Positions 1-38,780 of a DNA stretch of 38,780 bases are shown in pieces; positions within the stretch are counted from its first letter, which is position 1; every line of letters starts with the position of its first letter. The notes beneath the pieces were generated by a model. The model ran no database searches. It saw only the letters and a list, made by a program, of their open reading frames with translations, and was not told the origin of the DNA. The translations under genes and the position numbers were made by a program. Origin of the DNA: a virus (taxonomy: Duplodnaviria > Caudoviricetes). Location: the IMG/VR virus record IMGVR_UViG_3300027193_000001, positions 1-38,780 of that record; one strand, written 5' to 3'.

Positions 1-127
1 AAGCTATGCTAGGTTGTATTGGCGAAGATAACCGGATACGAGATAATTATATGTATCACGGGGCGTCCACCGGGCGATGGTCGGGGAAGAATGTTCAGTT
101 TCAAAACCTTCCCCGTGGAAAAATTAA
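1..127. repeat. Terminal overlap, identical to 38654-38780 (circular assembly k-mer overlap)
   Basis: AAGCTATGCTAGG...GGAAAAATTAA is seen at both ends. It is 127 nt long, lies inside the polymerase ORF, and the reading frame is continuous across the junction. Confidence 0.97.
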
Positions 128-1079
128 AGACATGGATACCGCGGTGGATATGCTTAAGCTAGGAAGCTCGGAGATGATAGAAGCTTGCTACGATACAGGT
201 ATTATGGATTTCTTATCGTCCGCAATACGCGGAATGATTGTGGCACCTAAAGGAAAACAACTATATGTAGCCGATTATGCAGCTATCGAGGCAAGAGGAG
301 TCGCATGGATTTCCGGTCAAGATGATTTGCTAAATGATTTTAGAAGCGGTGGCAAAATTTACGAGAAGCAAGCTGCGTTCACTTATGGAAAACCTGTTGA
401 GGAAATTGGCAAGGACAGTATCGAAAGGCTCGTTGGTAAGACGTTGGTGCTAGCTTGCGGCTATGGTATGGGGGCGAGTAAGTTTCAAATGACTTGTGCC
501 AGCCAAAAGATTGAACTAGATTTAGATTTTTGTGAAAAGGCAGTTAAATCATACCGTGGTAAAAACTCGATGATCGTCGCCCAATGGTACGCACAGGAGA
601 ATGCGGCGATATTGGCAGTCCGCACAGGGAGACCGATAACTGAAGGCAAGGTTACCTGGTTTGTACACGGGGATTTCCTATACTGCAAGTTGCCGAGTAA
701 AAGATGTCTTGCGTATTATAAACCAAGCATAAAAGAAGCTACTACCTCGTGGGGTTCAGTTAGAGAACAGCTGCATATCACGGGGGAGAAGACAATTGAG
801 ACACGTAAGGTATGGTGTGAATACAGCATATACGGCGGGTTAATCGTGGAGAACATTGTCCAAGCAATTTGTCGCGACCTAGTTGCGTATGGCATGATTG
901 CTGTGCAAAAAGCAGGTTACGATGTAATAATGCACTCCCACGATGAATTGATTGCAGAAGCACCCCTAGGCTTCGGGTCTAATGAAGAGTACGAACACCT
1001 GATGTGCAGTACTCCTGAATGGGCTGAGGGCTTCCCAGTTAAGTCAGAAGGCTGGGTAGGAAAACGATATAAGAAATAA
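6..1079 (+). CDS. polA: Family A DNA polymerase, C-terminal polymerase domain (continues from 37768; ~654 aa in total)
   Basis: Motifs TGRWSG/QNLPR, A (ADYAAIEAR), B (RLVGKTLVLACGYG) and C (HSHDEL); in frame with the 37768 ORF across the overlap. Confidence 0.95.
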   Translation: MLGCIGEDNRIRDNYMYHGASTGRWSGKNVQFQNLPRGKIKDMDTAVDMLKLGSSEMIEACYDTGIMDFLSSAIRGMIVAPKGKQLYVADYAAIEARGVAWISGQDDLLNDFRSGGKIYEKQAAFTYGKPVEEIGKDSIERLVGKTLVLACGYGMGASKFQMTCASQKIELDLDFCEKAVKSYRGKNSMIVAQWYAQENAAILAVRTGRPITEGKVTWFVHGDFLYCKLPSKRCLAYYKPSIKEATTSWGSVREQLHITGEKTIETRKVWCEYSIYGGLIVENIVQAICRDLVAYGMIAVQKAGYDVIMHSHDELIAEAPLGFGSNEEYEHLMCSTPEWAEGFPVKSEGWVGKRYKK

Positions 1080-1094
1080 TTTTTTAATAACAAT

Positions 1095-1424
1095 ATGAGC
1101 TTAGAAAACGAAAGCAGAGTATACTGCGAAATCGCAAAGATACGGAATGAGCGGAAGCAATTGCATGGTGAAGCTGAGTCCAATTTCCAAATGGTAGCGG
1201 ACGTGTGGTCTGCGTATACCGGGGCGAAGATAACCCGCGAAGATGTCGGGTTTATGATGTCTATGCTTAAAGCGTGTAGGCACAAAGGCGGGGATAAGCA
1301 TAACCTAGACAATTTTGTTGATGGTGCCAATTACATTGCATTAGCAGGGGATATGGCTAAAACGGGGGAAAAGATAGGTCGTGACAATTTGTCACGAACT
1401 GAAAATAATTTAATCATAGAATAA
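1095..1424 (+). CDS. DUF6378-like phage protein
   Basis: Pattern HG..ESNF..VA..WS.Y...DV..MM..LK..R...DN.VD.A.Y.ALAG is typical of DUF6378. Confidence 0.75.
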   Translation: MSLENESRVYCEIAKIRNERKQLHGEAESNFQMVADVWSAYTGAKITREDVGFMMSMLKACRHKGGDKHNLDNFVDGANYIALAGDMAKTGEKIGRDNLSRTENNLIIE

Positions 1425-1425
1425 T

Positions 1426-1638
1426 ATGGATTGGTTTGATGAGTGTGTTGCAAAAGCTAAACGCAACAGTGGGTGCTACGAGGAAATGAAAATCCGTGAA
1501 ACTTACAGGTGTTCCCGTTGCGGAAATTTTTTTAGCACCAAGGTACTTGGAAGATTTACTAAAAAAACGTATTTGAAGGGTAAGATTTTTTGTTCGCAAA
1601 AATGTTTATCCGCCGCAAGTTATGAACCAAAAAATTAA
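1426..1638 (+). CDS. Small Zn-finger protein
   Basis: CSRC...FCSQKC motifs; tightly packed in the operon. Confidence 0.6.
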   Translation: MDWFDECVAKAKRNSGCYEEMKIRETYRCSRCGNFFSTKVLGRFTKKTYLKGKIFCSQKCLSAASYEPKN

Positions 1639-1651
1639 ATAAATATACATT

Positions 1652-2125
1652 ATGAGTGCGAGTTTTTTAGCCCTAGATTTAGGCACAACAACGGGGTGGG
1701 CAGTCGGGGATTGGTATTTTCAAACACATATCGCTAGTGGGTCAGTTAGTTTGAAGCCTTCACGGTTCCAATCGCATGGGCAACGCTTCGTAGAGTTCAG
1801 GAACCACATAGCTAAGCTCCACACAAAACACGCCTTCGGGTATTGTTTCTACGAGGAAGTCAGGAAGCATATCGGGACTGACGCAGCCCACATATATGGA
1901 GGTTTCGTAGCCACACTCCAATCTTGGTGTATCGAGAATAATATACCATACGAAGGCACACCAGTAGGCACGATTAAAAAGCATATAACCGGTAAAGGGA
2001 ACGCAGGCAAAGAAGACGTAATAATGTCTGTCAAAACAAAACTCGGAATATTCCCAAAAGATGACAACGAAGCAGACGCGATAGCTCTATGCGATTACCA
2101 TTTGCAAAACAGTAATGAATCGTGA
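1652..2125 (+). CDS. ruvC: RuvC-like Holliday junction resolvase (phage type)
   Basis: LALDLGTTTGWA, YEEV, IKKHITGKGNA.K and DDNEADA acidic catalytic pattern. Confidence 0.85.
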   Translation: MSASFLALDLGTTTGWAVGDWYFQTHIASGSVSLKPSRFQSHGQRFVEFRNHIAKLHTKHAFGYCFYEEVRKHIGTDAAHIYGGFVATLQSWCIENNIPYEGTPVGTIKKHITGKGNAGKEDVIMSVKTKLGIFPKDDNEADAIALCDYHLQNSNES

Positions 2126-2419
2126 TTACGGGCGGTTATATTGCTCACTGATTTGATAACGTTTCAGTATTTCCAACAGGATTAAATAGTTTTGGGTATC
2201 CTTAGCGTATTCCTCGGGGAGCATGCAAACCACAGGCGTCTTAGGCGAATTTAGCAAGTAACACCTGTCGTGGGTAATTAGGTTAGGTTTCGCCAATTTA
2301 GGAACGCTAAATTCAAGCGGAGGTTTATCGACCAATTTCCCCTTGGAAAATCCAGTGAAGTCAGAACCTGAGCAAGCGGCTAACGAGATTAAAGTCCCGA
2401 TGGTTATTATTTTTCGCAT
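2126..2419 (-). CDS. o-spanin (Rz1-like lipoprotein)
   Basis: Signal peptide with lipobox LAAC, Pro-rich body, last gene of the lysis cassette, overlaps the i-spanin end. Confidence 0.7.
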   Translation of the reverse strand: MRKIITIGTLISLAACSGSDFTGFSKGKLVDKPPLEFSVPKLAKPNLITHDRCYLLNSPKTPVVCMLPEEYAKDTQNYLILLEILKRYQISEQYNRP

Positions 2420-2766
2420 AATTCGTAGTTTAAAAAATTCTCTATTCGGCAGTTAATTTCGTCAATCATAGTGTCTTTGATTGCCGCTCCCCCATCAGTA
2501 GCCTGCGATTTCTCGATGTCAGTCTTGATAGCAAACGAGCGAGCCTGTGTTTTTTGGATTTTAGCGGAAGCCTCCGAGTGTTTCCGGATAACTTGGGCTT
2601 GTTGTCTAAGAAGCACTTCATTATCCGAAGCTTCTTTCTTCCGCAAGGCTTCGATGACGGATAGGTTCTTATAATTCACAATAGCTTGGTAGGATAGATA
2701 TCCGACCACGGATATGGTAAAAATCAATACCGGATAAATTAAAGCTTTGAAATTTATAGCTGTCAT
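2407..2766 (-). CDS. i-spanin (Rz-like)
   Basis: One N-terminal TM helix followed by a coiled coil with C-terminal Cys; directly downstream of the endolysin. Confidence 0.7.
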   Translation of the reverse strand: MTAINFKALIYPVLIFTISVVGYLSYQAIVNYKNLSVIEALRKKEASDNEVLLRQQAQVIRKHSEASAKIQKTQARSFAIKTDIEKSQATDGGAAIKDTMIDEINCRIENFLNYELCEK

Positions 2767-3197
2767 ATTTTTAATGTTGAAAAGAGAATGTCGAGTTTAT
2801 TTGGTGCGGGGTTAGAAGTACTAGGCACAAATATACGTTTCCCGCTGGCAGGTGTGACACATTGCAGATGACACCAACCATTGGTCCATTTAGGGTGTTC
2901 TAGGAATAAACCGCATGATTCAAGCACGTGGGGACTACCAACGCAAAAACTGTCTAACGCACTATCAGTATCTACGAAGTCGCAGGCTAAACATTGAATA
3001 TGGTTAGAACGCTTAGCCCCGCCCGCGGCAGAATTGAACCCGCTAGGGCGATAACCCGAAGACACTACCATAGGTTTGCCGTATATATTTTGGAATTTAT
3101 TTAAGCACGCCAACAATTTCTCTAAATTAGAAACTAACTTAGGCGATAGTGGGTGCGTAGCGTCCCTACCCATGAGGATTTCATTTTTGGTAATCAT
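2763..3197 (-). CDS. Endolysin, peptidase M15 family (Zn-dependent; likely start MITKNE)
   Basis: SSGYR, SxHxxxxAxD (SNHIQCLACD) and WCH zinc-ligand motifs. Confidence 0.88.
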   Translation of the reverse strand: MITKNEILMGRDATHPLSPKLVSNLEKLLACLNKFQNIYGKPMVVSSGYRPSGFNSAAGGAKRSNHIQCLACDFVDTDSALDSFCVGSPHVLESCGLFLEHPKWTNGWCHLQCVTPASGKRIFVPSTSNPAPNKLDILFSTLKI

Positions 3198-3519
3198 ACT
3201 CCGAAGGCTTAGTTTTTTGGAGGGTCCCGTCATACATTAGCCCAACAGTGGTTTCAAGACGCACCACACTTTGGGATAGACTGCTCGTCGTTGATTGGAG
3301 TTTGTCGATTGTAGTATTAATATGATTGAAAATGAAAGTCAAAAGGAAAGCTAGAATTACCATGAAAGCACTCGACACGATTGCCACAGGTTTCCAATGG
3401 CTAGCCATTACCTCTTTGCATGTCTTAGCAGTCCAAATTTTGAACTTGTATTCGAACTCTTTTGAGTCTAAAAATTCTTTGAGAACATCTAGGACTTCGT
3501 GTTTTTCAGGAGCTTCCAT
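3181..3519 (-). CDS. Single-TM coiled-coil protein, holin candidate
   Basis: One long hydrophobic helix followed by a heptad stretch; overlaps the endolysin start. Confidence 0.5.
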   Translation of the reverse strand: MEAPEKHEVLDVLKEFLDSKEFEYKFKIWTAKTCKEVMASHWKPVAIVSSAFMVILAFLLTFIFNHINTTIDKLQSTTSSLSQSVVRLETTVGLMYDGTLQKTKPSEYDYQK

Positions 3520-3527
3520 ATCAAATA

Positions 3528-4217
3528 TTAATTAGGGTTTCGAAATTTGTTAAAAGTACGGAAGCAGTTATTGAATACCGACCACTTCATACCGACCATA
3601 GGACGGATACAAGACAATTCAACGTAAGGTATTTTGTGAAAAGTCAAGTTATTTGATAACGGGAAGGGTCGCTCAACGAGAACACCCTTAGAGTATTTGA
3701 ACTCTGTACCGTCAGTGATTAGCGAACAGTGTCCATAAGGTGCGGTAACCAAAGCACAAATAGTCCCAGTAATATTTCGTGGGCGTTTGTATGTCAGGAA
3801 AGAGCCGGAGGGGGAGTACTCGACGTGTTTCTCCCGGAGGCTTTCTGATAAATACCGGTACAAAACAGGTATCAGCACACACACAAAAATGGTAGAGGTA
3901 GCATAAAACATCGTGGGGTTGAAAGTTAGTAGACAGTATTCAGCGATAGCAAATACGTTAAACACCAAGATGGCGAACGCAAGGGTGCGTAATTTGAACT
4001 CACAAGGCTTGCATAACAACAAACAGACTAGCGGGAGCAAAGAAGATTCCATTAGCTGGGAGATATTAAATACAACCCAAGCAAATTCCTCAGAAAATAC
4101 GCGAAAACTAACGAGGGTATTGCCAAATTTGATAAGCAGTATCAGGGTCAGTAACCTTGCTATTAAGGAGACTTTTCTTCGGCGGGGATTTCTTCGGGGG
4201 TTCAGATGGTTCAGCAC
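3528..4217 (-). CDS. 4-TM membrane protein with a C-terminal permuted papain-like (PPPDE/LRAT-type) domain; GTG start uncertain
   Basis: Four hydrophobic segments, then YGHCSLITDGTEFKYS ... WSVFNNCFRTF (His before NC). Confidence 0.6.
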   Translation of the reverse strand: MLNHLNPRRNPRRRKVSLIARLLTLILLIKFGNTLVSFRVFSEEFAWVVFNISQLMESSLLPLVCLLLCKPCEFKLRTLAFAILVFNVFAIAEYCLLTFNPTMFYATSTIFVCVLIPVLYRYLSESLREKHVEYSPSGSFLTYKRPRNITGTICALVTAPYGHCSLITDGTEFKYSKGVLVERPFPLSNNLTFHKIPYVELSCIRPMVGMKWSVFNNCFRTFNKFRNPN

Positions 4218-4317
4218 GTTTCTTCTTAATAATGGTAATCAAAGAATCTCGCATTACGGACTTCCTAGCGTCTTTCAGTCTCTGAGGTTCGTTTTGCGGT
4301 GGAGAGGGAAGTGACAT
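4108..4317 (-). CDS. Small Pro/Lys-rich protein (69 aa)
   Basis: ATG 9 nt after the fibre gene stop with the genome-typical TTTATG context; overlaps the next ORF by 110 nt. Confidence 0.5.
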   Translation of the reverse strand: MSLPSPPQNEPQRLKDARKSVMRDSLITIIKKKRAEPSEPPKKSPPKKSLLNSKVTDPDTAYQIWQYPR

Positions 4318-4326
4318 AAATATTTA

Positions 4327-4995
4327 TTAAATTCCTGCGTAAATGAATGTATTTCCAAGAAATATTGTTGGCTGCATGTTGTTGTGTGAACCTCCTCCGC
4401 CTGTTGATGATGTTATTGCATGTAGGGCTGTACTCGTTGATGACTGCACATTAATATTCCCAGCCACCGTGGTTGAGCTAGACCCGAATGATAAGTTGTT
4501 ATTTATGCTAGCAGTACCATCGATGTGATTATGCAATGGCATTTGGGCGACGGTTAAAGTGTGAGTTTCAGCCCCAACAACCTGCCCAGGAGTTCGATTT
4601 GATAAACCCGAACCTTGACCAATTGAACCATTAACCCTGCCTAGACAATTTGGCAGTAAGAATGTTGTTGAGCCGTCGCCTGCACCAAATGCAGTGCCAA
4701 TTATTGCAAAAAGTGCGGAATAAACCGTTCGTGAAACTGCCTGTCCATTACATATAAGCCACCTGCCGTGATTCGCACTTTGAAGCGAGTGTTTGAAATC
4801 GCCTGTATAACATGGGGTTCCGCCCGCTGAATCGAGAGCCAACACACTAGGTTTGTTGGCTAGGTCGTTGTAACTCCCTGACAAACCCACAGCTGAAATC
4901 GTAGGTTTGTTGGCTAGGTCGTTGTAACTCCCTGAGGTAGCAACCTCCGCAAGGGAAGCTAAGAAAGTCCTAAGGTATTGGGATATATTTGACAT
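4327..4995 (-). CDS. Short tail fibre with tail-collar domain (fibre B)
   Basis: WLICNGQAVSRTVYSALFAIIGT.FG.GDGSTTF.LP collar motif; GAETHTLT..QMP.HNH...HNNMQP tip. Confidence 0.9.
   Translation of the reverse strand: MSNISQYLRTFLASLAEVATSGSYNDLANKPTISAVGLSGSYNDLANKPSVLALDSAGGTPCYTGDFKHSLQSANHGRWLICNGQAVSRTVYSALFAIIGTAFGAGDGSTTFLLPNCLGRVNGSIGQGSGLSNRTPGQVVGAETHTLTVAQMPLHNHIDGTASINNNLSFGSSSTTVAGNINVQSSTSTALHAITSSTGGGGSHNNMQPTIFLGNTFIYAGI
4848..4935. repeat. 34-bp direct repeat x2 (4848-4881, 4902-4935) encoding SGSYNDLANKP fibre shaft repeats
   Basis: TAGGTTTGTTGGCTAGGTCGTTGTAACTCCCTGA occurs twice with a 54-nt period. Confidence 0.95.
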
Positions 4996-5011
4996 ATTAT
5001 TATATTTTAGA

Positions 5012-5638
5012 TTACCAGTATTTTACATCGAGAATGTCTATGTTTAGCAAGCTTTCGAGGTCAGCACAATTCTTAACTAAATCGCACAATACATTTGACT
5101 TAGCTCGCACACCGTTAATGTAAGAAAGGCAGGTGTTATTATCCCGCAGCACACGTTTTTCGGTGGCTGAAAGTGTGTATTTAGTACCCGATTTAAACGC
5201 AACTAATTCGCTATTGATTATAGCCACAGCTTCCCCGAGCATGTTATTTTGAGCGTGCTGAGGATATTTAGTCAGTATCAACTCAGAAGCTTTCGCATTA
5301 ATCTTGCTTACCTTTATCGCCAACACCTCAGGCAGGGTTAACCCCTCGTATATGTCACGGGGCTTAACAGTCCTTAAATCCGACAATTTTGTCTCATATT
5401 GCGGGACATTTTTGGTTAGACTAACCAATTGTTCCCGTAACTTATCGGGGATACCGGATATTGTCTCATCAGAAAATTTAATGCACTGCCGCTGGGTCTT
5501 ATCCGAGCAACATTCAATCTCTTCGTAATCAGCAGGGAAAGACACCGCTGGCTCCAATATAGCGAACTCCGCTAAGGAGCAGTAGAAGTTTCCAATTCGC
5601 ACGCTGTCATTTTGGCGGTTCATGAATATTTTTAGCAT
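5012..5638 (-). CDS. Putative tail fibre assembly chaperone (DUF4376-like C-terminus)
   Basis: Lies between two fibre genes; helical C-terminus (KVSKINAKA..I...YP...Q.N...VRAKSN.L...V....D...L..I...W). Confidence 0.6.
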   Translation of the reverse strand: MLKIFMNRQNDSVRIGNFYCSLAEFAILEPAVSFPADYEEIECCSDKTQRQCIKFSDETISGIPDKLREQLVSLTKNVPQYETKLSDLRTVKPRDIYEGLTLPEVLAIKVSKINAKASELILTKYPQHAQNNMLGEAVAIINSELVAFKSGTKYTLSATEKRVLRDNNTCLSYINGVRAKSNVLCDLVKNCADLESLLNIDILDVKYW

Positions 5639-5659
5639 ATATTATTTATAAAATTAAGG

Positions 5660-6307
5660 TTATACTTGGACATTGCAATAGATGAACATATTTCCGATAA
5701 ACAGAGTAGGCTGCATAATGTTAAGGGCTTGACCACTACCAGTAAGCTCGGTATCCCGACCGGAAGCCACGTTTCGTACAGCCCCATCAGTATTATTCAG
5801 CACCCTATCAGTAGAGGAACCTGAGCCGATACCCGAGCCGGAGTCGGATAGAATACTGTGTCTATGGGAAGGCAATTGTGCAGTTGTCAGCGTATGCGTT
5901 TCGGCACCAACAAACTGACCCAAAGTCCGGTTTGAAAGTCCTGACCGCTGCCCGATAGTACCAGGTACGCAGCTCATACCATTAGGCAATGTGAATGTGG
6001 TCGAACCATCACCCACCCCAAAAGAAGTTCCGATTTCGGCAAATAACGCTGAATACGTTGTGCGTGAGACAGTCTGCCCGTTACATAAAAGCCACATGCC
6101 GTGATTCGCGGATTTAGCATTGAATTTATAGTCACCCACAGTGTTGGGGTTAGATGGAAGGTTGAGTAAGAGTGCTGCGTCGAGAGCGGGAAGTCCCCCT
6201 CCGCTGTTTAGCTGCACCACCTTATTAGCCCCAGTACCTACATTTAGGAAAGCTGCACTCCCTAACGAGGCGATAAAAGTTGCAAAAAACTTCGGTATGT
6301 TTGCCAT
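5660..6307 (-). CDS. Short tail fibre with tail-collar domain (fibre A; likely start MANIPK)
   Basis: LGSAA.LNVGTGAN.V.QL...G.LPA.D shaft motif, collar motif, HRH tip. Confidence 0.9.
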   Translation of the reverse strand: MANIPKFFATFIASLGSAAFLNVGTGANKVVQLNSGGGLPALDAALLLNLPSNPNTVGDYKFNAKSANHGMWLLCNGQTVSRTTYSALFAEIGTSFGVGDGSTTFTLPNGMSCVPGTIGQRSGLSNRTLGQFVGAETHTLTTAQLPSHRHSILSDSGSGIGSGSSTDRVLNNTDGAVRNVASGRDTELTGSGQALNIMQPTLFIGNMFIYCNVQV

Positions 6308-6379
6308 AAATGTATTTATAATTGTAATATCCCGATCGCCGCACACTCTAAAATATGCGGCGATTTGCAAAAGTCAATA

Positions 6380-7228
6380 TTAATCTTTTACGAACCAGTC
6401 GGTAGTTGAATGCTCATATATGAACTCAACGTACTCCCCCGCTTGGAGGACTATGGTAGCTGAACCACCAACGGTATCTGCGTCAGAACCAATCACAGTC
6501 ACAGTTTTGGTGCTAGAAGATTTATTAAGCACGAAGTGAGCCTGCCCGTCATCGGAAGCACCTACGGAAGGTAATGTCAGTGTAATATTCGCAGCAGTGA
6601 TGTTGCAGAATACTTTACTTTCCGATTTAATTAGCGTACCGGTTGCCGTCTTTTTCACCCAGTTCTTCGGGGTACTAGCGATAGTAGCGGCAACATAAGC
6701 TTTGGTAGCTGACACTGAACCTGCTTGGTCTGTCTCCTCGCCATTGAAGTTACCAATAACCGAAGCAGCCTTAGCTCTTGCGGCGGTGAAGTATAGGTTA
6801 GAAACCCCTTCATCAACCCTATCGGAAGTATCATTGTCGACGTTGAGAAACACTGAGAAATCAATATCAAGAGACTCGTCTTCGTATGTCTTTTCCCAGT
6901 CGGAGTTAGTTAACCCGGATTTAAGGATATACCCAGCACTACCAAGGGATACCGATGTATCCGCTGTTGCGTCGAGTACATGCACCCTCAGCCCCTCGAA
7001 CCTATCTCCCGAAATAATAGCGTTACGGGCTGTTATATCCGCCGCAACCTTAGAAGATTTTGCGATTGAAGGAAGCCTCCCCAGTGGGACATACCCATCA
7101 GAACCAAGTGGACACAACCCATCAGCAGCCCCCTTTTGGTTTTCGATAGCCTCTATGCGAGTTTTCGTTTCGGCGAAGTTTTGCTTAACACCCTGTGGTA
7201 TATTTTTGTTTGAGAAGTCAAAAGACAT
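6380..7228 (-). CDS. Tail fibre/adaptor protein with a C-terminal gp10-like module
   Basis: KGAADG.CPL..DG.VP..RLP and EG.SNLYFT.ARA fibre motifs; C-terminal ITLTLPSVG..DDG module. Confidence 0.75.
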   Translation of the reverse strand: MSFDFSNKNIPQGVKQNFAETKTRIEAIENQKGAADGLCPLGSDGYVPLGRLPSIAKSSKVAADITARNAIISGDRFEGLRVHVLDATADTSVSLGSAGYILKSGLTNSDWEKTYEDESLDIDFSVFLNVDNDTSDRVDEGVSNLYFTAARAKAASVIGNFNGEETDQAGSVSATKAYVAATIASTPKNWVKKTATGTLIKSESKVFCNITAANITLTLPSVGASDDGQAHFVLNKSSSTKTVTVIGSDADTVGGSATIVLQAGEYVEFIYEHSTTDWFVKD

Positions 7229-7294
7229 AAATCGTGTAAAAAGTTAAAATAAGTTTTTTAGGTTTTAGCTTCCCCAAGCATACTCCCCGAAGGG

Positions 7295-7657
7295 CTATAT
7301 TCCGTTTATGATTTTCCACACACCATTATCTTTGTCTAAGACTAACGCAATCCCGGTTTTTGGTGCTAGTACAAATGGGTTAGCTTCATCGATTGCTCCG
7401 TCTTGAAAGTCCGCCAAGTTGATATTATACGAAGCATTCATATTCACAAATTTGTATGTGTTATTCGAAGGCACAGTGTCCTTATCCGGAAGCTCATACG
7501 TAATATTAGCAGTAGCTTCCCTAGAAGCTACAAAAGTTTCGGTGATACTTATGACGGAAGACTGCTCTTTGAATACGAATGTGCTACCTTGAATGGAGGT
7601 TAAAGAACCGGAGGAAGGGTCAGCAAACCCCACGGCGGTAATAGGTAGGAATCCCAT
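7295..7657 (-). CDS. Small beta-rich tail protein (stand-alone gp10-like module)
   Basis: NITYELP...YKFVN...L......W pattern resembles the neighbours' C-termini. Confidence 0.55.
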   Translation of the reverse strand: MGFLPITAVGFADPSSGSLTSIQGSTFVFKEQSSVISITETFVASREATANITYELPDKDTVPSNNTYKFVNMNASYNINLADFQDGAIDEANPFVLAPKTGIALVLDKDNGVWKIINGI

Positions 7658-7662
7658 AAATG

Positions 7663-8010
7663 TTAAAAATAAGTTAGCCCCACTTCGAGATTGATATCCG
7701 AACTCGGGGTAGTATTGATTTTGAATTTTATTGACTCAGCACCCCTCCCGTCTACATATGGAGAGCAAGGCATAATTTTACCCTGGACAATTTCGATAGC
7801 AGCATTCGCACTATTTGCAGGGCTGTATAATGGGTACCAAACCTCAGGATTCACTTTTGACTGAATGTGCATTTCAAGTTTAGAACCCAAAGGGACATTA
7901 TCTGCTGTGGCGATATACGCAATCCCTAGGTCAGTACCCCACGGAATGGTAATCTTATCGCTGAACTGTTCGCCAGCCAAGATTTTAAGTGTTTTTAGCC
8001 CATTAGCCAT
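7663..8010 (-). CDS. Hypothetical beta-sandwich virion protein
   Basis: Full ORF within the fibre cluster, downstream of a promoter-like site. Confidence 0.6.
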   Translation of the reverse strand: MANGLKTLKILAGEQFSDKITIPWGTDLGIAYIATADNVPLGSKLEMHIQSKVNPEVWYPLYSPANSANAAIEIVQGKIMPCSPYVDGRGAESIKFKINTTPSSDINLEVGLTYF

Positions 8011-8037
8011 ATCAGTATATTAATTTTTACTAGTGAT

Positions 8038-8065
8038 ATTTTACACCCCCTGTAATAATAGTCAA
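8038..8065 (-). promoter_or_regulatory. Sigma70-like promoter TTGACT-N16-TAAAAT for the accessory fibre/lysis genes
   Basis: Read on the minus strand in the 60-nt intergenic gap; contains a TTACA-N5-TGTAA palindrome. Confidence 0.6.
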
Positions 8066-8070
8066 GAGAA

Positions 8071-8874
8071 TTAATCGAATCTTAGCCACATTAGCCGAGT
8101 ATGTATGTAAATGTATTTGCGGTAAGACCCAGGTTCTATTGTATCCGAAGTCTCTCCATCTAAGGTAATAATATCTGAATTAACTGATACCATGATATCT
8201 GATTCACTTCTATCCGAGTTGAGAATTTCTATCTCCCTGCCATCGTCAAGAATACCTACCTCAGGTAGGGTAATCTCTATGGCTTCGGTTACCTCTACAT
8301 AAGCTTTTTTAGTCTCTTTCGCGATAACTCCTGACTCATTAAAATTAACCCAGCTGTAAAATAAATCGTTGCTAGTGCTAGGCATAGCCACAAAAGTCCC
8401 ATTTTGGTCAAAAGCTAGATACTTACCAATACGTGCGGATAATTTAGGCAATTGTAAGCTAAGAGCTAGCGTGTCTGCGTCCGTAGGCGAAAGTATAACA
8501 CAACGATTCAACAAAGCCCTCAACTCTTGGCAAATCGTTACTAGATAGCTAAAATCATTATTTACAGCACTTGCCCTAAATTCCCCGGATTCAGTATAAC
8601 TCGATGTCCTCTTAATCTCAGATTCCCTAAAAATCACAATAGCGTCCCCTTCTTTGCAAGCTTCGACGAATGCAATCGTGCCACCGGTAGCACTACCGAC
8701 CGAGATATTAGGCACAGTATAATCCGAAAGATAAACTTGGGGTATATCATTTTTATAAACCTTGACGTACTCTGCTCTGAATACAAACCAATCGAATACA
8801 AAAGTGGTCTCCCCAGCGTTCGCGATGTAGGAGTTAAAAGGTCGAATGTCGTTTATCGGAACAAAGATAGCCAT
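8071..8874 (-). CDS. Primary tail fibre/anchor (T7 gp17-like N-terminal attachment domain) with a C-terminal gp10-like module
   Basis: TTFVFDW...VKVY...DYTV...GGTIAF...I.RES..RT..Y...G.FRA...N.D...L....QE motif; follows the internal virion genes. Confidence 0.85.
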   Translation of the reverse strand: MAIFVPINDIRPFNSYIANAGETTFVFDWFVFRAEYVKVYKNDIPQVYLSDYTVPNISVGSATGGTIAFVEACKEGDAIVIFRESEIKRTSSYTESGEFRASAVNNDFSYLVTICQELRALLNRCVILSPTDADTLALSLQLPKLSARIGKYLAFDQNGTFVAMPSTSNDLFYSWVNFNESGVIAKETKKAYVEVTEAIEITLPEVGILDDGREIEILNSDRSESDIMVSVNSDIITLDGETSDTIEPGSYRKYIYIHTRLMWLRFD

Positions 8875-8878
8875 ATAT

Positions 8879-11800
8879 TTAATCAAGAGTTTTTACGCCA
8901 AGGTTTTTCAGTAGCCGTGAGTCATTCGTAGCTACTGCAGGTTTTGTAAATCCATTTAGTTTATATGCAAGAATTTTGTTTTGCAGATCGGGATCTTCAC
9001 TAATCAAACGTTCCTTAGCCGCGTCCAAAAATGTCTTGTACGTGATCTCCACTAATCGTTTCCTTGAATAAGAATCTTCCCCGTTAGAACCTAAAGCGTT
9101 TCTTGTGCGTGGAGCTGAACTATATGGCACGGGTACACCTTTCCTATCTATCACAACTTCGTCTCTGACAACCTTTCCAATAGCACCGTAAACGTCCATC
9201 TCCTCCATATATGACATCATCTTTTCGTATTGGTCAGGTGTAAGCCTTACATTCTGAACTTCTCGGGTAGGCTGTTTAATATAAGCCCCCGCTTTTATCA
9301 TTTCAGCCACAGTTTGGTCTTCTTTATATTTCGAGTACGATATCGGGTATAAGTAGTTATTGACCTTAGGATCCCGCATAATAGCCCTGCCGAAAATATC
9401 TCTACGCGGTCTTACGTCCATGCCAACTTTTGCTTTGATAGACTCCCAAGCAGTTTGTGCGTCTTGCATTTCAGGGTTAATATTTTGCCCGACTTGAGAA
9501 ATAACATTTGGCACAGCTAAAATTGAGGCATAATTATTTACTACGTATTGTATTTCTTTTTCATCTCCGTCGGCTATAGCAGCCATTAATTTAGATATTC
9601 CGGCTGCGTATGATCGGTCCATTAAATTAGAAGCTGTCATAAAAGCTGAGTGATACATAAGCTCCATAATCGATTCTTTTTCAGTCTCATCTATGTCGTC
9701 CTCCACATGATCCATAAGCTGCATAATATTAGCCCCTATTAGAAGCGGACTAGAAGTAGGACTCAGCCAGCTAATATCGTGGTAAGTATCCCCTATTCGA
9801 ACTGAATTAGGTTTAATCCCAGCCGCCTTATGTAGAGCTTTTCTTCCAGGTTCTTCGGGAGCGTCCCCTGTGATAAGCTCTAAAGACGCAAGATACCAGC
9901 CTGCACCAACCATAGCAATTCCACTCGCTAATCTAGCTTTTGCCATCTCAGCTCTAGCACCGCCTGCAGCAACGTCAGCTTGCCAAGCTTTAGTAAATGG
10001 AGCTAATAACCCCCTATCTAGGAATACGAATTTAGTCATATTAGACAGGGTTTTTATAAAGGGCAGTATTAAAGTTCCCGCGGGAATGTATGGTACTTTA
10101 TCTAACGCGTCCCTGAAATTTTTAGCCATCGTTCCTACTGACCCCATTTCCCCCGTAAATGTGAACTCGTCTGAGAATTTAAGGCTATCTTCTTGAATCT
10201 GCTTTACTACGTTATTGTCTGAGAATGACGCGTCGTACTTAGATTTAGCTTCCCCCTTTGATAAAAACCCAGCGTCTAGTCGCTTTATTAATTCAGGGTC
10301 TGCGTTGGGTTTCAAGGTCGCCTGCACAAACAAATCATTCCATTGGGATTTTAAAGCGTCTCCTGATAATCCTTGGCTTGCAGCTAGCCTAAAAGCTTGG
10401 GCGTTAGCCTCAGCTTTAAAAGACATACCTTTCAGGATATTATCCCCAGTAGCCATTAGATCTCCAGGTATTTTCGTATACGCCCCATGTAAGTTAGCCG
10501 TGTGATAGAATACCGAACCTAATACCCCTTCTTTCTCAAGCCCTAACAATTCTGCGTTATACCCAAAGCCTTTCATTTCCTCATGTACGATACCTTTGTC
10601 AAAGCGGAAATCAGCTGCGTCCTCAGATATCTTTTTAATCCTGGATAAAACTGGACCCGCAGACTTTTCTGCAATTGCGGATTTTGCAGACCCCTCAATA
10701 GCATTTCCTAAATATCTGAAACCATCGATAACAGAAACCATTTGGGAATGGAACAATATTTGGCTCTCTTTGTATTTAGTAGAGTCTTCTAAATTAGAGA
10801 AGAAACCATTGGATATCTTGTCCCCAGCCTCTGCCTCTAGCTTCGTACCTACAGCCCTCCTAACTGACCCTATACCAGCTGCGAGTAATCTTTCTGCAGG
10901 TGCAACTATCATTCCGTTTAGTGTGGTTCCAGCCATAGACACAAAATGAGTAGAATACCCCGAAAGCATATTCGCTAGGTAAGTTGATTTTATGACATGC
11001 TTAACTTTTTCTTGAGGTGTCATCGTCAAAGACCGGATATAATTGTCCGCATTCCCATTAGACTCTAAGATTCGCATGTGTGCTTCCACAATTTTCCTAC
11101 GGTCTAATGTATCAGATTTAGCGAAAACATCGTAAAGTTTATTGATTTGTTTTACCCCAGGGCTATTACTTCGGTATACCATGGAATTAGCACCTCCTTG
11201 ACCACCGGCAGATTTAGCGTTAATTTCTTTAGCAACATGATCTATTTGCTGTAATCTAACTGCTTCTCCCCAGTATTCCTCGATTGCGTCACTATCGCCC
11301 CCTTGGATCCGAACCCGATACGCAGGTACGCTATTCCTAACTGAAGAAATAGCTTCCTCTTGGATCATAGTCGCTTTAATTCCAAAGGGCTTTAGTTGCT
11401 CAGCTTCAATATCTTTGAAAGCCGCACCACTTAATAAGTCCTCAGTTGTCCAATTAATTTTCTCAGTACCTTGTTGCATTTGGCTCATTGTAACCGGGGT
11501 CTTTACCCTAGTTGGTATGTCTTGAAGCCCCTGTAGTATATCTTCGTACCCTTTTTTAATGGTTGTGTTTCGAACTTTTCTTTCTTGTTTTAGCGTCCCA
11601 ATATCTGTTTTTACGACATTAGTATTCCTCAGGAATTTTACTGCCTTGAACATACTGTCAGTAAGCACCCCTAACCCTAGACCTTCTAACGCATTTTTGA
11701 ACCTCCCTTCAGCTACCCCATCTTCAGGATCTGCTTTAAGATACCTAGTTACTGGATTACTCAAAGACGGATTGCTCTCTATCAGATTTGATAATCTTTG

Positions 11801-12460
11801 TTCATGCTCCCCAAACGCTATGAAGTCGGTAGCCACCCCAGTAGCTGCAGTTTCTGCAGTTTTGCCTGCAATAGATGTAGCTTTTCCCACTGCCCCGACA
11901 CTTTTTAATGCGGCTCCGGTAGCTCCAAAACCCATAACAAATTGACCTACCGATCGCACTATATCCCCACCCATAGATTTAGGTTGATCTACTTTTGGTA
12001 GTTGTACACCCTTATTTTGCTTGGTAGCTGAATCAATGGTTGCTTGGTCTATACCTTGAGATTGTAATACTTTCCCAGCGACAAATTCTCCTAGACCATT
12101 TCCTAAACCAATGACTGACTGGGCAAGTTCTCTAGCTGCACCTACGGTAGCTTGGAATGGTAAGTCAAATGTTTTTGCTAATGGAGACGCATGCTCTCGC
12201 TCAGATATATTCTCAGATTTCTCGATAGAGTCAATGAGTACATCGTCGGTAAAATCCGGGTCTTCAGCTTGCATTTTTCCAGCACGATAATCTTCTATCA
12301 TCTTCGGTACATGTCCTAAACCCATAGAGTTAAGCATTTTTGGATTAAGCTTATCATACTTTTGTATGTAAGCGTTCAATGCTGGAGAAGGTTTCTGAGA
12401 TAGCCTATACTCTGCTTCTTCCTGAACAAAATCATCGGGTAATTCTTCATTTGTTTGCAT
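8879..12460 (-). CDS. Large internal virion/ejection protein (T7 gp16 position)
   Basis: 1193 aa, helical, Gly/Ala-rich segments, EGRFKNALEGLGLG and LPFIKT..N motifs; synteny. Confidence 0.8.
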   Translation of the reverse strand: MQTNEELPDDFVQEEAEYRLSQKPSPALNAYIQKYDKLNPKMLNSMGLGHVPKMIEDYRAGKMQAEDPDFTDDVLIDSIEKSENISEREHASPLAKTFDLPFQATVGAARELAQSVIGLGNGLGEFVAGKVLQSQGIDQATIDSATKQNKGVQLPKVDQPKSMGGDIVRSVGQFVMGFGATGAALKSVGAVGKATSIAGKTAETAATGVATDFIAFGEHEQRLSNLIESNPSLSNPVTRYLKADPEDGVAEGRFKNALEGLGLGVLTDSMFKAVKFLRNTNVVKTDIGTLKQERKVRNTTIKKGYEDILQGLQDIPTRVKTPVTMSQMQQGTEKINWTTEDLLSGAAFKDIEAEQLKPFGIKATMIQEEAISSVRNSVPAYRVRIQGGDSDAIEEYWGEAVRLQQIDHVAKEINAKSAGGQGGANSMVYRSNSPGVKQINKLYDVFAKSDTLDRRKIVEAHMRILESNGNADNYIRSLTMTPQEKVKHVIKSTYLANMLSGYSTHFVSMAGTTLNGMIVAPAERLLAAGIGSVRRAVGTKLEAEAGDKISNGFFSNLEDSTKYKESQILFHSQMVSVIDGFRYLGNAIEGSAKSAIAEKSAGPVLSRIKKISEDAADFRFDKGIVHEEMKGFGYNAELLGLEKEGVLGSVFYHTANLHGAYTKIPGDLMATGDNILKGMSFKAEANAQAFRLAASQGLSGDALKSQWNDLFVQATLKPNADPELIKRLDAGFLSKGEAKSKYDASFSDNNVVKQIQEDSLKFSDEFTFTGEMGSVGTMAKNFRDALDKVPYIPAGTLILPFIKTLSNMTKFVFLDRGLLAPFTKAWQADVAAGGARAEMAKARLASGIAMVGAGWYLASLELITGDAPEEPGRKALHKAAGIKPNSVRIGDTYHDISWLSPTSSPLLIGANIMQLMDHVEDDIDETEKESIMELMYHSAFMTASNLMDRSYAAGISKLMAAIADGDEKEIQYVVNNYASILAVPNVISQVGQNINPEMQDAQTAWESIKAKVGMDVRPRRDIFGRAIMRDPKVNNYLYPISYSKYKEDQTVAEMIKAGAYIKQPTREVQNVRLTPDQYEKMMSYMEEMDVYGAIGKVVRDEVVIDRKGVPVPYSSAPRTRNALGSNGEDSYSRKRLVEITYKTFLDAAKERLISEDPDLQNKILAYKLNGFTKPAVATNDSRLLKNLGVKTLD

Positions 12461-13958
12461 ATTTTTCTAATAATTTATCTGACGCACTTCCTCCTTTTGA
12501 TGAAGACTGTTTCCTTTGGTCTATTTCTAGAGATTTTTGCTTGGCACTTATTACAAGATTAGCCATAGCTTTTTGGTATTGCTCAGGAGGGAGACCTGCA
12601 GCAGCTGCTTTATTCCGTTTTATATAATCTTTCAACTCTTTTTGTTTACTCGATTCGGTTTTATCTGCGATTTGACCAACTAACGCTGCATTTTTACCTG
12701 TAGCTGTAGCCACATTTATTTTTAATTCTGCAAAAATTTGTGAATCAAATTGCTTATCTATACCCTCGTAAGCCTTATCCCGAAGTTTAGCACCTGCAGT
12801 AATCGCATTTGCCTGCGTACGAGTTATCATACCTGAGGAAACTAATGCCGGTATTTTATCAGGTGTTATATCCCCGGTTGCACCTTTTCGGTAAAAATCA
12901 TCGGTACTCCTCGTAGAAGCTGTACCTAATTCATTACTCCCTCCATAAACCGATGCCCCGAAAGCTTTCATTTTTTGCTGATATGCTACACTATATGCCC
13001 CAGCTTTTTTTTTCTCTTCAATATATAATTCACGCTTTTTAACAGGGTCTTGAATTTTGTCATATTTGGAAACGAAGTTAGAGTAGTTAGATTGAACCTC
13101 CTGCTCAGCCATCATATTATCGAATTGCTCTTTTGTGGTGTATATGTTAGATACATTTTTGAGTACTTGCATAGCCCTTGGAAATTTCTCAGGGTCAGCT
13201 AACATTGTTTGGAATTTCTCAGAACTCACAACCTTTCCAATTTCCCCTGGGATTCGATACGTTGGAACCCCATTACTCGTTTTACGGAAAAGTTGGTTGA
13301 CTACTGAAGCCTGCTCTAAGTCTAGGTCTAGCTCTTTATCTAAAACTTGATGTTGAGCTTCCCCTAAATCATATAACGTATTCCTACGGTCGAGCTTTAC
13401 CTGGTCTTTAAAAGCCAACATTTGTTCAGGTGTCCATTCAGAATCTACTTGGGCTAAATATGAATTCTGCTTATTAGACCACGATTCATGTTTGAATTTA
13501 CGAGTTGCAGCTACTGCGTCATTAGCTTGTCGTTGTGTTATATCTAGGCTTTTTTCTACTATGTGGCTATTTAATAGCTGTTTGAGAACTCCCGCCTCAT
13601 TAGCCCCCATACCTTTAGAAGCTTCGTTCAATATTGGTTCTGCCGCCTTTCTGAATGAGGGTCCATCTTTTGCCGCCGCTGGATCAGACATTAACATTTC
13701 AATACCTTCAACTCCTTGCAAATATGCTTCGTTAGATTTCATAGACTTATAATCGGGTTCTATGAAATTAAGCTGATGTGCAGCTTTTTCAGCTATACTA
13801 AACATCTTATCCGAAACACCTCCATACATTTGAGCTGCGGTTTGTAAATCCTGAGGAGATACAATTCGAATTTGATCAGAGTTCGCAGCACCTACGGGGG
13901 TAGTTTGTTGAGTTACCCACCGCGGAAGTTCATTTTTGCCTACGTATCCTCTATTCAT
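12447..13958 (-). CDS. Internal virion/ejection protein (gp15 position)
   Basis: 503 aa, helical, Gln/Lys-rich; synteny. Confidence 0.72.
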   Translation of the reverse strand: MNRGYVGKNELPRWVTQQTTPVGAANSDQIRIVSPQDLQTAAQMYGGVSDKMFSIAEKAAHQLNFIEPDYKSMKSNEAYLQGVEGIEMLMSDPAAAKDGPSFRKAAEPILNEASKGMGANEAGVLKQLLNSHIVEKSLDITQRQANDAVAATRKFKHESWSNKQNSYLAQVDSEWTPEQMLAFKDQVKLDRRNTLYDLGEAQHQVLDKELDLDLEQASVVNQLFRKTSNGVPTYRIPGEIGKVVSSEKFQTMLADPEKFPRAMQVLKNVSNIYTTKEQFDNMMAEQEVQSNYSNFVSKYDKIQDPVKKRELYIEEKKKAGAYSVAYQQKMKAFGASVYGGSNELGTASTRSTDDFYRKGATGDITPDKIPALVSSGMITRTQANAITAGAKLRDKAYEGIDKQFDSQIFAELKINVATATGKNAALVGQIADKTESSKQKELKDYIKRNKAAAAGLPPEQYQKAMANLVISAKQKSLEIDQRKQSSSKGGSASDKLLEKYANK

Positions 13959-13963
13959 GTTTT

Positions 13964-14485
13964 CTATTTTTTAGATTTATATTGTGAATAACCTGCACCT
14001 GCCGAATACCCGGCAGATAATAGACCACCCGCAGCGTTAAGCATACCCATTTGCTGTGCAAAATTACCCGACGCTCGTGTTGACGCAATTTGGCGTTTCA
14101 TTGAATCTAATTGTAACGCTGCATTAGAGTCTTTGGCTGATGTGTAGATACTGGTCAAGTTTTGTTCCCTTGAATACGCCGATAGATCTCGAGCTTGCAT
14201 AGCTGAGAAAGACCCTCCCATTAGACCTGAAGACGCGGCTGCCACTCGTTGTTCCCTAAACAAACTGTCGAGTTGTCTTGCCCTATCCAGCCTTTGGCTA
14301 GCTTCATCTACTTGTTCTCCGGCTCTTTGGGTTTTATATGCTTGTGCTTGTATCTCCATTTCAGAAGCCTGCTGTTCTGCAGCCGCCTGTTGGAATTGCC
14401 CTTGCTTTACCGCAGAATACGCACCTACGCCTGCCCCCGCGGCTGCGACCCCGAGACTTATTAATGCTATCGTTTCTAAGCCCAT
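13964..14485 (-). CDS. Internal virion protein (gp14 position)
   Basis: Hydrophobic Gly/Ala N-terminus, Gln/Ala coiled coil, AAASSGL.GGS motif. Confidence 0.8.
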   Translation of the reverse strand: MGLETIALISLGVAAAGAGVGAYSAVKQGQFQQAAAEQQASEMEIQAQAYKTQRAGEQVDEASQRLDRARQLDSLFREQRVAAASSGLMGGSFSAMQARDLSAYSREQNLTSIYTSAKDSNAALQLDSMKRQIASTRASGNFAQQMGMLNAAGGLLSAGYSAGAGYSQYKSKK

Positions 14486-14886
14486 AAATTCTTGTAAAAT
14501 ATATCTGTTTTTGTAAATTTTTCTCTCTTAAAATCTTTTCCTTTTAGGAGATTATCAAACTTATTCTCATGCGATAAGCTCATGATAACTTCAAACCCTA
14601 ATTCCTTAGCCCTGGTAAATAACGTTTCGTATAAGAAATCTAAAGCTCCGGTACGGATTTCCTTAGGAGCTTCTTTATTCAAGACTACCCACTCAACCCA
14701 CGCTATCTTGCTATCTGATTGGTATAGCCAACCTGAACACGCGTCTATCCCATCTTTGCTGACGATAGCTCCGTTCTCAGAAAGCATTCTACGATGTAAA
14801 GCATTCATACCCCACCCGTTCATCATGCCACATACTACTGCATAATCTTCTTCGTTAAGGCACCAACGGTAGCTAAAATCACTCAT
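14476..14886 (-). CDS. GNAT-fold acetyltransferase-like protein (gp13 position)
   Basis: AWVEW......R.GAL..L......AKELGF pattern; synteny after the nozzle. Confidence 0.7.
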   Translation of the reverse strand: MSDFSYRWCLNEEDYAVVCGMMNGWGMNALHRRMLSENGAIVSKDGIDACSGWLYQSDSKIAWVEWVVLNKEAPKEIRTGALDFLYETLFTRAKELGFEVIMSLSHENKFDNLLKGKDFKREKFTKTDIFYKNLWA

Positions 14887-17177
14887 ACTGTAACAGCAAT
14901 AACGATTGATATTAAATCAAAATCAACTGGCTCATTCTGAACTATGTCTATTGACGCGTCCCGTGTGATACCACCTGATAAGTATACTTTCTTCCAACCA
15001 TTATACTGGTCAATTGGTTTGTCAAGTAAATTTGAGCCTAAGCTACGAAAAACTGGTCTGACGATATTCCGCCCACAGTGAACTTCAAAACTTCTAGACT
15101 TGTATGTTCGTATCATAGCGTATACTATTCTACGCCAGTCTCCTGTTAAAGTCTTGACTCCGAGATTAACGTCCACGGGTAACAATCTGATGAGAACATC
15201 AAAACCTAGACCAACCTCGATAGTTTTGTAATCGAGTTCAATTTCGATAGCACCTTCACTAGATATAGTGTTGTCTGCCAATACAAATGTATCTGCTCGC
15301 ACCTTAACATCTTGGTTAGCCAGTGGTAAAAAACCTTCGTGCGATATAGTAGCCTCTTCACTCTCTGATATCATACCTGCGTCTAGGTAATAATTTCGGT
15401 CTAACTTTTCTATGAATCTTTTTTCAACTCCATTTATAACGCGTTTTACCACCAAATAAACATCTCTAAGGACTACGACTAAGTCTTCTATTAAACCTTG
15501 AGTTGTAAATAGCGACCAGGCAAGGAGTTGCTCCCCGCGGAGGATACTAAGAACAGCGACTGTGCCATCTGCGTTCACAACATATACATAATCCGCCGGG
15601 TTTTCGCTTCGCGATTGGCGAATCGCCATCGAAACTGGAGATTGTATTAGCTGAGACGACAAAAGCGAAATACTCTTAGCATTGTAACTTCGCTCGAGTT
15701 CGTTGAATATAAACTCTCTCACAACCCGACCGCTTGATTCTATGAATATAGTACCCCCATCTACCGATATCGGTTTTACTTTACTTGACCCGTGGGAAGT
15801 ACTTTTCTGAAGTACAATATTCTCAGGTTTAATCGGATCCGTCTCTGTTTGTGGTATGTAAAACTCTCCCCCGGTTGTAAATACCTGGAAATTTCTACCT
15901 GGGAATATATTCACGATAGCGTTAATCTTGTCATCATCGATGGTAACATCGATTGCGTCATCTGCGTTACCCCCTCCTATATCAAAATTAAAGAATAGTC
16001 CACTTTTTGAACCCCATAATGTCGATGGTCTACTGGTACTACCACCAAACCAAAGCCTACCTTGATAAAAAGAACATGTTTTAGGATACCCCCTAGATTC
16101 ACTCCACACATCTTCATATCCAGTCTCAAGTTGCCATTCAGTATAATCATATTGGAGAGCGTTAGTGTCTTGGGGTATAGGAAACTCTTGCTCTATTATG
16201 CCCCTAAGTTGACTAGTAGTTAATGGGTCTCCTATAATTTCAGTAGTTTTAAATCTCCCCCCCGGGGACTCCCTCCCAAAAATATATTCTAAGAAACCAA
16301 AGGCTATGCTATTAGGAGGATCACTCATAGAACAAGTCGCAGTAACTACCCCTGACGAAATACCACTCAATGTGACCGAAGCTTGTACGCTTGAATATCT
16401 AATATCGTATTCACTCCCCGATAAACCTATCCCGCCATCCCAGTTTCCTTTACCTAACACAATACGGTTTACTACTGTAGGTGTAGATATATCTCCAGGA
16501 AATTCAACTCCTATATCTCCGATTACATTGTATGCGTCTACATACTGTGTAATATTGAATATCCCCCCAGTTTTTCCTATTATCTTCTGCTTAACATGCT
16601 CAGGTAAAAATACCGGACTTGTGGATACTATGCTGACACCAACGCCAGTTAAAGACGAAAATATAATACTTGCGTCCGGTTCGGTTACCGTTACGCCGTT
16701 GAATAAATACGTAGGAACATACTCGAAGCTTATATAGTCTACTACCCAATTTGTGTGTGATGTTCTTGTGATTTTGATAGGTTTTACACTCTCATGAACC
16801 AAGATTAATGTATCCGCAGATTGAGCGTATTTTAACTCCGATAAGATACTTTCGGAAATATTATCGATGACCAATGAAGTTACTTCTGCTACGAGTACAT
16901 CATCTTTGTATACACGCATGCGTTTGTCCGAAAACACTATAAGGTATGTTTGTTCAGTATTGAATGTGAACTCCACTAACCTAGCTTTCCCCCCTTGGTA
17001 TGTGCTGTCAATAAACCTCATCCCTTCTCTTTTGTATACACCGCCTAAAGGATCAACATACACATTTCGAAGCTTATCTGCACCATTAAAATAAAAATCT
17101 TTATCAGTCCTACCGAATACTTGCTGGGATAATTCCCCTGAAACAAACGAAGTTTTTACTGTTCTTATCTTTGACAT
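14883..17177 (-). CDS. Tail nozzle (tail tubular protein B, gp12-like)
   Basis: KTSF.SGELS, AQSAD.LILVH, WS..RGYP...FYQGRLWFGG motifs. Confidence 0.92.
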   Translation of the reverse strand: MSKIRTVKTSFVSGELSQQVFGRTDKDFYFNGADKLRNVYVDPLGGVYKREGMRFIDSTYQGGKARLVEFTFNTEQTYLIVFSDKRMRVYKDDVLVAEVTSLVIDNISESILSELKYAQSADTLILVHESVKPIKITRTSHTNWVVDYISFEYVPTYLFNGVTVTEPDASIIFSSLTGVGVSIVSTSPVFLPEHVKQKIIGKTGGIFNITQYVDAYNVIGDIGVEFPGDISTPTVVNRIVLGKGNWDGGIGLSGSEYDIRYSSVQASVTLSGISSGVVTATCSMSDPPNSIAFGFLEYIFGRESPGGRFKTTEIIGDPLTTSQLRGIIEQEFPIPQDTNALQYDYTEWQLETGYEDVWSESRGYPKTCSFYQGRLWFGGSTSRPSTLWGSKSGLFFNFDIGGGNADDAIDVTIDDDKINAIVNIFPGRNFQVFTTGGEFYIPQTETDPIKPENIVLQKSTSHGSSKVKPISVDGGTIFIESSGRVVREFIFNELERSYNAKSISLLSSQLIQSPVSMAIRQSRSENPADYVYVVNADGTVAVLSILRGEQLLAWSLFTTQGLIEDLVVVLRDVYLVVKRVINGVEKRFIEKLDRNYYLDAGMISESEEATISHEGFLPLANQDVKVRADTFVLADNTISSEGAIEIELDYKTIEVGLGFDVLIRLLPVDVNLGVKTLTGDWRRIVYAMIRTYKSRSFEVHCGRNIVRPVFRSLGSNLLDKPIDQYNGWKKVYLSGGITRDASIDIVQNEPVDFDLISIVIAVTV

Positions 17178-17180
17178 AAC

Positions 17181-17741
17181 TCAATACCTTACAGCTAATA
17201 ATGCAAAATTATGAAACGCCATTTTTGAATTCCCATTACTTTGACTGTCCATCAAACCCGCTTTTCTCCGGGTACTCGCGGCTTGATCCTCATAATACGC
17301 AGCCTTTTTCTCATCCTCTAATAACGATATAGCTAAAACTTTGCACAAACTTTGCACAACATACATGTTAAATATTGGTGGAAATTTTTCTTCTGAGACT
17401 CTAAATACATAATTCACTTTGAGTTCGGAAGCATTGCAATACAAATACTGCTCTTTAATTGAATGTGGTAACCCGGGGTTTTCTTTCCCTACGAGTCTCA
17501 AGTAGTCACTTGGTAACCTGAAAGCCGAAGAATACCCAAATAATGGTATATCAGAAAGCTTATTTAGTATCACTGAATTTTGTGCAAACGTCCAATCACG
17601 TTCTGCTAAGCAGCCTCTCACAACTAATTCGTATATGCGTTTGCATATTTTAGCTTCTCTAGTTTCATCGTCAAATGTTGTTATTTCGTCAGCTCCTAGC
17701 ATTAATAAAGCTGTTGAGCAGATATCAATATCATTCATCAT
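17181..17741 (-). CDS. Head-tail adaptor (tail tubular protein A, gp11-like)
   Basis: DIC..AL..LGA..I..F, W.FA and F.LPSD.LR motifs. Confidence 0.9.
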   Translation of the reverse strand: MMNDIDICSTALLMLGADEITTFDDETREAKICKRIYELVVRGCLAERDWTFAQNSVILNKLSDIPLFGYSSAFRLPSDYLRLVGKENPGLPHSIKEQYLYCNASELKVNYVFRVSEEKFPPIFNMYVVQSLCKVLAISLLEDEKKAAYYEDQAASTRRKAGLMDSQSNGNSKMAFHNFALLAVRY

Positions 17742-17751
17742 ATATGAACTA

Positions 17752-17789
17752 AAAAAGATTAGCCAGTAGCTTAGACATCTAAGCTACTG
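17752..17789 (-). terminator. Intrinsic terminator after the capsid/decoration genes
   Basis: Perfect IR CAGTAGCTTAGA-ca-TCTAAGCTACTG (17764-17789), followed shortly on the minus strand by a T tract; same position as T7 Tphi. Confidence 0.75.
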
Positions 17790-17798
17790 AGTCGAAGA

Positions 17799-18047
17799 TT
17801 ATATAATGTTCGTACCATCGACAATAGTAACGACTTTAGCAGCGTTAGCTGAAACTTTTGTGAAAGTAATAGCATTGCTGGCATGCACGCGAATAATATC
17901 CCCAATAGCTACCATATCGTATAGCGCATTAAAGTAGCCAGTACCTAGTACCGTTGAAATAGTATCCGTAGTGATATAAGCAAACTCATTCGGTGTTTTG
18001 CTTTGGTTGAAATTTACATTCGTAAAATTCGATCTGATAAAACTCAT
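17799..18047 (-). CDS. Small capsid decoration/cement protein
   Basis: Y.TTD...V...GYFN......GD.I motif directly after the MCP. Confidence 0.7.
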   Translation of the reverse strand: MSFIRSNFTNVNFNQSKTPNEFAYITTDTISTVLGTGYFNALYDMVAIGDIIRVHASNAITFTKVSANAAKVVTIVDGTNII

Positions 18048-18058
18048 ACAATTTGAAA

Positions 18059-18937
18059 TTAAATTTTGTTACATACAATTTTGAACATACCTTTTTCATC
18101 GATAACTTTAGCACCTAAGCCAACAAGTCCGTGAATAAGAGTACTGAACCCCATATGAGCAAGTTTGCCTGTCTCAAATGTGATATCCGTGTTTACCGCT
18201 ACCCCAATAGGACAAGATTCATTTCCGCTAGCGACGAAAGCGTATGCAAAAGTCTCATCATTAACGTCATCCACTGGGATACTTGCGTTAATACCTTGTG
18301 CTACTTGGAAAGACGGCATTTTTACAAACTTAAACCCGTAGAATGAATCTATTTGACCATTTACTAAAGCTTTCACAGAGTTAAAGTCCGCAGAAGTAAC
18401 TTTAGTGTTTTTCATAAGGTTATGAAGTTGCCTTGGATTAACTACCATTGTCCTACCTTGGTCAGGGATATTAGCGTCATCCATCATAGCTGCAGTTTCT
18501 TGCAAAGCTTCTAATGTTAAACCCGCGTCAGCACCCGAAATATCTTTCGGAATTACATTAGAAGTTGCTGTAGAGGTAATAGCCTCTAGGATTACAGCGT
18601 CTCTACGTCTCGCCATCGCCATTTTTGCAGAGTTAATCAAATATTGCTCTTCTGAGTAATTGATCATTTTTTGTTCTACTGGATCGATGGTCAAATCAAC
18701 ATCGTAGAACTTAACACTCACATCAACTACTGATTTATCAACTGTCCCTAGGATAAGAGGAGAGTTAGAGATATGCTCGTGTGAATACACAATACCTTGT
18801 TTGTTAAATTTGAATGTTTGTGCGTTACCCATTTTCGTGTAAAACATATTGTACTGAAGGATCCCTTCAAATTGGTATTCATTTCTAACTCGAGTATCAA
18901 ACTGGGTTAAGAAATGTTCAGGTAGATTACTAGCCAT
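18059..18937 (-). CDS. Major capsid protein
   Basis: AMARRRD..IL.A, VTSADFNSVKALV.G.ID.FYGFKF and GAK.ID..G motifs of T7/HTVC010P-like capsids. Confidence 0.92.
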   Translation of the reverse strand: MASNLPEHFLTQFDTRVRNEYQFEGILQYNMFYTKMGNAQTFKFNKQGIVYSHEHISNSPLILGTVDKSVVDVSVKFYDVDLTIDPVEQKMINYSEEQYLINSAKMAMARRRDAVILEAITSTATSNVIPKDISGADAGLTLEALQETAAMMDDANIPDQGRTMVVNPRQLHNLMKNTKVTSADFNSVKALVNGQIDSFYGFKFVKMPSFQVAQGINASIPVDDVNDETFAYAFVASGNESCPIGVAVNTDITFETGKLAHMGFSTLIHGLVGLGAKVIDEKGMFKIVCNKI

Positions 18938-19095
18938 AAAAAATATTAAAATTAATAAAGATTTTGTTTTTTTTTTTAATTATCTCTAAGGTTCGTATCG
19001 AGTATTCTTTTCAGAGTCAATTTATTATACTATAATTGCTGGATCCCTTCGGGTGTGTCCTACACTAATGGTATAAACCTATTGCGATTAATTAC

Positions 19096-19123
19096 ATAAT
19101 ATATGTGTAATTATATTTGTCAA
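19096..19123 (-). promoter_or_regulatory. Sigma70-like promoter TTGACA-N16-TATTAT for the capsid gene, overlapped by a palindrome
   Basis: Minus-strand read; TAATTACA...TGTAATTA IR at 19089-19113. Confidence 0.7.
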
Positions 19124-19126
19124 GAT

Positions 19127-19357
19127 TTATTTCGTTTTTGAAAAATTTTCCAGCACACCAATACCTAACAAACTCGACCCTGAATAAACGAATGTATGGA
19201 CTAAATCTAAGAGTATAACTTGGTTGGGAATCTCACTATAAAAGCTTAATCCAAATATTACCAATGATAAAAGCATAGCAAAGACCACCATGGCAAATCC
19301 AGTTAATCTCTTACTGGATTGATTGCCCTCTAAATCTTCGAAAAATCTAGCTACCAT
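19127..19357 (-). CDS. Small 2-TM membrane protein, holin-like
   Basis: G..SSKR followed by two hydrophobic helices and a charged C-terminus. Confidence 0.6.
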   Translation of the reverse strand: MVARFFEDLEGNQSSKRLTGFAMVVFAMLLSLVIFGLSFYSEIPNQVILLDLVHTFVYSGSSLLGIGVLENFSKTK

Positions 19358-19369
19358 TCTGCGTATAAT

Positions 19370-20227
19370 TTAGAGACCCTTTTTTTGTGCGTTCCCGTAT
19401 TCTACCCACATAGCATTTATCCTTTCCTGAGCTTTAGCGTCCGTCTGAAGGATATTTTTGTTAGCCTCTTGGAATGTCATAATTTCTTTATAAATGTCTA
19501 CTGAAGCTTTAGCAACTGGTGCTGCTGAAGTTCCCGTTGGTATGTTCCTTTCGGTTTGTCCACATAGTAAGCGGTGCATTAAATCTACTTGAGAAGCCTC
19601 GACGTAAGGAAACGCAAATAGCGACGCAAAAATTGTTGCGTCTTCGGGGGATAGTTTAGAACCAAAAGTATTTAACGCCTGAACTTTTTTCATTCCTTCC
19701 TGACCTAACTCTTGCTTAATCGATTCTTGTTTTTCTTTAATGATAGACTCTTGTCTTTCAACTGCACCTGCTAAAATATCCTTAGCTTGCTTTTCTGACA
19801 CCCCCGCTTTTTCAAAACCTTTTATAAGCATATTAATCTCCGGAATAGCGGGGTCATAAGTTAGACCTTCAGGCAAACTTTTGTCAGCTTTCCAAGATTC
19901 TACTTTTTTAGACCATGTTTCTTCAGAGTAATCTTCCATAGGCTTATACTGCTCTTTCATCTTATTTAGCTCCGCCCCCTGTTCACGAATCTTAGCTTCT
20001 GCATTCTGATAACCTTTCTGAGCGTCTTCTTGCGTCTTATATTTCCCAAAAAGAAGAGCTTCCGACTTTCCATCCTTTGGTGGTACCACGTCGGCAGGGT
20101 CTATCCCTTTATGTGGAGAGTCCTGATAGTTGAATACTGTGTTTAGATCCGGCGTAACTGTACCTGCTGTGGCGTTACTAGCTTGAGTAGAATCGGGTGC
20201 GTTTGTTGCACTATTGTCTGCTTGCAT
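19370..20227 (-). CDS. Capsid assembly scaffolding protein
   Basis: LLFGKYKT.ED..KGY...E motif, acidic and helical; lies between portal and MCP. Confidence 0.85.
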   Translation of the reverse strand: MQADNSATNAPDSTQASNATAGTVTPDLNTVFNYQDSPHKGIDPADVVPPKDGKSEALLFGKYKTQEDAQKGYQNAEAKIREQGAELNKMKEQYKPMEDYSEETWSKKVESWKADKSLPEGLTYDPAIPEINMLIKGFEKAGVSEKQAKDILAGAVERQESIIKEKQESIKQELGQEGMKKVQALNTFGSKLSPEDATIFASLFAFPYVEASQVDLMHRLLCGQTERNIPTGTSAAPVAKASVDIYKEIMTFQEANKNILQTDAKAQERINAMWVEYGNAQKKGL

Positions 20228-20474
20228 ATTTAGAAACTTTATTAATTAATCGGGTTATTTCGTGATAAATATCTGACCTTCCTAGCTCCCTTGCTGTAAG
20301 TAAAGCTGTTTGGATCCCGTCTTGAACTCCTAGCCCTATTGGCTTTTCTATCGTGCGTTTTCTTAGCCAATCGGTAAAAACTTTACCTTCCGCGGATATT
20401 AAATGAGCGTATATCTTCAACTCTTCGTCCATCGGTTCTAACTGTTTTTGGTTATGATTTTCGTTGTCTTGCAT
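20211..20474 (-). CDS. Small conserved protein between portal and scaffold (Bbp19-like)
   Basis: EGK....WLR..TIE...RE.G......I pattern and synteny. Confidence 0.7.
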   Translation of the reverse strand: MQDNENHNQKQLEPMDEELKIYAHLISAEGKVFTDWLRKRTIEKPIGLGVQDGIQTALLTARELGRSDIYHEITRLINKVSKYASRQ

Positions 20475-20479
20475 AATTA

Positions 20480-22102
20480 CTATTGTAAAGTTCCGCTATT
20501 AGCTTGTACTTGCATGTTCTGCTCTGCCATCTGACCCATCTGCATAAGCTTTTGTTTTAACGCGTCTAGTTGTTCTTGTGTCAGCTGTATATCTGCAGGT
20601 ATGTTTAAGAATTTCGCCATGTGTTGCACGACTTTATCAGGTTGTACCAATGTCATAGCTACCTGAGGACCAAATACCCCTGCCAAGAATTGGATAAACT
20701 GTTGTATCGCCATAACACTTTCTTGGTCTTGTGCGGCTGCTAGAGGTGACTCGTGTTTTACTCCGATGATCTTACCGTCAATAATCAATTTATCCCCCAT
20801 AGTCGGGAGTAATTCCCATTCATTTAGCACATAAAGTACCCTATTGATCAATGGTGTAATCATTTCATATTGAAGTCTGCCGAACGCTGAACCAATTCTC
20901 TTCGCGAGTTCCTGCTGCCTATATGCAACTTCTGTTGCAGTCTTGACTGGAAGATCAATAGGTCCTAGCGGATCGGCAAACATCGTTTCATTAATGCTTG
21001 TACGCAAGTCATTAATAACCATTTGGCTTATATCAAAACCTCCTGGGATACTTAGTGGGGAAATCGATGGGGAACTCATTCCACCTGGGTTTTTCATAAC
21101 AGGGATAATCGCATGCGGTCCCATCTGAATATTTTCTACATTCATCACTCCATCTTCCTCGGCTGTCCACATACCTGCAGCGTCAATGGAAGCCCTTTTA
21201 AGGATTAGTTCTTTCGTTTTGTTAAGACTTTTGATATCAGGTAGTGCGAACATCGCCGGACCTCTCCCATAGATTTCTCCGGGGGCTACTGACCATCGGA
21301 ATACTATCCATGGCGAACTCTCTTGCTCCCTTTCAACAATGACATCTTTCGTGTTTTCATACAAAACTTTATAAATATACCCATTAACTTCTACTTCTTT
21401 CATCGTAGTCTTGAGAGTTTGGGGGTCTTGCTCAGTTCGTTTTACCCAAATTTTTGAAGGGTATGTACATTCAATAAAATACTCTTGCTTACTAGGCTCT
21501 GATTCAATTACCTTTTGAAGTGCGTCCGGTATCTTAGCGTCTTCCCAGGTAGCTTGAACATTCCTAACCTCTAGCTTATGTTTGCGGAAAACTGTATCTA
21601 TCTTGCCATACGGTCCTTCTTCTAAGTATAATTCGTTTAGGGGAACTGTCACAAATCTTAGTGGGGTTCTTTCATCGTCCCCTTTTAAACATAATAACGC
21701 ACCTGTACCAACTGCAAGGTCGGTAAAAGCTTCCGCAATTTGGGTGTCGAAATTACTATTTTGTAAGGCAGAAAACATGATGTTTGAAACCGAATCCAAT
21801 GTAATCTTAACTTGGTCAAGCATTTCCGGAGGTATACTTTCTCCAGGGATTAACCTAGTCCACTTTTTCATGGGTGGGACCAACGAAGACTGTAGGTTAG
21901 ATACGAATTTGTTTAATGCGGTAATCGCTGTGGAATCGCAAATATTTAGAGGGTCTCTTTTATTTGTTGCCCCATCCGATTTTTGCGAAAACCCTTCCCT
22001 CTCAGGTGCCACATATTGCAGAGTATCTTTATAAATAACCTCCCAATTCGTTTTCCTTTTCGCTGATTCATCAAATCTTTTTTTCAGAGTTTCAAAATTC
22101 AT
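20480..22102 (-). CDS. Portal (head-to-tail connector, T7 gp8-like)
   Basis: DSTA, DLAVGTG, RW...GEIYGRGP..ALPDIK.LN and TATEV motifs. Confidence 0.95.
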   Translation of the reverse strand: MNFETLKKRFDESAKRKTNWEVIYKDTLQYVAPEREGFSQKSDGATNKRDPLNICDSTAITALNKFVSNLQSSLVPPMKKWTRLIPGESIPPEMLDQVKITLDSVSNIMFSALQNSNFDTQIAEAFTDLAVGTGALLCLKGDDERTPLRFVTVPLNELYLEEGPYGKIDTVFRKHKLEVRNVQATWEDAKIPDALQKVIESEPSKQEYFIECTYPSKIWVKRTEQDPQTLKTTMKEVEVNGYIYKVLYENTKDVIVEREQESSPWIVFRWSVAPGEIYGRGPAMFALPDIKSLNKTKELILKRASIDAAGMWTAEEDGVMNVENIQMGPHAIIPVMKNPGGMSSPSISPLSIPGGFDISQMVINDLRTSINETMFADPLGPIDLPVKTATEVAYRQQELAKRIGSAFGRLQYEMITPLINRVLYVLNEWELLPTMGDKLIIDGKIIGVKHESPLAAAQDQESVMAIQQFIQFLAGVFGPQVAMTLVQPDKVVQHMAKFLNIPADIQLTQEQLDALKQKLMQMGQMAEQNMQVQANSGTLQ

Positions 22103-22112
22103 TTGTGCGTGG

Positions 22113-22355
22113 TTAAATTCCTAATAAGTTTGGGGTTGTTGTTGCTGTCTTGACTACTCCCTGCTCTGAAGTAGATATGAGAGTCGCTCTTCCACTCTGA
22201 TTCCTTCTCCGGGCGTTAAATTGTGCAGTTGCCTTGGTTGCTAATGCTTCTTTATTTGCTTGTAACTCACTAGCCCTTTGGGTAAGAGAATCTTGTTGAG
22301 CTTTAGAGGCAGCTATTTGAGCTGAATTATCAGGCACTGAAGGACTTCCACCCAT
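22113..22355 (-). CDS. Small virion protein (gp7.3-like position)
   Basis: MGG.P..P N-terminus, RRR..GR..LI and terminal LLG; lies upstream of the portal. Confidence 0.7.
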   Translation of the reverse strand: MGGSPSVPDNSAQIAASKAQQDSLTQRASELQANKEALATKATAQFNARRRNQSGRATLISTSEQGVVKTATTTPNLLGI

Positions 22356-22361
22356 ATTTTT

Positions 22362-22826
22362 CTAAAATAAATTACGGCAACCTTTGCTACGTAAAGCTTT
22401 ATACAGCTGAAACGGTGTTATAGCATAAGAAGCTATACCCATAGCTCGCATTATATACGCTGTACACAAAGGTAACTTTGATATTAATTTATTTAAAGAA
22501 TTATATTTGTCAAGAAATATTTTTAATTTTATAATTTTTGGTGGTTTGCCTACGCACGCACTCCTATAATCTCTCATAAAAGAATACCAATGTAAAACTT
22601 CAATTGGCTTAGATTCTCTAAAGTATACCTTACATTTACTCAAATTTACAACGGGATCTTGGATTCTTACAAACTGCCTACCGCCTTCTTCCCAAGAGTG
22701 TATTACCAATACGTGTAAGAATGGTTTTTTTAAAAACTTTGACCACCAATGGGGGGTAGCTAAATCCTCCGTAAATACAGCGAAACTTTGGAAATTTTTT
22801 AGCCCGTTGTCTAGTATATACTCCAT
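22362..22826 (-). CDS. Permuted papain-like (His...Cys) protein
   Basis: FLHVLV ... LCTAY....GI.....TPFQLY.AL. Confidence 0.55.
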   Translation of the reverse strand: MEYILDNGLKNFQSFAVFTEDLATPHWWSKFLKKPFLHVLVIHSWEEGGRQFVRIQDPVVNLSKCKVYFRESKPIEVLHWYSFMRDYRSACVGKPPKIIKLKIFLDKYNSLNKLISKLPLCTAYIMRAMGIASYAITPFQLYKALRSKGCRNLF

Positions 22827-24325
22827 GATTTTCCAACAAAAGACTTACCTATATTACTTTTTTGGGTAGCCCTAAGCTCCCTATACTCCCCACCGCCGCA
22901 CATTAGATACTGTAAAGCGTCGTGGGGGTGACTATATTCGTTCTTGTCCGGCTCTTGTGTATATTTTGCGTCGCCACTTACGCTCAACTTCCTGTACTTA
23001 TACTGCCCGTTGAACCCTTTCCGTACTATACGACAACTCTTATCTAGCAAAAACCCTGGTTTCCCTCCTATTAACCTAAGCAACGGCTGTAGAACTGCGT
23101 CTCTTCTAGGCATAAAATTATTCGTCGGAGCTGCCTGGATAATGATACCTTTGTTACGAAACAAATCATACGCAGTCATACCTTGCTGATCGCGAAATCC
23201 CCCCGATGGATCTCCGTAAATACTTAATCTATGCCCCGAAAGGTTAGTGTCAATATACGATTTCAGCATACCCGCAAACTGTGGTATACTTATGGTCTCC
23301 CCTTTTGGTGTTGTTATTTCAGCAAACACTTGCCATTGTCCATCTATTGTCCGTTGTGCAAACACGCAACACGGCGTTAACCCAAAGTCGACACCTGCAT
23401 AGATCGTAGATTGAGGTATGATTTTTATTGGGTCCTTAGCTACATGTAAATCTTCATTGAAACTACTGCCATATACAGGTTGACCACTCTGAATAAATCC
23501 ATACTTACCATGTAAAAATACATCTATATATTCTTTAGTTTTACCTGAAGTTTGGGTATCATAGTATCCTTTAGGTAGGTTTTCTTTATTCTCCGCTTCT
23601 TCAGAAAATCCTGATGGTTGATCAAAAAAACTAAACCTTTGATTTGGGGGTACTAGGTTTAAATCGCGTTTGTTTCCTTCCCTATCTATCAACCAACCGT
23701 CTTCTTCTGCATAATTGTACCACCAGTGAGTATCGTCAGGCGGGTTCGTATCCGCAATAATTCCATACCAAGGTAACCACTCTTCATCACTCATTGTTTC
23801 AGGCTTCTCCTTCCTTGATGGGTATCTTCCTACCCTGCCTGTTGCTGCGTCTAAGATCGACTTATTAATAAATCTAGCTTCATTTAACCAAATGCCTGTA
23901 GCTTCAAGTGATAACAATTTCTTCATATCCTCGTCCCGGTCTAATGCTAGAAATATGACTTCCATCTCGATATCTGATATCCTAACAGTGTGCGTGATTG
24001 GAGGCTTCCTACTCATGTGACCAAAGATACTTTCCGGAAACCAATCTAACCACGTCTTAATTGTCGTAGTTTCAAGTTCCGGACCTGTATTTCTTACTGC
24101 TACCCACCTAGATTTACGAAGCCCTGAAATCCCTTTTGGTCTTTGCCCAGCTATGATAAACATCTCTAGGCAGCACGATACTGATTTACCTGATCCTACG
24201 GGTCCCTTTAGCCCACGGAAGAAGCTGCGATCTTGGTGAAACTTTGCCGAAACTGGACCCGCTGGGGAGTAATTTAGATTAAACTCTTCGGGTGTCGCCG
24301 AAAAGCTTTTTTTTATTCTACTCAT
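22811..24325 (-). CDS. terL: Terminase large subunit
   Basis: Walker A GPVGSGKS, Walker B WLNEA, DTNPP, and nuclease GVDFG and SHPHDALQY. Confidence 0.96.
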   Translation of the reverse strand: MSRIKKSFSATPEEFNLNYSPAGPVSAKFHQDRSFFRGLKGPVGSGKSVSCCLEMFIIAGQRPKGISGLRKSRWVAVRNTGPELETTTIKTWLDWFPESIFGHMSRKPPITHTVRISDIEMEVIFLALDRDEDMKKLLSLEATGIWLNEARFINKSILDAATGRVGRYPSRKEKPETMSDEEWLPWYGIIADTNPPDDTHWWYNYAEEDGWLIDREGNKRDLNLVPPNQRFSFFDQPSGFSEEAENKENLPKGYYDTQTSGKTKEYIDVFLHGKYGFIQSGQPVYGSSFNEDLHVAKDPIKIIPQSTIYAGVDFGLTPCCVFAQRTIDGQWQVFAEITTPKGETISIPQFAGMLKSYIDTNLSGHRLSIYGDPSGGFRDQQGMTAYDLFRNKGIIIQAAPTNNFMPRRDAVLQPLLRLIGGKPGFLLDKSCRIVRKGFNGQYKYRKLSVSGDAKYTQEPDKNEYSHPHDALQYLMCGGGEYRELRATQKSNIGKSFVGKSWSIY

Positions 24326-24767
24326 AAGCAGCGTTTGCGTCTTCCGTAGATTTTACATTCTTTGGAGCTTTATTGTTTTGTGCTTTTGGAAGTTCTGTTA
24401 TCGTAGGTTGTTGAATCTTTGCTTGGAGTTCGCCAACTATATTTTGAAGTTTCCGAATGAGTACCAAATGCTCTTGGCTTTCTTTGGTGTTAGTTTCCAA
24501 TGATACTTTTAAAGATTCTATAATCGCGGAAGTTTCACTAGGTTTGTCTTCTGATTGGACTGGGGTACCCAATTGGCTCGGTTGTATAACCGTATTTTCT
24601 CCAAAAAATCTACGGAATGGTACCACTACGTACATTTTACCACAGCAGTCGCATTTACCAAATTCGGTACTAACTTTGAAATTCGCACCTATATGTAGGT
24701 GGTTGTTGGCATTTATACAGTCTATGCAGACTTTTTCAAGGACTTTTTTGTTCATTTTATTGACCAT
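24318..24767 (-). CDS. Hypothetical Zn-ribbon plus coiled-coil protein
   Basis: CIDC...CDCC; overlaps both terS and terL. Confidence 0.6.
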   Translation of the reverse strand: MVNKMNKKVLEKVCIDCINANNHLHIGANFKVSTEFGKCDCCGKMYVVVPFRRFFGENTVIQPSQLGTPVQSEDKPSETSAIIESLKVSLETNTKESQEHLVLIRKLQNIVGELQAKIQQPTITELPKAQNNKAPKNVKSTEDANAAYE

Positions 24768-25293
24768 TAATTAATTTTAAATTTAAACTGCTTTCGCTTA
24801 ATGTTACATTCTGAATAGGTTTATCGTTAGATAAACTAATATTAATTGATACCTTCGTTTGAACTCTATCTTCTTTTTCGCTTAGCTGCCCGGTAGCTTT
24901 TAGAAAGGTTGCAGCCATGTTTGCCAATGGTGCGGCTACTTTACTATCCCCTTCATCGAATCTTTTTTCGATCTTATTGTATACCTGCATGAATTTCTTC
25001 GCTCCTTTGGCAGGCGTGAGGTTTAAGGACTCGATAAAGTCTTCTTTAGCGTCTTCCATAGCGTGGCGTATCTTTGGGTCGTCTAGTGCCTTCCTAAGCC
25101 CTTTAGCGTCTATTCCAACGATTTTAGCGGATTCGTGTATGTCCAGTGTCTCGCGGTAAGACTTTAGGAATAGGTAATGCTTCATATTCCAAAAAGGTTG
25201 GTCAGGTAAACCATTGGAGATATCCTCTTGGGTGGGTAAATCTTTAGGTTTCATGCTAGCTGAAACTTTGCGGATTTTTTCCTTTTCTGACAT
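24757..25293 (-). CDS. terS: Terminase small subunit (putative)
   Basis: HTH-like N-terminal half (FL..Y......SAK.VG), helical core, beta C-terminal tail (VSINISL); first gene of the late arm. Confidence 0.7.
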   Translation of the reverse strand: MSEKEKIRKVSASMKPKDLPTQEDISNGLPDQPFWNMKHYLFLKSYRETLDIHESAKIVGIDAKGLRKALDDPKIRHAMEDAKEDFIESLNLTPAKGAKKFMQVYNKIEKRFDEGDSKVAAPLANMAATFLKATGQLSEKEDRVQTKVSINISLSNDKPIQNVTLSESSLNLKLINGQ

Positions 25294-25324
25294 TCTTGAT
25301 GTTTTGAATTATTATTTCTTTAAA

Positions 25325-25353
25325 TATTTAAAATCTGGTTTTACAAAAGTCAA
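25325..25353 (-). promoter_or_regulatory. Putative sigma70-like promoter for the late arm (TTGACT, AT-rich -10)
   Basis: TTGACT at 25353-25348; -10 region overlaps the 14-bp palindrome TTTAAATATTTAAA. Confidence 0.45.
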
Positions 25354-26035
25354 GGCTAAAATTTTTAGTGGCTTGGGTGTGTTAGTGTATTGGCTGCGTT
25401 GTTGTGTCTGCTGTGGACGTGAGTGGGCTGTGTGGGCGTTTTTAGCTTAGGGTGCCAACGGCTCCCGTGCGACCCAAAAAATTATAGATGTCAATTACCC
25501 ACGTACACCCCTTGCATTCACTTCGCGGGGTACCCCTTCAGATTATAACGCGATCCCCACCCCCTATGCCCATTCAGTTTTTTCAACAGCACCCGCCGTC
25601 CACATTCACACCCCCCGTGTGTATTATATAACTTTCGTTCAATTGATTCATAAGCTCATTAAGTTTATTTAGTTCAAGAAATATTATATCTTTATGTAAA
25701 TACATACACACAATGTACCTTCACCCCCGCATTTCAGGCGTTTTATGAAGTTTTCCGACAAAATGCGTCTCGTAGGAAGCCTTTTAAAGCGTTTTATTGA
25801 TTGCCTTGGAGTGTTTCCCTTGCTGAATAGACTTGATTGATTAAGAGGCTTAGGAAGCTGAATTGCGTATATAAGCTTACGAATTGGGTGTTTTTTGGGT
25901 AAAAATACCACCTAAACTTAATAAAACACCCTAAATTCCAACAGTCTCAACACCTTCCACCTAAAGCCCTTTTACTTTATATATTGACAAAAGCACATTT
26001 TGATTTATCAAATCCCACAACTTATTAAACACACA

Positions 26036-26347
26036 ATGCCTAATGCACCTATATTCAGATATTATGTAACCGTTCGCTTATCTAACATCACCGGGGATTC
26101 TAAAAGCTTTCACATTGACGCTTGCTCAAAAACGGGGGCGTTTTACCAAACTTGGAGGCTTTTAAAGGAACACAATGTAGAAAATGTTTGGTCGGTAACC
26201 ATCCGCCATAAGGCATACCCAGTAGCCAAACAGAACCTAGTCAAAGAACGCAAGAAGCAATTGCAACGCGAAGCTCAAAGAGTAGACAACTTACAAACTA
26301 TAAAAGCTATAAAAATTTACGCTGAATCACATCCACCAAAAGTGTAA
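26036..26347 (+). CDS. Hypothetical early protein (likely ATG start MPNAP)
   Basis: ORF preceded by TTGACA at 25984; protein-like composition. Confidence 0.6.
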   Translation: MPNAPIFRYYVTVRLSNITGDSKSFHIDACSKTGAFYQTWRLLKEHNVENVWSVTIRHKAYPVAKQNLVKERKKQLQREAQRVDNLQTIKAIKIYAESHPPKV

Positions 26348-26677
26348 TGTCTATTTGTTGTGTAATGTCTATTTACACATTACATTTTTAGCATAAAAAT
26401 CCTAGGTCGGAACAGGGTTTTAATCGACTTGTAATCTGTAATGTCTAATTTCTCAAAACTTTCACATAAGAACTCGCTGAAATTATTTTCTTTTAAATTA
26501 AAATTTAATAAAATATAAAATATGTATTTATTTCAATACTATACTATATACTATATACTATATACTAAGTTATATAACATTACACATTACACATTACAAC
26601 ATAGCAATATAGTATATAGTATAAGGGTTTTTGGTGTAATGTCTAATTTTCGTGTAATGTCTATTTACACATTACAC
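26343..26677. repeat. Iteron-like TGTAATGT/ACATTACA array, putative replication origin
   Basis: About 10 copies in both orientations flanking an AT-rich core with CTATATA repeats. Confidence 0.65.
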
Positions 26678-26772
26678 ACGCCCACGCCCCAATGGTTACC
26701 TCACCTCCAACCCCACGCACAAAGATTAACAAACCCTTATGCAATATAGCCTTTTAACCTTTAATCAATATT

Positions 26773-26901
26773 TCTTGAAAAAAATATAAAATATTTCTTG
26801 ACAAATAGAAAAGACTTGTTTTATAGTATTTTATAGAAAAATATAAATCTTGAAATAAATATAAAATATTTCTTGACAAATAGATTTCTATGATTTATAA
26901 C
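26773..26901 (+). promoter_or_regulatory. Tandem early sigma70 promoters within a 37-bp direct repeat (26773-26809, 26848-26884)
   Basis: TTGACA-N18-TATAGT and TTGACA-N17-TATAAC; the repeat copies differ at one base. Confidence 0.85.
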
Positions 26902-26926
26902 TTTATAACAACTTTTTTTAAAATGT

Positions 26927-27304
26927 ATGAATTACATCCAAACAAACATTTCCACTATTTTGTGGGAAGCATTAAAAGACGGCGACCTTAACCCTTCCGA
27001 CGATTGCGTTCTTAACAGCCAGCATTATCACGCCTTGCTTTTTGTGGGTGCAACGAAAGGGCAAATTTACGCAAGTATATTCCCAAAAGCTTTTAACTTG
27101 GAAATGGTTGCGTTAGTTGAGAAGTCCCTTGGTTTTCTTAACACCATACGCAACACTTCAGGGGCGGATTTTGGAGCACAAATGGGTTTTCCCTTGGCAG
27201 AAAAAGCCATGATGAAAATCATAAATATGTTTCCCACCATTGAAATTGGTGCGGTAAATTCACCGTTTGAGGCGAACGAACTACCAATGCTTTATTCTTT
27301 TTAA
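26927..27304 (+). CDS. Hypothetical early protein
   Basis: First ORF after the tandem promoters. Confidence 0.75.
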   Translation: MNYIQTNISTILWEALKDGDLNPSDDCVLNSQHYHALLFVGATKGQIYASIFPKAFNLEMVALVEKSLGFLNTIRNTSGADFGAQMGFPLAEKAMMKIINMFPTIEIGAVNSPFEANELPMLYSF

Positions 27305-27319
27305 TTAATATCAAATTTT

Positions 27320-27661
27320 ATGAACGAATATTTAATAAAATCAATCACCGAGGTTTTTGAAGACAATTTTGAAAAGGGCGAAGGTAAAGGTGTGAATGTA
27401 TATGGCGTTGAAGGTAAAATAGAAGCAGAGTCGCCACGGGACGCAGTCTTAAAATTCATTGCTAATAATCTTTATTTCACCGATGGCACGCTTGAAGAAG
27501 ACATTGAAGAGGGAAGCCAAAAAGTTTATTGCACCTTGGTTGATAACGAAAACAATGAACCTAATAATCCGCAAATTGAAGCGTGGAAGCGTGGGGAAAT
27601 TGTTTTATACTCTTCATATACACGATTCACAGTTTCCCAGTTAATAAAACAAACTTTTTAA
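27320..27661 (+). CDS. Hypothetical acidic early protein
   Basis: Flanked by identical 26-bp linkers. Confidence 0.8.
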   Translation: MNEYLIKSITEVFEDNFEKGEGKGVNVYGVEGKIEAESPRDAVLKFIANNLYFTDGTLEEDIEEGSQKVYCTLVDNENNEPNNPQIEAWKRGEIVLYSSYTRFTVSQLIKQTF

Positions 27662-27676
27662 TTAATATCAAATTTT

Positions 27677-28654
27677 ATGGCAAAAATAGTCTACAGTTCA
27701 CCACGGGAAATTTGCCACCTTTGGGCGAACCAATCACAAAACAAGGCAAGAACTTCCAAAAGAACCGTTTCGTTTTTCGGAAACGAACTATATTCTTACA
27801 GCACGAAAATCGCGGAATTGTTCCCAGAACACAATTTTGCAATGGTTACAACGCGAAATTATTCAATAACAAGGGCAAAGCACCAAAGATATTTAAGGAA
27901 CGCGTTGCCTAGTCATTACCGCATTATTGAGGTTTATGATAGTTTCCGACCTGAAAACATTATTGACCATTTTAAAGCCAACTTAGAAACTCAAATTGCG
28001 AAGCTTAAAAACGCAAGAACGCCCGCAAAATATTTGGTTGAAATTGAAAAGCAACGCCGAAACGCGGAATTGTATTTGCAGAACTTTAGTGAAATATACA
28101 AAGGAGGTTTCACGCGAGCAGGCGAAGAGCGTTTTTACCAGCAATTAACTGAATTAATAGAAGCACAGTCAAAGTTTGCGGACACCGCGGATTCAAAAGC
28201 CCTTGCCAAAGCATATACTCAAGACAAAGAAGCGAAAGAAAAAGAAAAGCGGGAGCAAATACGCGAAGAGTACAACGCCCGAGTAAAAGCTTGGAAAAAC
28301 CACGAGCGAGATAGCGAAGGCAAACTAATAACAGTCCCGCAGTCTCAAATTCAAATAATGTGCGGGGAAACCGATTTTGCGAGATTATCCAAAGACGGCA
28401 AAGAATTCGAAAGCCACCGAGGTGCAAGAATACCAAAAAACGCAGGCTTGGCACTTTTTCGCATTATAACGGCTTTTATAACGGAAGGTAAAGAAGTGGA
28501 GTTGCCCATAACAATTGGTTCTTATACCCTCAACAATATATACGCGGAAGGGAATTGCGTTATTGGTTGCCACCGATTTTCATACGAAGAACTGAAAAGC
28601 GTTTATGAAACAGTCGCGGATAAACAAGATAACGAAACATTAACAATTAATTAA
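27677..28654 (+). CDS. Conserved hypothetical early protein
   Basis: H.WANQ, YSYSTKIA, YS.T..KHQ and C-terminal IGCH motifs; function unknown. Confidence 0.85.
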   Translation: MAKIVYSSPREICHLWANQSQNKARTSKRTVSFFGNELYSYSTKIAELFPEHNFAMVTTRNYSITRAKHQRYLRNALPSHYRIIEVYDSFRPENIIDHFKANLETQIAKLKNARTPAKYLVEIEKQRRNAELYLQNFSEIYKGGFTRAGEERFYQQLTELIEAQSKFADTADSKALAKAYTQDKEAKEKEKREQIREEYNARVKAWKNHERDSEGKLITVPQSQIQIMCGETDFARLSKDGKEFESHRGARIPKNAGLALFRIITAFITEGKEVELPITIGSYTLNNIYAEGNCVIGCHRFSYEELKSVYETVADKQDNETLTIN

Positions 28655-28661
28655 ACATTTT

Positions 28662-28943
28662 ATGAATACGAACATAAAGGTAACGATTCCAGCACCACTA
28701 GAACTATACACAAGCGAAGAGCTTATGCGGGAAATTAAAAGGCGAAGGGATATAGTGATATTGGGAAATTTTTACTCTAAACAGCAAATAACGGATTTAT
28801 GCGGTGCAACACCTGAAGAAGCAGACGCTTTTCTTGATGAGTGCGACCCAGCAGACAATGACGCAGTTCTTGAGAACGCAAATCTTGAATTGCAAGAGCT
28901 TTTTGATACTTGGAAAGAAGAAAGGGAACAAGAATGTGAATAA
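28662..28943 (+). CDS. Hypothetical highly acidic early protein
   Basis: About 23 D/E versus 9 K/R in 93 aa. Confidence 0.8.
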   Translation: MNTNIKVTIPAPLELYTSEELMREIKRRRDIVILGNFYSKQQITDLCGATPEEADAFLDECDPADNDAVLENANLELQELFDTWKEEREQECE

Positions 28944-28975
28944 ACCAAACAAATAATTAATTAATTAAACCTTTT

Positions 28976-29194
28976 ATGAAAAAATATACAGCAGTTTATT
29001 TAAAAGACTTAGGGATTCAAATAGGAGCTTTACGCGATTGGATTGCTTCCGAAGATTACAGACCAGTTATAACAAAGGCGGAAATATTACATTATCAAGA
29101 AATGTTTGGCGAAGAGGAGCATTATGAGCGAGTGGACGCACGAAACCTTGAGCAAATGATGAACATAAACCAAATTGATATTGTAATTTTATGA
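28976..29194 (+). CDS. Hypothetical early protein
   Basis: TTTTATG start context; ATGA overlap with the next gene. Confidence 0.75.
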   Translation: MKKYTAVYLKDLGIQIGALRDWIASEDYRPVITKAEILHYQEMFGEEEHYERVDARNLEQMMNINQIDIVIL

Positions 29195-29676
29195 AAAAAC
29201 AAGATTTCAGATTTCTTCACAAAGTCATGGTTTTTGATAACGGAGGGAAAACCGCGGATAGATACACCGTAATCTTTACGGATGGTTCTTATGTTGCGAG
29301 TAGTGAGAACCCGAGCAGTCCCTATGGCATTTACACGCACGGGGATAGTGGGGGGATTGTGTGCATTAAGTTTCCGCAAGATGATTATGGATTTCAGCAC
29401 TCAATACTTAAGCAGGATATATCCGCGATTAACAGGCTCAACAAACACCTTGGCAAATACAAGACAATAAACGCGATGAAGCGATTGCCCAAACAAGTTT
29501 TGGATTGCATACGCCACGACATTTTAATTGATGAGGTGTGCGAGAGAGTTTCCAACGCGTTTATTCAAGAACCACGACCGAAGCTTACAAAAACCTACTT
29601 GAGCTTAGTGGTGGGGCTTAGCGAGGCGGAAATCGCCATTGCTGAAGCTTACTGCCCATTTATAAACCTACAATAA
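29191..29676 (+). CDS. Conserved hypothetical early protein (DNGGKT.DRYTV family)
   Basis: FDNGGKTADRYTVIF...SENP..P.G motif. Confidence 0.8.
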   Translation: MKKQDFRFLHKVMVFDNGGKTADRYTVIFTDGSYVASSENPSSPYGIYTHGDSGGIVCIKFPQDDYGFQHSILKQDISAINRLNKHLGKYKTINAMKRLPKQVLDCIRHDILIDEVCERVSNAFIQEPRPKLTKTYLSLVVGLSEAEIAIAEAYCPFINLQ

Positions 29677-29696
29677 CGAAATTTAATAAACATTTT

Positions 29697-29990
29697 ATGC
29701 AAACAATTTTTAAAGAAAACAAATACACACAAACAACAACATATTTTGACGGGTGGGGACTGCCTGAAGCCCAACGCAAACTTTTGATTGATTTTGCGGA
29801 ATCAGACGCGGGGGCAAATATATTTTCGGAACATATTTACGATGTCGGCACATTAATAGACATTAATAATGCCATTGAATATGGTTGTGAAGAAGATGAA
29901 ATTCAAGAACAGCCAAAGCTTATAGAAGTTAAAGAAATTCTTGAGCAAGCACAAGCTGAAGGAATTGATAAAATAACATTTTATCGTTAA
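29697..29990 (+). CDS. Hypothetical acidic early protein
   Basis: About 20 D/E versus 8 K/R in 97 aa. Confidence 0.8.
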   Translation: MQTIFKENKYTQTTTYFDGWGLPEAQRKLLIDFAESDAGANIFSEHIYDVGTLIDINNAIEYGCEEDEIQEQPKLIEVKEILEQAQAEGIDKITFYR

Positions 29991-30054
29991 ATATATTGAC
30001 AAACATAAAACTTTAAATAAATAAAAAATAAAAATTTAATTAATAAAACCTAAT

Positions 30055-30288
30055 ATGACCCAAGAAAAAAACAAAAGACAAGACGACGGTAAAATTGGCG
30101 TTTCGTATAGAATCCCAGTAGACTTAGAAATTGCTTTTCACACATACTGTTCTTCACGAAGAAGCAGGTCAGAGAGGACAACAAAGTCCGATGTGGTAAC
30201 CGAATTACTCCGCGATTTTTTAGAAAAAAACGGTGCAATAATAGACAATTCAGAGAAGCCGAAAGCTGAATTGTCTATTTACGATTAA
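30055..30288 (+). CDS. Ribbon-helix-helix DNA-binding protein
   Basis: GVSYRIP.DL...F..Y.......TKSDVVTELLRDFL; TTGACA upstream at 29996. Confidence 0.75.
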   Translation: MTQEKNKRQDDGKIGVSYRIPVDLEIAFHTYCSSRRSRSERTTKSDVVTELLRDFLEKNGAIIDNSEKPKAELSIYD

Positions 30289-30320
30289 CAAGTTGAGGCA
30301 AATAATTTAATACACATTTT

Positions 30321-30605
30321 ATGAATACTATATTTAGGAAAGAATTGGTTTCGCAAGTTGCAAAAACTATTGGTAAAACCCAAAAGCTAACTGACACAAT
30401 GCTAGACGCGACTTTAGACGCGATAGTCGAAAACTTAAGAAACGGAAATGAAGTGAGAATTTCAGGGTATATTTCTTTTTTAATTAAAGAAAGAGAGGAA
30501 CGGCACGGGCTTACTCCAAAGCAAAAAGTACCGTATGTAAAGCCTGCCCACAAAGCTACCAAAGTTTTGGTAGGGAAAAAACTTAAGGATTGCCATAAGC
30601 AATAG
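30321..30605 (+). CDS. hup: HU/IHF-like DNA-binding protein
   Basis: KELV..VA......K......LDA....I...L..G.EVRI.G...F....R.ER.G..P pattern. Confidence 0.88.
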   Translation: MNTIFRKELVSQVAKTIGKTQKLTDTMLDATLDAIVENLRNGNEVRISGYISFLIKEREERHGLTPKQKVPYVKPAHKATKVLVGKKLKDCHKQ

Positions 30606-30709
30606 TGGAAGGTGCGACATACGGGGTTGTAGAATCTTACGATTTTGCAGCCCCATAAATCCAAAACAGCTTTTAAAGGATTTCTTCAGATATAAGCTTA
30701 AGAATATAA

Positions 30710-30750
30710 AAATTCAAAAGTCAAGCAATTTTTAGTTGACTTTTGAATTT
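30710..30750. promoter_or_regulatory. 15-bp perfect inverted repeat with back-to-back TTGACT hexamers (operator or divergent promoters)
   Basis: AAATTCAAAAGTCAA-gcaatttttag-TTGACTTTTGAATTT. Confidence 0.7.
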
Positions 30751-30800
30751 AGGTATATCTAAATAAAATCAAAACGATTTACAAATATATTTAAAGTAAT

Positions 30801-31007
30801 ATGATAGACCAAAAATTGACAGTGAAACAAGTCGCAGAAATATTTCAAATTTCAGAGCAAATTGTCCAGAAATGGGCTAGAGAAGGGAAGCTTCCGCACT
30901 ATCGAGTGGGCTTTGGAAAATCTGCAGATTATAGATTTGATGAAAAAACATTGATTGAATATTTCAAAGCCCCAAAAACAAAAATGGATTTTGACGACAT
31001 TCATTAA
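30801..31007 (+). CDS. Excisionase/MerR-type winged HTH protein (HTH_17-like)
   Basis: LTVKQVAEIFQIS..IV.KW.REGKLP.YRVG....YRF. Confidence 0.85.
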   Translation: MIDQKLTVKQVAEIFQISEQIVQKWAREGKLPHYRVGFGKSADYRFDEKTLIEYFKAPKTKMDFDDIH

Positions 31008-31029
31008 AACAATAAATTAAAAGAGATTT

Positions 31030-33162
31030 ATGCAAGAAATGATTAAAGCTTTCAAGGAAGCAAATCTCCCATTGGTAAGAACGAAAAACAAAGCTCCGAT
31101 AGTAAGCAATTGGCAGTTATTAGCAAGCGATGTATCTTTGTGGGGGGGAAACTTATTGACGGCAACCGAGGTTGGGTTCGTAATAACTGAAGATATACTT
31201 GTGGTTGATGTAGACCCACGCAACTTTCCGAATGGTAAGGATTCATTAGCAGAGTTGAGCAGAGCATTGAACTTCGATGTGAAAGCCAATGCAGAATTTT
31301 CTACGCATACAGCAAGTGGAGGTTACCACCTATATTATAAGAAAGACCACGCAATAAAGTTTCCAAACACAATAGAAGCCTTTAAAGGGGTTGAGTTTAA
31401 GCAGAAAGGTCAGCAAGTACTTATACCGAATTCGGTTCTTCCCGATGGCAGAAAATACACTTTAATTAAAGGCAATATCAACGGATTAACAAAAATTCCG
31501 GCAGAGTTTTACAAGGTTATTGGGCAGAAAGGGACTTCAAAGGCAGTGCTAACAGGCACCGGATTTTCAGATAACCAAGCGGATATTAATCGCATGCGTC
31601 AACTATTAGCGAATATACCTCCGGCAGTTGAAGGGCAGAATGGCGACATTGCAACTTTTAAAGTGTGTTGCCTAGGCAAAGACTACGGGTTAAGCCCCGA
31701 AGTATTCTTCGATTTATTGACTGAGTGGAATGATAAGTGCGTACCTTCTTGGGATTCAAATGACCTGAAAAAAAAGATGATAAACGCGTACAGTTACAGC
31801 CAAAACAAAGCTGGAAGTCACTCAATTGAAAAATTATTCAATGCAATAGAGAAAGGTTTCGAAGAAAGGACATTAACTTTGGAAGAAACGCAAAAGCAAG
31901 AAGAAGAATTACTTGACTGGGAGAGCGAATTGCAGTTGAATAAAACTGGCGGGGTTAAGACCACACTCAAAAACGCAGTGGCGTATATCAAGAACGATGA
32001 GAGATTAAAAGGCAAACTGGCTTTCAACGAGTTCACAAACGAAATTGAATGGTTACACGCCCCGCAATGGGCGAATAAACCAAGGAAATTCAACTTAGAC
32101 TACGACGGTGTTAAGATAAGGTATCTACTAAATGGGTATAACTTCGACATAAGCAAGTCGTTGATAGACGAAGCTGTGGTCGAAGTATCCTCACACAGAA
32201 GCTTTCACCCCGTCAAAGATTGGCTATCAAAGCTCCCAAAGTGGGACGGGGTCAAAAGAATAGAAAATTTGATAACTGACAATTTCGAAGTTGAGGAGCA
32301 GAACATACAATATTATAAGGAGGTTATAAAAATCTTGATTTGCGGGATATTGAAGCGTGTGTATTATCCGGGAGCGAAATTCGATTTTATGTTTGTGCTA
32401 TCCGGAGAAACTCGTGCGGGTAAATCCACTTTCTTGAAAAACTTAGCCATCAATGACGATTGGTTTTTATCAAGACAGCTTGACGGGTTAGACCCGAAAG
32501 ACTATGTGCCACTTGTGAAAGGTAAAATATTGATTGAGTGGCAAGAGCTAGCACTATTCAGCAAGCATGACATCAACAGTATTAAAGCTTTCATATCTAC
32601 CGAAGTTGACACAGTACGAGAAGCGTATCGCCGAGACGCAATGGATTATAAACGCCAGTTCGTGATATGCGGAACAACGAACAAAGAACAGTTCCTGTTA
32701 GACGAGACGGGGAACGCTAGGTTTTACATAGTCCCAGTGAAACGCAAACTCACCCAAGATGACTATGTCACGGTGGAAGGAGTAGAGTACATCAAGAGCA
32801 TTAAAGAAAACATAGAGCAGATTTACGCTGAGGGGCTAACGCTTTACAAAGAGAGTTCGCTGAAACTCAGCGGGGAGGCGAATAGAATAGTGGAAAGGAT
32901 ACGAGACAACTCGTTTTCTAGGGACGAAATAGAGGAAACGATTGTCCAGTGGCTAGACAATATACCTGAGGACTGCAAAAGTTTTGCTTCCAAAGAAAAA
33001 GTTCAAGTGAATGATATTCTAATTCACTGTTTGAAAGAAACCCCCTCAAAAGCAAGAGGCCTTTCAAACAGAATAGGGAATATTCTTCGCAGGTTAGGGT
33101 ACACAGCGAAAAGCTACCGAATTGATGATAAGGTAAAATACGGATTTGTTAAAAATGTATGA
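31030..33162 (+). CDS. Primase-helicase: N-terminal bifunctional PrimPol, C-terminal VirE/VapE-like helicase
   Basis: VVDVDPRN and HTASGGYHLY (PrimPol); FHPV..W...P.WDG..R, GETRAGKST, GTTN...FL.D.TGN.RF (VirE). Confidence 0.92.
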   Translation: MQEMIKAFKEANLPLVRTKNKAPIVSNWQLLASDVSLWGGNLLTATEVGFVITEDILVVDVDPRNFPNGKDSLAELSRALNFDVKANAEFSTHTASGGYHLYYKKDHAIKFPNTIEAFKGVEFKQKGQQVLIPNSVLPDGRKYTLIKGNINGLTKIPAEFYKVIGQKGTSKAVLTGTGFSDNQADINRMRQLLANIPPAVEGQNGDIATFKVCCLGKDYGLSPEVFFDLLTEWNDKCVPSWDSNDLKKKMINAYSYSQNKAGSHSIEKLFNAIEKGFEERTLTLEETQKQEEELLDWESELQLNKTGGVKTTLKNAVAYIKNDERLKGKLAFNEFTNEIEWLHAPQWANKPRKFNLDYDGVKIRYLLNGYNFDISKSLIDEAVVEVSSHRSFHPVKDWLSKLPKWDGVKRIENLITDNFEVEEQNIQYYKEVIKILICGILKRVYYPGAKFDFMFVLSGETRAGKSTFLKNLAINDDWFLSRQLDGLDPKDYVPLVKGKILIEWQELALFSKHDINSIKAFISTEVDTVREAYRRDAMDYKRQFVICGTTNKEQFLLDETGNARFYIVPVKRKLTQDDYVTVEGVEYIKSIKENIEQIYAEGLTLYKESSLKLSGEANRIVERIRDNSFSRDEIEETIVQWLDNIPEDCKSFASKEKVQVNDILIHCLKETPSKARGLSNRIGNILRRLGYTAKSYRIDDKVKYGFVKNV

Positions 33163-33299
33163 AATATATGAACATAGATTCAATAGTAGAAACTATTAGG
33201 AAGAATAGAATCGAAAATGAAGATAAGATGATCCTTCACGCAGTTGGAAATTTCTTGATCCTCAACAGTTTATATAATACAAGATGGAAAAATATATGA
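33159..33299 (+). CDS. Small hypothetical protein (46 aa; not in the ORF track)
   Basis: ATGA overlap with the primase stop; MKYMNIDSIVETIRK...WKNI. Confidence 0.45.
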   Translation: MKYMNIDSIVETIRKNRIENEDKMILHAVGNFLILNSLYNTRWKNI

Positions 33300-33307
33300 G
33301 AAAACAC

Positions 33308-33335
33308 TTGACATTTAAAAATATGTAAATATACT
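33308..33335 (+). promoter_or_regulatory. Sigma70 promoter TTGACA-N16-TATACT for the replication operon
   Basis: Near-consensus hexamers upstream of the structured leader. Confidence 0.75.
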
Positions 33336-33344
33336 TAAAACAAG

Positions 33345-33432
33345 CTAGGGATAACTTGACGCAGATATGCGAAAACTTAGGATTTTTTGAAAGAGTTTAT
33401 CTAAGTTGAAGCAATTTTTAGGTTGTCCCTAG
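33345..33432 (+). ncRNA. Putative structured RNA leader (three-way junction)
   Basis: 14-bp closing stem with 3 G-U pairs enclosing two hairpins; begins near the predicted +1. Confidence 0.55.
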
Positions 33433-33457
33433 TAGAAAAAGAATTATAAGAAACGAT

Positions 33458-34996
33458 ATGGGTAAATTAAGAAGAGTTGGCGATAAATTTTACTTCCTTG
33501 CGGAAACGCCTGAGGAGAAGAACATCGTTAAGCTAAAATGGGACGGAGAGAAACGCGTGTATTACACGGATGATTTCGTTAAAGCTGAGAAATTGAAGCA
33601 GTTTGCAACTACGGATTCATGCACTCACGAGTTCTTCGCATTAATGGAATCCAACAAGGAAGGTTCCTACGGAGAAACACCACTCGAAGGGTTTTATAAA
33701 GCTGAAGGTGTATTTGATTACCAAGCCCGCGGTGTACAAGAACTCATCGATAGAGTTCGGAATTATAAGTGTGCATTGCTTGCTGATGAACAAGGTTTAG
33801 GTAAGACGATTCAAATCGTAAAACTCATGGAATACTTTGGGAAGCCAATTTTAGTGATTTGCCCAGCATCTTTAAAGCTGAACTGGGAAAAAGAGATACG
33901 AGAATGGTATTCGACTCAAGCTAAATACGAGATTCAAGTGATAATGACTTCCAAAGATTGGTTGAACACAAATGCTACCATGGTTATTGTGAACTACGAC
34001 CTCCTAACTAAAGAGCATATACAGTCTCAATTATTGAAAACTAAGTTTGAATTGTGTGTGTGTGATGAAGCTCACTACCTTAAGAATGCCAAGGCAGCAC
34101 GCACAAAAGCAGCTGCTAAGATTATGAAATCTATCCCGATCAATATCGCATTAACGGGAACGCCAGTGCTTAATAAACCCATAGAATTGTATTCGCTTCT
34201 GAAATGCTTGAAAGCTACACATATTTTGAAGCCTTATGATAACCTTAGAGCTTATGCGTATAGGTATTGCAGTGCATACCAAGGTACTTGGGGGTTTGAG
34301 ATGGGGGGTGCGAGCAACCCAGCAGAGCTGAACCAAAGATTGAGGGCTACGATTATGATTCGCAGAGAAAAATCTCAAGTGCTAAGCCAGTTACCTGACA
34401 AGAGTTACCAAATTGTACCTCTTGAAGCTGACAAAGCTTGCCGAGAAATATGTGCTAACCTAAGCAAGCTGGACATTAAACTGCTTGAAGAGAAACCTGA
34501 GCTAGGTTCAGTAGGAGAAATTGCAAAGTTAAGGCACGACTTAGCTATGGCTAAACTCGATGACTGTATCACGCACATAGAGTGCTTGCTCGAAAGTAAA
34601 AACAAGCTAGTGGTATTCGCACACCACAGGGCAGTTATTTCAAAATTGCAAGAATCATTAAAAGACTACGGTTGCGTTGTCTTTGATGGTTCTACTTCTG
34701 CCACAGATAAAAATAAAGCTGTTGAGTCTTTCCAAAAAGATGAAGCTTGCAGAATTTTTATCGGGCAAATGCAATCTGCAGGCGTTGGTATTACGCTAAC
34801 GGCTGCAGATACGGTGGTTTTTGTTGAATCGTCATGGGTACCAGGAGAGGTAGAACAGGCGGTTGATCGTTGCCACCGTATTGGGCAAAAGAATCATGTG
34901 CTTGCCCAATTCTTAACAGTAAGCGGAAGCATAGATGAGATTATGCTTCGAGCTATTGCTAAGAAGAAGAGCGTGATAAACAAAATAATGAAATAA
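33458..34996 (+). CDS. SNF2-family (SMARCAL1-like) helicase
   Basis: LLADEQGLGKT, DEAH, LTGTP, GVGITLT and QAVDRCHRIGQ. Confidence 0.95.
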   Translation: MGKLRRVGDKFYFLAETPEEKNIVKLKWDGEKRVYYTDDFVKAEKLKQFATTDSCTHEFFALMESNKEGSYGETPLEGFYKAEGVFDYQARGVQELIDRVRNYKCALLADEQGLGKTIQIVKLMEYFGKPILVICPASLKLNWEKEIREWYSTQAKYEIQVIMTSKDWLNTNATMVIVNYDLLTKEHIQSQLLKTKFELCVCDEAHYLKNAKAARTKAAAKIMKSIPINIALTGTPVLNKPIELYSLLKCLKATHILKPYDNLRAYAYRYCSAYQGTWGFEMGGASNPAELNQRLRATIMIRREKSQVLSQLPDKSYQIVPLEADKACREICANLSKLDIKLLEEKPELGSVGEIAKLRHDLAMAKLDDCITHIECLLESKNKLVVFAHHRAVISKLQESLKDYGCVVFDGSTSATDKNKAVESFQKDEACRIFIGQMQSAGVGITLTAADTVVFVESSWVPGEVEQAVDRCHRIGQKNHVLAQFLTVSGSIDEIMLRAIAKKKSVINKIMK

Positions 34997-35011
34997 TTTA
35001 ATCTAGTAAAT

Positions 35012-35149
35012 ATGAACGAAGAATTTGAATCAATATTAGCAACCTTGAAATCGGAGCTTAAAAGTTCGGATAAACTAGTGTACAACAGCGAAGTTGAGAG
35101 GTGCTTTATTCAGTTAATCGAAGCAATCAAAAACATGGAAACCAAATAA
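35012..35149 (+). CDS. Small helical hypothetical protein (45 aa; not in the ORF track)
   Basis: Fills the gap with ~15-nt spacers on both sides; MNEEFESILATLK...METK. Confidence 0.6.
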   Translation: MNEEFESILATLKSELKSSDKLVYNSEVERCFIQLIEAIKNMETK

Positions 35150-35165
35150 ACTTTTTACGTACAAT

Positions 35166-35582
35166 ATGAAAACACAATATGAACAAATAACGAATGCTTT
35201 GATATCAGTATCAGTAGCTATAAGCAATGAAGCCCCAGTAGGATTTGAGTCTCGTATGGCTCAGCATAAGCTAGAAGAAGCTAGAATGTGGTTTGAGAAG
35301 TGTATGGTAAGAGTAGATACCCAACAAACACTAAATTTTGAAGCTGAAAAGACTCAATTACCAAAGGTAGAAGAAGTACAAACACCTAAGGTAGAAGAAG
35401 CACAAACACCTAAGTTGCCTACCAAGGAAGAGTTGATCTTTGCTGCTAAAAAGTTTGGAGCAGTTCACGGGCCTGATAAATTTATTTCTATTCTGAGGTC
35501 TTTCAACGCTGGTACTGTATCTCAGCTGTTTTCTTTTGGGGAAGAAGTGGTTTTAAAATTTATGGAAGAAATTAAATTATAA
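35166..35582 (+). CDS. Two-domain protein: Acb2/Tad1-like helical hairpin plus the C-terminal domain typical of the gene upstream of DUF2800
   Basis: P.GFESRMAQHKLEEARMW; PKVEE.QT linker repeat; T.EEL...K.FG..G....IL..F.A..VSQL. Confidence 0.6.
   Translation: MKTQYEQITNALISVSVAISNEAPVGFESRMAQHKLEEARMWFEKCMVRVDTQQTLNFEAEKTQLPKVEEVQTPKVEEAQTPKLPTKEELIFAAKKFGAVHGPDKFISILRSFNAGTVSQLFSFGEEVVLKFMEEIKL
35364..35414 (+). repeat. 24-bp tandem repeat (2+ copies) encoding the KVEE[V/A]QTP linker
   Basis: AAGGTAGAAGAAG(T/C)ACAAACACCT x2. Confidence 0.92.
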
Positions 35583-35586
35583 TTGT

Positions 35587-35817
35587 ATGGAAAATGGGAG
35601 AGAGATAACAAGAGTATTGAATTTAGTCACTGACGGTTTGACATCTAATGAAGTCACGGAAACTTTGCGTAGTAACACGCGAAGGCTAACTCGCATAATT
35701 TCTAAAGAATTAGGAGTACCTGAAGAGTGTATAAAAGGGTCTTATGAAACTAGATACAATGTAGTAAGAGGTATGAATAATGTAACAGGTCAATTTAAAT
35801 TTACAATATGCAAGTAG
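35587..35817 (+). CDS. Hypothetical protein
   Basis: Operon-packed ORF. Confidence 0.6.
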   Translation: MENGREITRVLNLVTDGLTSNEVTETLRSNTRRLTRIISKELGVPEECIKGSYETRYNVVRGMNNVTGQFKFTICK

Positions 35818-36971
35818 AAGAAATAAAAGCACACTCACACCTTTCGGCTTCCTCAGCTGAACGATGGTTTAACTGTCCAGGTAGTGTAGCGTTATCAAAG
35901 CAAATGCCACCTCAGCCATCATCATCGTTTGCGGCTGAAGGTACGCTAGCCCATTCATGGTTAGAGTATAAACTCAGAGTATCTCTTTTTGGAAAAGGTG
36001 AAAAGCCTGAAGAAGAGATGTCAGATGACATGGAGGAAGCTGTTGATATAGCATTGGATTATATCATTGATAAGTTTATGTTGGCTGATGAGGATAACAT
36101 ACTTATCGAACATAGATTCGACCTAAGTTACATATTCAAAGGCATGTTTGGGACTGCGGATTTCTGTGGTTTAACCCCTGATGGGAAACTATATGTCATT
36201 GATTATAAACATGGTCGCGGTGTTGTAGTCAACATAGAGGATAATAAGCAACTTCATTACTACGCTGTTGGTGCTGTGAATCATTTTGATGTAAGTGCTA
36301 ATACTGATGTTTGCATGGCTATCATACAACCAAGGGCTATGGGTCAAAACATCAAAGAACAGTGGAAAAAAGCGGGAGAGGTTCACGAATGGACGAACGA
36401 ATTAATCGAAGCTGCTAAGCTTGCAGATAGTGAGAACGCCCCTTTAAAAGAAGGGAGCCATTGCAAATGGTGTCCAGCTTTGCCAAGGTGTCCGTTAGTA
36501 GCGGATAAATTCTTCACTGAGGTGGCTAAGATTGAGGCTAACGAACTCAGCGTTAAGGAGTTTCCTAAACCGGAGTTTCTTACAAAAGAAGAGTTGATTA
36601 ATATAATTGACAAGAAAGAATTAATTGAATCATGGCTAGATTCTTGCTACGGCTACCTGAACCAGGCTGCTAAGAACGGCGAGGAAATACCAGGATACAA
36701 GCTTGTGAAAAAGAAATCATACCGTAAATGGGTAGATGAAGCACAAGTGATAAAAGAATTTGAGTACTTAGGAGAAGCAATTTACGCAGAACCTAAGCTT
36801 AAGTCGCCGGCACAATTGGAGAAGATGAAAGTCATCGACAAAGCTGTGCTAGCTGATCTTATATATACACCAGATTCCGACACAACGTTGGTACCTGATG
36901 TAGATAAAAGGGAAGCGGTCGCGGGCGTTAGCGTCGACCAAATATTTTTTAACACATTAAACAACTTATAA
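35808..36971 (+). CDS. DUF2800 PD-(D/E)XK (Cas4-like) exonuclease
   Basis: HS.LSASSA.RW..CPGS, EGT.AH, FGTAD, IDYKHG.G, QL..Y, IIQPR and HC.WC.A...C. Confidence 0.92.
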   Translation: MQVEEIKAHSHLSASSAERWFNCPGSVALSKQMPPQPSSSFAAEGTLAHSWLEYKLRVSLFGKGEKPEEEMSDDMEEAVDIALDYIIDKFMLADEDNILIEHRFDLSYIFKGMFGTADFCGLTPDGKLYVIDYKHGRGVVVNIEDNKQLHYYAVGAVNHFDVSANTDVCMAIIQPRAMGQNIKEQWKKAGEVHEWTNELIEAAKLADSENAPLKEGSHCKWCPALPRCPLVADKFFTEVAKIEANELSVKEFPKPEFLTKEELINIIDKKELIESWLDSCYGYLNQAAKNGEEIPGYKLVKKKSYRKWVDEAQVIKEFEYLGEAIYAEPKLKSPAQLEKMKVIDKAVLADLIYTPDSDTTLVPDVDKREAVAGVSVDQIFFNTLNNL

Positions 36972-36978
36972 CACATAT

Positions 36979-37539
36979 ATGACAACACAAGTAGTTACAC
37001 CGAAAGGGCAATTTTCATACCCAAGCTTATTCACACCAAAGGTTAATACACTAAATGGCAATAAAGAGTACAGCGTGGATATTTTATTTCCAAAATCTAC
37101 GGATCTAAAAACCATACACGAAGGTATTAATGCGGCTATTGAAAAAAAATTTGGTTCTGATAAAACAAAACATCCGAAGAATCTAAGGTCGCCGATTAGA
37201 GACGGGGACGAAAAAGAAAATAACCCGGAATATGCAGGCAAGTATTACATTACATGCAAATGCAATGCTGAGAAGAACAAACCTCAGGTATTTGATAGAA
37301 GTCGCAAACAGTTAACACATGAATCTGATCTTGCAGGCGGGGACTTTGGTCATGTACTTCTTAATTTCTACGCGTATGAGAAGTCGGGAAACAAAGGAGT
37401 ATCAGCGGGATTAAACGGGGTTATGCTCGTTGAGAAAACATCTGAGCCATTTTCAGGTAGCAAATCAGCATTTGAAGCTTTTGAATCATTAGCTGAGGAT
37501 GTTTCCCTAGAAGAACAAAATGAAGCTATGTTTGGTTAG
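36979..37539 (+). CDS. ssb: DUF2815 / T7 gp2.5-like single-stranded DNA-binding protein
   Basis: SYP.LF.P, YS..IL.PK, PIRDGD, GNKGVSAGLN.V and an acidic C-terminal tail. Confidence 0.92.
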   Translation: MTTQVVTPKGQFSYPSLFTPKVNTLNGNKEYSVDILFPKSTDLKTIHEGINAAIEKKFGSDKTKHPKNLRSPIRDGDEKENNPEYAGKYYITCKCNAEKNKPQVFDRSRKQLTHESDLAGGDFGHVLLNFYAYEKSGNKGVSAGLNGVMLVEKTSEPFSGSKSAFEAFESLAEDVSLEEQNEAMFG

Positions 37540-37542
37540 TTT

Positions 37543-37764
37543 ATGAGTATGGAATATTACGTATCTTACTATATACGGAGTTCAAGTCAAGAATTTACCT
37601 ACGACAGAGGACTTATTGACTCATGTTTAATGAAGCAGAGTAATTATGAAAATAAACCTTGGACAATACAAGAAGTTCACGAAAGAGTTGCCCAGTTTTT
37701 GGGGGTAGCCAGAAATAAGGTTGTTGTACTAGGTATTGTAGAAAACCCTAACCGATTAGCATAG
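37543..37764 (+). CDS. Hypothetical protein
   Basis: Operon-packed between SSB and the polymerase. Confidence 0.65.
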   Translation: MSMEYYVSYYIRSSSQEFTYDRGLIDSCLMKQSNYENKPWTIQEVHERVAQFLGVARNKVVVLGIVENPNRLA

Positions 37765-37767
37765 TTT

Positions 37768-38780
37768 ATGATACACTTAGATTTTGAGACATTTTCAGAA
37801 CAAGATATCGGGTCAGGGGGTGCGTGGAAATATAGCACGCACCCTTCAACTGAAATTCTTTGTATGGCTTTTGCTATAGACGACCAACCTGTGGAATTAT
37901 GGACACCTGATAATGGATATGATTTAGGTAAACTGTTCGCGTTGATATCCGAAGGGGCTTTGATAGAAGCACACAATGCTTTCTTTGAGAGATGTATTTG
38001 GCAGAATGTCGCGGTATCAAAATTAGGATTCCCACAGGTTAATTCTTCGCAATGGAGATGTTCGGCGGCTAGAGTTGCGTCAATCGCGTTGCCTAGGTCT
38101 CTTAAAAACGCAGCCGCAGTATTAGGTTGCATAAACCAAAAGGATACTGAAGGCGGTAGCACTATGCTTAAGTTATGTAAACCTAAATCTGCCACAAAGA
38201 AAGATCCAAGTATAAGATATTCCAAATCAGAGTACCCTGAAATGTATGAAACATTATATGCTTATTGTAAACAAGACGTAGAAACTGAGCGAGAGATTAC
38301 AAAACTTACAAGACCGTTGATAGAATTTGAGCAAGAAGTGTGGTTGCTAGACCAAGAGATAAACGCCCGCGGAGTACCAATTGACAAAGAAGCGGTGGAG
38401 GTTGCTTTTAAAATAGGACTAAATTTCACGCTTACTGCATTAGATCGAGTATCAGCATTAACTGAGGGTGCAGTCGGTAGCTTCCGCCAAGTAGGTGCTT
38501 GTGTGCAGTGGGCGAAAGACCAAGGGTATGAACTAGAATCTTTCGGAAAAGAATATCTAGCAAACAAGATGGCAGATACGAATATGCCCGCAAATGTGCG
38601 TGAATTGATCAACATAAGACAGCAAGCAGCTAAGACAAGCACAGCCAAATATGAAGCTATGCTAGGTTGTATTGGCGAAGATAACCGGATACGAGATAAT
38701 TATATGTATCACGGGGCGTCCACCGGGCGATGGTCGGGGAAGAATGTTCAGTTTCAAAACCTTCCCCGTGGAAAAATTAA
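37768..38780 (+). CDS. polA: Family A DNA polymerase, N-terminal 3'-5' exonuclease part (runs off the end and joins 6-1079)
   Basis: MIHLDFETFS (ExoI), AHNAFFER (ExoII), YCKQDV (ExoIII), DQEIN.RG. Absent from the ORF track because there is no stop in the window. Confidence 0.95.
   Translation, partial: MIHLDFETFSEQDIGSGGAWKYSTHPSTEILCMAFAIDDQPVELWTPDNGYDLGKLFALISEGALIEAHNAFFERCIWQNVAVSKLGFPQVNSSQWRCSAARVASIALPRSLKNAAAVLGCINQKDTEGGSTMLKLCKPKSATKKDPSIRYSKSEYPEMYETLYAYCKQDVETEREITKLTRPLIEFEQEVWLLDQEINARGVPIDKEAVEVAFKIGLNFTLTALDRVSALTEGAVGSFRQVGACVQWAKDQGYELESFGKEYLANKMADTNMPANVRELINIRQQAAKTSTAKYEAMLGCIGEDNRIRDNYMYHGASTGRWSGKNVQFQNLPRGKI

Follow-up and report, generated by a model that had tools for sequence, protein, structure and literature searches.

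The window analysed here is a complete virus record of 38,780 bases with direct terminal repeats, and genes for a capsid, a head-tail connector and a T7-like internal protein identify the virus as a tailed phage. On its plus strand, a gene at 35166..35582 encodes a protein of 138 aa, P0001, predicted to consist of an Acb2/Tad1-type hairpin, a linker and a helical domain of the kind encoded upstream of DUF2800. The gene lies in a replication region, all of it on the plus strand as far as Pfam assigns its genes. A Prim-Pol/VapE primase-helicase (31030..33162) and an SNF2-type helicase (33458..34996) are followed by a 45-aa ORF (35012..35149), the P0001 gene, a 76-aa ORF, a DUF2800 nuclease of the PD-(D/E)XK type (35808..36971), a DUF2815/Gp2.5-like ssDNA-binding protein (SSB; 36979..37539, also matched in PHROG), a 73-aa ORF and a family A DNA polymerase (PolA; 37768..38778, continuing at the window start at 3-1079). 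A duf2800-gp2.5-polA module has been described before (PMC8093625). The initial annotation spoke of a domain normally encoded just upstream of DUF2800; the slot is correct, but the 76-aa ORF separates the two genes. By eye, the 45-aa ORF resembles a second hairpin; we rejected it, as 599-1358 of 2000 shuffles scored equally well with a hairpin HMM. Further upstream, at 26927-29990, a series of small early-type ORFs with matches to phrog_7247 and phrog_4496 precedes an HU-like gene (30321-30605) and an excisionase-like HTH gene (30801-31007).

AlphaFold models of P0001 showed a first helix from residue 2/4 to 21/22, a turn and a second helix from residue 27, with no strands predicted and a pLDDT of 64-82 across the hairpin. 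This agrees with the helical hairpin that had been read from the sequence at about residues 4-49. Together with the profiles, the predicted helices place the domain at aa 3-49 (35172..35312, plus strand), without the F-x-Y-H arm that stand-alone members have at the N-terminus. A disordered stretch follows (aa 50/53-81, with pLDDT below 50 for aa 53-81), so that we define a predicted linker at aa 53-84 (35322..35417, plus strand), and then a confident helical domain at 87-137. As initially noted, the linker carries a tandem repeat, PKVEE.QT, which corresponds to two 24-nt copies that are 83% alike (35355-35402) and, by eye, a partial third. The repeat is absent from all nine full-length relatives described below.

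The C-terminal helical domain (aa 85-138; 35418..35579, plus strand) is phrog_408-like and also matches phrog_18196. Its assignment to the DUF2800-upstream type, proposed from the sequence, is upheld by profile-profile comparison and by the scores of relatives. P0001 alone matched an HMM of this domain weakly, at 2.2 bits; a four-sequence profile gave a probability of 87.7 and a score of 29.6, where 100 column shuffles reached at most 19.6, and four of the ten members of the fusion family score 18-22 bits. A tblastn search of the domain against named phages yielded chance rows only. We surveyed the best 80 DUF2800 loci of 594 matches in an eighth of the viral collection, a large share of them Firmicutes-like by sequence, and found a helical domain gene upstream of DUF2800 in 73. 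Ordinary members of this family are built from a short N-terminal helix, the helical domain and, between them, a low-complexity linker. With the hairpin HMM, the best of 80 ordinary members reached 4.7 bits, and the flanks fetched for the 80 DUF2800 loci contained no hairpin gene. In this sample, the fusion thus appears limited to one lineage. In L063, a stand-alone copy of the helical domain (669-848) sits immediately before the full gene (796-1242), and L069 is arranged likewise.

Among 24,736 Pfam families, aa 1-55 matched only PF24729 (Acb2_Tad1_hairpin), with 14.7 bits and an E-value of 0.035; overall, P0001 scores 12.6-14.7 bits against this family, below its curated cut-off of 27 bits. 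The best PHROG match of the same segment, phrog_1454, represents the same hairpin family, being matched at 7e-27 by a bona fide PF24729 protein, and the single tblastn match among 50,697 phage records (E 8) is likewise a PF24729 protein. From this match we collected 41 PF24729 proteins and, after dropping near-duplicates, built the hairpin HMM from 32 of them; since the query's own match seeded it, the HMM is not fully independent. It aligns P0001 aa 3-49 without gaps at 22.6 bits, a score reached by none of 2000 shuffles, and it ranks P0001 first among 571 window ORFs (24.8 bits, the next 5.6). A profile-to-profile match had a probability of 90.4 and a score of 31.8 over 39 columns. By sequence, and with the linking relatives described below, the homology to PF24729 is beyond chance over both helices. 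A six-frame PF24729 search of the phage's own genome gave no match at E <= 0.001.

Structure-based and large-scale searches were less specific. In the PDB, no sponge was retrieved by sequence with either aa 1-55 or alignment A1. Foldseek placed CbTad1 at ranks 1-3 for the first model, but with E-values of about 4, and for the second model no Tad1 was among the matches listed; a BFVD hairpin protein superposed with an rmsd of 2.4 over 51 at rank 47. VIA-align gave unspecific helical hairpins, with Z values of up to 7.1, and no Acb2/Tad1 among the 50 matches listed, and ESM Atlas gave no usable feature match for aa 1-55, with a PF24729 cluster only at row 10, under the bar. Together with the score below the Pfam cut-off, such generic hits are what one would expect if the likeness were accidental, with nothing more in P0001 than an unspecific amphipathic hairpin whose KLEEAR.WFEK stretch resembles TPR. 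In the same direction, phmmer with aa 1-55 against 1.84 billion representatives found 11 matches, namely the query itself, one true relative and nine unrelated repeat proteins, eight of them TPR, and a TPR control profile scored higher over its 18 columns than the hairpin did over 39 (35.5 vs 31.8). This TPR set, however, was chosen by the P0001 query itself and spans one helix end only.

Stronger evidence on this point came from the relatives. Single-sequence and profile searches and a cluster look-up yielded nine further full-length proteins, the profile search scoring just the best 7,992 candidates of 75-286 aa; with P0001, they form a fusion family of ten (P0001-P0004 and P0055-P0060). P0055 (31.4 bits), P0057 (31.2 bits) and P0058 (29.7 bits) pass the PF24729 cut-off and carry the canonical RE.SL..TK.EEA.MW motif, and they have the linker motif and the C-terminal domain in common with the closer relatives of P0001. 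The proposed homology to Acb2/Tad1 thus holds most firmly through these three proteins, although in the HMMER comparison suggested initially P0001 itself falls short of the cut-off. Judged from these sequences, an accidental likeness is largely refuted, and we give it almost no credence. The same shared parts (hairpin, linker motif, C-terminal domain) bear out that a hairpin is joined to a replication-module protein, and at the sequence level they confirm P0001 as a real fusion of sponge hairpin, linker and DUF2800-upstream domain. Hairpin HMM scores range from 27 down to -1 bits across the family, and P0056 and P0059 have no reportable hairpin domain; still, all ten proteins retain a similar type of N-terminal segment.

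DNA context among the relatives comes from P0057 only, on contig L169, with none for P0002-P0004, P0055, P0056 and P0058-P0060. In L169, the P0057 gene lies between an SNF2 helicase and a small ORF before DUF2800-DUF2815-PolA, the same order as in the window. Primase, helicase, nuclease, SSB and PolA of the two are 55-68% identical (PolA 68%), whereas the fusion proteins share only 29%. L169 has no counterpart of the 45-aa ORF at the same place, and between primase and helicase it encodes a 312-aa hydrophobic, membrane-like ORF (4291-5229) that is absent from the window. When loci were searched with P0001, A1 and A4, neither viral nor genome contigs yielded a relative, and metagenomes gave the same genome only. 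Sixteen other loci found with P0057/A6 were set aside, as their hairpins stand alone or have other fusion partners and lack the C-terminal domain of the fusion family.

The known sponges define which residues to expect in a ligand-binding hairpin. According to PMC10312549, Acb2 binds cyclic trinucleotides via R67 and T74 and dinucleotides via Y11 and K26; cA3 binding is abolished by R67A and weakened by T74A, T4 Acb2, with D61/T68, shows none, and some homologs without one of the Arg/Thr pair still bind dinucleotides. In Tad1, the cA3 residues are given as R88/T95 in CmTad1 and R90/T97 in CbTad1, and the CmTad1 hexamer interface as K96, Q98, E99, M102, W103 and K106 together with R88/T95 (10.1101/2023.11.15.567273). 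For Acb2_43, 3'cADPR contacts are reported at T4-V7, K19 and K55, and in the same study 19 of 84 tested sponges were without a known target (10.1101/2025.08.24.671296). Known sponge pockets are described as positively charged (PMC13712596). We placed the pocket residues on the family motif by PDB alignments, with a sequence numbering offset of one that is inferred; Acb2_43 K19 was mapped with this offset, and PaMx33 Y11/K26 by spacing only.

In this alignment, the cA3-binding Arg is replaced in P0001 by Phe27 (35244..35246, plus strand) and the Thr by His34 (35265..35267, plus strand). Among 105 distinct stand-alone or otherwise fused hairpin sequences, Arg and Thr occur in all 105, a count biased by fetch patterns that included both residues; a helix-1 Arg is found in 104 and the F-x-Y-H arm in 103-104 of them. 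At HMM column 24, this helix-1 Arg is replaced by Thr/His (T9 in P0001), and HMM columns 1-17 are unmatched in P0001, which begins at helix 1 and has neither the arm nor the Tad1 N-terminal beta-sheet domain with its gcADPR pocket. The arm, which contributes to the dinucleotide and gcADPR pockets, was found in none of the ten fusion proteins, and in L169 an in-frame stop lies eight codons upstream of the P0057 start. We rejected an in-frame F-T-Y upstream of the P0001 ATG as a hidden arm, because the open stretch has no start codon and the spacing is six residues short. At the hexamer interface, K35, E37, E38, M41, W42 and K45 (35268..35300, plus strand) correspond to K96, Q98, E99, M102, W103 and K106 of CmTad1, so that six of eight positions are kept or conservatively exchanged and two are replaced. 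Equivalents of K96, E99 and W103 are kept in eight of the ten fusions, and P0056 also has the K and E.

From these residues, we consider it highly improbable that P0001 itself functions as an Acb2/Tad1-type sponge, binding cA3, cGAMP or gcADPR while tethered to the replication module. The family homology is clear, sponge domains are often fused to others and stay active (10.1101/2025.07.12.664507), and K45 equals K55 of Acb2_43 by the inferred numbering. But both cA3 residues are replaced, the arm has no counterpart, the helix-1 Arg/Lys has become Thr/His, the Tad1 beta-sheet domain is missing, and K45 is Gln in the four closest relatives. Loss of pocket residues had been named at the outset as speaking against a sponge, and P0001 displays such a loss, with F27/H34 for Arg/Thr and no arm. 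Of the two alternatives offered by the initial annotation, a tethered sponge is therefore disfavored in P0001, and reuse of the hairpin as an oligomerization module fits better.

The altered positions differ within the family. The Arg/Thr pair reads F/H in five proteins (P0001 and its four closest relatives), R/T in three, R/F in one and I/L in one; the intact pairs belong to P0055, P0057 and P0058, the members above the PF24729 cut-off. For these three of the ten members, a tethered sponge is kept as a candidate reading, for cyclic trinucleotides only. Because the cA3 pocket is formed by the hairpin hexamer alone, they are reasonable candidates for cA3 sponges built on the hairpin alone. Within the F/H group, identity to P0001 is 64-68% in the hairpin, 52-59% in the C-terminal domain and 28-46% in the linker, and F27, S29, Q33, H34 and R40 are invariant in 5/5 proteins, unlike the family consensus, although these proteins are not independent, as P0002 and P0060 form one 90% cluster. 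Since the hairpin is at least as conserved as the C-terminal domain and well above the linker, the altered hairpin is under constraint. This argues against a decaying passenger of a sponge fusion, retained for carrying the start of a needed gene, as does the N-terminal segment retained in 10/10 members. The drop of hairpin scores over the family down to -1 bits, with no reportable domain in two proteins, is in agreement with such decay, which on balance we regard as distinctly unlikely.

Trees were calculated from the last 58 residues only, with ten and then eight outgroup rows (two long rows dropped). The C-terminal domains of all ten fusions form one clade (support 98/99 and 98/96), in which two Arg/Thr members fall outside an eight-member clade (98/98, 99/99) that holds the third. 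In a tree from all residues after the hairpin, the F/H group has a support of 99/97. From the placement of the Arg/Thr members it follows, by parsimony, that Arg/Thr probably is ancestral and that the changes came later and separately; the AU test against a single Arg/Thr clade was borderline on this short alignment (p-AU 0.055). We infer from the sequences that a stand-alone hairpin gene fused once, in an ancestor, with a neighboring DUF2800-upstream gene; this ancestor would have kept the cA3 pocket, which was later altered in separate lineages. In one of 80 loci with stand-alone hairpins (L126, 3983-5462), an intact hairpin gene overlaps the beginning of a DUF2800-like gene that is followed by SSB-like and PolA-like genes, an arrangement that would be a plausible starting point for such a fusion.

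Why, then, is an altered hairpin maintained? We favor, at about even confidence, that P0001 has a captured sponge hairpin reused as an oligomerization module. The hairpin would have taken the place of the usual N-terminal amphipathic helix of the DUF2800-upstream family, and we count the helix-linker-domain layout shared with ordinary members in favor of this. Such a hairpin likely does not bind the known immune signals and likely self-assembles, with an Acb2/Tad1-like trimer of dimers as the predicted hexamer. Assembled hairpins could cluster several C-terminal domains on flexible linkers, and the clustered domains would act on a putative target, the nuclease/SSB/PolA module. The gene position suggests a tether to the replication machinery. 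As R88 and T95 belong to the Tad1 hexamer interface, however, F/H may change or weaken assembly.

The main rival to an assembly module is a re-tooled pocket, in which the F/H hairpin still oligomerizes and binds a small molecule other than cA3, cGAMP or gcADPR, functioning either as a sponge or, on the replication-module protein, as a sensor. An uncharacterized immune signal might be the ligand, or a metal held by three symmetric His34, both proposals sharing the doubtful standing of this reading, which we regard as a tentative possibility. A new pocket would be an equally good explanation of the invariant F27, Q33, H34 and R40 of the F/H group, in which no other part is as conserved as the hairpin. 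Acb2 pockets are known to diversify, e.g., in Acb2_43 (10.1101/2025.08.24.671296), and the divergence of the fusion gene, far above that of its neighbors, resembles that of arms-race genes. Dinucleotide binding by pair-deficient Acb2 homologs and the sponges without a known target likewise make the loss of these residues compatible with binding. On the other hand, aa 1-52 of P0001 hold 6 K+R versus 7 D+E and the central Arg has become Phe, at odds with the positive charge of known pockets; part of the divergence is due to the low-complexity linker; and two further lineages altered the same positions differently, for which relaxation is a better explanation than one new specificity.

Unlikely as well, in our view, yet of interest for the whole family, is a sponge wired into the replication module. 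Its ancestor would have been a minimal cA3 sponge or sensor made of the hairpin only, the hexamer of which showed six module domains, with a pocket that was repeatedly rewritten. If true, alarm nucleotides of the host would be captured at the replication apparatus or sensed by it, and the pocket would have been rewritten since simple loss of the gene is no option, either evading cA3-decoy defenses such as type II Panoptes or catching an undescribed signal. In type II Panoptes, cA3 is described as a decoy, and the system as triggered by Acb2 (PMC13712596). We may speculate that this defense selects for loss of the pocket with retention of the fold.

Returning to the oligomerization module as the preferred reading, P0001 can be set against the systems it resembles. 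With the Acb2 family (PF24729; PaMx33 Acb2, T4 Vs.4, Acb2_43; phrog_1454) it shares two predicted antiparallel helices with a P-x-G turn, the E..MA..KLEEA.MW motif and most of the interface residues; it differs by the missing arm, and with it the dinucleotide/3'cADPR pocket, by Phe/His for Arg/Thr and by the linker to a replication-module domain. The likeness to CbTad1 and CmTad1 covers the C-terminal two-helix part and the interface positions K, E/Q, E, M, W and K, whereas the beta-sheet domain and hence a Tad1-type gcADPR pocket are missing and the R90/T97 equivalents are replaced. DUF2800-upstream genes (phrog_408 and related PHROGs) occupy the same slot and encode the same C-terminal domain after a low-complexity linker, but with an ordinary N-terminal helix where P0001 has a sponge hairpin. 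Sponge-sponge fusions, namely Tad2-Acb4, Tad2-Sequestin and Sequestin-Acb4, are known (10.1101/2025.07.12.664507) and similarly place a sponge-type domain within a longer phage protein; the partner in P0001 stems from a DNA-replication module and not from a known sponge family. In full-text searches, largely of non-subscription papers, we found no description of a hairpin fused to a DUF2800-upstream domain, and the initial annotation knew of none either; a table of 4,204 Acb2 homologs of up to 500 aa in a bioRxiv supplement, outside this search, may list such fusions. PF24729 was named in one preprint, for stand-alone mycobacteriophage ORFs (10.64898/2026.10.05.756390).

An anti-defense sponge fold would thus have moved into a core phage replication gene, and one family naturally comprises a series of forms with intact and with altered pockets. 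With it, the sufficiency of a bare hairpin as a cA3 sponge and a new signal for the Phe/His form become testable. The family also bears on the role of the widespread DUF2800-upstream gene, the exchangeable N-terminal module of which points to oligomerization. As a caution, a PF24729-like match alone does not make a gene an anti-CBASS or anti-Thoeris gene.

Hairpins in other settings were seen along the way. Stand-alone hairpins that lack the F-x-Y-H arm or contain an additional loop are encoded at L170 999-1388, L171 6854-7162 and L176 1564-1755. At L109 3986-4930, a hairpin is fused to a 245-aa C-terminal tail, and at L178 574-1095 an N-terminal domain of about 100 aa stands ahead of the hairpin. 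Gene 38 of the Streptomyces phage KimJongPhill (L001 2432-2836, P0014) and P0015-P0025 combine an intact PF24729 hairpin with a second, C-terminal domain of about 55 aa that has no Pfam match. By the fusion logic that found Sequestin, this domain is a candidate new sponge domain.
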